Shown: piece after piece, positions 1-64,000 of the stretch | Layout: each line of letters begins with the position of its first letter | How positions within the stretch are numbered: position 1 is the first letter of the stretch | From: an uncultured virus (IMG/VR IMGVR_UViG_3300008262_006132) | Taxonomy: Duplodnaviria > Heunggongvirae > Uroviricota > Caudoviricetes | Direction: 5' to 3' (one strand) | Length of the DNA stretch: 64,000 nt | IMG/VR virus record: IMGVR_UViG_3300008262_006132 | Location: 62,001-126,000 of that record | Translations under genes and position numbers: made by a program | Notes under the pieces: generated by a model | What the model saw: the letters and a program-made list of their open reading frames with translations, nothing else | What the model was told of the DNA's origin: nothing | Database searches by the model: none

Positions 1-39
1 TTTTGCAACTAAATTTCCATTTTTAATTTCATAAGCCAT
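1..39 (-). CDS. N-terminus of a CDS running off the window (MAYEIKNGNLVAK...)
   Basis: ATG at 39..37, open to the edge, 11 nt downstream of the previous stop. Confidence 0.5.
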   Translation of the reverse strand, partial: MAYEIKNGNLVAK

Positions 40-50
40 AATAAATATAT

Positions 51-530
51 TTATTTATTAAATAGCCCTGTTCCAACTCTAATATTATTACCAGCAACTT
101 TTATCTGTTGAGTTGGTGTGTCCATTACTGTCGGTGGTAGATTAAAGTTTTGTTCAACGTAAGCTTGTCTTGATGGATCAACTTTAGTTGACTTATCTTT
201 ATTAGCAAGTAACTTTTGAGTGTTTTCTACTGCGACTTCTTGTGGTCTTAGTTTTTCTATTTGTTCTATATTCGGATATATTATAGTTGTACCTTCTTTT
301 ATATTCAGTGGATTGCTAATATTATTAACACTTAAAATTATATCAATGTGTTCTAAATTACCATAAATTGAGTTACAAACTAAATCTATTCTCATCTCTT
401 CTCCCTTTTTTACTCTGTATGAATTGTAATTCACACCTTGCCAGGTAGCCTGGAAAGTAACTGTTGTTAGATTAAACAAATTTTCATTTTCTTCGTTTCT
501 TTTAAGTTTATCAATATCAGCTATTTTCAT
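51..530 (-). CDS. Baseplate wedge-like protein (T4 gp53/LysM-like)
   Basis: RIDLVCNSIYG...IILSVNNISNPLNIKEGTTIIYP pattern; adjacent to a LysM virion gene. Confidence 0.6.
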   Translation of the reverse strand: MKIADIDKLKRNEENENLFNLTTVTFQATWQGVNYNSYRVKKGEEMRIDLVCNSIYGNLEHIDIILSVNNISNPLNIKEGTTIIYPNIEQIEKLRPQEVAVENTQKLLANKDKSTKVDPSRQAYVEQNFNLPPTVMDTPTQQIKVAGNNIRVGTGLFNK

Positions 531-532
531 AA

Positions 533-3097
533 TTAAATAAATAATTTATCTCCCGGTTTTATAAAGTCTGGGTCTGATTGTGAATTTGTATTAACTATAC
601 CATCAACTTCAAGTGGATTCTTGTTCTTATTAAGTGAAATAATTCTCTTTGTCTCTGCAAGTATTTCAGAATTTGAAGCGTTTGGTCCAAGTTTATTTCT
701 TGCTATTTTGGAAATACTATCACCAGCTTTAACTGTATATTCATCACCTGGTAGGTTTTCAACTTTTCCAAGAAGAGCCTCTACACTATTAGGATCTGGA
801 TTTATAGATTGACCGTTTGCTGCAATATCATTTCCTATTTTTGTTTGAGTTGCGAGTTCTAATGCTCCTTCTTGTGACAGTACACCTTGGCCGTCTTGCG
901 TCTCCATATTATCTAGAACCTCTGGCGCATAAGGACCAATTAAACCCTCTGTCTCATTAGGTTCGGGAGTTGCGGATGTAGTAGTCGATGCTGTAGTACC
1001 AGGTGTATCTTTACTTGTACTCTCTGGATTTGGCTTTGGTGGGTCTTCAAGGAAATTCCAAAATGATGGTACTTCTTCATGAACTCTGATACTACCGCAG
1101 TTTAATTTTTCCATAATTTCATCAATACCCAGATTTCTTGCACTCTTTAAAGTAAACTCGCATTCTATGTATGATGGTAAATCATTGAAGCTTAGCTGAG
1201 GACCAAGATTTACTTGAACTTCACTACATTCCATATCACCACTTGATAAAATTGGACGAAGAGGATTTCCTATAGTTACGTGCCAAGGTGTAGAAGGAGC
1301 ACCTGTAAGAGCGGATACAATCCCTAATACTCTAACTCTATATTTTTTTACTAATGAGTCTACAAGTCCTTGTACTATTTTATCAACCACTGCAGTTGCT
1401 GCATTTAGTTGGTCTTGTCTTTCTTTTTCGGCTTTTTGATTAGCTTCATCTGCCTTCTTCTTTGCATCATCAACAGCTTGTTGATTTTCAGGATCAACTT
1501 CTTCATCTTTTGCTGGGTTTTCACCATTGAACAGTTTCGTAATTTCTGATTTAATTTGACCCACTACTTTATCTAACTCCTCCTTAAAAGCTTGAACCAA
1601 TTGTTTTATTTTAGCAATAGCACCACCTGGTCTTGAAAACTCATCTAAAAATTTCCCTAAACCGGTAAGATTAGATTTTTTACCTAAATAAAAAACAGCT
1701 TGAGAACCACCAAATGAAAGTATTGTTTGTAAAATCTCATAATAGATAATAGTTGGATCTACTCCAGATATAAACTTTTGCTCCCATGCGCACTTTACTT
1801 TAATATTAAATTTACCTATTAATCCAGATCCAGGAGTATCATCTTTCATCAACTTTCTTTGTCTTGCTTCTTTGATTAAGTTTGGCGTACCAGATGGTAG
1901 AATTTCTGCTGTTGCTGGATCACCTATAACACCAAGTTTTGCCAGAATTTTTCTTTGAAACAGTTCAGTCGCACCTGGTGCTGGTATAAAATCAAGTCCT
2001 CTAGCTAAAATATCACCTAATTTTGCAAACTTCATACCCATATCATCACCAAGTTCATTTAATAAATCTACAAAACTTACACCGGCATCTACCCACTCTT
2101 CTCCAAAATTGAATTCTAAAATATTTGATGCATCATCTATCCAAGTAACTAAAGTGGAAACGGCAGAACCCTTTACTTTATCTGAGTCAGATTCGTAACT
2201 TACAAACGTCAAGTCATCAATTTGTGGTCTATCAAATCTTCTACATACTACTAGTCTATTATTTGGATAAACACCAAAATCTCTACAGTATGCGAAATCT
2301 GCCCATCTTAATTTTAGCGCTGGGTATGATTCTAACTTTTCAATTATGTTATTTGTGCTTATATCATATACTGTGTCATTATGTAGATCTATTAAGAAAT
2401 TTCTTGTCGAAAAAAGTGGATTGTTATCTCTACCATTTTTATAGTCATATCCTTTAGAGTTTATTAGACCTAGAGGTGATGATGTATAGTAGGCATTTAG
2501 TTCTATTGCTTTTTCTTCAGGTCTTTGAACATTTGGATTCTCTAAAGCTCCAGTCTGAGTCGGATCAACTGCGCTATTTAATCCAACACCTTGTTGTAAA
2601 GGAGCAAGAGTTGGTTGAGTTGTTGGCAATAGTCCTGCATCTCTTGAGGCAATTCCAGCAATTGGTTCAGTTGGTGGAATAGCCTCAACAGGTTCTATTA
2701 TACCACCTTCTTCATCTTCTGTAGGTGCGTTCGATGGAGTTGGATCTTCACCTTCTTGGTTTGGGTCTGAATCTCTCGGGTATAGATCTCCTTCTCTATA
2801 CGTTTGACCATCTATTTTATAACCTATTGTCTGACCCTGTTCTCTTGCTTTTGAAATTGCTGCTTGAGTAAGTTCTCCACCACTCACAGGGAATCCAGTT
2901 GATATTTCCCTAGTGGTTCCATCTGGGTCAACTTTAAATCCCATACTACTTAATAAGAATGCCGCACTGTCTACTTTTGCACCCTCATTTAGAACCTCTA
3001 CATTTAAAAAATCATCACCTGACCCGTTCGCTGCAATGTTGATAGTTATTCCTATAACACGGCTATCAACTTGATAATCAAATTTAACTTGAGCCAT
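533..3097 (-). CDS. Putative virion/baseplate protein with C-terminal LysM domain
   Basis: C-terminal YTVKAGDSISKIA...N...DFIKPGDKLFI LysM motif; structural context. Confidence 0.6.
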   Translation of the reverse strand: MAQVKFDYQVDSRVIGITINIAANGSGDDFLNVEVLNEGAKVDSAAFLLSSMGFKVDPDGTTREISTGFPVSGGELTQAAISKAREQGQTIGYKIDGQTYREGDLYPRDSDPNQEGEDPTPSNAPTEDEEGGIIEPVEAIPPTEPIAGIASRDAGLLPTTQPTLAPLQQGVGLNSAVDPTQTGALENPNVQRPEEKAIELNAYYTSSPLGLINSKGYDYKNGRDNNPLFSTRNFLIDLHNDTVYDISTNNIIEKLESYPALKLRWADFAYCRDFGVYPNNRLVVCRRFDRPQIDDLTFVSYESDSDKVKGSAVSTLVTWIDDASNILEFNFGEEWVDAGVSFVDLLNELGDDMGMKFAKLGDILARGLDFIPAPGATELFQRKILAKLGVIGDPATAEILPSGTPNLIKEARQRKLMKDDTPGSGLIGKFNIKVKCAWEQKFISGVDPTIIYYEILQTILSFGGSQAVFYLGKKSNLTGLGKFLDEFSRPGGAIAKIKQLVQAFKEELDKVVGQIKSEITKLFNGENPAKDEEVDPENQQAVDDAKKKADEANQKAEKERQDQLNAATAVVDKIVQGLVDSLVKKYRVRVLGIVSALTGAPSTPWHVTIGNPLRPILSSGDMECSEVQVNLGPQLSFNDLPSYIECEFTLKSARNLGIDEIMEKLNCGSIRVHEEVPSFWNFLEDPPKPNPESTSKDTPGTTASTTTSATPEPNETEGLIGPYAPEVLDNMETQDGQGVLSQEGALELATQTKIGNDIAANGQSINPDPNSVEALLGKVENLPGDEYTVKAGDSISKIARNKLGPNASNSEILAETKRIISLNKNKNPLEVDGIVNTNSQSDPDFIKPGDKLFI

Positions 3098-3153
3098 TCT
3101 TTAACAAAATATAATTTTTTTATATATTAACAAGAGTAAAATCTCTTACCTCA

Positions 3154-3570
3154 TCAATAATCTCTAATAATTTGGCTATTTGAAAATTTAGATAAATTTG
3201 AAAGAACGTCTTCTATAACATCTTGATTTTTTCTAAATTCGTTATAAAAGATTAAAACATTAAAGTCATTGGTACCAAGTATCTTCTTTAAGTTTAAGAG
3301 CTTCTCGATAGAAAACTCGTTGTCAAAGTCTGGTATGTAATAGATATCTTTTTTACGATCAATTGCCTGTTGAATTTTATTGAAAATTAAAATTTTTAAA
3401 TAAGTTCTATCATCTTTGAAGTTGACCTCTTCTTCTTCCATTATTTTTTTAATATCAATAATGTACTTATTCTTAATTTTATTAACCTTTATAAACTTGT
3501 CGAATTTTTTTCGCACCTTACAGTAGACACAAAAAAAACTCATTTTATCTTGATTTTCTGAACTTGTCAT
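3154..3570 (-). CDS. Hypothetical protein
   Basis: 138-aa ORF; TATATA motif upstream. Confidence 0.6.
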   Translation of the reverse strand: MTSSENQDKMSFFCVYCKVRKKFDKFIKVNKIKNKYIIDIKKIMEEEEVNFKDDRTYLKILIFNKIQQAIDRKKDIYYIPDFDNEFSIEKLLNLKKILGTNDFNVLIFYNEFRKNQDVIEDVLSNLSKFSNSQIIRDY

Positions 3571-3699
3571 TACATATTGACCTTACTTTTTAGTGGGTTA
3601 ATAACACTTAAATTTTCAATATTTTTGTCTTGATATATATTCCCTCAACTTACCTCTCTACATTATGTTTATTGAGATAGAATTTTTAATATATAATTT

Positions 3700-5079
3700 A
3701 TGAGGAAATATTCAGAAAAATTCCTAGACAAATACAGCTTTTTGAAAAATGCTATCATAGGACTTGAATTTGAGTTTTATATGAAAGACCTCTCTTTCTA
3801 TAAGACAATGGAAATGTTAAATAAAGAATTAGACCCTGTGAAGGTTCATGGATTTAGACAGTACCACTCTAATTTTACACCAGATAAAAACAATTTTAAA
3901 TTTGAACCAGACCTTTCAGGTGGTTCTAACATGGTTGAATTAGTTACTGGTCCACTTGAATATACTGACGCTAAATATTATCTAATAAAAATATTAAATT
4001 TTATTCAAAATTATGGATATACTAATGATAGATCTTCAATACATTTTAATTTATCTTTCTCTGACTCTGATAAGAATCTAAATGATTTGAACATCTTAAA
4101 ACTTATTTTGAATGTAGATGAAGAAGAAATCTATAGGTTTTTTCCATCTAGAAAGAATAATATTTACGCAAAATCTATCAAGAATATTATACCATATAAA
4201 GAGTATGACTTTTTTAATATTCCTATTGATGCTGTAAAAAACAATCTGATTCTTCCTGATAACAAATATTTCGGTATTAACTTTCTACATATAAATAATG
4301 ACAAAGAATCTCAAAGGTTAGAGTATAGATATTTAGGTGGTAAAGATTATCACTTAAATACTGGAAATATCCTATACTTTCTTGATAGATTTATACTTGA
4401 TACCTATAACTCTATTGATGTCGGTTTTGATCACAGTGATTCTGAAAAACTTGAATCATATCTTGAGAGTAATATCTCTAAATTTAAAAGCTTTTCGAAA
4501 TACGATAACTTCCTTGTTGAATATCCTTCTATACAAATTCAAATTGATCAAAATCATATGTATGAACTTGTGAGTTCATATTTTTCAAAAATATTTGATA
4601 GACTGTATGACCTAATAGAATGTACAGATGATTTAAAAGATTGTATTATAAACTATATAACATCAACTCAAAAGATAGAAGTTGTTGATGCTAAAGTGAA
4701 GTCACTTCTAAGTATAAGTAATTTTGAGTTCGTTAACTGCACAATTATGGATGGCATTTATGAAAACTGTAATTTCTATGGATGTGAAATAAATGAGTCA
4801 CAGATTTCTACTTCGAGAATTGACTCAAGTGATGTGAATAGATCAAAGGTTTTAAGCTGTAGAGTTGATAACACAAATCTCACTGACTGTTTCTTTATGA
4901 ACGGGTTCTTAAATGGAGATATGAAAGGTGGTATTTATCGTAGTGGTGAACTTGGCCCATACGCTTCTATTTCACCAGAAACTAAGTTAGTCGGAACTGA
5001 AGATAATTTCTTTAATACTAAATTTGATTCTGAAAAGACTGGTGACCATAAAGGTGACATAAAAGCATTTAAGAAATGA
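3700..5079 (+). CDS. Putative amidoligase (COOH-NH2 ligase-type) with C-terminal beta-helix-like repeats
   Basis: IGLEFEF, EPDLSG, VELVT, SIHFNLS, KYFGINF, LEYRYLGG motifs. Confidence 0.7.
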   Translation: MRKYSEKFLDKYSFLKNAIIGLEFEFYMKDLSFYKTMEMLNKELDPVKVHGFRQYHSNFTPDKNNFKFEPDLSGGSNMVELVTGPLEYTDAKYYLIKILNFIQNYGYTNDRSSIHFNLSFSDSDKNLNDLNILKLILNVDEEEIYRFFPSRKNNIYAKSIKNIIPYKEYDFFNIPIDAVKNNLILPDNKYFGINFLHINNDKESQRLEYRYLGGKDYHLNTGNILYFLDRFILDTYNSIDVGFDHSDSEKLESYLESNISKFKSFSKYDNFLVEYPSIQIQIDQNHMYELVSSYFSKIFDRLYDLIECTDDLKDCIINYITSTQKIEVVDAKVKSLLSISNFEFVNCTIMDGIYENCNFYGCEINESQISTSRIDSSDVNRSKVLSCRVDNTNLTDCFFMNGFLNGDMKGGIYRSGELGPYASISPETKLVGTEDNFFNTKFDSEKTGDHKGDIKAFKK

Positions 5080-5456
5080 AATATCTAAAATATTTTGAAA
5101 ATAATCCTGGAATATTCAATATTGAAATAGAGGATATTCAAGAGATATTCAGTGACTTCATAGACGATTTTCAAGTTACAGTGGTCTTTGGAAAAAAACT
5201 ACATCAGTTCAATATTGTTGATACTAAAATTACTGACCAAGATATAAAGTTGGGATTCAAGTATTACTCACAAGTTAGACTAATACCTCTCGTTAAAAAA
5301 ACTCCATATGAACTATCTGGATACATTAACTCTGATGAATTTCTAGAAAGACAGTCTGAAGTTGTATCTAAATTAGACTATTATGATTTAGAATTACATA
5401 AGGTTTTCATAGAGAGCACTCCTAGTTCAATATTATTTTTAATATATAGTAAATAA
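5076..5456 (+). CDS. Hypothetical protein with MKYLKYFE N-terminal tag
   Basis: ATGA overlap with the upstream gene. Confidence 0.7.
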   Translation: MKYLKYFENNPGIFNIEIEDIQEIFSDFIDDFQVTVVFGKKLHQFNIVDTKITDQDIKLGFKYYSQVRLIPLVKKTPYELSGYINSDEFLERQSEVVSKLDYYDLELHKVFIESTPSSILFLIYSK

Positions 5457-5472
5457 AACAAAAACTAAAGAT

Positions 5473-7332
5473 ATGAAGAAATTTCAATCATTTGTAAATG
5501 AAGAAGTCGGTATAAGAAATATTAAGAAGATAATAGGACCTATGAAAACCGCTGAAATTTATTTCCACAAAGACCTAGATGGTGTGACGTCAGCACTTGC
5601 TATGAAATATTTCTTAGAAACTTACTATCAGGTTAAAATAGTAGATGCCCACCAAATTCAATATGGTGGAATGGAGTTCGCTATTAAAAATCACAAAGAA
5701 GGTAATCTTTGCGTGTTAGTTGATTTTGCTCACGGAAAACCAATGTTTCATATACAATCTGACCATCATGATAGTCAAATTGGAGCTGAAGATACAAAGG
5801 GAACTTATTTTAAACCAGCTAGGTCAAATGTAGAGATTATATCCTCAGAAATTTCTTACTCAGATGCTTTTACTCCTGGAGATATTGAACTTATTAAAAC
5901 AGTAGATTCTGCTGATTTTTTCAGACAAGGAATAACTACACAAGATGTTAGAAATTCTATTTTCCAAATAAAAACCGAAGATTCTGGACAGAAAAATAGA
6001 TTTATGATGGGATTTGTAGTTAATAGACTTCTTTTAGCCTACAAAAATAAAAGAATCTCTGTTAGAAGTATGGATGGAAAAAGAGACCACATTAATAAAA
6101 ACATATTAGAATGCATGGTCTTAGATTGTAATCCTTCACTTATTTCGATGTTCACTAATTTAAAACATTATATAAACACCGCTCGTGTTTCTGATAAGTC
6201 TGGTGTGTTAGCAAAACCAGAAGAGTTGACTAAGAATATTGACAACTATATTCAAAAGATGAGAGATTATAGATTTATAGAAGATCCAGATACCGGTGAA
6301 GTCACTGAATATGATCCTCAAAGTAGAAAACATCAGTTTTTAATGAGCCAAAAAGGAGCTAAAGTTGGAAAAGGTGTACACTACGATGATAAAGATAAAA
6401 TTATAATTCAATATGGTGGTGGGTCGATGATCAAGCCAGGGTCTTATGATAGGTATGTTCCTTTTAATAATTTCCCAGAAGCTAATTTTATCTGTATGGT
6501 TTGGCCACTAGGTCTGATACAAGTTAGTTGTAATCCGTTCAAAGAGAAAAAATTAAAAGATATAGATCTTGGTAAAATTGCAAAAGAGGTTTTATCTACA
6601 CACGAACCTGTATTGAGTAAAATTCTTATTTCTCTAGATTGTTTAAAGAAAGAATTTGAAACTTCACAAGATTGGAAGAAAATGCAAAAAGAAGAAGGTC
6701 CGGATTATCAAGGTGTAGGATTTAGATATACAGACCTTTTAGCATTTTATGGTGATAACTCAAAGGGTGGTAATTGTATAGTAGAAAAGGTAGATAGTTC
6801 TTATGAAAAAGTATCAGATGAAAGACTAGTAGATGTTAAAGATTCTATGAATTCAGTTTATGATAAATTATCTCAAGATGATTTTTCAAATCTGCAAAGC
6901 TTTTATATTTCTGTTTTTGACTTGATCAAAAGAAATTCAGGTGGTCACCCATCAATTACTAATCTTCAAGGATGGGGATTTTTAAAATACAACAGTGAGG
7001 CTATGAAAATAGCTTACGGTGCCGAAAAGTATACTGACGTAATGAAAAAGGTGGCTCGTGAGTTTGTTGATAATTTAAAAGATAAAATAGACCTATATGA
7101 ACAAGGTAAGTCTATTGAATATTCGACAAAGGACATTGAGTTTACAGGTCAAGACATAAATGAAAATTATGAATTTGAGATATTACACAGTGATGGTAAA
7201 ACATCTAAAGTGAGTAAAGATGAATTTGTAAATGCTGGATTTGGCAAAGCAATGAGACCTGAGAGGTTATCTATAGATGATAAAAATAAAAAAATTATTG
7301 CTAAATTTGAAAGTTTTAAAAATAAAAAGTAA
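5473..7332 (+). CDS. DHH-family phosphoesterase
   Basis: HKDLDG, VDF, SDHH and late SGGHP motifs. Confidence 0.75.
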   Translation: MKKFQSFVNEEVGIRNIKKIIGPMKTAEIYFHKDLDGVTSALAMKYFLETYYQVKIVDAHQIQYGGMEFAIKNHKEGNLCVLVDFAHGKPMFHIQSDHHDSQIGAEDTKGTYFKPARSNVEIISSEISYSDAFTPGDIELIKTVDSADFFRQGITTQDVRNSIFQIKTEDSGQKNRFMMGFVVNRLLLAYKNKRISVRSMDGKRDHINKNILECMVLDCNPSLISMFTNLKHYINTARVSDKSGVLAKPEELTKNIDNYIQKMRDYRFIEDPDTGEVTEYDPQSRKHQFLMSQKGAKVGKGVHYDDKDKIIIQYGGGSMIKPGSYDRYVPFNNFPEANFICMVWPLGLIQVSCNPFKEKKLKDIDLGKIAKEVLSTHEPVLSKILISLDCLKKEFETSQDWKKMQKEEGPDYQGVGFRYTDLLAFYGDNSKGGNCIVEKVDSSYEKVSDERLVDVKDSMNSVYDKLSQDDFSNLQSFYISVFDLIKRNSGGHPSITNLQGWGFLKYNSEAMKIAYGAEKYTDVMKKVAREFVDNLKDKIDLYEQGKSIEYSTKDIEFTGQDINENYEFEILHSDGKTSKVSKDEFVNAGFGKAMRPERLSIDDKNKKIIAKFESFKNKK

Positions 7333-7355
7333 ATATTTTTCATATATTTGCAATT

Positions 7356-8192
7356 ATGATTATAACTCTCGAAACAATAAAGCATAATTTACAAGTTTTA
7401 GAAGAAGTAAAAAAGGAATTTCCACTTCTACAAGATTATATAGATGGGAAAGTTTTTCCAGAAACGGTAAACAATATAGGTCTTGACCAAATTGTTAGTT
7501 TCATAAATTTCATTAAGGAAAATGAAAAAAATGGAATTCAATTAGTCAATGAATCAAAAATTACCTATCGAGAAGTCAAGAAAAAAGTAGCTGAAATGAG
7601 CTACAATCAAAAATCTAAAGGAATCTTCTTAAAGAAAAAAGAAGAAGATTTCATAAAAGTATTTCAAGACCTCAAAGTGAATCGAAGATACACAAGATCA
7701 AATAATCAGTCTTATTGTCCGGGCTTAGAAAAAACAGAGGCTCTTATACTCAATTATTTTGCTCAGAATTCAATATCAGTAGACTCCTCATTTTTTAGAA
7801 ATAGTTTCTATTTTACAAAAATACAAAAACCTCAGTATTTCTCTCGTGAACTTAGAATGACTCGAGATCTTATTGATCAATTTATTAATTTTGCAAAAAC
7901 ACAAGACTTTGATTTTAGAAAATGTAATATAAAGTCTTTAATTAGTGAGATTAATAGTAGATTAAGACCTATGATGAAAATTGATTCTGAATTAATTGTT
8001 AGGTCTATACGTGAGCAGAAAAACTTTACTTTAGATAATATTTATAAAGTAATCGAAAGTAGGGTAAATTATTACGGATTCGTAGAAATAAAAGTTGAAG
8101 ATGATAAGGGTGTTATCTCTTATGTACCCTATTCAAATTTTGAAGAAGTATCAAGACAAAGAGATGAACTCTTTAAAGAATTAGGTTTATAG
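7356..8192 (+). CDS. Hypothetical protein
   Basis: 278-aa ORF ending SRQRDELFKELGL. Confidence 0.7.
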   Translation: MIITLETIKHNLQVLEEVKKEFPLLQDYIDGKVFPETVNNIGLDQIVSFINFIKENEKNGIQLVNESKITYREVKKKVAEMSYNQKSKGIFLKKKEEDFIKVFQDLKVNRRYTRSNNQSYCPGLEKTEALILNYFAQNSISVDSSFFRNSFYFTKIQKPQYFSRELRMTRDLIDQFINFAKTQDFDFRKCNIKSLISEINSRLRPMMKIDSELIVRSIREQKNFTLDNIYKVIESRVNYYGFVEIKVEDDKGVISYVPYSNFEEVSRQRDELFKELGL

Positions 8193-8193
8193 A

Positions 8194-8802
8194 ATGCCAG
8201 GAACTACAGAAATATTAGGAGCTCTTAAACTCTATCCATCAAAATTAAAATCAATTTATTGTTTTGGCAGCAGAGTATATGGTACGCACAATGAGAAATC
8301 AGATTGGGATTACGTCATTATCGCAAACACACCAGACACAAATAAAGAGATAAATTATTGGAGTTTAGTTAGTAAAACAACTCTGAATATGCATATTATG
8401 ACCTCTGATCATTTCTTACAACACCTAAATGAATATCGATCTTTTGCTATTGAGTGTTTTTTCGCACCTCAAGAATTTAGATTATTCGAGTCTGTTAGAT
8501 TTAACTGGACACCAAAGAGAAGATCACTTGTTCACTCTTTTACACATATATCAAATATGGCATGGGATTCTAGTATAAAAAAATTTGAAGAAAACTATTA
8601 CTCATCAATTAAATGTGTTTTTCACAGTATAAGAGTGCCACTTTTCGCAAAACAAATTCTACAACACGGTACAATAGTTGACTTTAAAGAAGCGAACTAT
8701 ATCTATGAAAAACTACAATCTAAGAATTGGACTCTTGATGAATTAGATAGTGAGTTTAGTAAAATAAGACAAGAATCTATTGAGAATCTTAGAAAACCTT
8801 AA
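8194..8802 (+). CDS. Pol-beta superfamily nucleotidyltransferase
   Basis: FGSRVYGTHNEKSDWDY = GS-x-DxD motif. Confidence 0.75.
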   Translation: MPGTTEILGALKLYPSKLKSIYCFGSRVYGTHNEKSDWDYVIIANTPDTNKEINYWSLVSKTTLNMHIMTSDHFLQHLNEYRSFAIECFFAPQEFRLFESVRFNWTPKRRSLVHSFTHISNMAWDSSIKKFEENYYSSIKCVFHSIRVPLFAKQILQHGTIVDFKEANYIYEKLQSKNWTLDELDSEFSKIRQESIENLRKP

Positions 8803-9368
8803 AAATTCTCTGTTAATTCTTCTACTCTTTTCTTATACTTTTCTGCCATTTTAGAAATCAACTCATGATTATATTCAGTGTCGGCCAAAAGTGACTCACA
8901 TGCTTTCAATCTTAAAAATGCATTACCGACAGTGTTTATTTTATCTGCTGACTTTTCAGTTTGTTCAATCAACAAATCAGCATCTTCACTATACTTTGAA
9001 TAAAGAGACTTTACGATCTTTTTATGTCTGTATAAACCCTCTGGTTGAGAATTTATAGACTCAATTTTTTCGTCTAAAACTTTCCAGTCAGTAATCTTAG
9101 ATTTAAGTGATTCTAATAATTTTACCTTTTCTTTATTTGACTTTGAATCTAATAGGTCCATAAGTGCCTCGACAAATAACTCTTTACCTGCAACTTTCAT
9201 TGTACCAGCTACATGATATCTAGTAATTGGTCCATACATCTGAACTCTTAAAAGATCATCTAAGAGTGACATAACTTTAGATTTGAAGATATCACTTTCA
9301 GTTATTTTCTTTTCAATTTTTGGCTCTTCTGCCACTTTTTGTCCGGTAATATTTGAGAATTTTTTCAT
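8799..9368 (-). CDS. Hypothetical protein
   Basis: 189-aa ORF, AATATATA just upstream. Confidence 0.7.
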   Translation of the reverse strand: MKKFSNITGQKVAEEPKIEKKITESDIFKSKVMSLLDDLLRVQMYGPITRYHVAGTMKVAGKELFVEALMDLLDSKSNKEKVKLLESLKSKITDWKVLDEKIESINSQPEGLYRHKKIVKSLYSKYSEDADLLIEQTEKSADKINTVGNAFLRLKACESLLADTEYNHELISKMAEKYKKRVEELTENF

Positions 9369-9411
9369 ACACTTATATATTAATTAGAAAAGTTCAGTAT
9401 TCATTGTATAC

Positions 9412-9440
9412 AAAAAAAGTCAGATGTTACTCTGACTTTT
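9412..9440. terminator. Intrinsic terminator-like hairpin
   Basis: aaaagtcaga-tgttac-tctgactttt inverted repeat downstream of the 9463..9678 gene. Confidence 0.6.
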
Positions 9441-9462
9441 CTAGTTATTTTTTATTCATTAA

Positions 9463-9678
9463 TTAAAGAGTTTGTCTATATGTCTGAACATCATCTCTGA
9501 TTTCTTGAGACTTCTTTTTAATCTCTTGCATAAACTTTCTAACTCTAGTAGCGGCTGTTTTGTTACCTTTTACGAAGAATTTTTCAAACTCTTCTTTTAA
9601 AAGATACTTTTTGCCGTCAATTTCAACTTCTTCTGTCAATAACTTTAACAGTTGATCATACTTGTCTGTGTACTCCAT
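9463..9678 (-). CDS. Histone H1-like (Hc1-family) small DNA-binding protein
   Basis: EKFFVKGNKTAATRVRK...IKKKSQEIR motif. Confidence 0.7.
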   Translation of the reverse strand: MEYTDKYDQLLKLLTEEVEIDGKKYLLKEEFEKFFVKGNKTAATRVRKFMQEIKKKSQEIRDDVQTYRQTL

Positions 9679-9759
9679 AGTTTTATTTTATTTTTTCCTT
9701 TAAACCAACCTAACTAAATAGTTGTCGATTTCATGTATATATTAAAATAAAAAAATCAC

Positions 9760-10077
9760 TTATTGAGTTTTGCCAAAAATTCTCTCCTTTACAGAGAGTT
9801 TTCTAGGTTTTTTCAGTTCAAGTATTTCTGATTCCAACAGTCTTCTTTGATCTTCGGAGCTTTGAACTTTCAAGGTTAAATTATCAACAGAAGATTGTAA
9901 ATTTTTTATTAACGGTTCAGAGTTAGTTTTATATAGTTGATGTTTACCATGAAGAATTTTATAAAAATTTCTGAATTTCATAATCAAGTATTTATAGTCA
10001 TCTGGTCTGAAATTCTCAATCAAGTCAGATGTCATTAAAAATTCTAATATTTCCTCATCGGTCAACTCTGATATCAT
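9760..10077 (-). CDS. Hypothetical coiled-coil protein
   Basis: 105-aa ORF coupled to the AAA gene. Confidence 0.65.
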   Translation of the reverse strand: MISELTDEEILEFLMTSDLIENFRPDDYKYLIMKFRNFYKILHGKHQLYKTNSEPLIKNLQSSVDNLTLKVQSSEDQRRLLESEILELKKPRKLSVKERIFGKTQ

Positions 10078-10078
10078 A

Positions 10079-11140
10079 TTAAACTAATCCAATATTATTT
10101 TTTTCAGTATTTAAGTTGTTTTTGAAAACATCAACAAGCCTTGTATTCTTCTTTATCTTTTTATTAAATCCAAGTTCTTTTGAGAGTTCAGTCGCTACTT
10201 CCGAGTCTAGCTCTTCTATATTTATGACATCTACTAAGTTATTAGAGTCTAAAAGACATTCATCAATTTCATCTTCATTATCAACATTAAATATTAAGAG
10301 AACTTGTAATTCAAGTTGTTCTGAAACTATACTGTCTACTAACTGTAGTATGTTACTACTGAAGTAGTTGTTTTTTCCATAAATTGGGTTATAAAGAAAC
10401 TCACAATCATCTACAATTAGAAAACACTTACTATATTTTTTTAAGAAAGACCTAAACTCTGAACTATTTATTGATGAATCTACCATGTTGGTAGGCACAT
10501 AGATAACAAGTCTATCAACTTTTGATGAGATATATTTCGATAGATTTGTCTTTCCAACACCTTTATCACCATAAATTATTGATAATCCTTTGTTAGTATT
10601 TTTGATTTCTTTGATTAGTTTCTTAACCTTTTTAATTGACTTGTGATTGTAGAGTGACTCTAGAGAGTATGTTGACTTTTCAAATAGTAGTGGTGAGAGT
10701 TCTAGACTACCACCAACTGATTCCAAGACGTTTATTTTATCTATTGTATCATCTTCATAATCAACAATACAGATTGATAATTCGTTAATAATTTTATTTA
10801 CTGTTTCTTTTTGACTCTCAGATTTGAAGTAAAAACACAAATCGTTTATTAAGAAGTTTTCAGTAAACATATTCATTTTTACAAAACTAATGAAAATGAA
10901 TTCTTCAACTTGAAGTAAGACTCTTTGGTTATGAACATAGTCATCTCCACTTGGGAGTAGCTCGGTCAGAGTGTTATCTTTACCCCACTTTTCTTGGATA
11001 TTTTTAGATACTACCTCTTCAAAATCTTTTCCGATAAATGTGTCATGAATGATTAACCTATTTGGTCTTTCTTTCCATTTATCAAAAATTATTAAAAAAT
11101 CATTATTGGTTGATTCTTCGCTAGTGATATTTATGTTCAT
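10079..11140 (-). CDS. AAA+ family ATPase
   Basis: Walker A GDKGVGKT; Walker B LIVDDCE. Confidence 0.75.
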   Translation of the reverse strand: MNINITSEESTNNDFLIIFDKWKERPNRLIIHDTFIGKDFEEVVSKNIQEKWGKDNTLTELLPSGDDYVHNQRVLLQVEEFIFISFVKMNMFTENFLINDLCFYFKSESQKETVNKIINELSICIVDYEDDTIDKINVLESVGGSLELSPLLFEKSTYSLESLYNHKSIKKVKKLIKEIKNTNKGLSIIYGDKGVGKTNLSKYISSKVDRLVIYVPTNMVDSSINSSEFRSFLKKYSKCFLIVDDCEFLYNPIYGKNNYFSSNILQLVDSIVSEQLELQVLLIFNVDNEDEIDECLLDSNNLVDVINIEELDSEVATELSKELGFNKKIKKNTRLVDVFKNNLNTEKNNIGLV

Positions 11141-11193
11141 TGTCGGTTTTTTACTTTAAAGATTTTATATATAATTAAAATAAGACGAAGGCC

Positions 11194-11397
11194 TTGAAAA
11201 ACAAAGGAATTGACTCAATTTTAGTTATCAATAATTTTCTTTCTGTTTGTAAACTGAAGAAGCCTAATTGTCTTTTAACAAGACTTACACAGTCATATCT
11301 AAAAGTCAAAGTTAATAGACTTCTTCAATCTTATCAAACAGAATCGGTCTTACCAAAAAGAAGAGTTAGATTTTCACTTTTTGGTATTGTTTTTTAA
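11194..11397 (+). CDS. Possible small hypothetical protein
   Basis: TTG-start ORF filling an intergenic gap; TATATA upstream. Confidence 0.35.
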   Translation: MKNKGIDSILVINNFLSVCKLKKPNCLLTRLTQSYLKVKVNRLLQSYQTESVLPKRRVRFSLFGIVF

Positions 11398-11612
11398 ATC
11401 TGTGGTCCAGAAAGATCAATCTGTGGTCCTTCGGTCATCGTTGGATTTACAGGTGGTAAGTTATCGTACAATCCTTTTTGCTTTTCTTGTTCGATAAGTT
11501 TCATAATCATTTCTCTTTGCATTTTTTCATTCTTTCTCTTCATTTCAGCAACTTTCTTGTTACGTGATGCCACTTTCTTTTTGTGGTCTTTTCTGTTTCT
11601 TGACTTTGGCAT
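11394..11612 (-). CDS. Small basic protein
   Basis: 72-aa K/R-rich ORF with AAC-N18-TATAA upstream. Confidence 0.65.
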   Translation of the reverse strand: MPKSRNRKDHKKKVASRNKKVAEMKRKNEKMQREMIMKLIEQEKQKGLYDNLPPVNPTMTEGPQIDLSGPQI

Positions 11613-11643
11613 AATTTGTATATTTTGAAGTTATATTATTTTT

Positions 11644-13281
11644 TTATTCAAGTGTTTCGAAATTTAAAAAATCAAAATCAAGACCTTTATTCTGATCTAT
11701 CAATTTCTGAACTTCGTCTCTATCTAAATCTCTTCTGATTGTACCATCTGGAAGTTTCACTTCATAAATAAAATCATATGAGTCACCAGTTGGTGCATTA
11801 GCTCCTCCAGTGCCTTTTAGTAGATCCTCGGTTGTTGCTGTAGGACTCACTACACTTAGATTACTATCTGAATACAAACCATTTAGTAGATCTCTTAGAT
11901 CTTTTGGTTCAACATTTTCAGGTATTTTGTTACATAGTTTAATAAGTGGTGGAGGAATAACTGCGGTTATTCCCAAAATAGACCAAATCAACATTATAAA
12001 TGAATTTATGATTCTTTCAATTAAACAAAGTATTACTGTAAATAGTCTAAATGGTTTAAGACATAGATCTCTATATTGTTTGGCCGTATATACTGGTAAC
12101 TTTACCCAAAATGACACACTCAAAAACTCGTTCAAATCAGCAATTACATAATCATCTGGTATTAGATACTCAGAAGTAAATGGACCGGTACCTCTTATAG
12201 GGTTTTTAACATTTACTGCTATACACCACTCTATTATTTTTTCTGGGTTAAATTTGATGCCCGCAATTTCAAGAAGACCTTTCGGTGTAAAGAATGTCAT
12301 GATCCATTTAAAAGATAAAAATTCAGCAATTAATGCCGGGAACTTGACTGGATTTACCAATTTTTTGAAGAAATCCATTATCCACTGAATTATACTAAAT
12401 ATTACTTTTAATGGAAAAGTAACTAAGCCTAGAATTAATTTTAAAAGTGGCTGAGATAGTAAGTTGAATTGATTTTTAAGTGCCTTTATTTTATCAAGTA
12501 GTGATTTCTTTAGAGCACTATTATCATTTTCATCTAGTGAATTATAAGCCTCTTGATATTTTTCTATAGCAAGTTGATAGTTGTCAAGTGGATTTCTTGC
12601 ATTTTCATTGAAATCTATTTCAGATCCTTGATTTATAAGTTCATCACCTTCTCTAATTAACTTATCGACTGATTGATTAATGTAGATGTATTCATAATCT
12701 ATACCTTCTATTTTTCTACCAGTAGAATAAGTAATGCTTACTTCTTCATAATATTCTCTTTTTCCATTTTTAGAGACTACTTTATTTTTGGTAACCTCAT
12801 CTGGTTTTGTGATATCTAAATACCTCAAAACTTTTTCATCAATTTCAGCTTGATTTTTACCATCTGTTATCTCTTTATCTTGACCTTCGAGTCCATTTTT
12901 GATATTATCTGGATTGTTTTTATCTTGTTGAAATTGTTTGAGTAGAGAATCTAAGTTTCCAGATGGTAAATTTGATGAGAAAATAGGCCTTATTGGAACA
13001 CCACCATTGAACGCTTTAGATATATTTAATTCTAGTCCGAATAAAAGACTGAAAAATCCAATCAGACCGGGTCCATCTATTAAGAACTTAAATTCAGCTT
13101 CTCTATTAACATGAATATAATTTGCTAATTTTGTTCTTTTAACATATTTTTTCATTTCATCAACAAGATCTCTCTTTTCTTTCTGAAGATCAGTGAAACT
13201 TTGATTCGCTTCTTTTTCACCTTTTCTTATCTTGTCTTTTATTTTGTCAACTCTTTGTTTAAAATTAACAATATCGGTCAT
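11644..13281 (-). CDS. Putative structural protein (possibly C-terminal part of a fusion with 13308..16664)
   Basis: 545-aa ORF; YSTGR motif shared with the upstream ORF. Confidence 0.6.
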   Translation of the reverse strand: MTDIVNFKQRVDKIKDKIRKGEKEANQSFTDLQKEKRDLVDEMKKYVKRTKLANYIHVNREAEFKFLIDGPGLIGFFSLLFGLELNISKAFNGGVPIRPIFSSNLPSGNLDSLLKQFQQDKNNPDNIKNGLEGQDKEITDGKNQAEIDEKVLRYLDITKPDEVTKNKVVSKNGKREYYEEVSITYSTGRKIEGIDYEYIYINQSVDKLIREGDELINQGSEIDFNENARNPLDNYQLAIEKYQEAYNSLDENDNSALKKSLLDKIKALKNQFNLLSQPLLKLILGLVTFPLKVIFSIIQWIMDFFKKLVNPVKFPALIAEFLSFKWIMTFFTPKGLLEIAGIKFNPEKIIEWCIAVNVKNPIRGTGPFTSEYLIPDDYVIADLNEFLSVSFWVKLPVYTAKQYRDLCLKPFRLFTVILCLIERIINSFIMLIWSILGITAVIPPPLIKLCNKIPENVEPKDLRDLLNGLYSDSNLSVVSPTATTEDLLKGTGGANAPTGDSYDFIYEVKLPDGTIRRDLDRDEVQKLIDQNKGLDFDFLNFETLE

Positions 13282-13307
13282 TATCTTCGTGACATCTGGA
13301 TTAAAAA

Positions 13308-16300
13308 TCAGAATGGAAATAATTTTGCGCCTAAATCTACTATTAATTCAATCATTATTTTTGCAATTCCTAGAGCATCTCTTATTTTATAATATCCGCC
13401 TCCGCCGCCACCTGAACCGCCACCACTACCTTTTGAACCAGCACCTCCAACTCCACCAGTATCAGGACCAGTTTCTATATTTTTATTTTTTCTTATGCCT
13501 TCAATTATATAATAGACATCAACATCAAGCTCTGTGACCTGTTGTCTTCTTAAATACCCGAAACTCTGTGGATTGTCAGGTTCAACTATTTGAACTCCAT
13601 TATCATCTAAAACCGGAGCACCGTTTGGTTGAGTACAAGGACCACCTTGATAACCACTACCATATCTACCCGAGGACATAGAAACATTAGCAAGTCCTAA
13701 TTCTTTTAATCTTTCATTCAATATATTTTGACCACCGTAATCATCAACTAACACAGTTTTATATTTTCTGTCACCATCAAATACTGAAATTTGAAATTTA
13801 GTTAAATCAACAGTTGTCAAATTTATACCGTAATTGCTAGTCGAAGTACTATCATCGATTCTGTTTATCTCTGAACTTGATAAATTGCCCGTTCTTATTT
13901 CAATTATGTTAGATTTGAAAAGTGGTGGTAATAATTTTGTATTAAATTGACTATACTGTCCAGTTCCAACAGTTGTGTTTCCACCTAGATTTTCGTTAAA
14001 GAAAACAATTTTATCAATAAGACCCGAAACCAGTCTTAGTTTCCACTTAATACCACCACCAATATCAAATGTCTCATACGGTCCCTCTTCTTCATTAGTT
14101 TGTGTTGATGGTCTAACACCTCTTGTGTAAGTTTTAATCTGAGTTTTTGCCTGTTCAAATTTTGCAACTGCCTCATCAAGTATAGATATAAATTCAGGTG
14201 TATATACCGAGTAGCTAGCTGGTACGAATAAGGTTGAAAAATCAATAGTGTTGATAAGTTCGAGAGATTCTCTCAATAAATTTGGTTCAGAAGCGTATTG
14301 AGTGTAATAATAATAATCCACTTCTTGATATTGTATATCATTATTAGCGATCTCTTCAAGTTTAAACGCCAAATCATAATCGTACTCTACTTTAGATGGG
14401 TAATCGTATGTAATTGATGTATCATCTGCGTATCTAAGAAAAATAATTGATCTAAGTTTTACACCGGTGTTATTTAATTCATCATTTGTAAATAACTTTT
14501 CTCTCAAATCTGGATAATCATATATTTCTTGAAGTAAAGATCTTGTGCTCCAGTTTTTACCAGGGTATTGTGTCTCTTCGTTATAAAAGTTAGTATCTAC
14601 AAAATATTCCTCACGGTCTCTGTACTCTTTATTAATAACACTTCTCAAAGAAGGTGGTACAGATGTTTTGTCAAAATATAACTTTAAGTTAAAATCTTCT
14701 GTAGAGTTGGTTTTCTCACCAGTCAAGTTGTCTATTTTTACTTGCCAGTTGTTAAGTTCATAAGATTCGATGTTACTTAATTCCTCAACTACATCTCCTC
14801 TTGTTATTGTCATCGAAAAATTAGTTCTGACAAACTCACTATTTTGACTTGCCTTCTCAAAGACCAATATTTGCAATTTACTTTTTATAAACTCTTTGAT
14901 TTCTGAATTTCTCTTTATAATTTCGTTTGCTCTTGTCTCTCCAGTGCTAGCATCAACTACTTGCTCTGTTCTTTTATAATCGAGCTGTAAAACTGGATCA
15001 ACTTTAATTATTTTTAAGTCATAGTCTAACTCTGGATTTATCCAAACTACTTTTCCACTCAGATTAAACCTCATTGGTTTAAATAGTTTTTTTAGACCAA
15101 GAGGTATAGTTTCTTCAGGTGGATTTGTGTTATAGAATTTACTCCAATCTGCTGAGTCTATATTTTTATAGTAAGCAGTTTGTAATTCTCCAAATCTAGA
15201 AAAATTTTGAATTTCTTCCACTATCTTGTCATTCGGATATTTTTCTGATAAATAACCTTCAACATCTCTTCTAATTTGAGGCCTCTCGTCGGCTGGTATT
15301 TTCTGAGCCTCTAATTGTTGCTCTGTTATGTAGTCGTAATATCCTCTGTAATCATTTACATCGGTTTGTTGTGTTACAATAATCGGATCGTCTTTTTTAA
15401 ATTTTAATACTTGATTTTCTTCTTTATCAAAGTCAATTACATCTCCATATGTTTTTTGTGTCCATCCACCACCTTCTGGCTGATTTGTACTTATAACATC
15501 GCTGTTTGACCATTTTTTCCAAATGTAAACATTCGTTGTGGGTGACTTCCAACCATACGTATTAGGGTAATCTATCGCCTTTCCGAAGAGCCATTTTTCA
15601 TTTTTAATCCAAGGAGCTTTTTCAAAAATTGAGTCTTTCAACTCAAGATTCAATCCATTTGGCGATAAACCCCAATATTTTATCTTATCATTTGGGTTTA
15701 TCTCAACACCATTTTTATTATAAATTCCTAATATTATTCTATCCGGTAAATTTTGTAAGCTTTGTTCTTCTTCATCAACAACTGGTGTTGTGACCTCATC
15801 TGGGTCTAAATCACTAGGCAGATCGATATACTGATAATTATAGTTTACTTCTGGTATGAATCTACCAGTAGAATAAATTGTAGAGATAGTAGCGTATACG
15901 AAATTTGGTAGATCACTACCATTTGTATTTCCACTAGCATCACCCGAAGTTTGACTTTGAGTCTTAGGATTAGGTACTTTAGTATATACTCCATTTTTGT
16001 CTATACTTACACCATTTCCTCTATTCATTTCAGTAGACATTTTATCAAGTCTTCCTAGTAAATCTTTACCATTTTGATAACCAAGTGCTTGTGGTGTACC
16101 GTAAGGTGTCAGTAGTCTAGTAGCTGGTCCATTTCCTTTTGGTTTTCTAGATTTGAAAACAGGGGCAAGTATTGGTTGAGTTGCCGCTCCTACAAGTGGC
16201 ATTATTCTTGCTATGATATCTTCAATTTTTGCTATATTTTTTATAACAAACTGAGCTATCTCAAAATAAGGCTTTTGTGTCTCAAACATAGAAGAAAAGA

Positions 16301-16664
16301 TTGCCTTTTCTATTGCAAAAAAACCAAGTGCATCATTATACATACCTGTTTTCTCTGCCTCACTACCATAGTTTTTTTCAAATTGTTCTCTAACTTTTGG
16401 ATCTTTTATTTTCGCCAAATTCTGAGCCTTTGTGATATTGACCATAGCTGCTGCAATTCCTATCTCAGCCTTTGCGAACTTTTTTATGTATTCAATGTCT
16501 GGTATAAGCACCGCAGTCACAGAATTTGGATATCCATTCTTTTTAGCTATTGGTCCAATAGTCGGTATGTCGTATAGTCTTGGACCAGGAATACCCAGTG
16601 AAACATTGTATTTGAGAAAACTGGGTGACGGATAAATTGGAAAAATCGGTAAAACCTGAGGCAT
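13308..16664 (-). CDS. Large putative structural protein
   Basis: 1118-aa ORF with Gly-rich linker near the end; TATATA upstream. Confidence 0.6.
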   Translation of the reverse strand: MPQVLPIFPIYPSPSFLKYNVSLGIPGPRLYDIPTIGPIAKKNGYPNSVTAVLIPDIEYIKKFAKAEIGIAAAMVNITKAQNLAKIKDPKVREQFEKNYGSEAEKTGMYNDALGFFAIEKAIFSSMFETQKPYFEIAQFVIKNIAKIEDIIARIMPLVGAATQPILAPVFKSRKPKGNGPATRLLTPYGTPQALGYQNGKDLLGRLDKMSTEMNRGNGVSIDKNGVYTKVPNPKTQSQTSGDASGNTNGSDLPNFVYATISTIYSTGRFIPEVNYNYQYIDLPSDLDPDEVTTPVVDEEEQSLQNLPDRIILGIYNKNGVEINPNDKIKYWGLSPNGLNLELKDSIFEKAPWIKNEKWLFGKAIDYPNTYGWKSPTTNVYIWKKWSNSDVISTNQPEGGGWTQKTYGDVIDFDKEENQVLKFKKDDPIIVTQQTDVNDYRGYYDYITEQQLEAQKIPADERPQIRRDVEGYLSEKYPNDKIVEEIQNFSRFGELQTAYYKNIDSADWSKFYNTNPPEETIPLGLKKLFKPMRFNLSGKVVWINPELDYDLKIIKVDPVLQLDYKRTEQVVDASTGETRANEIIKRNSEIKEFIKSKLQILVFEKASQNSEFVRTNFSMTITRGDVVEELSNIESYELNNWQVKIDNLTGEKTNSTEDFNLKLYFDKTSVPPSLRSVINKEYRDREEYFVDTNFYNEETQYPGKNWSTRSLLQEIYDYPDLREKLFTNDELNNTGVKLRSIIFLRYADDTSITYDYPSKVEYDYDLAFKLEEIANNDIQYQEVDYYYYTQYASEPNLLRESLELINTIDFSTLFVPASYSVYTPEFISILDEAVAKFEQAKTQIKTYTRGVRPSTQTNEEEGPYETFDIGGGIKWKLRLVSGLIDKIVFFNENLGGNTTVGTGQYSQFNTKLLPPLFKSNIIEIRTGNLSSSEINRIDDSTSTSNYGINLTTVDLTKFQISVFDGDRKYKTVLVDDYGGQNILNERLKELGLANVSMSSGRYGSGYQGGPCTQPNGAPVLDDNGVQIVEPDNPQSFGYLRRQQVTELDVDVYYIIEGIRKNKNIETGPDTGGVGGAGSKGSGGGSGGGGGGYYKIRDALGIAKIMIELIVDLGAKLFPF

Positions 16665-16712
16665 ACTAAACTAAGTTAAATTTGATTTATATATAAAAAA
16701 CTTAGTTTTTTC

Positions 16713-18092
16713 TCAAATTTCCTCGTCTATCTTTGAAACTAAATAATTAAAGTTTGCCGGTAGATCAAATTTGTACTTAGCATTTAACTTACCTGAGAAT
16801 TCTCCTCCTGAAAAACCAATGATAACGTCTAAGTCAGCAAGATGATCTTCGTCAAAAAATATTTTTACTTTGAATTTAAACATATTATTCTCTTCATCTT
16901 CTGACACTTGAAACTTAACATGATAATCAAATTGAACATCTAATCTATCATAATTTTTTCTAAAAAAATCTCTATTTGGAACTTGTATGAAATTCTCGCC
17001 TTTGCTAGATAAATAATAAATTGGTCTTTCTAAACAACCCATTTTACTAACAAATGCTTTCACTAATTTCATTTTTACAGTGCCTTCTGCTCTTTTTAAA
17101 CCGCTTTCTAATTTTGTAATCTCATCTGATTTGTCTTTTTTAAGTGATGTTGTAAAGAGATGTTCTAAAATTCTAGAGTTTAATACCGTGATTTTGACTT
17201 CGTACCACTCTTTTTCAACTCTTTCTAGATCCATGAAATATTCTTTTCTATTTTTCCAAATATCATTCATAAGATCTGAAAATTTAAGAATATTTTTTTC
17301 AAATTCTTTAATATACTCACCAAGGTATTTAAATCTAGGATCTCTGTGTCTAATATCGAAATATTCAAAGTATCCAATTGAATCTATTCTTTTAGTATCA
17401 ATGAACTTTTCGATATGAGCTTGTATATTTTTATTTGAGTTTTCATAAATTATTTTTACCCATTCTTGAGTTAGTTTATCCCATTTTCCAATATTATCTT
17501 CTTTGAAAAGATTATCTAAGTCTTCTCCGATCAGGTCTTCAGCAAACGAGTTAAAACTTGCAGATTTTTGTAGAGTAAGATTTTTATTTAAATAGAAAGA
17601 ATATTGATCTCCAATTTTAGTTTCAATAACTATATCTTCTCCGTTCTCTTCATCTTTATTTGGACCAATCCAATAAATTTTAGAAATCATTTCTGACTCT
17701 AGTTTTTTCTCAGGTAATAGTTTATCAATAATGTTTCTGGCTAAATTTCTTGATGATATTAATTGATCCCAATCTTTATCTATATTAAATTCAACTTCAT
17801 CAAATAGTCCATTTATTTTTGATACCTCATCATCACTAACACACTTACTGTCTACAAATTTTCCAAGATCAAGTCTGTTTTTTGATAAAAGTAGGTTTTT
17901 CAAATCTGTCAAAAATACTTGGGAGTTTTCTGAGTATCTCGCTTTCAAACCTCTATCTAAAATATTATCTAAAAACTCGTTATTGAGAAGTGTCATAGAA
18001 GTACATATTTCTATTATGAGGTTTTTTGGTGTGTAATATGTTTTATTATTCTGTTTCGACTCGAATAAAAATTGACTTTTTATGAATTTCAT
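16713..18092 (-). CDS. Hypothetical protein
   Basis: 459-aa ORF starting MKFIKSQFLFE. Confidence 0.7.
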   Translation of the reverse strand: MKFIKSQFLFESKQNNKTYYTPKNLIIEICTSMTLLNNEFLDNILDRGLKARYSENSQVFLTDLKNLLLSKNRLDLGKFVDSKCVSDDEVSKINGLFDEVEFNIDKDWDQLISSRNLARNIIDKLLPEKKLESEMISKIYWIGPNKDEENGEDIVIETKIGDQYSFYLNKNLTLQKSASFNSFAEDLIGEDLDNLFKEDNIGKWDKLTQEWVKIIYENSNKNIQAHIEKFIDTKRIDSIGYFEYFDIRHRDPRFKYLGEYIKEFEKNILKFSDLMNDIWKNRKEYFMDLERVEKEWYEVKITVLNSRILEHLFTTSLKKDKSDEITKLESGLKRAEGTVKMKLVKAFVSKMGCLERPIYYLSSKGENFIQVPNRDFFRKNYDRLDVQFDYHVKFQVSEDEENNMFKFKVKIFFDEDHLADLDVIIGFSGGEFSGKLNAKYKFDLPANFNYLVSKIDEEI

Positions 18093-18161
18093 ATTTTTGA
18101 CGTAATCTTTTGTTTATATATTAATTTGATAGAGATTAATTAAATAAAAATATATATCAAC

Positions 18162-20075
18162 ATGGCAGATAGTTTAAGTAATTTCATCGATCGTGCAGGT
18201 GGTGCATCTTCTGGAGCAATACAGGGTAAAGTAAACGACCTACTTGGTTTAGCAAAATCAAAAATACCAGGGGCTGATAAACATTCAGGAAACCAAGTTG
18301 GACCAGGTGAAGGTGGCACACAAATACAAAGAACTAATTTCTATACACCATCGACTAATCCTAATGAAAATGGACCCGGTCAGATAAGTCCTATCGGACC
18401 TGGATTAAAAGATGAAAAAGGAGCCGGATATCCTTGGGGATTCACTCCTATTACCTATTACAGAACTACTAAAGATGGTGTGGCTATTGAAGACCCAAGA
18501 GGTGTTGAAAAAATATCTGGTGTGAACCTTGAACCTGGTTCAAATGTAAAAAATGGTGTTCTTAATCCAAGCACACAGTACTCAAAAACGGAAAAAGCTC
18601 GTGAAAACTTATCCAAGTTTGATGATGGACAGACATTAGATTTTAAATATGGACTAAGTGATTTTGAATACTCATCAAACTGGCCTGGCGACTCACTTCC
18701 AGATCAAGCTAACTTAATACAAGCAAATAATCCTGATGTCTATTTTGATGGTAGTAATCAAAAGAAAAGATCCTGGCAGCCTGGTCATCAAAATCCAGTT
18801 CAACCAGCAGAAGGAACTCCATTTGAAAACGAGGATCCAGTTTACTATGGATTTGAGATGGAAATAGACTCTTTGAATTCACCTTTAATAAATGGACTTG
18901 CTAAAACATTTCTACAAATTTATGGTTCAAATTATGAGGCACTTGGTTCTAGAATAGAAATATTAGATTCATTTGTCTATGAACTATCTCGTTTCTTTAC
19001 TTTTAATTCTGATATGCCTTTGGAGGGATTAGAAAGTATATTCTCAACAAGAATTCCAAAGAAGCACTATTTGAAAAAAATTGAAGGATTAGACAAACTC
19101 ATAGAGGCGAATCCTGTCTCTGGACAAAATGCCTTTGTGAAATATAAAACCGATACAATAAAGCTATCTTTCTACGAAGATACCAATTTAAGTACAGGTA
19201 CTCTTGCCTCACTTTATAAACTTCTATATTGGGACAGATTAAATGGAAAAAATATTATACCTGAGAATCTATTAAGATTTGATTGTAGAATAGTTATATC
19301 AGAGGCAAGAAACATAGCTAGAATACGAAGAGCTTTAGGTTCACCTGAACCAAACCTACAAGTTGTTAGAGAAAATGTCTCAAGATACGTTTATAATCTT
19401 TATGAATGTCAGTTCAATTTTCCAAAATTAACTCACCCTTCAAGTATCGATTTAGGTCAAACACCAGCATATTCTGGAGAATGGGATATTGAAATGTCAT
19501 TTAAGTTCTCTGGTATGAAGTTCGAGAGATTTGTTTTTGAAGACGGACGAGCACAAAAAGGAGCATATAAATCACTTAACAATCTATCTAGAGATCCAAT
19601 GGCAATTTCGTCAATTGATGCAACAGAAGCCGATATAAGCGGTGGTGGAATATTGCCAAAAATATCAGATACAACATTTATAATATTAGAAGATATTATT
19701 GATGGTTATAATAATTTTGACTCACCAGATCTAGCGCCCGTAACAGGTCCAAATACACCTATAGACACACTAGGTGAAGCTAAAGATAATGACTTAAAAA
19801 GTAGGTTTAAAGACGCGGTTAAAGTAGCTGGAAAGAATTTATTATCAAATCTGAAGACAGCCGCTCTGAGTGAAGCTCAAAGACAAATAAATAATAAGTT
19901 TAGACTACTCAATAATACGATAGATAATGTTCGTAACAAATTTGGAGTTGGTCGAATGAGCCCACCAACTAATGTATATGAAGGAGCACAACCAGGTACA
20001 TTCTTCTTTGATGTTAAAAATTCTCTAAGGCAGTTTGCGGGTGAGACTCTCACTGGTACGATATTCGGTCAATAA
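18162..20075 (+). CDS. Putative tail/baseplate structural protein
   Basis: 637-aa ORF directly before the gp5-like gene; function inferred from context only. Confidence 0.45.
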   Translation: MADSLSNFIDRAGGASSGAIQGKVNDLLGLAKSKIPGADKHSGNQVGPGEGGTQIQRTNFYTPSTNPNENGPGQISPIGPGLKDEKGAGYPWGFTPITYYRTTKDGVAIEDPRGVEKISGVNLEPGSNVKNGVLNPSTQYSKTEKARENLSKFDDGQTLDFKYGLSDFEYSSNWPGDSLPDQANLIQANNPDVYFDGSNQKKRSWQPGHQNPVQPAEGTPFENEDPVYYGFEMEIDSLNSPLINGLAKTFLQIYGSNYEALGSRIEILDSFVYELSRFFTFNSDMPLEGLESIFSTRIPKKHYLKKIEGLDKLIEANPVSGQNAFVKYKTDTIKLSFYEDTNLSTGTLASLYKLLYWDRLNGKNIIPENLLRFDCRIVISEARNIARIRRALGSPEPNLQVVRENVSRYVYNLYECQFNFPKLTHPSSIDLGQTPAYSGEWDIEMSFKFSGMKFERFVFEDGRAQKGAYKSLNNLSRDPMAISSIDATEADISGGGILPKISDTTFIILEDIIDGYNNFDSPDLAPVTGPNTPIDTLGEAKDNDLKSRFKDAVKVAGKNLLSNLKTAALSEAQRQINNKFRLLNNTIDNVRNKFGVGRMSPPTNVYEGAQPGTFFFDVKNSLRQFAGETLTGTIFGQ

Positions 20076-20112
20076 TTTCTGGGAATTAAGTTTTAACAAT
20101 ATATATGTTAAG

Positions 20113-22203
20113 ATGTTCGTTGATAAAAGTCGCACCTATATTGGTATAGTTGAAAATAATGAGGACCCAAAAAAACTTGGAAGATGCCGAGTTAGAGTCA
20201 TTGATATCTTTGATGATATTCCAGTCGATGACATACCTTGGGCATCACCATGGAAAGACCTAAATGGAAATGCCTTTAACCTACCAGAAAAAGGAAAAGT
20301 TGTAACTGTAATTTTTGACTCTGGTAACATCTATAAACCAGAATATATCTACGCGGATCACTTCAATGTAAATTTAGAAAAAAAACTATCAACACTTTCT
20401 GGCACTAACTATACTTCGATGAAGGCTTTGATATTCGATCACAAAACACAAATTTATGTAAATGATGAAGAGGGTCTCAAATTAGACCATAAATTTAATA
20501 TGTTGAATATTACTAAAGACTCAATAGATATAAATTTAAAAGATAACTTCGCTAAGGTAAATATTGGTTCGGCAATTTCTAATCAACAGGCAATTTTAGG
20601 AAATCATTTTTTAGATTGGTTTGATGAGTTTATTCAAAATTTACTTGGAGCAAATGGTGGTCCATTTCTAGGAAATCTAGGAGCTCCAGTAGTTGCTAAT
20701 CCTGAGTTTATCGATGTATGTCAAAAATATATTGCACTCAAAGTTCCAAAGTTTTTGTCTCATCACGTTAATATAGTAGATAATGAGTATGTGGAGAAAC
20801 TAGATAGAGTAAATGATCCAAAACTAGGTGACAACTATAAGTCGACCTCAAAAAATACAACTATGGGTCAAGCTGAGAAAGTGGATTATACTCCGGTTGA
20901 AGGTAATTCATCTGATACACCTGCTGATATTCAAACACCAAATAGTAGTGGTGATGGTGGTAGTGGTACATCAGATGCTGGTTCTAAAGATCCAGGACCT
21001 ATCGAGCCAACTGGTAATCTTGATGTAGACAGAATTATCGAAACTATGCAAAAACTTGGATATACAGTTTTTGAAAGACCATATGAGTGTAATATAGTAG
21101 GTATAAGAATGAGAACAGAAGGAATGAAATATTCTAACGCACATGAAGATCAATTATGGCTTTTCTATAAAGACGAGTCTTATAAATGGCAGGTATATTG
21201 GTATAAGATCAGTACTATGCCTGGTTACTTCAAAGCCAAAGAAGCGTTAGTTTGGAGTGATAAAAAACTGGTGAAGAAATTGAAAACACCTAATTATGCA
21301 CTTAAAAAAGGTGAATCTTGGACGGGTAATACCCCAAACGGAGAATCTATAGATTGTAAAGCTACCTCGATATATCAAGGAAGAGGAGGTATGGGAATAT
21401 TACGGGAAGCTCAATATTTGAATGTGTACTCTATTGGTGTGCACTCAGGAGCAACAGCCATGGTGACTAAAGGTCGAAAACAAAAAGCTTATAGAGATAA
21501 AGAGACAGGAGACACAATAAAATACACAAAAGACTGGGATTCGAATAAAGCATATGACGCAGGTATGTACATTCACAAAGGCTACCCAGGTGGTGTAAGT
21601 AATTGGTCTGAAGGTTGTCAGGTTTTCGCCGATGGAAAATCTTTAAATGATTTTTTTGATAAGTGTAGACAACATGAGAAAAGGTATGGTAATAATTTCA
21701 CCTATACGCTCATAAACAAAAAAGATCTTGTATCTGAGGCAGTCGGTAATTCAGGTGGTAGTCGTCCATTTTCCGGAGCTCCATCGCAAGGTGGAGGATC
21801 GTCACAAGCAACTAATCAAGTAGCTAGTCCGGAATCTCAGGCATCTTACAATGAGTATCGTAAGATAGTTGAAGAAATAAAAATAATTTACAAACTAGCT
21901 GATAAGACTTATACTGATAATGGTAATCCTCTGTTTGAAGACTTAAAAGGCACGTTTGGTGATGATACCACAAAGGCTAATGAGAGAATTCGTGAGTTAC
22001 TTGGATTAAAAAGTTCAGGATCATTCTGGTATAACAAGCTACCTTTAAATAAACTCATAGCTGATCACGTAGCTCTTTTCCAAAATCAATTATCTCTGCT
22101 CGCAACATCAACTACTAACAAAAATAACTCATTTGATTTTAATTTACCCGCTGTTCAAGTCGGAGGTCAGTCATTGAAGATTAATATTAATACAGACTTT
22201 TAA
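20113..22203 (+). CDS. gp5/VgrG-like baseplate hub with OB-fold and internal putative peptidoglycan-active domain
   Basis: YIGIVENNEDPKKLGRCRVRV...IPWASP...LPEKGKVVTVIF OB-fold; internal IHKG...WSEGCQV; start moved to ATG 20113 behind AATATATA. Confidence 0.75.
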   Translation: MFVDKSRTYIGIVENNEDPKKLGRCRVRVIDIFDDIPVDDIPWASPWKDLNGNAFNLPEKGKVVTVIFDSGNIYKPEYIYADHFNVNLEKKLSTLSGTNYTSMKALIFDHKTQIYVNDEEGLKLDHKFNMLNITKDSIDINLKDNFAKVNIGSAISNQQAILGNHFLDWFDEFIQNLLGANGGPFLGNLGAPVVANPEFIDVCQKYIALKVPKFLSHHVNIVDNEYVEKLDRVNDPKLGDNYKSTSKNTTMGQAEKVDYTPVEGNSSDTPADIQTPNSSGDGGSGTSDAGSKDPGPIEPTGNLDVDRIIETMQKLGYTVFERPYECNIVGIRMRTEGMKYSNAHEDQLWLFYKDESYKWQVYWYKISTMPGYFKAKEALVWSDKKLVKKLKTPNYALKKGESWTGNTPNGESIDCKATSIYQGRGGMGILREAQYLNVYSIGVHSGATAMVTKGRKQKAYRDKETGDTIKYTKDWDSNKAYDAGMYIHKGYPGGVSNWSEGCQVFADGKSLNDFFDKCRQHEKRYGNNFTYTLINKKDLVSEAVGNSGGSRPFSGAPSQGGGSSQATNQVASPESQASYNEYRKIVEEIKIIYKLADKTYTDNGNPLFEDLKGTFGDDTTKANERIRELLGLKSSGSFWYNKLPLNKLIADHVALFQNQLSLLATSTTNKNNSFDFNLPAVQVGGQSLKININTDF

Positions 22204-23783
22204 AGATTTATTTTAGTTATAGTATAGGGATATTTTCTCTTGACATAAAACTTTTCTCTTTCTTTGAAATGTCTATAAAGAATATTCTTCGGATCTTCTA
22301 AAGTGAAAACATCTACCAAGTCAAAGATCAATGCAGTCTTTTTATCCTCGTGAAGTCTTAGTGCCCTTCCGATGGATTGTATTATAATTTGTTCTGATTT
22401 AAATGAGTCCGCAAATACAACATTAAATATTGCATTAATAGACACACCTGTTGAGAGTGTACCATAGGATGCCACTAATACCTTAGTATTTGACGAGGTT
22501 TCCTCCATGAATTTTTTAATCTCTTCTCTTTCCCTATTTCTGACTTCACCATCTATGTAATAAAAGTCTTTATCAACTGTTTCATTTTTCAACTTATTGA
22601 ATATTTTTTGACCATATTCTATACTGTGAAAAAGAATTAATGTGTTTTTATCACACTTATCTATAACTTTTTTAATAAAATTTAATCTTCTATCAGAGTC
22701 ATGTATAAAACTTTTCTCTAATTCCAAAGCTTCCTTACCCATTCCACCTCTTTTAATTATCTCTAGCCTTTCTCCATAATCTAAATCTTGATGATTCATC
22801 ATAACTACTTTTATATTCATAGGAGTTATGATTCCTTTTTCCTTTAACTCATTTGCAGTCACCTCTGTTATTTTAGGACCAAGGACAGATTGTATAGTAA
22901 GTATCTCACAAGATTCATCCGGTGGGAAAGTACCAGATACTCCAAATCTTGAATAGGCATGTCCAAATGTTTTACCAAGTATTCCAGTTATAGTTTTAGC
23001 TTTTGCTCCGTGTGCTTCATCACAAGCTACAGTATGAAATTGTTGAAAAAAATCTTTTGGCCACTTTTCTAAAGATTGATATGTACCAATATATATGTTT
23101 GCGTTTTCAGTTCCAGAATACTTTCTTGGTCTATCAGACATTACTTCTTCGATTCTAACATCACAACCTTTTTCATTTACCTCTTTATTTAAAAGTCTAT
23201 TAACACCAGTATTATATTCAATTATATTATCATAGAATTGAGTAACAAGTGTTATAGATGGTACAATTAAAAGAAATTTAGCATCTTCTTTTAAATTCTT
23301 TAAAGTGTAAAATATAACTATAGATATGATCAATGATTTACCGCCAGAAGTTGCAACTTCGGCCATACAATACCTGTTTTTAAGTATTTTATAAGCTGAT
23401 TCTATCTGGTGGTCATAGGGTATAAACTGAACCCATTCACCTTGTTTGTTTCTCACTTTATGATCTTTGAAAAACTCTTTACAAAATTCTTGTACTTTTT
23501 CTAAAGTAACATCTCTATTAACTGGAAAATCCTCTTTATTTTCAATTACAAACGGAACATCTATTTCTTTGCAACCTTTATAGCATTCTTTCCATAATCC
23601 GAGTGCTATTCTACCGTTTTTGAAATAAGAATTTTGACCATTCCACACTCCCATTTTGAAAGCGGGCATAAAGCGATAACCTTTGACATGTCTTGTTAAC
23701 CAAATATTTATTTGGTGATATTCAATTCTTGTAGCAGCGGATATTACTAGTTCTTCAGACTCTTTTTCATACCGAAACTTCAT
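22200..23783 (-). CDS. uvsW: UvsW-like SF2 DNA helicase
   Basis: ATSGGKS, DEAH, SGT, STGVSI, QSIGRALR motifs. Confidence 0.85.
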   Translation of the reverse strand: MKFRYEKESEELVISAATRIEYHQINIWLTRHVKGYRFMPAFKMGVWNGQNSYFKNGRIALGLWKECYKGCKEIDVPFVIENKEDFPVNRDVTLEKVQEFCKEFFKDHKVRNKQGEWVQFIPYDHQIESAYKILKNRYCMAEVATSGGKSLIISIVIFYTLKNLKEDAKFLLIVPSITLVTQFYDNIIEYNTGVNRLLNKEVNEKGCDVRIEEVMSDRPRKYSGTENANIYIGTYQSLEKWPKDFFQQFHTVACDEAHGAKAKTITGILGKTFGHAYSRFGVSGTFPPDESCEILTIQSVLGPKITEVTANELKEKGIITPMNIKVVMMNHQDLDYGERLEIIKRGGMGKEALELEKSFIHDSDRRLNFIKKVIDKCDKNTLILFHSIEYGQKIFNKLKNETVDKDFYYIDGEVRNREREEIKKFMEETSSNTKVLVASYGTLSTGVSINAIFNVVFADSFKSEQIIIQSIGRALRLHEDKKTALIFDLVDVFTLEDPKNILYRHFKEREKFYVKRKYPYTITKINL

Positions 23784-23877
23784 ACTTAGTATATATCTAT
23801 AATTCGTTTAAGTTTTTTTGAGGTTTTTTACAGAGGAGGGAAAAAAAAACTTATATATACAAAAAAAAGTAAATTTT

Positions 23878-24189
23878 ATGAGTTTTTTTAAATTTTTAAG
23901 AAATCTTTTTGGTAGTTCAACTGAAACAACTGTAGAATCAACTCCTACTAAAGTAGAAGAGCCAGTTGTAGAAAAAGTTGTTGTTACAAAAGCGGAACCA
24001 GTTCCTACGAAAGTGGTTGAGCCGGTGGCTAAAAAGACTGAAGAGTCAGCGAAAACAGCTAAAGAAATAAAAGCTAAGGTTAAAAGACCAGCTAATAATC
24101 AAAGGCCAAATAATCCTGGTAACACTTCGTCTAAACCACGACCGAAAAGAAAAAGACCAGCTCCTAAGAAACCAACACAAGGAGAATAA
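23878..24189 (+). CDS. Small Pro/Lys-rich hypothetical protein
   Basis: ATG 23878 after TATATA; followed by a terminator. Confidence 0.6.
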   Translation: MSFFKFLRNLFGSSTETTVESTPTKVEEPVVEKVVVTKAEPVPTKVVEPVAKKTEESAKTAKEIKAKVKRPANNQRPNNPGNTSSKPRPKRKRPAPKKPTQGE

Positions 24190-24193
24190 AATT

Positions 24194-24222
24194 AAAAACC
24201 TCTGAATTCTCAGAGGTTTTTT
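24194..24222. terminator. Bidirectional intrinsic terminator
   Basis: aaaaacctctga-attc-tcagaggttttt between convergent genes. Confidence 0.8.
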
Positions 24223-24245
24223 TATTTTAAATAAGTACACCTTTT

Positions 24246-24911
24246 CTAAGGTCTCTTAATCAGAATGTCATCAATCATTCCATATTTTTTAGCCTCAATT
24301 GCACTCAACCAGTAATCTCGATCACCATCTTTTTCAACTTTAGAATAAGTTTGACCAGATTTTTCTGAAATTATTTCATACAATTCCTTTTTCAGAAGAT
24401 TGATTTCCTTAGCGTCAATTTCAATGTCAGATGCTTGTGAGTATCCACCAAATCCCATCATCGGTTGGTGTATCATTGTTCTGCTCCGTTTAAGTGCTTT
24501 TCTCTTACCTTTGTTTCCACAACAAAGTATAATAGCTGCCATAGAAGCTGCCAAACCGGTATTTATTGTAACTATTTCTGGCTTGATATACTCCATTATA
24601 TCAAGTAGTCCTAATCCATCGTAAACTGAACCACCAGGTGAGTTTATATAAATTGTGATATCTTCTTTTGAATCTAGACTTTCTAAATAGAGCAGATTCG
24701 CCTTTATTAATTCACAAATATTAGTTTCAATATCTCCACTTAATATTATTATTCTATCTCTAAGTAGTCTATTGAAAACGTCATTTGGGAACATAGGACC
24801 AACTTCGTCGAAAAATTGATTTGCTCGATTTGCCTGATAATGGCTGATAAACTGTTCAGACACCTTTTTACTTTTGAGATATTTCTGAAAATCTTGAGAT
24901 AAATTATTCAT
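24246..24911 (-). CDS. clpP: ClpP protease proteolytic subunit
   Basis: INSPGGSVYDG, AASMAA (Ser), MIHQP (His), DRDYWL (Asp). Confidence 0.93.
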   Translation of the reverse strand: MNNLSQDFQKYLKSKKVSEQFISHYQANRANQFFDEVGPMFPNDVFNRLLRDRIIILSGDIETNICELIKANLLYLESLDSKEDITIYINSPGGSVYDGLGLLDIMEYIKPEIVTINTGLAASMAAIILCCGNKGKRKALKRSRTMIHQPMMGFGGYSQASDIEIDAKEINLLKKELYEIISEKSGQTYSKVEKDGDRDYWLSAIEAKKYGMIDDILIKRP

Positions 24912-25005
24912 AGTAGTTTATTGACTTTGTAATTTTATATCTTTTGTAGAGTAAGATGTTTATAAGTAAGTAAAATAAGCTTTAGATTTTAATATATAAA
25001 AAAAA

Positions 25006-25353
25006 ATGTTCAATAAAATGAAAACTACAATTGAAATAAATGGTCATGAAATTGTGATCGAAGAAAATGATGGCCTTATTACGGTAAGTGCTCTTAAAGA
25101 AGGTGAAGTCATCGAAGAATTTGAATTGACTTCTGAGCCAAAAGGCGAAATGGAAGAAGGCCAAGAAGAAGATACTATGAAAGATTTCGAAGATTTCGAA
25201 GAAGAGGAAGAAGAAAAGGAAGAGTTAGGTGAAATGGGAGAAGAAGAGGAAGAGGATTCTGAAGAGGAAGAAGAGGAAAAAGAAGAGGAAGAGGAAGAAC
25301 AAAATGAAAGTAAGCTTGAGTCTTTCCAGTCTTTTTTGAAAAAAAGAAAATAA
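25006..25353 (+). CDS. Highly acidic small protein (possible prohead core/internal protein)
   Basis: Poly-Glu tract; ends KLESFQSFLKKRK. Confidence 0.6.
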   Translation: MFNKMKTTIEINGHEIVIEENDGLITVSALKEGEVIEEFELTSEPKGEMEEGQEEDTMKDFEDFEEEEEEKEELGEMGEEEEEDSEEEEEEKEEEEEEQNESKLESFQSFLKKRK

Positions 25354-25356
25354 TAA

Positions 25357-26481
25357 ATGATAAAAAGATTTGAATCTTTCATCGAAGAATCTAAAGATAA
25401 AAACTATCTTTTATATTATGCCTTCGACTGGGATGATAATATTTTAAATATGCCAACTGTTATTCATCTTGAAAAAAGAGATGGTGACAACTGGACGCCT
25501 GTGGATGTATCAACTGCTGAATTTGCTGAAGTTAGAGGAGACAAGGAAAATTATAGATTACTAAATAATAACCCGGATGATGCTTTTTCTAATTTTAGAG
25601 ATACTGGACCAAAAGGAGGTACTATCTTTTTAGAAGATGTTGAAAAAGCAGTTGATAGTCAAAGATTCGGTCCAGCATGGGAAGATTTCATTGAGTGTTT
25701 ATCTAATGGTGCTCTTTTTTCAATAATTACAGCAAGAGGACATGAAGGCAAGACACTTAGAAGCGGTGTTGAATGGATACTAGATAGTATGCTATCTGAA
25801 TCTCAACTTTTCAGTCTTTATAATAATCTTATTAGATTTCACTATTTATTTGACGAGTTAGGAGAGGATTTCCCAAGACTATTAAAGGGCAAACCATCAG
25901 AAAATAGTTTGATTAAGTCTTATTTAGATGCTTGTCATTTTGTCGGTGTTTCTGCTCCTTCAAGAGGTGGAACACCTGATAATCCAGAAAAAGCAAAAGA
26001 GGATGCTCTTTTAGAGTTTATCGATCAGATTGATTCAGATATTGATAAGTTGGAAATGTTAACTGGTGAAGAATGGGTAGCATCAGTTGGTTTTTCTGAT
26101 GATGATATTAAAAATGTCAAACACGTTGAAGAGCTTTTTGACAATTTGCACAATGAAAGATTTCAAAATATTTACAAAGTCGTTGTTAAAGGAACAAAAG
26201 ATCCTCTTAACATAACTAAAAAAGTTAAATTTTTCGAAACTGATACTGCTAAAAATGAAGCAACTCATTCAACTCAAGCCCCTGGTATGGCAAGCTCAGT
26301 AATGTCTTTTACTCAATATAACAATATGGCTTCAAGACTTTTTCCAAGTAACGTAAAAGATAACGATCCTGTTGCAAACACTCACAGATTGGCAACAGAT
26401 TATTTAAGTAAACAATCCAAAGAGTGGACAAAGGATTTAAATGTCACACAGAGGAAAAAAAATAAAAAAAAAGAAAAATGA
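25357..26481 (+). CDS. HAD-superfamily hydrolase-like protein
   Basis: FDWDDNI (DxD), ITARGH, FSDDD motifs. Confidence 0.65.
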   Translation: MIKRFESFIEESKDKNYLLYYAFDWDDNILNMPTVIHLEKRDGDNWTPVDVSTAEFAEVRGDKENYRLLNNNPDDAFSNFRDTGPKGGTIFLEDVEKAVDSQRFGPAWEDFIECLSNGALFSIITARGHEGKTLRSGVEWILDSMLSESQLFSLYNNLIRFHYLFDELGEDFPRLLKGKPSENSLIKSYLDACHFVGVSAPSRGGTPDNPEKAKEDALLEFIDQIDSDIDKLEMLTGEEWVASVGFSDDDIKNVKHVEELFDNLHNERFQNIYKVVVKGTKDPLNITKKVKFFETDTAKNEATHSTQAPGMASSVMSFTQYNNMASRLFPSNVKDNDPVANTHRLATDYLSKQSKEWTKDLNVTQRKKNKKKEK

Positions 26482-27173
26482 AATTCTTAAAAACTTTTGA
26501 AACACATGAGAGTGGTATGTCAAGAGAAGAGATGTGTGACATGCTTTGTAAATGTGGTTATGCACAAGAAGAACTTGATGGATGTTCTAATTATGAACTA
26601 CAAATGATGTGTAAGAATGCACAAGAGGCAGAGAACACGTCTAATGAGACTAATGAATCCAAAGGTGAAAAATGGATTCAAGATGCGATTAAAAGACCTG
26701 GTGCGCTTCGTAAGAAGATGAAAAAAGAAGAAGGTGAGAAAATTACAAAGTCTGAAATTGAGGACGAACTTTCTCAATTGAAAAAGAAGGACGAAGATCC
26801 TAGTAAGCCAGGAGTTCAAGGACTTAGCAAAAAAGACTTGACAAAATTCAGACAACTAAATTTGGCTAAGACACTTAAAGGATTAAAAGAGCATCAAGAG
26901 CAAGAGAACTACATGTTTTTTGCCAATGTAGAAAACATTTGTAAGTTCTGTCAAGAAATTTTAGCAATGGATAAACATGAAGTAGATAAAATTTTATCTG
27001 ATGGGCACGGATGGGCCACAGACCATATTGCAACATCTAAAGATGATGTTGAAGAAGTGGTAAACTTTCTAAGAACACATAAAATTGAAAAATCTGAAGA
27101 TTCAGAAATTCATTCAGCAGATGGTAAACTAGTGAAAAAATTCACAGACTTTCCCGGTTCACACAACCTTTAA
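26478..27173 (+). CDS. Hypothetical protein
   Basis: 231-aa ORF; MKFLKTFE tag; KWIQDAIKRPGALRK segment. Confidence 0.7.
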   Translation: MKFLKTFETHESGMSREEMCDMLCKCGYAQEELDGCSNYELQMMCKNAQEAENTSNETNESKGEKWIQDAIKRPGALRKKMKKEEGEKITKSEIEDELSQLKKKDEDPSKPGVQGLSKKDLTKFRQLNLAKTLKGLKEHQEQENYMFFANVENICKFCQEILAMDKHEVDKILSDGHGWATDHIATSKDDVEEVVNFLRTHKIEKSEDSEIHSADGKLVKKFTDFPGSHNL

Positions 27174-27179
27174 AAATAA

Positions 27180-27206
27180 AAAAACCCACTCAAATGAGTG
27201 GGTTTT
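27180..27206. terminator. Bidirectional intrinsic terminator
   Basis: aaaacccactca-aa-tgagtgggtttt between convergent genes. Confidence 0.8.
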
Positions 27207-27210
27207 CAGT

Positions 27211-27975
27211 TTATACATTTTTGAATGTATTGATATCTAAACAAACAAATTCACATTCATTGTGATAGAATCTATAATTTCTATGAAAGTGGCCATAATA
27301 GAAACCTTTTAATTTGTTATTATTCATAATTTCGGTTATCAATTTAGTCATATTTCCTCTTTCATTTCTTAAATCATCTAAAAGTAAATCATCATTCATA
27401 GCATATTTATAAACAAGATTATTAAATGTCAATGGTTCAACAAAATCTGGACTTGTGTGACAAATCATTCTATCGATATCTCTCAAACCTTTAACAAGTT
27501 CAAAATCAAATTTAACAATTTCATCTTCCCAGTATTTACCACCATACATTTTATTGTAGTTACGATCAATACTCACAGCGCCACCAATAAAAAGTATATT
27601 CTCAAAATCAATATTTAAAACTGTGTAGTCAGGAATAAAGAAAATATTAGTTAATTGTTCTTTATACTTGTCATATTTATCACTTTGAAACCATTCTGGA
27701 TCATCGTGATTCCCCCTGATTATATAAAGATCACTTTCACGACTCTCAAGCTCACTATTAAGTATTAAGAGTTTTTTTAGTTCAATTTCAGGGTCGTTAT
27801 ATCCAATACCAAAATCTCCTACTTGAATATAAGATACTTGGTTTCTCTCTTTAAAGTCAAAATCATTAACTTTCTGAAGATGCCTCAAAATAACACTCCA
27901 ATCACCGTGAACATCTCCCAGTAGATACTTTTCTTTATATGTTACATAATTTTTCACTAATCTAAATATAATCAA
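27211..27975 (-). CDS. Calcineurin-like metallophosphoesterase
   Basis: GDVHG, GDFG, GNHD, HT, GHFH motifs. Confidence 0.85.
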   Translation of the reverse strand: MIIFRLVKNYVTYKEKYLLGDVHGDWSVILRHLQKVNDFDFKERNQVSYIQVGDFGIGYNDPEIELKKLLILNSELESRESDLYIIRGNHDDPEWFQSDKYDKYKEQLTNIFFIPDYTVLNIDFENILFIGGAVSIDRNYNKMYGGKYWEDEIVKFDFELVKGLRDIDRMICHTSPDFVEPLTFNNLVYKYAMNDDLLLDDLRNERGNMTKLITEIMNNNKLKGFYYGHFHRNYRFYHNECEFVCLDINTFKNV

Positions 27976-27996
27976 TATTATTAATATATACTTCAG

Positions 27997-29877
27997 ATGA
28001 TACAGAGTTTTTTAGAATATATTTTTGAATCCAAAGATATGTCTTCAATTAAATTGTACTATTCAAAACAATTTAGAGATATTTTATTGGCAATTGAATC
28101 TACATCTAAAGACGGCGAAGTTAGAAGACTCGCCTCTTCAATAAGACATAGTGAAAACTCAACTTCTATTTCTTCAGATATTACCTTAATAGATTTAACT
28201 GATAAAAATGATATGGTATCGTTTATTCAATATAATCGAATTAAAAGAAAGTGGGATGATAAAAGTAAAGATTCCATGTTTAGTGATATCTGGAAAGACG
28301 ATATCGAAGATTGGATTCAAAATATATCACAGAGTGAAACAGACAGTCTTTGGAAAGAACAACGAGGTGAAGTAAAAATAGGAAAATTCACAAAGAAATT
28401 ACACAAAGACAACGGTTTAATTATATCTGACTCTATAGTCGAGAAGTTTGTTAATGATTTTAAAGCCACTTATGATTTTGATAAAAATCTGGATCAGAAA
28501 ATGGAATTAGTATCTGGAGAAGGTATAAAAAAATGGTATTTATCAGATAACTATGTCTCAAAAAGTGGCCAACTTGGAAACTCATGTATGAGATATGAAA
28601 AATGTCAAAAATATTTTGACATATATGTAAAAAACTCAGAGGTTTGTAGTTTATTAGTAATGTATTCAGATTCTACTAAAACTAAAATATCGGGAAGAGC
28701 TTTAGTTTGGAAAGATACCAATGGAGACATTGTTCTAGATAGAGTCTATACATCTAAAGACTCTGATGTTATGGTATTTTTAAAATATGCTGAATCAAAA
28801 GGATGGACTCAGGTCTCTTACAAAACTAGAACAATCCAACTAAAGAAAGATCTACTTTATGACTTCTATCCTTATATAGATAATTTCTATATTTTTAATC
28901 ATGAAAAATTCTACTTAACCAATAATGAAAGCAATTGGCCAAGTGAAGGATACTGGAAATTACAAAATACTGATGGAACATATACCTCAGATGAAGGTGT
29001 CTGGTCAGAATATCATCAAGAGTATATAGAGAGAGATAGTGCAATTTGGTGTGAAGGAGTGGGTGACTATGTGCACAGTGATGAGGCAATATATCTAGAA
29101 TATAGAGATATGTATGCTAGTCCTGTTGAAAGTACGGTATATTCAAATTGGTCTGATCAAACTTACTATTTAGATGACGCCGTTCACTCTGAGGTAATGA
29201 ACGACTACTTACTCACTGATGAGGTCAAAGTAATTTTTATAAATTACCATGGTGATGAAGACTATATTCCAAAAGATTTCCCAAAAGAAGCATTAGTTAC
29301 TGTTGAATATGAAGATGGTAGTAAAGTACAAACTTTAGATAGATTTGTAATTAAGGACCCACTTACAGGTAAACTTCACTTTAGAGATGAGCAAATTGAT
29401 GGTGTTAAAATTGATAGAGTCATATTGAATAATCTCAGTAATGTAGATGTTGATATAGATAAGATTAAAAGTTATTTAATCAATACAGACTTCGTAATAG
29501 ATGATAAAAAAATAATGTACATCAGATCTTTATATAATGTTTACGCAAAGTTTTCAATAATGAATAACGATATTACAAGAGCTGTAATTAAATATCTACT
29601 TTTTGCCTATCCAAATAAAGAAAATCAAAGAAATGGTCTTCCGAGACTTAGTGGTATAGGTAGTAAATCAGAACAATACTTGAGATTCAAAAATATGATT
29701 CTTAATTTTGACACTGAACTTCTTAAAATTTTGACTAATGATAAATCTGAAGTTTTAGAAGGCGGATCTTATGACTCAGTATTCGCGCTTACCAAGATAT
29801 CTTACTCATTTGTTTCTGAAGTATTTCAAGATCCGGAAATTTATAAAATGTGGTACAAGTGGAAAATGAGTAGTTAA
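27997..29877 (+). CDS. Hypothetical protein, paralog of 41938..43227
   Basis: Shared LGNSCM, GRALVW, DRxY, YPYxD motifs. Confidence 0.7.
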   Translation: MIQSFLEYIFESKDMSSIKLYYSKQFRDILLAIESTSKDGEVRRLASSIRHSENSTSISSDITLIDLTDKNDMVSFIQYNRIKRKWDDKSKDSMFSDIWKDDIEDWIQNISQSETDSLWKEQRGEVKIGKFTKKLHKDNGLIISDSIVEKFVNDFKATYDFDKNLDQKMELVSGEGIKKWYLSDNYVSKSGQLGNSCMRYEKCQKYFDIYVKNSEVCSLLVMYSDSTKTKISGRALVWKDTNGDIVLDRVYTSKDSDVMVFLKYAESKGWTQVSYKTRTIQLKKDLLYDFYPYIDNFYIFNHEKFYLTNNESNWPSEGYWKLQNTDGTYTSDEGVWSEYHQEYIERDSAIWCEGVGDYVHSDEAIYLEYRDMYASPVESTVYSNWSDQTYYLDDAVHSEVMNDYLLTDEVKVIFINYHGDEDYIPKDFPKEALVTVEYEDGSKVQTLDRFVIKDPLTGKLHFRDEQIDGVKIDRVILNNLSNVDVDIDKIKSYLINTDFVIDDKKIMYIRSLYNVYAKFSIMNNDITRAVIKYLLFAYPNKENQRNGLPRLSGIGSKSEQYLRFKNMILNFDTELLKILTNDKSEVLEGGSYDSVFALTKISYSFVSEVFQDPEIYKMWYKWKMSS

Positions 29878-29922
29878 ACTTTATCTAAAAACAAATACGA
29901 TAAAAGATATATCATGTTGTAG

Positions 29923-31110
29923 ATGGATAAAATCTATATCAAATCTTTAATTCAGAATGTTTTAAATAAAGAATTCTCTAATCCAAATAAGAGGAGAATA
30001 GATGAGTATGCTGATAGATTAAACTATTCTTGTCCATACTGCGGTGATTCATCTAAAAGTGTTCATAAGAAAAGAGGTAATTTATACTTTAATAAACTCT
30101 TTTATATCTGTTTTAACTGTGATAAAAAGACTACTTTTGATAAATTCGCAAAAGACTTTAATGAGGTTTTAGATCCTCAGAAAAAACTTGAAATTATAGA
30201 ATATCTAGATTCCGTTATTGATTATTCAGACTATGACACTGATTTTGGAGATTTCCAACTCGATGATCTTTATGATATTAGTCAACTTGAAGAATTATTC
30301 AATGTTAAAGATATAACTCCAATATTTGACTTTAAACCAATCGATGAAAGATCAGGAGTTTATAAGTATCTACTAGGTAGAGGAATTGTTAAACCACTTC
30401 AGAAAGATATTTACCAGGCAAAATTCTCAAAAGGTGATGAAGGATACGAACACGTTATCATACTTTTAAATAAAAGAGGTGATAAAGTCTTAGGACTACA
30501 GGTAAGAAACTTAAAAGAAGGCCGAAGAAGATTCTTTGTAATATACAACTGGGAGTCAATTCATAAGTGGATTTGGGGAGAAGAAAAAGAAGTAGATATT
30601 CAAAAATCAATTATCTATAATAAGTTATCTTATTACTTTAATATTTTAAATATTAATTTTGAAGAAAAGATAACTATTTTTGAAGGTTATATCGATTCAT
30701 TATTCTATCCGAATTCTGTTGGTGTTGTTGGGGTTAATACCGATTTAAGGTTTTTAGAAAATAACAACTTAGATATTCAATATTTCTTTGATAATGATAC
30801 GGCAGGTTATAATAAGTCAGAAGAAAAGATAAGGGAAGGTGGTAAAGTTTTTCTATGGAAAAAACTCTTTGAAGACATTGTTTCAAAGAAAAAGACTGAT
30901 GATCCTCATAAATTACTTTACAGAATATCTAAAGTAAAGGACTTAAATAAACTTAATGAATTAGTTCCCTTTGCTTACAAAAAACTCGAACTCGGCAATT
31001 TCTTTTCAGAAGATTTATTTGATTTAAAATATCTACCAAAGAATACTATAAGAAAAAAAACCAAACCTGAAAAAGATTATTTAAGAGAGTTTCGTCAAAA
31101 TGACTTCTAA
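29923..31110 (+). CDS. DNA primase (T4 gp61-like)
   Basis: Zn ribbon CPYCGDS...CFNC; TOPRIM FEGYIDS and FFDND. Confidence 0.85.
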   Translation: MDKIYIKSLIQNVLNKEFSNPNKRRIDEYADRLNYSCPYCGDSSKSVHKKRGNLYFNKLFYICFNCDKKTTFDKFAKDFNEVLDPQKKLEIIEYLDSVIDYSDYDTDFGDFQLDDLYDISQLEELFNVKDITPIFDFKPIDERSGVYKYLLGRGIVKPLQKDIYQAKFSKGDEGYEHVIILLNKRGDKVLGLQVRNLKEGRRRFFVIYNWESIHKWIWGEEKEVDIQKSIIYNKLSYYFNILNINFEEKITIFEGYIDSLFYPNSVGVVGVNTDLRFLENNNLDIQYFFDNDTAGYNKSEEKIREGGKVFLWKKLFEDIVSKKKTDDPHKLLYRISKVKDLNKLNELVPFAYKKLELGNFFSEDLFDLKYLPKNTIRKKTKPEKDYLREFRQNDF

Positions 31111-31571
31111 AAATACTTTGTAGTATTATTTGGATTTTTAATTTTTAAATAGTCGTAAAAGTTTAAATTCCCTCTTTCATTGTTACAATCGAAACAACAA
31201 ACTATTAAATTGACCTGTGAGTTGTTGCCTCCTTCAGAAATGGGTATTATGTGATCTGTAGTTGCATTTGACTCATTCAATTTACAACCACAATAAATGC
31301 ATTTTGCCTTTTTATTTTCCTGTAAAAACTCTTTTGCGAAACCACTTGTTCTTCTTTTAACATTCTTGCCGTTCCACTTTAGGCCAACCACAACAATATT
31401 CTCTAGAAACTTATATTTTTTTCTATAGATTTTACAAGGTACATAATTTTTATTAGACCAAATAGCGAGCTTAACTAATAGACCCCATCTTTTCCACACC
31501 TTTTTATCAACTGAAATAAAATGTTGATGCTCTGCTTCTCTTATAAATTTGATAACTTCTACTATATTCAT
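31107..31571 (-). CDS. HNH endonuclease
   Basis: CIYC...TTDHIIPISEGG...NLIVCCFDCNNERG. Confidence 0.85.
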   Translation of the reverse strand: MNIVEVIKFIREAEHQHFISVDKKVWKRWGLLVKLAIWSNKNYVPCKIYRKKYKFLENIVVVGLKWNGKNVKRRTSGFAKEFLQENKKAKCIYCGCKLNESNATTDHIIPISEGGNNSQVNLIVCCFDCNNERGNLNFYDYLKIKNPNNTTKYF

Positions 31572-31617
31572 AACTAATTAAAGTTATCTCCCTCTCAAGT
31601 TATATATCTAAAACAAG

Positions 31618-31642
31618 ATACCCCCTAAAATTTAGGGGGTAT
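31618..31642. terminator. Terminator-like hairpin
   Basis: ataccccctaaa-a-tttagggggtat downstream of 31667..33622. Confidence 0.55.
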
Positions 31643-31666
31643 CCATTTTCTAGCTAAGACAACCGA

Positions 31667-33622
31667 TTACTCTTTTATAATCTGCTGTTTTTGAACACCA
31701 GTCTCTGTAGTGACAACAATCATATAAACACCAGATGAAAGTTCTGAAAGGTCTAAATTATAATTATTAGAATTAAATTGATAATTTAAAATTCTTGTTC
31801 CAATTGTATTATATACAGATACATCCCTAACATCATTTTTAAAGTTATCTGTAATATAAATTAAACCTTCACTTGGATTTGGGTAAATTACCAACTCTTG
31901 TTCTTCTTTTTCCAAAGATTCTTCAGTCTTATTATTAGGTTGAGAAGATTGAAGACTTCTCAATTCAACTTGAGTATACTCTGGTCTATTTCTAACGCTT
32001 TCTTTATAGATAATATAAGTAGTAGTTGACTTGTTACCACACTCCGTAACAGTTCTAACTAATTTATACCACTTCTGAGTATAGAGTTCGCTATCACTAA
32101 AACCATGAGTGTTTTCGGTTCTAATTAAATTCCAGTTGAAAGGAACATCTTCACTTAAATAAAGTTCCCATTTTTCACATCCTACTGTATTTGTTATGTT
32201 CACAGTTGTAAGTGAATATTTATCTTGTGAAGTCTGTTCAATACAATAGTCAAAATTTGGATCAATTGTATTTTTAAAACCATGAAGTTTTGCCATGAAG
32301 TTCTGCTTTCTAAGAATAGTATTAGGAGTCAATTGTATCCAACTTACAAAAGAACCACCAACAAATATTTCCCAGTTATCATTGCCATCATCTGTTGCAT
32401 TAACAGCTAAACTACTACCAGTTCCTTGTCCATAGTTTCCTTCGAATCCATTAACATTAGTGCCTCCAAGACCTGCTCCAATATTGATAGTTTTAAACTC
32501 TTCATTTATCTGACCATCAGTTGTGAAAGCAGTAATCTTTGGAGTCCAAGTTGGTTGATAAACTTGTTGAGAAGTTGAACTAGCAAAGTTACCAGTTGCA
32601 ATTAAATTACAATTATAAAAACAAATATCCATAATTCTACCTGGACAACCTGGATTAAAAATAGGATCCACAGACCAGTTACCACCTAGAATGTTATATC
32701 TAACTAAATTTCTAAATCCAGAAACACCAGAGGCGGTGCTAATAGAACCGCTGAAATAAGATACTAAATCTCCTTCTATACCATCACATTCAGATCCATT
32801 AACAAATATTATATCACTAATTGACATAGAGTTAGATAAATCTGTTATACCTGGAACTGGCTTAATTGTCATTTGCTCGTCAAGTTTAAAAATACCTACG
32901 TAGTTATGACCTCCTAATTCAAAATTAAATGATCCACCACAAACTAATTCTTTTGTACCGGGTATCTTTGTTATTTTTGAAATAAGACCAGTAGGAGTTG
33001 GTAACTGAACAGTCTGTAAAACTTGACCAGTGTTTGGGTCACAACATACAATAGTCTGTGTGTAACTACTCGGTGTGCCAGTTTGAAATGAATAGTATAA
33101 TTTATTGTTTTCAAAGTCGTGATAGATCGCAGAGCAAATACTAATCCAAGAAGTATAAGGACAAACGAAGTCTGTATCTCTAGTACCATCTGCGTTAACT
33201 TTATTTAAAAACCTAACACCCTGATTAACACCCCAGTTGAAACTGTTTCTTCCTGATATAAAAAACTCACCAGTTGGCTCACCACTTTCATTCTTCTCAG
33301 TCTCCATACAAACTGTCGCAAACTGACCAGGCCAAGTTGCCATTTGATTATTAAAAAAAGATTGATCCTCATTTCCTGAGAAATCATATTTTCTAATTTT
33401 TGGGTAACCAGGTTCTGTCTGGTATGCATAATAAACTGAATTACCAACAACCTCGACCCCTTGTGTCTTAAAGTTTCCGTTTGTTGAAAATGGAACTCCA
33501 CCATTATTAGGTAGAAAAGTGGTGTCTATACTACCTGCTAATTGACCAAAAGAGGAAATTCCAAGGCAAAGAGCTAAAGTCGTCATTACAAGTCGACTTA
33601 ATTGACACTTAAAATTTTTCAT
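31667..33622 (-). CDS. Secreted beta-rich protein with T9SS C-terminal sorting domain
   Basis: N-terminal signal peptide; GSIDTTF/DGTRDTDF repeats; C-terminal IYPNPS...LSSGVYMIVV...KQQIIKE. Confidence 0.8.
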   Translation of the reverse strand: MKNFKCQLSRLVMTTLALCLGISSFGQLAGSIDTTFLPNNGGVPFSTNGNFKTQGVEVVGNSVYYAYQTEPGYPKIRKYDFSGNEDQSFFNNQMATWPGQFATVCMETEKNESGEPTGEFFISGRNSFNWGVNQGVRFLNKVNADGTRDTDFVCPYTSWISICSAIYHDFENNKLYYSFQTGTPSSYTQTIVCCDPNTGQVLQTVQLPTPTGLISKITKIPGTKELVCGGSFNFELGGHNYVGIFKLDEQMTIKPVPGITDLSNSMSISDIIFVNGSECDGIEGDLVSYFSGSISTASGVSGFRNLVRYNILGGNWSVDPIFNPGCPGRIMDICFYNCNLIATGNFASSTSQQVYQPTWTPKITAFTTDGQINEEFKTINIGAGLGGTNVNGFEGNYGQGTGSSLAVNATDDGNDNWEIFVGGSFVSWIQLTPNTILRKQNFMAKLHGFKNTIDPNFDYCIEQTSQDKYSLTTVNITNTVGCEKWELYLSEDVPFNWNLIRTENTHGFSDSELYTQKWYKLVRTVTECGNKSTTTYIIYKESVRNRPEYTQVELRSLQSSQPNNKTEESLEKEEQELVIYPNPSEGLIYITDNFKNDVRDVSVYNTIGTRILNYQFNSNNYNLDLSELSSGVYMIVVTTETGVQKQQIIKE

Positions 33623-33763
33623 AACATATTTTTATTTTTTGTAAGCTGGTTCTACGTTTGGTAGAAATTTGCTTTTCATAGATTATATATGTTATTAAAA
33701 AAATGAATTATATCTATTTGTCTAAAACCTTTGCAAAATAAGGGTTTCAGAGAAAATAAAAAT

Positions 33764-33791
33764 AAAAAACTCGCTAAATTAGCGAGTTTTT
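33764..33791. terminator. Intrinsic terminator
   Basis: aaaaactcgctaa-a-ttagcgagttttt. Confidence 0.75.
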
Positions 33792-33815
33792 ATAAAATTA
33801 AGATAAATTTTTATT

Positions 33816-34196
33816 TTATTCTCCAGTTAAATAGTCAAAAGCGTCTTCTACTGAATCAAACTTCTTATTATCAATGTGAAATTTTTCATCTTCTGAATAG
33901 AAATTAACTTTCTTTCCATCAAAATTAATTTCGTTATTTGCAACTTCGGTACCTAACTTACTAGCTAATTCTTTCATTTTTAAAGTACCATGATAGTGTG
34001 AACCTTCTTCCTCTTCTTCCTCTTCAACATTCATACTTACTACTTCTTTAGGTTCTTCTTTTTCGATTTCTGTGTTTTCAACTTCTGTATTTTCAATCTC
34101 TTCTTCTGGCGCGTCTAGAATTTCCTGTGATTCAATTTCATTTGCAAATGGTGTTAACTCTTCATTTACAAATTGATTATATTTTTTTAATTTCAT
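33816..34196 (-). CDS. Acidic hypothetical protein with MKLKKYNQFVNEE tag
   Basis: 126-aa ORF, AATATATA upstream. Confidence 0.7.
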   Translation of the reverse strand: MKLKKYNQFVNEELTPFANEIESQEILDAPEEEIENTEVENTEIEKEEPKEVVSMNVEEEEEEEGSHYHGTLKMKELASKLGTEVANNEINFDGKKVNFYSEDEKFHIDNKKFDSVEDAFDYLTGE

Positions 34197-34221
34197 AGTT
34201 AAAAATAATTTTAAGTATATA

Positions 34222-34707
34222 TTAATCTATAGATTTATATTTCTCTTCAATTTCTTGGATAATATAGTCTATAAATCCATCTAGTTCATATTCTAGACCA
34301 TTACAAAATTCAAATATATCATATCCATCTTTATTGAAGAAGTCCGGCGAAACAGTTCCGTTTTCAAACTTGACTATTTTACCCTCTAGTATTCCAACAA
34401 CTTTCTTACCATTTTCTAGCTCTAAATCTGGAACATAGAAAGTTCCAATAAAATGCTGCTCATCTCCATAATCTTCCCATTCTTTAAACTCAAACTTAAA
34501 ATACCCATTATCATCTTCAAATATTTGTTCAGTTTCAATCTTCCCAATCTCATCATGAACCTGTTTTTCTGTATTAGTACTCCAAGATTGTAAAAACCTC
34601 TTTTCTAAATCGGTTAGCGATCCTTCACCATATTTCAGTATTTTTGCCAAAATATCATTGAGTCTATCTTGCTCTGAATAGGATTCAAATCTAATTAAAT
34701 GTTTCAT
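34222..34707 (-). CDS. Hypothetical protein
   Basis: 161-aa ORF; LNDILAKI...SLTDLEKRFL segment resembles 51428..51883. Confidence 0.7.
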   Translation of the reverse strand: MKHLIRFESYSEQDRLNDILAKILKYGEGSLTDLEKRFLQSWSTNTEKQVHDEIGKIETEQIFEDDNGYFKFEFKEWEDYGDEQHFIGTFYVPDLELENGKKVVGILEGKIVKFENGTVSPDFFNKDGYDIFEFCNGLEYELDGFIDYIIQEIEEKYKSID

Positions 34708-34758
34708 AATGTTATATATAAAACTTCTGAACCTGTATTTTACTATACTCTGAAAATA

Positions 34759-35088
34759 TTACCAGATTTGACTTTTAGAGAATTTATCTTTAATAATATC
34801 CACTAAAATCACATTTTGTTCGCCTCTTGATTGATAAATAAGAACATAGTCATTTTCAATATTTTCTATTATTTTGTAGAAATCTCTTTCTCCTTTGTCT
34901 GAACAAATTTGATCTATCTTTAGATTACGTGAATACCTCAAATACTCCATTTTAATAGACTCGACTAGAACAACCATATAACCAGAGGTTCCGTCTTTTG
35001 GATGATTTAAAATTGACTCTAGATCAAATCCTGACCAAAATTTTACCAAAGTATCAGAGACTTTAAATTGTTCCAAAAAAGTCATCAT
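34759..35088 (-). CDS. Hypothetical protein
   Basis: 109-aa ORF. Confidence 0.55.
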   Translation of the reverse strand: MMTFLEQFKVSDTLVKFWSGFDLESILNHPKDGTSGYMVVLVESIKMEYLRYSRNLKIDQICSDKGERDFYKIIENIENDYVLIYQSRGEQNVILVDIIKDKFSKSQIW

Positions 35089-35299
35089 CCTCTAAAATAT
35101 CACCTAGTTTTTCGTCTCTAATCTCTTTAACCATAAGATCATCTATTCTCTCTTTAAATTCTAGACTATTATTATATCTTTCAGTAAATTCGATAAAACT
35201 AGACTCAGACATTTTAAGAAGCCTTTTATGTGACTGAGATACCGATTTTAAATCAATCCAACTCTCATAAAATTTATACATCTTATGTTCTTTAAACAT
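35063..35299 (-). CDS. Hypothetical protein
   Basis: 78-aa ORF, AATATATA immediately upstream. Confidence 0.6.
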   Translation of the reverse strand: MFKEHKMYKFYESWIDLKSVSQSHKRLLKMSESSFIEFTERYNNSLEFKERIDDLMVKEIRDEKLGDILEDDDFFGTI

Positions 35300-35315
35300 A
35301 AGTTATATATTAGAG

Positions 35316-36781
35316 TTACTTCATTCCGGAAAATATATCTAAAACCACACTAAGTCTTTTTGTAATCTCAGGAAGACCAAGTGGATCTATAATAGAATTA
35401 ATTGGAGATAAAATTGACTTCATAAACTGCTCGTCATAATCAATTTCTGGTGCAAATTCTATAGGATAGGAACCCCTAATAAAAGCAAACATATCATTTG
35501 TCTTTTTATTCTTACAATAATAGTATTTGATCTTAGTTCCTGACTTAATGAATTCGTACTTTGATTGTAATAACTTATTCTGATTTAAAAGATAGTTATG
35601 ATAAGCTGCAGATTTAACAGCAAAGTGGGCACCACTAACAAATTCCAATCTATCTTTATCTTCTAAAACTTTGGTTTCATAATTAGAACAAGATGACTGC
35701 ATCGAAATATCATCGATATCTGCAAGTTCAAATTCTTTTCTAAGATTTTTAACTAATTTTAGTAGGTCTTTGATATTAAAGTCATCTGGATGGGCAAAAA
35801 GATATTTTACAATTTCAACAATCTTTTCACGGGCAAATGCCGGTGTAGAAGAACGAACAAGCTCAACACCTTTAGGAAAGATATAAGTTAGTCTATCATA
35901 AGGAATACCATCTTCATATACAATATGCTGAATGTACTTCTTTTTTGCTATATTAATAATTGATTCTGATATCCTTTCTAACTCAAAATCTTCTCTGTTT
36001 TTTACTCCATAACTACCAGCATATTCATCAAGACATTTTTTGAAATAATCTCCATACCTAAGTGCGTCTATACCATGTATGAAATCTAATTCATTATCCC
36101 AATTCCACTGTATTTCTATATCCTTAATTAAATCCTGAATATCTTTTGAATTAAATGACCGGTCTTTAACAAAATACCCATCGATAATAATTAATTCCGG
36201 ATTAGTATTAGTTATAAAATCTTTAAAATCATTTACGTTCTTAAAGTGACCAATACAATTACTATTAGTAATTTTAGATTCTTGTCTTTTTTCTAGAAAT
36301 ACAAACCTCTGATTTAAAGAATTCATCTTTGACAGTGGAAGATTCCTCCATTCACAATGTTGAATTGCTGGTTCAAAAGATACAAATAATGAATCCGTAT
36401 CTGCATAGATTGATACTTCATCACCGTCTTTTTTGGATAAAGAAGTGACATTCTTCACTCCAAGTTTAGAATGTAGTTCAAAATCTAGATGCCATTGTTC
36501 ATACCAATACTTTTCATTTACAGCATTCATAGTTTTAGTCAAGTCTCTGCCTTGCGCTGTTATAGTACCGGCGACGTGTTGATTAAACAGTATGAAATAT
36601 TGCGTAGCAAATGCTCCGTAACTTCCATTTAATATTAATTTTAAAGCATTTTCCCCTCTGTCAAAAAACAGAGGGGTTATCGAGCCAACTGAAGAGCGTT
36701 GTAATAATCAGATTCTCTCTTCAGTTGGTTGGCTTTAATTTTTAGTGACTCGATTTTTTTTAATTTATCTTCTCTCGTCAT
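35316..36781 (-). CDS. Family B DNA polymerase, C-terminal subunit of a split gp43-like enzyme; interrupted by a 38-nt gap (36682..36645), predicted 475 aa if bypassed
   Basis: Motif B reconstituted across the gap (NALQLA|LKLILNGSYG), ITAQGR, motif C YADTDS, KKKY, KGVELVRSSTP. Confidence 0.85.
36645..36728 (-). other. Candidate translational bypass element (take-off GCT 36685..36683, landing GCT 36647..36645)
   Basis: GCT CGA TAA CCCCTCTGT TTTTTG ACAGAGGGG AAAAT GCT; upstream 12-bp inverted repeat CCAACTGAAGAG/CTCTTCAGTTGG. Confidence 0.7.
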
Positions 36782-36832
36782 TTAATTTTTTATATTTTTT
36801 TTAAATAATTTCCAAAGAAACTTATTGAAAAG

Positions 36833-36859
36833 TTATAGTGTTAAAAACAAGTTAGTTTA
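36833..36859 (-). promoter_or_regulatory. TAAAC-N17-TATAA putative promoter of the polymerase gene
   Basis: Motif recurs upstream of several replication/auxiliary genes. Confidence 0.5.
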
Positions 36860-36866
36860 ATAACTT

Positions 36867-37640
36867 TTAATCCTCCACACTAAAATCCTGTTCAAATGAA
36901 ATCATAAGGTGACTCTCTTCGTCTTTCGTTAAAATAAAAGTTTCAAAAACGAAAAAGTGTACATGGTCACCACTATCATTGATAGAAGGTAGAAAAGTTT
37001 TGTTAAACATTAGATGTCTATCAGTAACATCTACTTTGTCTACTTCAAATTCCCACGTTGATGTTTCAGAAAGAATAACCTTTTGACTATCTACGTTAAG
37101 ATGAACTACTTTACCGTCTGAGTTTATAGAGCAAAGTTTTTTAATATCTTGGAATTCACTACTTTCAACTTTAAAAGACCATTTAGACAATTTTGTATCG
37201 ACTCTTTTAGATAAAACCGCTTTTGTTATATCTCTTATTTCTGAATTTTCACCACCTTGTATTGCAATTTTTAACTTACCATTTTTAATTTGTAAAAATC
37301 TTGCTAGAGATTGATCATCATCAGTTCTGTAATCAACAGTGACTGCAATTTTTTCAGATTTCTTTATAAATTGTAGATTCTTAACAAATTTCTTAGACCC
37401 TGAAATTATTATATCAATAGTTTCATCAATATCCTCTTTAGTAGTTAAGTATTCGTTGGTATTAATGATGTAGCTTTTAAAGGCCAGTAGAATAGTTTCA
37501 CCAACAATAGAATACATTAAAATATTTTCTGAATCTATTTTTAACTTTAAGGTGTCACTTATTTTTGACAAATCTTCGAGCTTGTGAAGAAAATCTTCAA
37601 ATTTATCTCCGTTGATCGTGAAGTTAAGTTTCTTTGTCAT
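36867..37640 (-). CDS. Probable sliding clamp (gp45/PCNA-like)
   Basis: 257 aa, clamp-like size and alternating helix/strand pattern, directly upstream of the polymerase. Confidence 0.5.
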   Translation of the reverse strand: MTKKLNFTINGDKFEDFLHKLEDLSKISDTLKLKIDSENILMYSIVGETILLAFKSYIINTNEYLTTKEDIDETIDIIISGSKKFVKNLQFIKKSEKIAVTVDYRTDDDQSLARFLQIKNGKLKIAIQGGENSEIRDITKAVLSKRVDTKLSKWSFKVESSEFQDIKKLCSINSDGKVVHLNVDSQKVILSETSTWEFEVDKVDVTDRHLMFNKTFLPSINDSGDHVHFFVFETFILTKDEESHLMISFEQDFSVED

Positions 37641-37692
37641 TTTAATTCTGATTTATAATATCTAATATATACAATAAATTTTGTTTTGTTTT

Positions 37693-38475
37693 ATGACCGA
37701 TAATGAAATGACCGGCAAAAGAATTAAAGTTCAAAGTATGAATGATCCTTACGTTAACTTAAAAGAGGACGATTTAGGAACAGTTGTTGGAACTGATGAA
37801 CTTGGAAATTTAATTGTAGATTGGGACAAAGGTATTACTTTAAAAATAACACCAGAGATTGATGAGTTTGAAATAGTTGAAGAGTCAAGAAAACTACATA
37901 AATTTTTTGAGTTCAAAGTAGAAGATAATATTAATGTTGATTTCATTTCTGCTAAAATGTACGAGTTAAGTGATTTAGTCTCTGAATATTCCGGAATCTC
38001 ATTTGAGTATCACATACATTCTGAAAAAGAAAATTCAAATGAAATGGGTATTTTAGAAGTTTCATTGAGTTCAACTGAAACAGATATTAAAATATCTTGG
38101 ATTTTAGACTTAGATAAACCTAATTTAAAAGTTGAAGAGTCTACTTCAGATACAACTGAAGAAGTTTATAGTTCACACCTTGAAAATATTGAAGAGGGAT
38201 TAGACATTATAGAGCATCATGTTCATAATATTTTTGAGATATCAGAGAGAAAAAAGGCACAAAGATATAAAGGTAGAAAAATTCCTGGAAAGTATCTCGC
38301 TGGTCCTCATCCAAGTAAGATGAAGAAGGAAATAGATAGATTCGTGGGAAAAAAAGAATACAAAAAAGATTGGGATGCCGACTACAAGTCTGGAAAAGGT
38401 GGTGAGGGAGAAAGAGTTAAGACTAAAAAATCTGCGGCTACAAAAGCTTACCAAAAAATGTTTGGTGATAAATAA
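37693..38475 (+). CDS. Hypothetical protein, N-terminal DUF4314-like SH3-type domain, basic C-terminus
   Basis: GKRIKVQSMNDPY...GTVVGTDELGNLIVDWDKG. Confidence 0.6.
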   Translation: MTDNEMTGKRIKVQSMNDPYVNLKEDDLGTVVGTDELGNLIVDWDKGITLKITPEIDEFEIVEESRKLHKFFEFKVEDNINVDFISAKMYELSDLVSEYSGISFEYHIHSEKENSNEMGILEVSLSSTETDIKISWILDLDKPNLKVEESTSDTTEEVYSSHLENIEEGLDIIEHHVHNIFEISERKKAQRYKGRKIPGKYLAGPHPSKMKKEIDRFVGKKEYKKDWDADYKSGKGGEGERVKTKKSAATKAYQKMFGDK

Positions 38476-38486
38476 AATATAATAAT

Positions 38487-39047
38487 ATGGAAATTAAGAA
38501 ATTTGGAAAACCTGAGAAACCTGTCATCGAAGACAAGGTTGAGAAAAATGGTTCAGTCGTAGTACCAAAAAAACTAAACGAACAAACAGTATCTCAATTG
38601 ACTGACAGACTAAAAGATGAGTACACTGCTCACTTCTATTACAGATCTGCGGCTAACTGGTGTCGTAATATGAATTACAAAAAAGCTGCTGCGTTTTTTG
38701 AAAACGAAGCGAATACTGAGTTAGAACATGCAACTGGATTACAAGAATATATGGATGACTTCAATGTTCAGCCTGAAATACCACAAACTGAGACTGATTT
38801 TAAATTCTCTACATTAGTTGATATTATCAACGGTGCATATGATATGGAATTGAATCTATTGAACGCATATAACAAAAGCTCTTCAGAATTATTCACTAGT
38901 GATTTAACAACATTTGATTTTTTACAAAGTTATAGAACAGGTCAAAAAGAAGCTGTTATTGAGTATTCTGACTTACTAAATGCATTGGTGTTAGTAGATC
39001 ACAATGATAAATTCCAAGTTCTTTACTTTGAACAAACTTACTTTTAA
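38487..39047 (+). CDS. Ferritin
   Basis: DEYTAHFYY, AAFFENEANTELEHA, TTFDFLQ...QKEA four-helix ferroxidase pattern. Confidence 0.8.
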   Translation: MEIKKFGKPEKPVIEDKVEKNGSVVVPKKLNEQTVSQLTDRLKDEYTAHFYYRSAANWCRNMNYKKAAAFFENEANTELEHATGLQEYMDDFNVQPEIPQTETDFKFSTLVDIINGAYDMELNLLNAYNKSSSELFTSDLTTFDFLQSYRTGQKEAVIEYSDLLNALVLVDHNDKFQVLYFEQTYF

Positions 39048-39050
39048 ACT

Positions 39051-39443
39051 ATGAAATACCTACTAAACTACGAAGATTTAATTGAAGATTTCTCTAAATA
39101 TCTTGAAGAAGAAGATATGAACCTTAAAAATGATTTCAATGAGATAGTTGAAGAACTTGACGAGTACGATGAATTATATGACATATCTGAGAGTAACTCA
39201 GGTGTGACTGCTTCTCTTAGAAAGAAGTCAAAAGCCTCTGGTATTCCTATGGGAATTTTGAGAAAAGTATTTGCTCGTGGAATGCAGGCATGGAATGCGG
39301 GACACAGACCAGGTGTTGCTCAACATCAATGGGCTTTTGGAAGAGTCAATAGTTTTATAACCGGAGCGGGTGGTGCTAGAAAATCAGATTCCGATTTGTG
39401 GTCAAAGGCTAAAGCCGCTAAAGCTAGAAAAAAGAAAAAATAA
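39051..39443 (+). CDS. Conserved-looking phage protein (DUF5824-like)
   Basis: KSKASGIPMGILRKVFARG.AW..GHRPG...QWAFGRVNSF motif, recognised from memory. Confidence 0.6.
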   Translation: MKYLLNYEDLIEDFSKYLEEEDMNLKNDFNEIVEELDEYDELYDISESNSGVTASLRKKSKASGIPMGILRKVFARGMQAWNAGHRPGVAQHQWAFGRVNSFITGAGGARKSDSDLWSKAKAAKARKKKK

Positions 39444-39445
39444 AT

Positions 39446-39712
39446 ATGAAATACTTAAAAAGATTTAATGAAAATTTAGATAATAATTCTGATAAAATCC
39501 ATATACCTGAAGAGTATTCAGGAGTTAGAATGGAAATTGGAGAATTTGCTTCACCTAATGATATTATTGTTGCTTATAATACTACAGTTGAAGAAGGAAC
39601 ACCTCTTGTTAGTTATTCTGATGGTACATTCTATAATGAGGACGATATGGATATTCCAGTTGATGTTGTTCTTGACGAATTGAACTATGCAATTACAGGT
39701 GGTGAAGAATAA
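39446..39712 (+). CDS. Hypothetical protein with MKYLKRFNE tag
   Basis: 88-aa ORF followed by a terminator. Confidence 0.7.
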   Translation: MKYLKRFNENLDNNSDKIHIPEEYSGVRMEIGEFASPNDIIVAYNTTVEEGTPLVSYSDGTFYNEDDMDIPVDVVLDELNYAITGGEE

Positions 39713-39731
39713 TTAAAATTTAAAAATATGT

Positions 39732-39757
39732 AAAAAGACCCCTACGGGTCTTTTTTT
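39732..39757. terminator. Bidirectional intrinsic terminator
   Basis: aaaaagaccc-ctac-gggtcttttt between convergent genes. Confidence 0.8.
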
Positions 39758-40484
39758 ATCCTAAAAGTTCATCTAATCTTTCGCCTCTAGAAGGTGTGAT
39801 TTGAGAAGAAGATGCCAATTCTTGATTTCCGAATTCTATTACTTGTTGATTGAATGATATTATTTTAGATAATCTATAAAGTAATAATTCATCTTCAATT
39901 TTATACCTCTTTTCTAAGCTTTCAAATTGATCAGTATTCCTTCGTAGGTAAAGAATAGAGTCTATGATATAGTCACTTTTATCCCAATCAAGAGAAACTA
40001 TCTGACCAGTCGAATACTTCATATTACAGATTTCGTTTCCTTCTTCATCAAACGCCCAGTAATTTGAAATTATTTCAATTACATCTTTTAGAGTTTGAAC
40101 AAAGTGGATACATGGAAGCACCGGAACATAATTAAAGTTGTATTTATAATTAATGTAATCTATTTTTTTTATTTGATGAATATTTTTTTCTTGTAGTTGT
40201 TTAAGAGTTGAAATCTCTTTGCGAAGATTCATTTCTGACCTTTTACTACAATTTTGATTGCTGTGTTTTACAGTAAATCCCTCTTCTAGGAAATTATTAA
40301 GTAAAATTTCAAATCTGGATTCGTGATTTTTAGCAATAGAAAAAGAGAATCTATAGTTGATTTTCAAGGAACTAGGATTATCAATATTGTATAATTGACC
40401 TGAAACTAAAGAATTAGAATAGGAAGAGTCTTTTATTTTTTCTTCCCAAAAAAGAATCTCACTTTTAGATAGAAACCTGCTCAT
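39756..40484 (-). CDS. Hypothetical protein
   Basis: 242-aa ORF ending SRGERLDELLG. Confidence 0.65.
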   Translation of the reverse strand: MSRFLSKSEILFWEEKIKDSSYSNSLVSGQLYNIDNPSSLKINYRFSFSIAKNHESRFEILLNNFLEEGFTVKHSNQNCSKRSEMNLRKEISTLKQLQEKNIHQIKKIDYINYKYNFNYVPVLPCIHFVQTLKDVIEIISNYWAFDEEGNEICNMKYSTGQIVSLDWDKSDYIIDSILYLRRNTDQFESLEKRYKIEDELLLYRLSKIISFNQQVIEFGNQELASSSQITPSRGERLDELLG

Positions 40485-41577
40485 CGACTTTTATTTTATC
40501 AAAGTAATTAACAAAAGTTTCGTGTGGTACCGCAACCGAAATTCTTGATAACTCTGGATTTACAGTTCTATTCAAAGAGAATTTGGTAAGAGGCACCGAT
40601 GATATCTGATTGACGAGTAAGATGTCAAAGTCAATTTTTATAATTGCAAAGGGACCAGTTGGTGTTGATGGATATTCATCAAATAAAAATCCTCTCTCTT
40701 TTAAGTAACTAATATTCTTTTTAATACTGTCTTGAGTTTTTAATTTATAATTATCTAATGCCAATTTACCATCATCTGTTGTAAGTAGTCTAGTTATTAT
40801 TTGCTGAGGTATTGTTGAAATGGAATTATACTTATATAAAGAACGAATCTTCATTGAGTTATACAATTCTTGATTTTTTGTTGCGATATATCCGACTCTG
40901 AGTCCTGATAAACCCATTGATTTAGAAAAAGATGAAATCACAATTACATTATCGTAAAATAATTCATGAATAGGATCATCAATATCATTGAAAAGAAAGT
41001 AATATGGTAGGTCTAAAATAACTGTAATATTTTTTTCTTTTGAATAGTCTAAGAATTTTTTTAAGTCATAGAAATATGGTGACCATCCAGTTGGATTTGA
41101 CGGAAAACATAACATAACTACTCCTGATGGTCCAAGTATCGGATCCAAAGCTTTGAAGTTGCCAATATTAAAATCATCAAACTCTTGAATATTTTTATTA
41201 TGAATTTTAAGAATTTTATTCCAAGATCCCCAGTGATATTTCGGAACCCAGAAGTTTTCTTCTGAAAGTGAATTAATAACTAAATCAAGTGTTGCCATTC
41301 CACCGGGAACAGTCATTACCCAGTGATCTTTCAAGTGAAATTTATCTTTAATTGCTTCTACTAATTTAGTATCACCATCATTACCACCATATTGCTGAAC
41401 AGATTTTTGATTATAGTCAAAGTCATTCATGAACGAATTTAAATCGATTAAATCTACATCCATTACTCCTCTGTGTAGTTTCAAGTAAGGTTTTCTAGTT
41501 TTCTTTTCTAGATTTTGACATCTTTCACCTATTTCAACAATTGACGAGTAAGTAACTGGGGAATGATTAATTTTCAT
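40465..41577 (-). CDS. PLP-dependent aminotransferase class I/II
   Basis: PSNPTG, LDLPY, SFSKSMGLSGLRVG (PLP lysine). Confidence 0.85.
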   Translation of the reverse strand: MKINHSPVTYSSIVEIGERCQNLEKKTRKPYLKLHRGVMDVDLIDLNSFMNDFDYNQKSVQQYGGNDGDTKLVEAIKDKFHLKDHWVMTVPGGMATLDLVINSLSEENFWVPKYHWGSWNKILKIHNKNIQEFDDFNIGNFKALDPILGPSGVVMLCFPSNPTGWSPYFYDLKKFLDYSKEKNITVILDLPYYFLFNDIDDPIHELFYDNVIVISSFSKSMGLSGLRVGYIATKNQELYNSMKIRSLYKYNSISTIPQQIITRLLTTDDGKLALDNYKLKTQDSIKKNISYLKERGFLFDEYPSTPTGPFAIIKIDFDILLVNQISSVPLTKFSLNRTVNPELSRISVAVPHETFVNYFDKIKVDEQVSI

Positions 41578-41891
41578 AATACTTCATTTAAAATTTTTCT
41601 GAATTCGTTTTCAATTTCACGAATTTTTCTTCTAGTAGACTTTATATCAAATTGCATTCGATAGAAGTTTACCTTATCTTCATCATCTTCATTGAGCAGA
41701 GATACTTTAAATTCAACATTTTTTTCTAACGACGTGATTTTATCTTTTAGAATCTCTTTAGTTAATTTAATGGGTCCTAATTCAGAATTTACTATAAATT
41801 CTCCTGATTCATCGAACTCTACTTCACTATCTCTAGTAAGTACAGTTTTATCTAAAATAGTTAGATCTTGTGTAAGTTTATATTTAGCCAT
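41574..41891 (-). CDS. Hypothetical protein
   Basis: 105-aa ORF overlapping the aminotransferase start. Confidence 0.65.
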   Translation of the reverse strand: MAKYKLTQDLTILDKTVLTRDSEVEFDESGEFIVNSELGPIKLTKEILKDKITSLEKNVEFKVSLLNEDDEDKVNFYRMQFDIKSTRRKIREIENEFRKILNEVL

Positions 41892-41937
41892 AGGATTTAA
41901 TATATAGAATGTAGTTGAAAATAACTTTAAAGTTTAA

Positions 41938-43227
41938 ATGATAAAAAAGTATAACGATTTTATTCTTGAATCTAAAATTCCAAGTCTTATACTTGAAGGT
42001 GAATTTTCTGGTTCAATTAATTTCATTGAAAGATTAAGAAAAATATCCAAGACTAGTAAAGTAGCTGGTGAACTTCATAGACTTTTTGGATTTGAATTAG
42101 AGGTGGATAAAGATCTATCACAAAACTATATTGATGTGACTGATAAGGATGACACTGTTACTTTCATTTCCGACCAGAGAGTTTCGAGACTTCCACTAGA
42201 TAGTTCACCATATATGTCATCTAGTAGAAGTGAAATAAAAGTCGGAAGATTTGCAAGAGCTATTCTCACTGACCCTGAAATAAAAAAACAAATAGGGTTC
42301 ACTGCGACATTTACAGATAAGGATTTTGAAGATTTTGTAAACTTATATAAGGCTGGTAATACTCAAGTTAAAAACGAGTTTAAGCTAGTCAATAGTTCTA
42401 AAATTTCAAGATATTATTACGAAGATACTTACGCTTATCAAAAAGGCGATCTCGGTAACTCTTGTATGAAATATGAGAGTTGCCAAGACTATTTCGGAAT
42501 ATATGAAGAAAATAGTGATGTTTGTAGTCTTTTAGTTTATCTTGATTCTGCTGGTTATGTACTTGGAAGAGCACTTGTTTGGAGTGTTTCAAAATCCCCT
42601 TGTAGTGCTAAAAAATTTATGGACAGAATTTATACAGCAAGTGATAGTGATAGATATAAGTTTATAGAGTGGGCAAATGAAAATGATTGTATGTACAAGT
42701 ACAAAAATAGTTCTGACGAGACAGAAGGACTTTTTTTTAAATATAAAGGTGAAATTTTTCTTGGTGAGGTAGTTGTAAATTTGAAAAAAGTTAATTTTGA
42801 TGAATATCCATACGTAGATACTTTAAGATATCTAAACAAAAAAGACAAGACTCTTAGTAATGTCGGTTCAAAAAAAGTTAAAATTCTCAATGATACTGGA
42901 GGAGGATGGGATCATTGTTGGCATTGTGATGAATCTGGAGTTGATGAAGGAGAATGTCAGGTATGTGATGGTGGTGGAACAGTCAATTGTAAAAAATGCG
43001 GAGGTACTGGAACTCATGAGGATAAAAAGTGTAAAAAATGTGATGGTGAGGGATGGAGAGATTGTAAAGAATGTGACGGTAGTGGTAGTGTAAAGATACC
43101 TTGTCCTGAATGCGCTGGATCGTACAGATCATCTCTTGAATCTGGTAGTTTTCCTTCAGAGTTAAAAGATTTAGTTAAATCAGAACTAGAGAGAATGAAA
43201 CTCGAAAACTCTTATCGACCTAAATAG
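41938..43227 (+). CDS. Hypothetical protein with C-terminal DnaJ-type CxxCxGxG zinc-finger repeats
   Basis: CQVCDGGG, CKKCGGTG, CKKCDGEG, CKECDGSG; N-part paralogous to 27997..29877. Confidence 0.75.
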   Translation: MIKKYNDFILESKIPSLILEGEFSGSINFIERLRKISKTSKVAGELHRLFGFELEVDKDLSQNYIDVTDKDDTVTFISDQRVSRLPLDSSPYMSSSRSEIKVGRFARAILTDPEIKKQIGFTATFTDKDFEDFVNLYKAGNTQVKNEFKLVNSSKISRYYYEDTYAYQKGDLGNSCMKYESCQDYFGIYEENSDVCSLLVYLDSAGYVLGRALVWSVSKSPCSAKKFMDRIYTASDSDRYKFIEWANENDCMYKYKNSSDETEGLFFKYKGEIFLGEVVVNLKKVNFDEYPYVDTLRYLNKKDKTLSNVGSKKVKILNDTGGGWDHCWHCDESGVDEGECQVCDGGGTVNCKKCGGTGTHEDKKCKKCDGEGWRDCKECDGSGSVKIPCPECAGSYRSSLESGSFPSELKDLVKSELERMKLENSYRPK

Positions 43228-43703
43228 TTGAAAAGTTCGATTATATTCTTAATTGTAAACTGTAGACTTTCTAGATTCTTATTTGTTTGTCTTAAAAACT
43301 CAATATAATTTTCAATTAATTCAACATTCCTTTGTTCTTCAGAGACGTGAGCTTCTATTAGAAGAGTTTTCTCTCCCATATTTGTTTTGATTCCAAAAGA
43401 AGTAGCATACCACACAAACTTATCTTGTTTGATTCTTTTAAGTTTTACATCTTGCTTGCTTCTTTTATCCAGGAATACAGATATTTGTTCATTTAAAGAT
43501 TGTCTGTAAGTAAGACAAAGTGACTGTGTATCAAGAATTTGTTGCGAAGTTTTTGCAGTTATTTCAAACTTTAACACTTCGAATAGTGGTGTAATTAACT
43601 TGGACCACTCTTCTCTTTTAGTATTAAAAAAGTCTTCAAGGCGATCATTAGTATCTTTGAGTCTAGAAATTTTATCTAATTCTTCTTGAGAATAAATGTT
43701 CAA
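43212..43703 (-). CDS. UvsY-like recombination mediator (tentative)
   Basis: Helical 163 aa ending IEFLRQTNKNLESLQFTIKNIIE, like the UvsY C-terminus; UvsX and UvsW are present. Confidence 0.5.
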   Translation of the reverse strand: MNIYSQEELDKISRLKDTNDRLEDFFNTKREEWSKLITPLFEVLKFEITAKTSQQILDTQSLCLTYRQSLNEQISVFLDKRSKQDVKLKRIKQDKFVWYATSFGIKTNMGEKTLLIEAHVSEEQRNVELIENYIEFLRQTNKNLESLQFTIKNIIELFNYLGR

Positions 43704-43780
43704 CTGTTAAAAAATTATTTTTTATTTATAGTAGGAAAAAGACAAGGAGTTAGATATATAAGTTAAAATTTAATAATTTT

Positions 43781-44200
43781 ATGGTTACATCGAGTCAATG
43801 TCAGAAAAAATATGGAACACCTTCTAAAGATAATAGTTGTATGACACTTTGGGATGTTCCTTCAGCTTTAGAGATTGGAGTTATCCCAAAAAAAATCTAT
43901 ATGAATAAAGATATGGTTGATCCCCTTAAAAAGGCTTTCGGTAATCTTATTAGTCGTGGATTTGTTGAAGAATTGAAAACTTGGGATGGTTGTTTTAACA
44001 TAAGAAAGAAAAGAGGTGGTACGACCATGAGCCTACATTCCTGGGCCATTGCAGTAGATGTTAACGCTTTTGAGAATGGTTTTGGAAAAGAACCAAAATT
44101 GAGTTCGGGATTTGTAAAATGTTTTACCGATGCCGGTTTTGATTGGGGAGGTACTTGGAAAAAGAAAGATGGTATGCACTTTCAATTATCAAAAATCTAA
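43781..44200 (+). CDS. M15-family metallopeptidase, probable endolysin
   Basis: SLHSWAIAVD, FDWGGTW, DGMHFQ. Confidence 0.85.
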   Translation: MVTSSQCQKKYGTPSKDNSCMTLWDVPSALEIGVIPKKIYMNKDMVDPLKKAFGNLISRGFVEELKTWDGCFNIRKKRGGTTMSLHSWAIAVDVNAFENGFGKEPKLSSGFVKCFTDAGFDWGGTWKKKDGMHFQLSKI

Positions 44201-44201
44201 A

Positions 44202-45353
44202 TTACTTGAGAACATTGACAACTTCAGTGAAGTATTTACACACATCTTCATTTTTTCCATCATAGTCGAATACACTCAAAACGTATCTCATAGCATTCAA
44301 TCTGCCTATCTTCTTATCATTTGAGTTTATTATTACCCAAGGAACTCTTGAAGTAGATGTCTTGTTAAACATCTGATTTTTATATTTAGTGATGATGTCC
44401 CACTTATCAATTACCTTAGCGTCATTTGGAGAAAATTTCCAATATTTTAAAGGCGAAGTTTGTCTAAGTTGAAATCTTAGTTCTTGTTTTTCTCTTGTGA
44501 TTGAAAACCATAACTTTATTACTGTTACTCCACTTTTATAAAGCTTATCTTCCCAAGAATTAACACCTTCCATAAAATCCATATATTGCTCTTCTGTGCA
44601 ATAACCCATAGCTGGTTCAACAACCGCTCTATTGTACCAAGATCTATCGAAAAAAACTATCTCACCAGGTTTTGGCAAATATTTTTCATATCTTCCAAAC
44701 CAGTTTTGTCTTTCTTCGTCTGTTGGTACACCAAGAGCCACAACTCTGTAGTATTTTGGATTTAAATATTCAGTGAATCTTTTAATTGTAGAACCTTTTC
44801 CTGCTGAATCTCTGCCTTCAAACACTATAGCAACTCTCTCTCCACTTTTAACAATCCACTCTTGTAGTTTTAACAATTCAACTTGAATATCATACTTTTC
44901 TTCTTCATATTTTCTTTTTGTTAATATTGAAGATTCTCCTTCTATTTTATCAAATTTATCTTCTTCACTCTCAACTGGCTGACCTTCTTCGAATCTATTA
45001 TCTAGACTGTAGTAGTAATCTCTAAACTCTTCTTTTACTTTCCTTTTAGTGTTTCTCTTTTTAAGATCTAAAATTTGTGATATTTTTCTTAAAAATGAAT
45101 CTATGTTAAATTGATCAACAACATCTTTTCCTAATTCGGAATTTAATTGTGACAATATTTGAGAAATGTTTATATTATCAAATTTTTTATACTCAATTTT
45201 ATTTGTCTTTATATTATATTCTATATTATCAAGAATAGAAGATCTATACTCATCAAGATTTTTCTTAACTTTATCAATTAGATTTGAAAACTCTTCTTTA
45301 GATAATTTACCTATATTAAGTTCTTCGTTTATAAAATTTATGAATTTCAACAT
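44202..45353 (-). CDS. ppk2: Polyphosphate kinase 2 with N-terminal extension
   Basis: FEGRDSAGKG, FDRSWYNR, PLKYWKFSPND. Confidence 0.92.
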   Translation of the reverse strand: MLKFINFINEELNIGKLSKEEFSNLIDKVKKNLDEYRSSILDNIEYNIKTNKIEYKKFDNINISQILSQLNSELGKDVVDQFNIDSFLRKISQILDLKKRNTKRKVKEEFRDYYYSLDNRFEEGQPVESEEDKFDKIEGESSILTKRKYEEEKYDIQVELLKLQEWIVKSGERVAIVFEGRDSAGKGSTIKRFTEYLNPKYYRVVALGVPTDEERQNWFGRYEKYLPKPGEIVFFDRSWYNRAVVEPAMGYCTEEQYMDFMEGVNSWEDKLYKSGVTVIKLWFSITREKQELRFQLRQTSPLKYWKFSPNDAKVIDKWDIITKYKNQMFNKTSTSRVPWVIINSNDKKIGRLNAMRYVLSVFDYDGKNEDVCKYFTEVVNVLK

Positions 45354-45382
45354 ATGCTATTTTATTTTAGACACTTTATATA

Positions 45383-46165
45383 TTAAATCTTCTTATCAAA
45401 AATATACAAGTCATAAATAGCATTTCCTTTTACGGTTTTAATGCTTTTTAAAACTTGACCTGTTGTAGAGTCAAGGACTTTAAATACAACATTCTTCAAA
45501 TTGTTTACATAAGCATTATCAAGAGGGCTATTTAAATCCAATTTTGATGATGTGTCTTTTACTCTTATTGTAACAAACTTTCTCTCATCTTGACTAAGTG
45601 TAACTTCTTCTCTATTTTGAATGACGTTTTGTTTAACTAAATTTTGTTGGTTTCTTCTAATCGCATTAAAATCTGCTTTAACAATTATCCCGCCTCTCAT
45701 TCCTTTATCATTCATATTATACCCATTAGGTGGAAGTCTATAGAATGAACCAGTAAACGTCATAGATAAGATTCTATCACTTCTAAAAAGTCTCCAAATT
45801 TTATTTATATGTCTGTTTTTAGATACAGACCACCCATTAAGGTGCCACCCTCTTAAAAGTGGTTTACCTTTAGAAGAACGTCCGAGTACCATTGGATAAA
45901 TAACACGTTCATGTCCTGCAAAATGCTTATCTTTCTCACCTTTGTAGTTTATCAAAAATATCATTCCATATTGAATGGCTTTAATCATTAACTTTTCATC
46001 GTACTTTATTGGTTCATTAATTGGTACGTTTTGAAAGTCTTTAATATTTTTGAGTGAGAAACGAGGAATAAATTCCCTATCTTCTTTTAAATCATTATAG
46101 GATTCTTTTACAATAAATTCTACATTTTTAGTATTAAAGTAAGATTTTGATTGTGAAATATTCAT
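45383..46165 (-). CDS. WYL-like domain protein
   Basis: INYKG...ERVIYPMVLG...LRGWH...WRLFRSDRILS. Confidence 0.55.
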   Translation of the reverse strand: MNISQSKSYFNTKNVEFIVKESYNDLKEDREFIPRFSLKNIKDFQNVPINEPIKYDEKLMIKAIQYGMIFLINYKGEKDKHFAGHERVIYPMVLGRSSKGKPLLRGWHLNGWSVSKNRHINKIWRLFRSDRILSMTFTGSFYRLPPNGYNMNDKGMRGGIIVKADFNAIRRNQQNLVKQNVIQNREEVTLSQDERKFVTIRVKDTSSKLDLNSPLDNAYVNNLKNVVFKVLDSTTGQVLKSIKTVKGNAIYDLYIFDKKI

Positions 46166-46184
46166 AGTCTATATATAAAAAAAC

Positions 46185-46210
46185 AAAACCCAACCTAAAG
46201 TTGGGTTTTG
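46185..46210. terminator. Intrinsic terminator
   Basis: aaaacccaac-ctaaa-gttgggtttt. Confidence 0.75.
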
Positions 46211-46228
46211 TTTCAATATGTTTTATTT

Positions 46229-48148
46229 TTATTCTTTTACAAACTTAATTGTTTTAAATGATTCTCTATCAAAAACAGAAAGGATGTAGTATCCTTTTTC
46301 ACAATTTTGTAAGTTCATTTCTACAAAATTTTTCCCAACTTTCGCTTGGAAATTAGTTTTCTGAACAATCCTGCCAGTAGCATCAGTAATAGTAATGTCA
46401 TAATATGATTCATTTTTTGATTCGAAGTTTACATTAAGAAGTTCTTTTGCTGGGTTTGGGAACACAGAAATTGATTCTAATTTTTCTCTATCGATTGATA
46501 CTATTTCAGAAGTACTTTCCGACTCTCTGAATGTTGCTGAACTTGTCGATGCTAATAAATTATAGCAAAGTGTGGAGTTAAAAGCTCCTGCATACCCAAA
46601 AACGTATACCTTGTAAGTTCCTACTGGGCCATTATTATAAATGATTAGTTCTGAAGTTGTGCCACTGTTTAAGGAAGATCCGACTTGAACATTTGAAGGG
46701 TTGTAAAGTCTTACATCATAATCAGCTGGTAAATTACTAAGATTTATTTTTACATTTCTATTTGTTGTCGTTGTGGTGAATTTGAAATAGTCTTTATCAG
46801 TGCTGGTTGAAATTCTTGCAGTAATTGTTGTATTTACTGGTATAGTTTTAGCAGTGTTTAGACTATTATTCGACTCATAAGTATCTGTACAACTAGTTGA
46901 CTGAGAAAGAGTTGTAAAACTCGATTGAGTTGAGTAATTACTTGTTGTAGTTCCACAAACTGACTGAACTTGGAAATTATAAGTTGTGTTAGTGGTGAGA
47001 CCTGTCAGTGAAACTGAAGTTGAAGTCGTGTTCACAGTAGTCCAAGTACTAGATGTGGAAAGCTTCCACTGTAGATTATAAGAACTTACTCCCGCAATAG
47101 ATGACCAAGATATAGTCGCAGTATTAGTTGTTACGATTGATGAAGAAACTCCCGAAGGAACTGAACAGGTTGTTGTATTCGGAGCAGAACATCCAAGAGA
47201 TGTCAAAAGAGAAGATCTTGCGCCTCCAGATGTAAAAAGAGCTTGACTTCTTACCGCCTGACCATTTGAGAACATATACATACATGCGTCATCTGTATAA
47301 TCCATAAAATTCATTGTCATTTCAACAGGAGATCCAGTACAAGTTGAAAGATGTGGATATGTTGGACACCCATAATTTGCAGTATTATGAGTTGGTGTAT
47401 CAGACACTAAGTCACTTCCACAGTTAGCATCTCCCCATATGTGTCTGAGATTTAACCAGTGACCCACTTCGTGTGTTGCTGTTCTTCCAAGTCCAAATGC
47501 TCCTCCAGAAGGATTTGAAACACTACCAACACAAGATGAAGTAAGTACAACTCCATCAGTTGCAACAGTTCCACCTGGAAATTGAGCGTATCCTAAAACA
47601 CCACCACTAAGATTACAAACCCAAATGTTTAAATAACTTGAACTAGGCCAAGCATCAAGACCTCCTTGAGCAAAATACTTAACAGTATTATTAGTTGAAA
47701 AGGATGTTGCTGTTGTTTGTCTTCTTTGAATTCCTGTTGTTGGATTTCCATTCGGATCTCTTGTCGCGAGACAAAATTGTATATCCATGTTTCCTGTTGG
47801 TTGAAAGACAGAAGGAGTACTAGAATTATCACTGTTTAATTTAGAAAAATCTAAATTTAATTGACTTAACTGTGAGTTTATTTTAGAGTCACTTATATTT
47901 TGTGAAGTAGTATTGTAAACTATGTGAAAAACTACTGGTATTGTTACAATTGCTCTTGATGAGCCATCATAGTTTCTAATAAAATCATTTGTAAATTGTT
48001 CAATCTGTTCTTGATTGATTTGATAGTTTGGATCAATCAATAATTGACTCTGATGATATTCATCTTGACCACAAATCCGTTGTGAATATGATTCACTAAA
48101 TAAAAATAGTGAAACACCTAATAATAGAAAATTAATAAACTTTTTCAT
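46229..48148 (-). CDS. Secreted M43 (pappalysin/ulilysin-like) zinc metalloprotease with FN3, PPC-like and T9SS C-terminal domains
   Basis: Signal peptide from ATG 48148; RICG Cys-switch; HEVGHWLNLRH; MNFMDY Met-turn; VFPNPAK...KGYYILSV...KFVKE. Confidence 0.88.
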   Translation of the reverse strand: MKKFINFLLLGVSLFLFSESYSQRICGQDEYHQSQLLIDPNYQINQEQIEQFTNDFIRNYDGSSRAIVTIPVVFHIVYNTTSQNISDSKINSQLSQLNLDFSKLNSDNSSTPSVFQPTGNMDIQFCLATRDPNGNPTTGIQRRQTTATSFSTNNTVKYFAQGGLDAWPSSSYLNIWVCNLSGGVLGYAQFPGGTVATDGVVLTSSCVGSVSNPSGGAFGLGRTATHEVGHWLNLRHIWGDANCGSDLVSDTPTHNTANYGCPTYPHLSTCTGSPVEMTMNFMDYTDDACMYMFSNGQAVRSQALFTSGGARSSLLTSLGCSAPNTTTCSVPSGVSSSIVTTNTATISWSSIAGVSSYNLQWKLSTSSTWTTVNTTSTSVSLTGLTTNTTYNFQVQSVCGTTTSNYSTQSSFTTLSQSTSCTDTYESNNSLNTAKTIPVNTTITARISTSTDKDYFKFTTTTTNRNVKINLSNLPADYDVRLYNPSNVQVGSSLNSGTTSELIIYNNGPVGTYKVYVFGYAGAFNSTLCYNLLASTSSATFRESESTSEIVSIDREKLESISVFPNPAKELLNVNFESKNESYYDITITDATGRIVQKTNFQAKVGKNFVEMNLQNCEKGYYILSVFDRESFKTIKFVKE

Positions 48149-48195
48149 CGAATTTTTTATTTTTATATATCTTTTTTTGACTCTTTTAAAAAACA

Positions 48196-48225
48196 AAAAA
48201 GACCCAAATAAATTTGGGTCTTTTT
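48196..48225. terminator. Intrinsic terminator
   Basis: aaaaagacccaaat-aa-atttgggtcttttt downstream of the lipoprotein gene. Confidence 0.75.
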
Positions 48226-48248
48226 CTTCTTCAATTTTTATTTGTGAA

Positions 48249-48416
48249 TTAGTACTGCAAACTATCTACTGATACTGTATCTACTTGAGACTCAGTACAC
48301 AAAGAGTCAGTTGATACTGAAGTAGAGTCTTGTGAAGTAGTACTAGATTCTGAAGTTCCGCCACCACATGAAACTAAGAAAATTGAAGTAAAAGCGATTA
48401 AAAAATATTTATTCAT
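48249..48416 (-). CDS. Small lipoprotein (55 aa), absent from the ORF track
   Basis: MNKYFLIAFTSIFLVSC-GGGTSESSTTSQDSTSVSTDSL...; lipobox LVSC; own promoter motif and terminator. Confidence 0.75.
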   Translation of the reverse strand: MNKYFLIAFTSIFLVSCGGGTSESSTTSQDSTSVSTDSLCTESQVDTVSVDSLQY

Positions 48417-48495
48417 TTGTTTGATTTTAATTACTTATAGTATAGTTTTATAAAGACAGAAAGTTTTATGAGTTACAAAAAATTATATATAGACT

Positions 48496-49188
48496 ATGAT
48501 AAAAACAAGCGAAGATGCTAATAAATATTACCAACTAGTTAATCAATATATCGATGAGTATGTTGAAACCTGGAATATTAAACCAACAAATTTAAAATCT
48601 TACCTACTTGGAAATAAATCTAATTTACTAAAATTTTTAGAAAGAAGAGGATTGTCCGAAGTATCAAATATTGAAACTGTATTGTCGGATGTTATTGATG
48701 ATAGAGTCTCAATGTTTAAAGACTCTGTAATGACTTTTGAAAATTTTAAGTTCCTAGAATCAAATGAATTTCAAATACTTGATTTAAGAACTAGTTTATT
48801 CAAAGGAGTGCAAAAAGCTTCTATAGATCATGAAAAGATATTAGCTGACTTTTTCGACGTATCTCTATCACAAATTGATGTTATTAACAGTGATGAGCAT
48901 ACTTTTTCAATTGACAATGATAAAATTTATGTATTTTCTAACTCTGAAAAATTAATATTAGAAGAAAATATATTGATTCATATTTATAATAAACTTAAAG
49001 ATCAAAAATTAGTTATTAATATTGGAAATCAATTAATTGAAATTTCTTCTGATGTTTATTTAAAGACATATGAAGATTTCAAAACAAAAATGACTATTAA
49101 AGACGAGTTATCAAACTATATCGCAGCATGTCTTGGTGGAGAATTCAAAGAAGACAATGCAGGAAATTTGATAATCAATATCATGTAA
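48496..49188 (+). CDS. Hypothetical protein
   Basis: 230-aa ORF, TATATA 5' of ATG. Confidence 0.7.
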   Translation: MIKTSEDANKYYQLVNQYIDEYVETWNIKPTNLKSYLLGNKSNLLKFLERRGLSEVSNIETVLSDVIDDRVSMFKDSVMTFENFKFLESNEFQILDLRTSLFKGVQKASIDHEKILADFFDVSLSQIDVINSDEHTFSIDNDKIYVFSNSEKLILEENILIHIYNKLKDQKLVINIGNQLIEISSDVYLKTYEDFKTKMTIKDELSNYIAACLGGEFKEDNAGNLIINIM

Positions 49189-49221
49189 CATCATGATTCA
49201 CTAAACTAATATTTCTCGCCT

Positions 49222-49488
49222 ATGAAATACCTTGAATGTTGGAGTGAATGGAATCCTAAACATTTGTTAATGTCTAAAGAATATGTGGATTCTAATTTAG
49301 GACAATTGTTTCGTATGTTCCCTCAAGATTCTGAATTGTCTGATGAGGCTAAGTATGATTTTCTTGTCAAATTTTTCTCTGAAGATCCTGATAGAATAAA
49401 CACTTATAGTGTTTATAGTGTGGGTAAACCTAATCAAATGAGTGTACCTTCTCTTATGAATATTGGAGGTGTTGTGAAATACCACTGA
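49222..49488 (+). CDS. Hypothetical protein
   Basis: 88-aa ORF. Confidence 0.6.
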   Translation: MKYLECWSEWNPKHLLMSKEYVDSNLGQLFRMFPQDSELSDEAKYDFLVKFFSEDPDRINTYSVYSVGKPNQMSVPSLMNIGGVVKYH

Positions 49489-49531
49489 TGATATTATCGA
49501 GAATCTCGATAAATAAAAAATAAATTGAACT

Positions 49532-49834
49532 ATGGACGTTTTCTCATTTTTTAACACCGTACTTGCACTTTCTGCTGCAGTTATTGTTCTTAACGAATAT
49601 GTTTCACGTTTCACTAAGGCTGATGGCCGTTGGTCTAGACTTCAATCTTGGGTAGTTGCTATTTTACTTGGTATCTTTGGTACTTGGTTGAATTTAGGCA
49701 TCTTCGCAGATATGGAATGGAAAGGTGGAATGCTTGTTGGTGTTATTTGTGGTCTAGTGGCTAATGGTATCTTTGATATCGAAATGGTTAAGAGACTTCT
49801 TGAGACTCTCAGAGTTAGATCTTTGAAAGCTTAA
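49532..49834 (+). CDS. Small membrane protein, holin-like
   Basis: Three hydrophobic segments, GLVANGIFD, basic C-terminus. Confidence 0.6.
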   Translation: MDVFSFFNTVLALSAAVIVLNEYVSRFTKADGRWSRLQSWVVAILLGIFGTWLNLGIFADMEWKGGMLVGVICGLVANGIFDIEMVKRLLETLRVRSLKA

Positions 49835-49850
49835 TTTTATTTTATTAATA

Positions 49851-49878
49851 AAAAAACCCAGTCAATTGACTGGGTTTT
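49851..49878. terminator. Bidirectional intrinsic terminator
   Basis: aaaacccagtcaa/ttgactgggtttt palindrome between convergent genes. Confidence 0.8.
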
Positions 49879-49893
49879 CTTTTGAGTTAATTT

Positions 49894-51117
49894 TTAGTTG
49901 AAGAAATCTCCTGCGTCGAAAGATTCACTGTCCGGTATTTCTTCGTCAGATTCGACTATTTGGTTGAATTGTTTTTCAACCTGCTCAATCTCTTCTAGAG
50001 ATTTGAATCTGAAGTAGTCATTTACTATTGGTGCCATTTTTTCTAACACTTCTTGAGTGAAGATTTCGGGTGTGAATAACTGTTTAGTAGTAACAGATTT
50101 GTCTAGATGATTTATGTACCATCTATTACCGCCTGGTATGAATGTCATTTCTCCCGTTTTCTTGTCGACTTCCATCTTTCCTTGTGCTATTCCAATTTGT
50201 TCGAAATACTCGGCTCTACAGAATGCATCTAGACCAGTATATGGGTTCATTCCGTTTGCAAAAGAGATATCAAATCTAATTTTTTTCGGTTTAGCTAGTC
50301 GGTTTTTTTGTGTTTTGAAGAGAACCGTAATGCCTGATCCACCTAAGTCCATATCATCTTCTTCTCCTGTTTTCAATTTGGATTTAGTCATAAATCCGAT
50401 TACTGATGCTGAATATAGAAGTGATAAACCGCCTTTCATGACAGCTTGTGGAAAAAGGTCCATAGTCAAGTAAGTATGGTTACATACGATCATTGGTATA
50501 TCTAGATAACCAAGGTCATTATTAATAGATCTAAACATAGAACCGATTGCTTTGGCTTTAGTCATGTCTTGTTTTATATCACCTTTCAAAAGATCAGCTT
50601 TCTCTTTATTGGATGCCATTTGACCTAATGAGTCTAATACTATCATTAATTTTGGCAACTCGAATCCAGCAAGTTTCTGTTCTTTTAATTCATCTATTAG
50701 TTGAGTTAGTGTAATGTTTATGTCTTCAACTTTATTAGATCTGACTAGTCTGAAATTTTCTAAGTCATTACTTACACCGAATTTGGGAAGATCTTCTAAG
50801 TCTACCGCCTGTTCTGTGTCGATGTAAATGACAGAATATCCTGCTTTCTGAGCGTTTTTAGCACAAGAGTATGCTAAGAATGACTTTCCAGCTCCTGACT
50901 CTCCCGCGAATACACTAATTCTGTTTGTTGCTACACCTCCATTTAATAGTCGTCCAGACATTGCTGCGTCTACTATATAAACACCTGTCGATATAAATTT
51001 CTTTTCTTTTATTTCTTTCTCAACTTGGATTGGAACTGTCTTCGAAATGTTATCTAAAATAGAACCAATCTTAGAGAACTCAAACTTCTTGACTTCTTTT
51101 GCTTGTTGTTTTGCCAT
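49894..51117 (-). CDS. uvsX: UvsX/RecA-like recombinase
   Basis: FISTG, GESGAGKS, YIDTE, VLDSLG, MKGG, KNR motifs. Confidence 0.88.
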   Translation of the reverse strand: MAKQQAKEVKKFEFSKIGSILDNISKTVPIQVEKEIKEKKFISTGVYIVDAAMSGRLLNGGVATNRISVFAGESGAGKSFLAYSCAKNAQKAGYSVIYIDTEQAVDLEDLPKFGVSNDLENFRLVRSNKVEDINITLTQLIDELKEQKLAGFELPKLMIVLDSLGQMASNKEKADLLKGDIKQDMTKAKAIGSMFRSINNDLGYLDIPMIVCNHTYLTMDLFPQAVMKGGLSLLYSASVIGFMTKSKLKTGEEDDMDLGGSGITVLFKTQKNRLAKPKKIRFDISFANGMNPYTGLDAFCRAEYFEQIGIAQGKMEVDKKTGEMTFIPGGNRWYINHLDKSVTTKQLFTPEIFTQEVLEKMAPIVNDYFRFKSLEEIEQVEKQFNQIVESDEEIPDSESFDAGDFFN

Positions 51118-51131
51118 GATTAAAATATTTT

Positions 51132-51425
51132 TTATTTATACTTTATATCAGTGGACTCACTCAAAGTTACTAGAACTTTGTTTAAATTTTCTAAATTAAA
51201 TTCTTGTAGTGGACTGCCTCCTTTTTTAAGGTAGTCGTTATAGAGATTTAAGTATTCATCATAGGTAACCATTACTCCAAAGATATCTGAGTAAAGAACA
51301 TCTACTAACCCAACCTTTTTCATAGGAGAATTATCCTGTTCTGGATAGTTTGGACCCATATGTTTTCCAACTAGTTCTGTTCCAGAAATAGCTTCAACAA
51401 ATTTATTATATCTTTTAATTTTCAC
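51132..51425 (-). CDS. Hypothetical protein
   Basis: 97-aa GTG-start ORF with MKIKRYNKFVE tag. Confidence 0.65.
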   Translation of the reverse strand: MKIKRYNKFVEAISGTELVGKHMGPNYPEQDNSPMKKVGLVDVLYSDIFGVMVTYDEYLNLYNDYLKKGGSPLQEFNLENLNKVLVTLSESTDIKYK

Positions 51426-51427
51426 TT

Positions 51428-51883
51428 TTATACTTTTAACTTTTCATAGAACTCATCAGATGATTCTAGAGAGTATATATCTTTTTTTAAGTTATAAATT
51501 ATATTGTATAGAAAATTGTCTTTCATTTTAAAAGTAGATCCGTCTTTTAGATTTATAATTGAAACTTCATCTTCATCTAGGTTTTCTATTTTAACTATTT
51601 GCAGTCCTAATTTTCCATCTCTGTCTTTGAGATCACATATAATTTTCTTTTTGGAGTCTATGAGAGAGTTGATTTTTTCTACTGTCGTTAATCTAGACAG
51701 CATTGCAAAGCTTTTTAAATCATCGTCATTAATATCTTTATAAGTTTCAAGAAAACTCTTCTCTTTGCCATTTAGCCGCACTCTTTTAGTTATCTTATCT
51801 AGAATAAGATTTAACTCCATTTCTTTTAAACTTTCTGGAATTCTAAAATTTTGTAAAATTTTCTTGAATTTCATATCAGGCAT
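51428..51883 (-). CDS. Hypothetical protein
   Basis: 151-aa ORF, AATATATA upstream. Confidence 0.65.
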   Translation of the reverse strand: MPDMKFKKILQNFRIPESLKEMELNLILDKITKRVRLNGKEKSFLETYKDINDDDLKSFAMLSRLTTVEKINSLIDSKKKIICDLKDRDGKLGLQIVKIENLDEDEVSIINLKDGSTFKMKDNFLYNIIYNLKKDIYSLESSDEFYEKLKV

Positions 51884-51962
51884 AGTTTTCAGTGGTTTTC
51901 ATACTTATATATTAAGAAATAAACATATTATTTATATATACTCTGTAAATTAAAGTTATTTA

Positions 51963-54900
51963 ATGGATAGAGAGTTAATTGAAGGTTTAAGTAATTTATC
52001 TGCTTCTCTTGATAGAATTTATGAGGCATTAACCAGATCTGGTGATCCTAAATCTGCTACAGCTGCTGCCTTAAAAATGGGAAATTTTGAGGAACAGATC
52101 AAGCAAATTACTATGAGTATAGTTCAGATAAAAGAAGATACTCAGAAAATCTTAAATCAGCAAGATACTATTCTTAAAATGTTGAGAGAAGGTAAAGATA
52201 CACCTAATGAAACCAAAATTAAAAAAATCCCTTCTGAACCAACAACTCCTAAAATCGGAAGACAGAAATTAGAAGAGAATCAAGAAAATGTAAGAGATAC
52301 TAAGAGTAAAGACACTACAGACACTTCATTTTCTAAGTTAAAAAAGTTTTTTACGGAGTTAACAACTACTAAAATTGCGAAAGAAAGACAAGAGAACACT
52401 AAAGACTCTTCGATTTCTAAATCGGAAAATATTCAATCCGAATTAACAACTACTAAAATTGCAAAGGAAAGACAAGAGGACAACAAAGATTCTTCAATCT
52501 CTAAATCAGAAAAGATTCAATCCGAATTAACAACTACCAAAATTGCAAAAGAAAGACAAGAGGATACAAAGGTTCTAAAACTAGAAAAACAAAGTTCGTC
52601 CGAAGGTTTTTTAACTAGATTACATACTATATTAAAAAGAGAAAAAGAAGAATCAATAGAAGAAAGGAAGAGTAAGGCAGTGACATCTGATCTAACCACT
52701 ATGAAGATGTCTAAAGATATAGAAAAAGATAAAAGAACAGAATTCAAAGAAACTCCTGTTAAAACTAAAGGAGAGGTTAGTTTTTGGAATCGACTTTTTC
52801 CTAATAAATCAATTAATGAGAAGGTTAAAATTCTTTCTGACTATTTTACTAAAGGTATTATATCGAAAGATGATAAAAAGGTAAAGAAAACAGACACTGA
52901 ACTTACGACAGTCAAGATACAAATTGAGAAACAATACGGTGGTAGGACGACCAAAGAAGATAAAACTGTTAAGGCATTTAGTAAAGAACCAACAACTGTG
53001 AAGGTTTCTAGGGATAGAAAAGAAGATAGTAAAGATTCAAAAGACTCAAAAATAAAAAAAGTCTCAGAAGAACCGACTACAACAAAAGTAGCAAAAGAGA
53101 AAAGAGATGAAAGAAGAGAATCCAAAGAAGAGAAATCAAAAGGTGGCATGTTTGGAAGCATGGACACTAAGAAAATCAAAGATGGAGTTTCTGCAATTTT
53201 ACTTATCGCAGTTGGAATTGTAGCAATTGGTCTTGCTCTTAAACTAGTTGGTAAAGTAGATTTTGTGTCAGTAATGGCAATAGCACTTGCACTTCCATTA
53301 ATCGCTATAGCATTTGCTAAAATAGCTTCAGTTTTCTCAGGTAAAGAGGTAACTGATGAGAGAGGTAGAAAGTCTAGAAGCGCAGCAATCGATATTAAAC
53401 AACTACCCGCTATCATTTTAGGGTTAGTTGGGTTTTCTGCAGCTATCACCGCATCGTCATATATCTTGAGTAAAGTAAAACCAATTGGATTAGCACAAGC
53501 CGTGACCGCAATTTTGATAGGTGGAGTTTTTTCCGCACTTTCATTTGGTCTACATAGACTTGTTGGAGCTTTTGGTAAGATGAGTTTATTAGGAGGTGTA
53601 AAAGCCGTTTTATTTATGCCAGTAGTTCTGGTTGCGGTATCAACTGCAATTGCACTATCTTCTTATGTACTTAGCGCTGTCAAACCAATTGGTATTTTTC
53701 AGGCAGTCACTGCTATTTTGATTGCTGGTGTATTTTCAGTTCTAGGATATGGAATTGGAAAATTAATAAGAGCATTTAGAGGTATAGATCCAGTAACTGC
53801 ATTTATGGCCGCTAAAATGATGCCTATTGTATTACTTGCAGTAACTGCGACTATTGCTGCCGCCTCTTACCTACTTTCAGCGGTGAAACCAATAGGATTC
53901 TTTCAAGCACTGACCGCAATATTAATTGCTGGTGTATTCACAGTATTATCTTTTGGTATAGGTAAAATAATAGGTTCTTTTAGAAGAATAGATCCAGCGA
54001 CAGCTCTTGCTGCTACGGCCATGATGCCTTTGATATTTATAGCTCTTTCATTCTCAATCATGATGTCTTCATATTTCTTAGGGAATGTTAAAGTAATTGG
54101 GCTATTTCAAGCACTTACTGCTATTGCAATATCTATAGTTTTTGTAGCACTTTCTTTTGGTCTTGCTAAGATTTTACCGGCATTTAGACGGTTATCACCA
54201 GCTGACATAACAAAAGCAGCAATAGGAATGCCTATTATATTCACCGCACTTTCACTAGCAATAATGGTTTCTTCATACTTTATTTCGGGTGTTAAGCCAA
54301 TAGGATTTGCTCAGTTTTTAACAGCACTTGGAATTTCTATTTTATTTGTAGGGTTTGCATTTGCAACTAAATTTATAGTCAAAGGTCTTAAAGGAGTAAC
54401 CACTGCTCAAGTAGTTAACGCCATGAAAATGCTACTAATAGTCGCAACTACAGTAGCGATTGCTAGTTTCATAGTTTCTGTTGCTCCTTCTGTACCATTT
54501 ATGAAGACGTTACAATTCGGTCTTCTAGGAATAGGACTTGGAGCTACAACAGTTGTGATGGCCATTGCAATCAAGACAATTAAAAAAATTGGATTAGGAT
54601 TAAAAGATATTTTGACTGGTGGTCTGATGATTTTAGCAATAGCAACAACTATCGCACTTTCTTCTGTGATTCTTAATATGGGTACTTATGAAAAGTATCC
54701 AAGTTGGAAATGGGCACTTGGAGTAGGAGCATCTCTTGTTGGATTTGGACTAGCGGCTGTAGTTTTGGGTTCTATTGCATCTTCTGGAATTGGAGCTCTT
54801 GCAATTCTTGCAGGACTCGCTTCAATTCTTGCAATAGCTGGTACTATTGTATTGACAGATAAAATAATTTCAGCAGGTACTTATCAAAAGTATCCAGGTG

Positions 54901-57900
54901 CAAAATGGATTCTTGGAGTCGGAGCTACTATGGTAGGATTCGGTCTCGCTGCAGTTACATTAGGCGGTATAATAGTCGGCACACTTGGATTAGGAGGTCT
55001 CGCTATTGCTGCTGGACTAGTCGCAGTTATCGGTATTGCTGAAACGATTGTTAAAGTAGATAAGATTATTGCCAAGGGTAATTATACGAAATCTCCTGGT
55101 GTGAGATGGATTCTCGGAGTTGGATCCTCGATGGTTGGATTCGGACTTGCCGCGGTAACACTAGGTGGAATAATAGTCGGTACTTTAGGTTTAGGAGGAT
55201 TGGCCATCAAAGCTGGACTTTCTGCAGTTGAATCAATTGCAAAAACTATAGTGAAGACTGACAAAATATTAAGTGCTGGTCAATATACAAAGTACCCAGG
55301 TGCTGCTTGGGCTTTAACAGTTGGTTCAATTATTACAGCGTTTTCTACAGCAGTATTATTATTGGGTGCTGTTAGTTCAGGAGGAGGTCTCTTGCAAAAG
55401 TTGAGTCTTGGATTAGTAAAAAACCCATTAGAGTCAGGAATACAAGCAATAAAGAAAATAGCTCAAGCTATAGTAGATGTAGATAAAAAGTTAGCTGAAG
55501 GTAGTTATACTAAAGGTCCGAATCCTACTTGGGCAAAAGGCATTTCCGCATCACTCTCTGCATTTTCACCAATTTACAGAATGTTATTAGCTGAAAAACT
55601 TATGAGTTTCATAGGTGGTGTCTCCGCTAAAGACTTTGCGCAAGCTATAAAAGTAATTTCTGGTGGAATAGTAGATTCCGCAAAACTCTTTGAAAGCGCA
55701 AAAGTTGCCTTTAAAAATGGACCACCAGTTACTTGGTCAAAAGGTGTAAGTGCTTCACTCGGTGCGTTCTCATCAATATACTCACTACTCGTAAAAGATA
55801 AAATTATGAGTATTTTTGGATCAGGAATCTCACCGAAAGATTTTTCTCAAGCTATTAAGACAATTTCTGGTGGAATAGTAGATGCCGCAAAATTATTTGG
55901 AAATGCTGCTGTAGCGTTTAAGAACGGGCCACCAGTTGAGTGGGCTAAGGGTATCAGTAAAGCACTTGGTGCTTTTTCATCTATCTATTCACTTCTAGTT
56001 AAGGATAGAATAATGAGTATATTTGGTTCTGGTGTATCACCTAAAGACTTCTCGCAAGCGATTAAGACAATTTCTGGTGGTATAGTAGATTCTGCAAAGT
56101 TATTTGACAAGGCGTCTGTTGCATTCAAGAATGGTCCACCAGTTGAATGGGCAAATGGAGTTAGTAAATCTTTAGGAGCATTCTCATCTATATACAAATT
56201 ACTAGCAAGTAATTCTGGTTGGTGGAAAAGTGGTGTCGATCCAAAAATGTATGCACAAGCTATAGTTACAATTACGAATGGAATTGTGACTGCGGCAAAG
56301 GCTTTCGGGTCGGCGTCAGTAGCATTTAAAAATGGTCCACCTGTTGAGTGGGCTGATGGGGTTGGTAAGTCACTCTCAGCGTTTCAGCCTATTTATGAAC
56401 TATTATTAAAAAATTCTGGTTGGTGGAAGAGTGGTATAGATCCTAAAATGTATTCTCAAGCAATTGTGACTATAACTAGTGGTATAGTCACTGCTGCAAA
56501 GGCATTTGGTTCCGCATCGGTGGCGTTTAAAAATGGTCCACCGGTTGAATGGGCCGATGGAGTTGGTAAGTCACTAGCTGCCTTTCAACCTATATATGAG
56601 TTATTACTTAAAAATACTGGATGGTGGAAAAGTAATATAGATCCAAAGAAATATGCACAAGCTATAGTCACTATAACTGGTGGTATAATCACCGCGGCTA
56701 AATCATTTAGTCAGGCTTCTGTTGCATTTAAAAATGGACCACCAGTCCAGTGGGCCGAAGGTGTTGGTAAGGCTCTTTCAGCATTTCAACCGGTATATGA
56801 ATTACTGGTTAGAAATTCAAGTTGGTGGAAAAGTTCAATAGATCCTAAGAAATACGCTGAAGCGATAGTAACGATTACTGGTGGAATTGTAACTGCTGGT
56901 AAAGCATTCGGAGCAGCGGCTGTTGCATTTAAAAATGGTCCACCAGTTCAGTGGGCTGAAGGTGTCGGTAAAGCACTTTCAGCGTTTCAACCAGTCTATG
57001 AGATGTTGGTAAGAAATGCTAGTTGGTGGAAAAGTTCAATAGATCCTAAGAAATATTCAGAGGCTATACGAACGATTAGTAGAGGAATTACTGATGCCGC
57101 AATAGTGCTGTCTACCGCATCTGTTGCATATAAATTTTATCCAACAGAACAGTGGGCTTCTGGTGTAAGTAGAGCACTTACTGCATTTCAACCAATTTAT
57201 AAGATTTTACAGAAAGATTCTGGATGGCTCAGAAGTGGTATTTCTCCAAAGATGTATGCCGATGCTATAAAGACAATTACAACTGGTATTCGAGACTCAG
57301 CGATGATTTTAGCACAAGCTTCGATTGCCTATAGAATGTTTCCAACAGTACAGTGGGCAAACGGTGTAAGTAGAGCTCTTAGTGTGTTCCAACCAATTTA
57401 TAAAATTTTAGAAAAAGATTCTGGATGGTTGAGGTCTAATATATCACCAGAAAAGTACGCTAAAGCAATCAAAACAATAACTACTGGTATTCGAGACTCA
57501 GCGATGATCTTGGCTTCAGCTTCTATTGCTTATAGAATGTTCCCAACAGTTCAGTGGGCAAACGGTGTGAGTAGAGCTCTTAGTACTTTTCAACCAATAT
57601 ATAAGATTCTACAAAAAGATTCGGGTTGGTTCAGAAGTAACATATCTCCAGAGAAATATGCAACAGCTATAAAAACTATTACAACTGGAATAAGAGACTC
57701 GGCTGTGATTTTAGCCTCAGCTTCTCTTGCTTATAGAATGTTCCCAACAACACAGTGGGCAGACGGAGTTAGTAAGGCTTTAAGTACCTTTCATCCAATA
57801 TACAAGATATTACAAAAAGATTCAGGTTGGTTTAGAAGTAATATATCACCTGATAAGTATGCCGCGGCTATTCGTACTATTAGTCAAGGTATAGTTGATT

Positions 57901-60842
57901 CTGCTTTAATATTAGCAAAAGCAAAGTCCGCTTATAAGTCTTTCCCAACCACAGAATGGGCAGATGGTGTTAGTAGAGCACTTTCAGCTTTTCAACCTAT
58001 TTATACGATACTACAAAAAGATTCAGGATGGTTTAAAAGTGGAGTTTCAGTTGGTAAGTATAGTGAAGCTATAAAAACACTTAGTATGGGAATCGTAGAT
58101 TCTGCGAACATACTTAGTAAGGGTTTGTATAAAATTTATCCAACAGTAAACTGGGTTATGGGAATATCAGGAGCTTTTGCAATGATACCAGCACTGATTA
58201 AGAAAGTAAACAACATTGATTTCAAGGGACTTTCTAAAATTTGGATGATAAGTGATAGTATTTACAAACTCTCGATTGCATTCAAGGACGCTAAGTTTAC
58301 AAGTTTTCCGAGTAAAAAATGGACAAGTGCTATTTCATCATCTTTTACTATGATGATTAATCTTCTAAAGAGTATTGATAAAAGTATATCTATCACTTCA
58401 CTACTTAGTGGTATTTTGAAGTCTAAATCCTTAGTTAATTACATTCTAGATTTGGATAAGAAATTTAGCCTCGGTAAATTTAACAAGTTTCCAAACTCAA
58501 ATTGGGTTAAAGGGTCTACAAAGTCTATTAGTGAATTTGCGAAGTTACTCAGTGAACTTAATAAGTTGGTCTCTTTAGTAGGATTAAAGACTGGTCAATT
58601 CAAAATTTCGAGTATTCTGAAGTCTGTTTTGGATGTTGATAATCAGATATCTAGAGGTAAATTTAACAGAGTAATAAGTCAGAAATGGTCAAGTTCATTG
58701 AGAGTTTCAATACTAGAATTTTCAAACTTGTTTAAAAATGTAGATAAATTGATATCAATAATTGACTTAAAACTTGGTCAAACTAAAGTTACTAGTATCA
58801 TTAAATCTATTCTACAAATCGACCTACAAATTTCTAAAGGCAAATTTAATAAATTTATTGATAATAAGTGGATCAAAGGCACAAAATCTTCAATTATAGA
58901 GTTCGGTGGATTATTCAAAACTATAGACAAATTAGTTTCAATAATTTCCTTAAAAATCGGCCAGACAAAGGTTACAAGTATCATCAAGTCAATACTTCAA
59001 ATCGATTCACAAGTTTCAAAGGGTAAATTTAATAAATTTATTGATAATAAGTGGATTAAAGGCACAAAACAGTCTGTTCTAGAGTTCGGAAAATTGTTTA
59101 TTGATGTTAATAAGAATTTCTCTGTGACTTCTTTATTACTTGGTTTTAATAAAGTCAAAATGATTTTTGATAATATTATATGGATTGATAATAAAATATC
59201 TAGAGCTAAATTTGAGAAATCACCACCAACAAAATGGCTTACAAATACTAGAGATTCAATAGTTTATTACGGTAAATTGGCGATTGATTCTAATAAAATG
59301 TTCGGCACAGTGCCTCTAATAGCAGGTATCAAAAAGATTAAAACACTAGTAGATACAATTTTGTGGGTCGATAAGACTCTATCAAAGGGTAAATATAATA
59401 GAGTTCCAAGTTTAAAATGGCTAAACGAATCTAAAAATGCAATTTTTACATATGGTAAGATAGCAATCGATTCAAATAAGATCTTCCCTCTGATTTCACT
59501 TATAGCTGGTATTAAGAAGGTTAAAATGATATCAGAGGCTATACTATGGGTTGATAAAACACTATCTAAGGGAAGTTACACTAAAGTGCCAACGCAGAAT
59601 TGGTTGACACGTTCAAAAAGCACGATTTTTCAATACGGGAATCTAGCTATAGAATCAAATAAAAGGTTTGGAACAATTGGATTATTCTTAGGTCTGAAAA
59701 AAGTTAGAAATATTGCAGACACTTTAAAATATGTTTCGCTTGTAATTAGCGGTGGTAATTATACTAAGTTTCCAAGCTTAGAATGGTCCAAGTCAGTTCC
59801 TGCGGCAATATCTGGCTTTATGAATCTACCGTTTAAGGGAATGTTTGGTCAATTTTTTGAAAGTATTTTCGGGGCTTCAGAAGATAGTAAGAAATCACAA
59901 TTAGGAAAAATTGTAGATTTGATGTTATATGTTGATAAGAGATTTCAATCGGGTAACTGGAAAAAGTTCCCAACTGTTGAGTGGGTTAAAGGTACAATTT
60001 TAGCTCTTCAGAAATTTAAAGATATAGTTTCTTTACTTAGTTTTGGTTCACTAAATACTAAGATAATGACTGCATTCGGTGGTAAGAATCCACTTGTAAG
60101 CGCAGTTTCTAACATTGAAAAACTGGCACAGTCTTTTGATAAACTAGGAAATTCTATGAAGAATTTCAGTCAATCAATAAAAACTCTAGATACAGAAAAA
60201 CTCGCAGCGATTAAGAGTCTTTCTTCAAATGTTATTTTAATGTCATTGATGAATCCAGAGCAATTTGACGCGATGTTATCTAAGTTAGAAGAAAGATCTG
60301 GAGTTTTTGCTGACCTTATGAAGGATGTGCAAGACAAGAAAGGTACTTCTGCTAAAACTACTGGTGCCCCTGGTACAGGTCAGAAAGTTGCAGGTGGTGG
60401 CGCAATGACTGATTTCAAGATGGTACCATCATCTACGGGAGCTAGAATGTCTGGTAAATCAGATGATGCTAAAATGCTTGAGAAACTCGATGCTATGACA
60501 AGTCTACTCGCTGATATATCTAGTGTTGTTGGTAGTAAAGGAGCTTTGAAAACATACCTTGGAAGTCTTAAAGAAGATGTTGATATAGGTGATGGTGGGT
60601 TCTCACTTTTTAGTAGATCTGATAAAAGAACCAAAAACATATTGAAAAAAGTTGGTGTATCACCAGATGGTATAAATATCTACTTATTCTCATATAAGTT
60701 TGATCCTACAGTAGTTTACCAAGGTGTAATTGCACAAGAGTTGCTTGGCACGAGATTTGAAAACTCAGTTGTACTTGATAAGTCTGGGTATTACGCAGTT
60801 GACTACTCAAAACTAGATGTTCAGTTTAAAAGAACAAATTGA
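51963..60842 (+). CDS. Giant tape-measure-like protein with C-terminal peptidase S74/intramolecular-chaperone-like domain
   Basis: Long hydrophobic/amphipathic Ala-Gly repeats with periodic P-x-x-W; C-terminal SDKRTKN...GINIYLFSYK...GVIAQEL...VDYSKL. Confidence 0.65.
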   Translation: MDRELIEGLSNLSASLDRIYEALTRSGDPKSATAAALKMGNFEEQIKQITMSIVQIKEDTQKILNQQDTILKMLREGKDTPNETKIKKIPSEPTTPKIGRQKLEENQENVRDTKSKDTTDTSFSKLKKFFTELTTTKIAKERQENTKDSSISKSENIQSELTTTKIAKERQEDNKDSSISKSEKIQSELTTTKIAKERQEDTKVLKLEKQSSSEGFLTRLHTILKREKEESIEERKSKAVTSDLTTMKMSKDIEKDKRTEFKETPVKTKGEVSFWNRLFPNKSINEKVKILSDYFTKGIISKDDKKVKKTDTELTTVKIQIEKQYGGRTTKEDKTVKAFSKEPTTVKVSRDRKEDSKDSKDSKIKKVSEEPTTTKVAKEKRDERRESKEEKSKGGMFGSMDTKKIKDGVSAILLIAVGIVAIGLALKLVGKVDFVSVMAIALALPLIAIAFAKIASVFSGKEVTDERGRKSRSAAIDIKQLPAIILGLVGFSAAITASSYILSKVKPIGLAQAVTAILIGGVFSALSFGLHRLVGAFGKMSLLGGVKAVLFMPVVLVAVSTAIALSSYVLSAVKPIGIFQAVTAILIAGVFSVLGYGIGKLIRAFRGIDPVTAFMAAKMMPIVLLAVTATIAAASYLLSAVKPIGFFQALTAILIAGVFTVLSFGIGKIIGSFRRIDPATALAATAMMPLIFIALSFSIMMSSYFLGNVKVIGLFQALTAIAISIVFVALSFGLAKILPAFRRLSPADITKAAIGMPIIFTALSLAIMVSSYFISGVKPIGFAQFLTALGISILFVGFAFATKFIVKGLKGVTTAQVVNAMKMLLIVATTVAIASFIVSVAPSVPFMKTLQFGLLGIGLGATTVVMAIAIKTIKKIGLGLKDILTGGLMILAIATTIALSSVILNMGTYEKYPSWKWALGVGASLVGFGLAAVVLGSIASSGIGALAILAGLASILAIAGTIVLTDKIISAGTYQKYPGAKWILGVGATMVGFGLAAVTLGGIIVGTLGLGGLAIAAGLVAVIGIAETIVKVDKIIAKGNYTKSPGVRWILGVGSSMVGFGLAAVTLGGIIVGTLGLGGLAIKAGLSAVESIAKTIVKTDKILSAGQYTKYPGAAWALTVGSIITAFSTAVLLLGAVSSGGGLLQKLSLGLVKNPLESGIQAIKKIAQAIVDVDKKLAEGSYTKGPNPTWAKGISASLSAFSPIYRMLLAEKLMSFIGGVSAKDFAQAIKVISGGIVDSAKLFESAKVAFKNGPPVTWSKGVSASLGAFSSIYSLLVKDKIMSIFGSGISPKDFSQAIKTISGGIVDAAKLFGNAAVAFKNGPPVEWAKGISKALGAFSSIYSLLVKDRIMSIFGSGVSPKDFSQAIKTISGGIVDSAKLFDKASVAFKNGPPVEWANGVSKSLGAFSSIYKLLASNSGWWKSGVDPKMYAQAIVTITNGIVTAAKAFGSASVAFKNGPPVEWADGVGKSLSAFQPIYELLLKNSGWWKSGIDPKMYSQAIVTITSGIVTAAKAFGSASVAFKNGPPVEWADGVGKSLAAFQPIYELLLKNTGWWKSNIDPKKYAQAIVTITGGIITAAKSFSQASVAFKNGPPVQWAEGVGKALSAFQPVYELLVRNSSWWKSSIDPKKYAEAIVTITGGIVTAGKAFGAAAVAFKNGPPVQWAEGVGKALSAFQPVYEMLVRNASWWKSSIDPKKYSEAIRTISRGITDAAIVLSTASVAYKFYPTEQWASGVSRALTAFQPIYKILQKDSGWLRSGISPKMYADAIKTITTGIRDSAMILAQASIAYRMFPTVQWANGVSRALSVFQPIYKILEKDSGWLRSNISPEKYAKAIKTITTGIRDSAMILASASIAYRMFPTVQWANGVSRALSTFQPIYKILQKDSGWFRSNISPEKYATAIKTITTGIRDSAVILASASLAYRMFPTTQWADGVSKALSTFHPIYKILQKDSGWFRSNISPDKYAAAIRTISQGIVDSALILAKAKSAYKSFPTTEWADGVSRALSAFQPIYTILQKDSGWFKSGVSVGKYSEAIKTLSMGIVDSANILSKGLYKIYPTVNWVMGISGAFAMIPALIKKVNNIDFKGLSKIWMISDSIYKLSIAFKDAKFTSFPSKKWTSAISSSFTMMINLLKSIDKSISITSLLSGILKSKSLVNYILDLDKKFSLGKFNKFPNSNWVKGSTKSISEFAKLLSELNKLVSLVGLKTGQFKISSILKSVLDVDNQISRGKFNRVISQKWSSSLRVSILEFSNLFKNVDKLISIIDLKLGQTKVTSIIKSILQIDLQISKGKFNKFIDNKWIKGTKSSIIEFGGLFKTIDKLVSIISLKIGQTKVTSIIKSILQIDSQVSKGKFNKFIDNKWIKGTKQSVLEFGKLFIDVNKNFSVTSLLLGFNKVKMIFDNIIWIDNKISRAKFEKSPPTKWLTNTRDSIVYYGKLAIDSNKMFGTVPLIAGIKKIKTLVDTILWVDKTLSKGKYNRVPSLKWLNESKNAIFTYGKIAIDSNKIFPLISLIAGIKKVKMISEAILWVDKTLSKGSYTKVPTQNWLTRSKSTIFQYGNLAIESNKRFGTIGLFLGLKKVRNIADTLKYVSLVISGGNYTKFPSLEWSKSVPAAISGFMNLPFKGMFGQFFESIFGASEDSKKSQLGKIVDLMLYVDKRFQSGNWKKFPTVEWVKGTILALQKFKDIVSLLSFGSLNTKIMTAFGGKNPLVSAVSNIEKLAQSFDKLGNSMKNFSQSIKTLDTEKLAAIKSLSSNVILMSLMNPEQFDAMLSKLEERSGVFADLMKDVQDKKGTSAKTTGAPGTGQKVAGGGAMTDFKMVPSSTGARMSGKSDDAKMLEKLDAMTSLLADISSVVGSKGALKTYLGSLKEDVDIGDGGFSLFSRSDKRTKNILKKVGVSPDGINIYLFSYKFDPTVVYQGVIAQELLGTRFENSVVLDKSGYYAVDYSKLDVQFKRTN
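52356..52570 (+). repeat. About 2.5 tandem 84-bp (28-aa) coding repeats ELTTTKIAKERQE.TKDSSISKSE.IQS
   Basis: Near-identical DNA and protein units. Confidence 0.85.
55500..58160 (+). repeat. Tandem ~67-aa (201-bp) coding repeats
   Basis: FKNGPPV.W x7 followed by (F/Y)PT..W units; aatggtcc at 56130 and 56331. Confidence 0.85.
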
Positions 60843-60862
60843 TTAAATTTAATATAATTGCC

Positions 60863-61291
60863 ATGAATATCTTTCAAAAAATTAAATTGTTTCGAGAGTA
60901 TAAAAAAGTCATAAGAAATAATGAAGTCACTCTAGAACAAGACTACAATATTAGAATAGACAGAGCATCAAGACTTTATACCGTTCTTAATATTCCTCAA
61001 GAATTATATGGAGAGCCATATAATCTTAGAACTTCAGACATTGATACAATTTCACAAACATATATTAAAGAATATGTGTCAAGAGTATCTTCTTATCTTA
61101 ATTCTGTAGGTTTAAACGAGTTGTATGACTTTTATGAAAATGTAAAAAAGGTTGATAAATACTCATACCTTATAGTTCTTGGATTTAAACCACTAAACTC
61201 GGTTAAATATTATAATGTGGTCTATTTTAGACTGTTACCAATTTTAATTACATCTTCGATTATTACCTTATTATATTTCATTTTCCGATAA
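60863..61291 (+). CDS. Hypothetical protein with C-terminal transmembrane helix
   Basis: ATG after aatataat; hydrophobic C-terminus. Confidence 0.65.
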   Translation: MNIFQKIKLFREYKKVIRNNEVTLEQDYNIRIDRASRLYTVLNIPQELYGEPYNLRTSDIDTISQTYIKEYVSRVSSYLNSVGLNELYDFYENVKKVDKYSYLIVLGFKPLNSVKYYNVVYFRLLPILITSSIITLLYFIFR

Positions 61292-61335
61292 ACAAAGATC
61301 ATAATATTTATTATAAATAAAAAAAATATTTATTT

Positions 61336-61761
61336 ATGGGTAAATTTTACGATGTATCACAAGATACTCAAGATACATTTTACGAAGTTTTCAATAAAAA
61401 AACCTTCCCACTCGCTGTTAAGTTTCAGTTCTTAGGTTCTGAATCACAGAAAAATCTAATTAAAATATCTAAACTTCCTGACCAATATGGATTTCTTTTA
61501 GAAAAAGAACTTCTAGTATTAATCAATGAAGATTTGATGTCTGTATTTGATGATGAGTCAATTACAATCCTTATTGAACAGGAAATCGATAAGATTTCTA
61601 TAGATACACAGTCTGGTAAAATTAAAATGATTAAGCCAGATTTAACAACATTTTCATCACTTATCTCAAAGTATGGGGTTGATAAAGTAGCAAAGGCAAA
61701 TCAAGTCGAAGATCTATATCACCAACAATTAAAAGATGGAAAAGAAGAATTTATTGCATAA
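61336..61761 (+). CDS. Hypothetical protein
   Basis: 141-aa ORF behind TAAAC-N18-TATAA. Confidence 0.7.
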   Translation: MGKFYDVSQDTQDTFYEVFNKKTFPLAVKFQFLGSESQKNLIKISKLPDQYGFLLEKELLVLINEDLMSVFDDESITILIEQEIDKISIDTQSGKIKMIKPDLTTFSSLISKYGVDKVAKANQVEDLYHQQLKDGKEEFIA

Positions 61762-61764
61762 AAC

Positions 61765-62001
61765 ATGGAAAATCTACAAACAGTATACTACACAGCTCTT
61801 AAAAAGAGATACGAGTCTCAAATAGCGGAAGCAGAGGCTAATCTTACTCTTTACTTTAGTTCTAAAAATCTAGCTGCTATCGGTGAGCACTCTGACCTAC
61901 TTACAGAACATGATAGGTGGATAGAACAATTGGCAAATGCTAAAGACAAGTTGGAGACACTAGAGAATTTTATCTCTACTGGTCTAACTATAAATGGATA
62001 A
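61765..62001 (+). CDS. Small coiled-coil phage protein
   Basis: ALKKRYE..IAEAEANL..Y....AIGEHSDL pattern. Confidence 0.7.
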   Translation: MENLQTVYYTALKKRYESQIAEAEANLTLYFSSKNLAAIGEHSDLLTEHDRWIEQLANAKDKLETLENFISTGLTING

Positions 62002-62020
62002 AAAAATAAAATAAGAAAAT

Positions 62021-62668
62021 ATGTCACAAACAAAATTAGAAGTTAACACGGTTAAACCAGACTTGTTTTTCACTAAAAAGGAAAACACCTTCAGAATCTT
62101 AGATACAGATACTGAATTTACATTGGATTCTTCAATTACCACCCTAGAAGAGTATATCAAAAACACCAATGGATTTGGTAAGAGTGAAGAACAAAAAGAT
62201 ATGGATTACGCTCACGCTCAATATCTATGGAAAGAGTATCAAACAGAGTTGAAAAATTGCAAACTAAATTTTCATCTCGATCAAAGTCAATATTCTCTTT
62301 TGACCGACCTTTTGATAAAGAAGCTTGAATATGATACAAATACTGTTTTCATTGCAATCGAATTAGTAGATTTACTCGGATCAATTAAAGGTACTAAATT
62401 TCAAGGAGAAGAAGTAAAGTCTTTTAAAGTCACCGCTACAGAAATTACTTATATCTATCACCTTATTCAGAATTATAAAGTTAAGGGTCTATCAAAAGAA
62501 GCATTCACTTTTGCTGAAATTCTTAGACGGATTGGCGAAATTTCTAAAGTAGTTAGTTTCTATGATGCGAGAGCAAAGAACTTTACTGAAGAAATCGCTA
62601 AATGGGCTCTTAGTTTAGATGCAGATTCGGCGAGTCTAATTTATGAAGTGCCAGGAAAAACAGAATAG
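62021..62668 (+). CDS. Hypothetical protein
   Basis: 215-aa ORF in operon. Confidence 0.7.
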   Translation: MSQTKLEVNTVKPDLFFTKKENTFRILDTDTEFTLDSSITTLEEYIKNTNGFGKSEEQKDMDYAHAQYLWKEYQTELKNCKLNFHLDQSQYSLLTDLLIKKLEYDTNTVFIAIELVDLLGSIKGTKFQGEEVKSFKVTATEITYIYHLIQNYKVKGLSKEAFTFAEILRRIGEISKVVSFYDARAKNFTEEIAKWALSLDADSASLIYEVPGKTE

Positions 62669-62694
62669 TATTAATTCTATTTTGACCATTAGAA

Positions 62695-62898
62695 TCACAA
62701 ATTTCGATTTTTTAAAAATTCTTTAAAATTCAAAATTTGTGATTCTTTTATTTTATTAGGTAGCTTCTTAAAAGAGACATCTTTAGTCCACTCTTCATCA
62801 AAAACCCATTTCATATTTTTTGGCGCCTTCTTTTTAGATCCCCATTTTCTTCTCATTGCCCAAATAAATTTGAATTGTTGTTTTGACCTTGATGGCAT
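62695..62898 (-). CDS. Small basic protein
   Basis: MPSRSKQQ...KKLPNKIKE; ends ILNFKEFLK tag. Confidence 0.6.
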   Translation of the reverse strand: MPSRSKQQFKFIWAMRRKWGSKKKAPKNMKWVFDEEWTKDVSFKKLPNKIKESQILNFKEFLKNRNL

Positions 62899-62903
62899 TA
62901 TTT

Positions 62904-63995
62904 TTACTTATTTTCTAAGAATTTATAAAGCTTCTTTAAATATATATTCCTGTCATATTCAAAATTTGTCATAAGATGAACCACGTAAGTAAAATAGAGA
63001 AGCTTATCTATTAGGTTAGTTTTATCCATCTCACCTCCTGGGTATCTAAATTCAATATAGTTAAATCTTTTTAGAGGTATTAAATTAACCCCATAGTTTT
63101 TATAACCTTTTTCATTTAGAATTCGGATAAGTCTATCATTTAATATATTTTCTATATCGGAAATTTTTTCATCTTGCATTAACTTTTTACATTCTTCAAT
63201 TAGATTCTTTTCTTTAGTTAGTTCGGATATTAAAGAACCGCAAAATTTAGAATTTTTTCTCCATTCCATGTTTTTAAATACAAATGGGTCATCACCTGTA
63301 TCATTTAAAAACAAAAGTCCTTTTATTATATTGTAATTGGTTGATTCCTTGAGTCCAATATTAATATGTATTCCAGTATTTTCTGTAAATTTCCAATATT
63401 TTTGAATACTATATGAATCATAGAAATCTTGAATGAATCCGATTAAGTCATCAATTGAGTTGAAATATGTTAGATTTGAAAGTTCAATTCCTCTATTTAA
63501 AGTATTATCTAGTTCAAACTTTAATACACTTTTGTATTTTTTATAAAAATCTTTGAAATTACTTCTGAATTGATTCTCTAAATAATTAAAATCATCAGAG
63601 TAGAAATAAGATAAAACTTGTGGCTTTATTAATTGAACTATTAATTTATTTTCGCCTTCATAAGATTCCTCTTCTAATATTTCATCTACTAAATATTCAT
63701 AATCTTCCCATTCGTATTTTATCTCGTTTAGTATTGTCTCTATAAATTCTTGGATTTTCTCGGTAATAGTAAATTCATCTATTCTAAGAAGATGTTTTAT
63801 GACTGAATTTTTTATCTTCAAGACAATCTCATTAACATATTTTTCACTATAATCAATATCACCATCTGTTAAGTCTTCTGTCTCTAACTCAATTTCTATT
63901 GATGATGTGAAAAGATCTGATATTTCTTTTTTTCTAAATAAGTTCAGTTTACCACTTTTTACTTCATTTATAAAATCCGTGTATTTGAAAATCAT
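62904..63995 (-). CDS. Putative amidoligase, paralog of 3700..5079
   Basis: IEIELE, ELDNTL..GIE, TGIHINIG, KNYGVN, IEFRYPGG. Confidence 0.7.
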   Translation of the reverse strand: MIFKYTDFINEVKSGKLNLFRKKEISDLFTSSIEIELETEDLTDGDIDYSEKYVNEIVLKIKNSVIKHLLRIDEFTITEKIQEFIETILNEIKYEWEDYEYLVDEILEEESYEGENKLIVQLIKPQVLSYFYSDDFNYLENQFRSNFKDFYKKYKSVLKFELDNTLNRGIELSNLTYFNSIDDLIGFIQDFYDSYSIQKYWKFTENTGIHINIGLKESTNYNIIKGLLFLNDTGDDPFVFKNMEWRKNSKFCGSLISELTKEKNLIEECKKLMQDEKISDIENILNDRLIRILNEKGYKNYGVNLIPLKRFNYIEFRYPGGEMDKTNLIDKLLYFTYVVHLMTNFEYDRNIYLKKLYKFLENK

Positions 63996-64000
63996 ATAAT

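What the first reader, a model, noticed from the sequence alone, without database searches (positions are those of the whole stretch)
36645..36781. DNA polymerase motif B split by a 38-nt gap with the architecture of programmed ribosomal bypassing
SEEN: The minus-strand ORF from ATG 36781 reads MTREDKLKKIESLKIKANQLKRESDYYNALQLA (GCT, 36685..36683), then CGA, then TAA. A perfect 9-bp hairpin follows (CCCCTCTGT-TTTTTG-ACAGAGGGG), then AAAAT, then a second GCT (36647..36645). After that GCT a different frame reads LKLILNGSYGAFATQYFILFNQHVAGTITAQGRD and runs straight into the 408-aa polymerase ORF. Skipping exactly 38 nt between the matched GCT codons gives Q-L-A-L-K-L-I-L-N-G-S-Y-G. The downstream frame has no ATG of its own before motif B. 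KNOWN: This matches the family B polymerase motif B (QxAxKxxxNxxYG). T4 gene 60 bypassing uses matched take-off/landing codons, a stop near take-off, stem-loops and a mini-SD before the landing site. Magnusiomyces mitochondrial byps use matched codons, an avoided codon and a hairpin. INFERENCE: An essential 475-aa polymerase subunit is made by ribosome hopping. CGA looks like a rarely used codon here, and GAGGGG ends 5 nt before the landing codon. The hop could act as a regulatory throttle on replication.
Basis: partly seen in the sequence, partly recalled or inferred. Interest (0 to 1): 0.95.

Follow-up and report, generated by a model that had tools for sequence, protein, structure and literature searches.

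The report
Ribosome-hop gap in phage DNA polymerase
A 38-base hairpin-bearing insert breaks the most conserved motif of this large phage's only DNA polymerase back-half gene, and comparison with dozens of relatives suggests that ribosomes hop over it, as in the rare phage T4 gene 60 case.

Summary
Four annotated-collection relatives read straight through motif B (QLA|LKL), so the window carries a true 38-nt insertion.

The insertion is not an oddity of one genome. Of 66 rows (window plus 65 loci), 41 carry a 36-48 nt gap in the same 12-codon stretch: 29 distinct sequences at six codon sites. Removing the gap restores the motif in all 41.

Every gap has a GC-run hairpin (median -20 kcal/mol) starting 5-6 nt after the last codon read, with compensatory stem changes. 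In five of six site classes the gap ends in the same or a wobble-synonymous codon. Carriers alone also have a second stem written into the codons that end at the take-off codon.

Gaps are scattered over the polymerase tree. In 20 of 41 rows, though not in the window, they sit beside a homing-endonuclease-like gene. Independent assemblies contain the insert, and two 98%-complete carrier genomes have no ungapped copy.

Best reading (about 0.77): programmed translational bypassing in a mobile cassette analogous to, but not homologous with, T4 mobA/gene 60. No RNA or protein evidence exists. The 'after-Tyr' class lacks a cognate landing codon.

Earlier notes of this scan reported similar polymerase gaps in other genomes. 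Five literature searches found no published report.

The parts
36683..36781 (-). First coding segment of the polymerase C-terminal-half gene: ATG plus 32 codons, ending in the take-off codon GCT (36685-36683)
   Evidence: Homologous starts and residues appear in L001-L003 and most relatives.
36685..36728 (-). 5' stem-loop written into codons: a perfect 12-bp stem (36728-36717 pairs with 36696-36685) whose 3' arm ends in the first base of the take-off codon
   Evidence: duplex energy -20.9 kcal/mol in the window. The median is -17.8 in 30 distinct carriers, against -5.0 to -5.8 in 17 distinct non-carriers.
36645..36682 (-). 38-nt coding gap: CGA, TAA, hairpin, AAAAT and the landing codon GCT
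   Evidence: Absent from L001-L004 and 19 other relatives. Its removal restores 12 of 12 motif residues.
36677..36682 (-). Rare codon CGA followed by stop TAA, directly after the take-off codon
36653..36676 (-). Gap hairpin: C-run 5' arm, UUUU loop, G-run 3' arm
36645..36647 (-). Landing codon GCT, 5 nt after the hairpin
35316..36644 (-). Second coding segment: motif B remainder (LKLILNGSYG), motif C (YADTDS) and the rest of the polymerase, to stop TAA
36867..37640 (-). Upstream 257-aa ORF of unknown family. It is a conserved neighbour (257-260 aa) in many relatives and occupies the place where many carriers have the endonuclease gene.
   Evidence: no Pfam or PHROG hit.

Best explanation
The gene at 36781-35316 (minus strand) encodes the C-terminal half (fingers motif B, palm motif C, thumb) of a two-gene family B DNA polymerase of a large phage with a probably Bacteroidota-type host. 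A 38-nt non-coding gap sits between the Ala and Leu codons of motif B.

Proposed mechanism (inferred):
- A ribosome with peptidyl-tRNA-Ala on GCT (36685-36683) meets a stable GC hairpin that begins 6 nt further on.
- A-site decoding of the rare CGA is hindered, and a TAA behind it stops any ribosome that reads on.
- The tRNA unpairs and the ribosome slides about 38 nt.
- The 12-bp stem that ends at the take-off codon re-forms behind the ribosome and favours forward movement.
- The tRNA re-pairs with the second GCT (36647-36645), and decoding resumes at TTA, giving one 475-aa chain with an intact motif B.

Evolutionary reading (inferred from relatives): the gap is part of a mobile cassette made of a homing-endonuclease gene, the gene's 5' end and the gap. 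The cassette moves between polymerase alleles, and the gap probably disrupts the endonuclease's target in motif B. The window's phage kept the gap but has no endonuclease gene.

What is shown and what is inferred: the insertion, its family, its structure, its covariation and its linkage are shown. The hop itself is inferred.
For: 1. True insertion in an essential motif: L001-L004 are contiguous.
2. A family of gaps: 41 of 66 rows are gapped, with 29 distinct gaps of 36-48 nt at six codon sites, and removing the gap gives 12 of 12 motif residues in 39 rows and 11 of 12 in 2 rows.
3. The gap is not read as codons. Gap lengths fall in all three phases, every in-frame gap holds an in-frame stop, and L043 differs from L044/45 by one G in the G-run.
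4. All 29 gaps fold, at -16.8 to -31.5 kcal/mol and z -3.8 to -10.8. The stem covaries: 96.2% of cells are paired versus 65.8% shuffled (0 of 500), 8 of 11 pairs carry double changes, and the score is 0.84 versus 0.12-0.23 when slid. Nine GNRA loops and one UUCG loop occur among the 29.
5. The hairpin starts 5-6 nt after the take-off codon in most gaps, or directly after it in extended stems.
6. Landing codons are identical or wobble-synonymous in all 20 distinct gaps of five site classes (GCT>GCT/GCA, CTY>CTA, GTT>GTA/GTT, GGT>GGT, TCT>TCA). Every difference is at the third base. Their 3' spacers hold 0 premature cognate triplets, and most spacers are AU-rich.
7. A 5' stem is specific to carriers.
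8. Mobility: the tree needs 23 state changes against a minimum of 6. L022 and L023 are 96-100% identical downstream but 30-74% identical across the cassette and upstream.
9. An endonuclease-like ORF (DUF7487; PHROGs annotated 'homing endonuclease') lies directly upstream in 20 of 41 gapped rows and in 0 of 23 ungapped loci.
10. Sole copy: two 98%-complete carrier genomes hold only the gapped gene plus the distant N-terminal gene. The window's own contig has one PolB hit.
11. Independent assemblies contain the insert, and no contig skips it.
12. These features match those described for gene 60 cassettes (10.1101/2022.08.31.505936, Discussion read).
Against: - There is no RNA or protein evidence. 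No RNA run held the stretch, so retention of the 38 nt in mRNA and the junction peptide are untested.
- The after-Tyr class (9 distinct gaps) has no cognate landing codon: AAC four times, TAA twice, and AGC, CAA and GAC once each. A-rich spacers contain similar triplets, so re-pairing alone cannot explain where those ribosomes land.
- The stop codon is not universal: it is missing directly after take-off in L013, L022, L059, L062 and L063-66.
- The hairpin's position, after rather than around the take-off codon, differs from T4 as I recall it.
- SD-like pairing is unlikely to help in a phage that does not use SD leaders.
- Carriers are related to one another, so the counts are not independent events.
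- The window's own contig is only about 44% complete, so a second copy in this particular genome is excluded only by analogy with complete relatives.
Confidence: 0.77

Rival explanations
1. The 38 nt are removed from the RNA (cut and religated by phage or host enzymes that recognise the hairpin), so an ordinary ribosome reads a mended message.
For: The after-Tyr class needs exact excision but has no cognate landing codon. The hairpin is the one invariant feature and could be a protein-recognition element. No data here show that the gap is kept in mRNA.
Against: Splicing gives no reason for a redundant wobble-synonymous codon at the gap's 3' end in five of six site classes, for stops right after the break, or for the absence of premature cognate triplets. 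The 3' boundary lies a variable 3-17 nt after the hairpin, while the 5' boundary is fixed. To my knowledge (recalled) no such mRNA splicing system is known in bacteria or their phages.
Confidence: 0.12
2. The gene is broken: a pseudogene, or two separate peptides (34 aa and an unstartable remainder), with the phage relying on another polymerase.
For: As annotated, the ORF stops after 34 codons, and the downstream frame has no start before motif B. The window's contig is incomplete.
Against: All 41 gapped rows (29 distinct gaps) keep a downstream polymerase-coding sequence 55-92% identical to the window's, interrupted only by the large motif-C inserts in some relatives. The upstream codons are conserved and shaped into a stem. 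Two 98%-complete carriers have no other copy of motifs B and C. The same gapped allele occurs in runs from several studies.
Confidence: 0.04
3. A -1 frameshift (or stop read-through in the in-frame cases) translates through the hairpin and leaves a 12-13 residue insertion in motif B.
For: In the window the downstream frame is -1 and is open through the hairpin, which lies just after the stop, as in classical frameshift sites.
Against: The overlap (36713-36677) has no run of identical bases that could serve as a slippery site. Relatives need shifts of 0, +1 and -1 and carry stops in the landing frame directly before the landing codon. The result would be an insertion inside the fingers helix. 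L043 and L044/45 differ in phase.
Confidence: 0.03
4. Assembly or sequencing artefact.
For: The source is a metagenome-assembled fragment, and hairpins can cause errors.
Against: The identical insert appears in contigs from two further studies with 0 differences. A homologous family occurs in 40 other loci.
Confidence: 0.01

Closest known systems
Phage T4 gene 60 50-nt translational bypass within the mobA homing-endonuclease cassette (Discussion of 10.1101/2022.08.31.505936 read; original papers recalled)
   Same: [quoted passage not shown] - A stop or rare codon follows take-off.
- A stable stem-loop sits at take-off, and a 5' stem lies upstream.
[quoted passage not shown]
- The gap is linked to a free-standing homing endonuclease that is sometimes lost ('hit and run') or replaced by a GIY-YIG enzyme (L047).
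   Different: - The gene differs (family B polymerase motif B, not topoisomerase), as does the endonuclease family (DUF7487).
- The gap is shorter (36-48 nt).
- The hairpin begins 5-6 nt after the take-off codon instead of containing it.
- Six alternative take-off codons lie within 10 codons.
- The phage and its probable host do not use SD leaders.
- One class has no cognate landing codon.
- No sequence homology is expected, and none was tested.
Magnusiomyces capitatus mitochondrial byps (recalled; mentioned in passages of PMC10732093 and in 10.1101/2022.08.31.505936)
   Same: Both are short (27-55 nt) GC-hairpin inserts in an AT-rich genome. Both interrupt conserved codons, have matched or near-matched triplets, involve no SD, are mobile, and are reported to tolerate larger codon mismatches.
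   Different: The byps occur at dozens of sites in many genes of one genome. Here the covariance model found the element only in the polymerase motif, and the element is linked to an endonuclease gene.
Split gp43A/gp43B DNA polymerases of some T4-related phages
   Same: The family B polymerase is divided between motif A and motif B into two genes. In L068/L069 the N-terminal gene (515 aa) carries motif A.
   Different: Here the halves lie 100 kb or more apart, and the second half is additionally interrupted by the gap.
phiHau3 terminase UUA-dependent bypass candidate (PMC10732093, passages read)
   Same: It is a phage gene in which short inserts are proposed to be hopped over, with a stem-loop and a landing codon.
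   Different: The inserts there are 10 nt and are triggered by a tRNA-limited UUA codon, and the proposed role is regulatory.

Membership tests
Programmed translational bypassing (gene 60 type, as a mechanism class) | A non-coding gap interrupts an ORF, and joining the flanks gives the conserved protein | tested here: met
Programmed translational bypassing (gene 60 type, as a mechanism class) | Take-off and landing codons can be read by one tRNA | tested here: met
   The window has GCT/GCT. All 20 distinct gaps in five site classes match. All 9 after-Tyr gaps do not.
Programmed translational bypassing (gene 60 type, as a mechanism class) | A poorly decodable A-site codon (stop or rare codon) follows take-off | tested here: inconclusive
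   The window has rare CGA then TAA. In relatives the next codon is often common (TTT), the stop is usually one codon later, and it is absent directly after take-off in five families.
Programmed translational bypassing (gene 60 type, as a mechanism class) | A conserved stem-loop at the take-off site | tested here: met
   The position is 5-6 nt downstream rather than overlapping the take-off codon.
Programmed translational bypassing (gene 60 type, as a mechanism class) | A 5' stem-loop upstream of take-off | tested here: met
   specific to carriers.
Programmed translational bypassing (gene 60 type, as a mechanism class) | An SD-like element 5-6 nt before the landing codon that acts through the anti-SD | tested here: inconclusive
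   The G-run ends 5 nt before landing in the window, but that spacing varies from 4 to 14 nt in relatives. Only 2 of 108 ORF leaders in this contig are SD-like.
Programmed translational bypassing (gene 60 type, as a mechanism class) | A single polypeptide spanning the gap, with the gap retained in mRNA | not testable with these tools
   No RNA holder was listed, and no proteomics were available.
MobA/gene 60 mobile element (homologous family) | Insertion in the topoisomerase large-subunit gene together with a MobA-type endonuclease | tested here: not met
   The host gene is DNA_pol_B. The linked ORFs are DUF7487 / phrog_3339, phrog_12131 and phrog_5104. This is an analogue, not a member.
Homing-endonuclease-linked mobile cassette (general kind) | An endonuclease gene adjacent to the element, patchy phylogenetic distribution, and co-conversion of flanks | tested here: met
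   Met in relatives. The window itself has no endonuclease gene.
Family B DNA polymerase (Pfam PF00136) | A profile match plus motifs B and C | tested here: met
   2.6e-16 against a cut-off of 23 bits. YADTDS is present. Motif B is complete only across the gap.
-1 programmed ribosomal frameshift site | A slippery heptamer 5-9 nt before the structure, and a consistent frame relation in relatives | tested here: not met

The most novel reading that the evidence does not exclude
This would be an independently evolved, portable hop device: a 5' stem ending at the take-off codon, 5-6 nt, a C-run/G-run hairpin and an AU spacer. It would work on SD-independent (Bacteroidota-type) ribosomes at any of six codons. 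In its after-Tyr form it would land without a cognate codon, so landing would be set by something other than peptidyl-tRNA re-pairing, which would be a new rule for bypassing.
Probability: 0.25. Interest if true: 0.95.

Novelty: new variant of a known kind. Interest (0 to 1): 0.9.

Why it matters
Efficient long-range translational bypassing has rested on T4 gene 60 and its homologues, plus yeast mitochondrial byps. A second phage family would change that picture in three ways.

- It is non-homologous and sits in the catalytic motif of a replicative polymerase, with 29 natural variants at six take-off codons. That provides a ready-made mutational series for working out which signals are truly required.
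- It suggests that homing endonucleases recurrently use 'hop' inserts to protect their own target.
- It shows that gene callers will systematically mis-annotate such essential genes as truncated or missing in huge-phage genomes.

Tried and rejected
- **RNA evidence.** No RNA holder was listed for the stretch. Run X20, labelled RNA-Seq, is flagged 'probably DNA'. Its one 151-nt contig spans the gap with one extra base in the A-run at depth 2, which is too weak to use.
- **Consensus fold.** I replaced this with a gap-free alignment of 12 members that share the 11-4-11 layout out of the 29 distinct gaps. The covariance-model alignment A3 mixes both strands of the palindrome, so I did not use it for counting.
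- **Other copies of the element.** A search for further copies or a 'byp-like' family found none. There is one exact match in the window and one GC-rich perfect hairpin inside a gene in the contig. The model's only other hits over 408,661 nt are L021:373-398 (E 0.15) and the terminator-like hairpin at window 31620-31640 (E 0.31).
- **Endonuclease structure.** A PDB sequence search with the endonuclease-like ORF found only chance matches (E 0.85).
- **Window neighbours.** Pfam and PHROG scans of the window's flanking small ORFs found no endonuclease.
- **Tree.** The careful tree search did not finish within the time limit, so the quick IQ-TREE tree was used.
- **Earlier notes.** A lookup by place returned nothing.
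- **L006.** I rejected L006 as independent support, because it is the same strain as the window: 100% identical apart from a 111-nt indel.
- **Literature.** Five full-text searches found no report of bypassing in a polymerase gene. Subscription-only papers and supplements were not searched.
Full report
**What is in the window**

On the minus strand an ORF starts at ATG 36781 and runs for 33 codons to CAG TTG GCT (36685-36683). It then meets CGA (36682-36680) and TAA (36679-36677).

- A hairpin occupies 36676-36653: nine perfect pairs, ten with a U-G pair, a four-base loop, -18.5 kcal/mol and z -5.6.
- AAAAT and a second GCT (36647-36645) follow.
- From TTA 36644 a frame that is -1 relative to the first encodes LKLILNGSYG (motif B), YADTDS (motif C) and the rest of a family B polymerase, down to the stop at 35316. 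The Pfam DNA_pol_B hit has E 2.6e-16.
- That frame has no ATG, GTG or TTG before 36542.
- CGA accounts for 69 of 40,974 codons in the contig's long ORFs.

**It is an insertion, and it is real**

The four nearest records in the annotated phage collection are huge uncultured phages with 39-69% protein identity. All four start the gene at the homologous ATG and read without a break through Gln-Leu/Met-Ala-Leu-Lys.

Contigs from runs of two other studies span the insert with no differences: X7 record 32 (estuary) and X16 record 15 (freshwater). No contig in the four runs laid skips it. In all, 20 runs from 13 studies hold the stretch or part of it.

**It belongs to a family**

I examined 66 rows: the window, four phage records and 61 viral contigs.

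| Junction state | Rows |
|---|---|
| Contiguous (22 by script, L004 by eye) | 23 |
| Truncated at the junction | 2 |
| Carry 36-48 extra nucleotides within the 12 codons from Gln to Tyr of motif B | 41 |

- The 41 gapped rows hold 29 distinct gap sequences.
- Removing the gap restores 12 of 12 allowed motif residues in 39 rows and 11 of 12 in two rows.
- The break falls after six different codons, named here by the residue last read:

| Site (last residue read) | Distinct gaps |
|---|---|
| Ala of QLA (the window's class) | 4 |
| Leu | 11 |
| Val | 2 |
| Gly of NG | 2 |
| Ser | 1 |
| Tyr | 9 |

- Gap lengths fall in all three phases. All in-frame gaps contain in-frame stops. L043 differs from L044/45 only by one G inside the G-run (42 versus 41 nt). 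The gap is therefore not read as codons, which excludes frameshifting or read-through as a general mechanism.

L006 carries the identical gap but is the same strain as the window (100% identity apart from a 111-nt indel). It does not count as independent support.

**Conserved architecture**

- *Hairpin.* All 29 gaps fold into a hairpin, with a median of -20.0 kcal/mol and a median z of -5.9. The 5' arm begins with a C-run and the 3' arm ends with a G-run.
- *Covariation.* I used a gap-free alignment of the 12 members that share an 11-4-11 layout. In it, 96.2% of cells pair against 65.8% in shuffles (0 of 500 as high), and 8 of 11 pairs show double compensatory changes. The covariation score is 0.84, against 0.19 shuffled and 0.12-0.23 with partners slid.
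- *Loops.* Nine loops are GNRA and one is UUCG. These are RNA-specific stabilisers, which argues that the structure acts in RNA; this is my inference.
- *Spacing.* The hairpin starts 5-6 nt after the last codon read in most gaps. In L016 and L029 the stem extends to begin directly after that codon. The distance from the hairpin to the resume point varies from 3 to 17 nt, and that spacer is mostly AU-rich.
- *Specificity.* A covariance model of the hairpin, searched over 408,661 nt of the window and loci, hit only these sites plus two weak unrelated hairpins.

**Matched codons**

In all 20 distinct gaps of the Ala, Leu, Val, Gly and Ser classes, the last codon of the gap repeats the take-off codon or a synonym:

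| Take-off codon | Landing codon |
|---|---|
| GCT | GCT or GCA |
| CTT or CTC | CTA |
| GTT | GTA or GTT |
| GGT | GGT |
| TCT | TCA |

Every difference is at the third base. No other triplet sharing the first two bases occurs in the 3' spacer. This redundancy is what re-pairing of a retained peptidyl-tRNA predicts, and a splicing model gives no reason for it.

The nine after-Tyr gaps are the exception. Take-off is TAT or TAC, but the triplet before the resume codon is AAC (4), TAA (2), AGC, CAA or GAC. Seven of the nine share two of three bases with a Tyr codon. Similar triplets abound in those A-rich spacers, however, so what fixes landing in this class is unexplained.

**A second RNA element**

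Earlier notes of this scan on other genomes (e1-5653711, e1-5957530, e1-5957543) reported a covarying stem just before similar polymerase gaps. I tested this claim here.

- The 15 nt ending at the take-off codon pair with upstream codons at a median of -17.8 kcal/mol in 30 distinct carriers.
- In the window the value is -20.9, from a perfect 12-bp stem (36728-36717 with 36696-36685).
- In 17 distinct non-carriers the median is -5.0 to -5.8 at any of the six equivalent positions (minimum -13.3).
- The after-Tyr class is weaker on this measure (-11.2), although its full folds show long stems ending just before TAT.

**Mobility and the endonuclease**

- *Tree.* On a quick maximum-likelihood tree of the polymerase, the seven junction states need 23 changes against a minimum of 6. 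Almost identical polymerases differ in state: L022 (after Tyr) versus L020/L023 (after Ala), L034 (Ser) next to L047 (Leu), and L018 (none) next to L011 and L016 (Tyr).
- *Breakpoint.* L022 and L023 are 96-100% identical from about 120 nt past the motif for more than 1 kb. They are only 30-74% identical across the gap, the first codons and everything upstream. This is a recombination breakpoint at the cassette.
- *Linked gene.* Directly upstream and divergent, 20 of 41 gapped rows (17 of 29 distinct gaps) carry a 250-390 aa ORF. It matches DUF7487 and PHROG families annotated as homing endonuclease.
- *Variants.* L047 has a GIY-YIG/NUMOD3 enzyme there instead, and L030, L032 and L033 keep a remnant.
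- *Non-carriers.* None of the 23 ungapped loci has the ORF upstream. Four ungapped loci and the truncated L036 have a weak relative downstream of the gene.
- *The window.* The window's 137-kb contig has none.

This is the pattern described for the T4 mobA/gene 60 element: linkage, loss of the endonuclease with retention of the gap, and replacement by other endonuclease families (10.1101/2022.08.31.505936, Discussion read). That preprint never mentions polymerase.

**The gene must work**

- In the complete relatives, the exonuclease domain and motif A (DFASLYP) lie in a separate 515-aa gene 100 kb or more away. The enzyme is therefore a two-gene polymerase, and the window's fragment (about 44% complete) simply lacks the other half.
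- In two 98%-complete carrier genomes (483 and 465 kb), the only PolB matches are the gapped gene and that N-terminal gene.
- The downstream polymerase-coding sequence is retained in every carrier, broken only by the large motif-C inserts in some relatives.

**Mechanism proposed**

The steps below are inferred.

1. With GCT in the P site, the hairpin base lies about 9 nt from the first P-site base, at the mRNA entrance. There, stem-loops are reported to hinder A-site tRNA binding (PMC7282821, abstract only seen).
2. The rare CGA adds to the delay in this genome, and the TAA stops ribosomes that read on.
3. The peptidyl-tRNA unpairs and the ribosome slides.
4. Re-formation of the 5' stem behind the ribosome would bias movement forward. 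A similar idea is proposed for gene 60 (10.1101/2024.12.09.627546, abstract only seen).
5. The tRNA re-pairs at the second GCT.

The G-run is unlikely to act as a Shine-Dalgarno element. Only 2 of 108 ORF leaders in this contig have an SD-like core, against 12 of 108 control windows. The phage also encodes a protein with a T9SS sorting tail, which suggests a Bacteroidota-type host.

**What it is for**

By analogy with MobA, the gap probably breaks the endonuclease's recognition site in the conserved motif-B DNA without changing the protein. The gap would then survive after the endonuclease gene is lost, as in the window. Nothing supports a regulatory 'throttle', though it cannot be excluded.

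**Known or new**

Five full-text searches and the passages read in PMC10732093 list the following as bypass cases: gene 60 and its homologues, Magnusiomyces mitochondria, and the phiHau3 terminase candidate. None concerns a polymerase.

Earlier AI notes of this scan found similar polymerase gaps on other DNA (e1-5985038 and the three stem notes) and other endonuclease-linked micro-gaps (e1-5879515, e1-6035572). Within the scan this is therefore a recurrence rather than a first sighting.

I class it as a new variant of a known kind. It has the same logic as gene 60 but a different gene, endonuclease family, geometry and probable host translation system.

**Limits**

- All evidence is comparative and computational.
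- Carriers share ancestry, so the counts overstate independence.
- The tree is a quick search.
- The loci were retrieved by similarity to the window's protein, so the fraction of carriers (40 of 61 viral contigs) is not a prevalence estimate.

Noticed in passing
L043-L045, L051 (about 0.5 kb) and L046, L049, L052, L063-L065 (about 1.6 kb), at query residues about 84-90: Large insertions interrupt the same polymerase gene at motif C (YADTDS) in some relatives. They are probably inteins or endonuclease-bearing introns. The window has none.
   Followed up: no
L014, L016, L018, L019, L022, L025, L058, directly upstream of the polymerase gene: These phages encode a homologue of translation initiation factor IF-3 (Pfam IF3_N and IF3_C, E down to 4e-26) next to the polymerase gene. 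Whether it bears on the hop is unknown.
   Followed up: no
window 31667-33622 (-) and 31617-31643: A 651-aa protein has a T9SS C-terminal sorting domain (Por_Secre_tail, 4.6e-13), which hints at a Bacteroidota host. A 12-bp GC-containing hairpin just downstream looks like its terminator.
   Followed up: partly
window 35316-36647 versus L006: The window and the 172-kb contig behind L006 are 100% identical over the 2.2 kb compared, except for a 111-nt in-frame indel inside the polymerase gene. L006 lacks 37 codons.
   Followed up: partly
window 36648/36649, run X20 record 24: One low-depth contig carries an extra base in the A-run between the hairpin and the landing codon, making the gap 39 nt. 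It may be a natural length variant or an error.
   Followed up: no
run X16, loose end at window 36624: A relative's contig diverges at the junction into yet another C-run/G-run hairpin preceded by TTT TGA. This is a further gap variant, not among the 29 counted.
   Followed up: no
L068, L069 (N-terminal polymerase gene of LR745206 and LR756502): The 515-aa N-terminal half ends in a Lys/Glu-rich tail, and the C-terminal half begins with a Lys/Glu-rich 30-residue head. These may be docking extensions, like the tails described for MobA- and MobE-split genes.
   Followed up: no
window 38487-39047 (+), 37681-38475 (+), 40465-41577 (-), 34759-35088 (-): The neighbours are a ferritin-like protein (6.9e-18), a DUF4314 protein, a class I/II aminotransferase (3.8e-25), and a small ORF with a sub-threshold ParE-toxin hit (E 0.0015, 19.5 bits against a cut-off of 23).
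   Followed up: no
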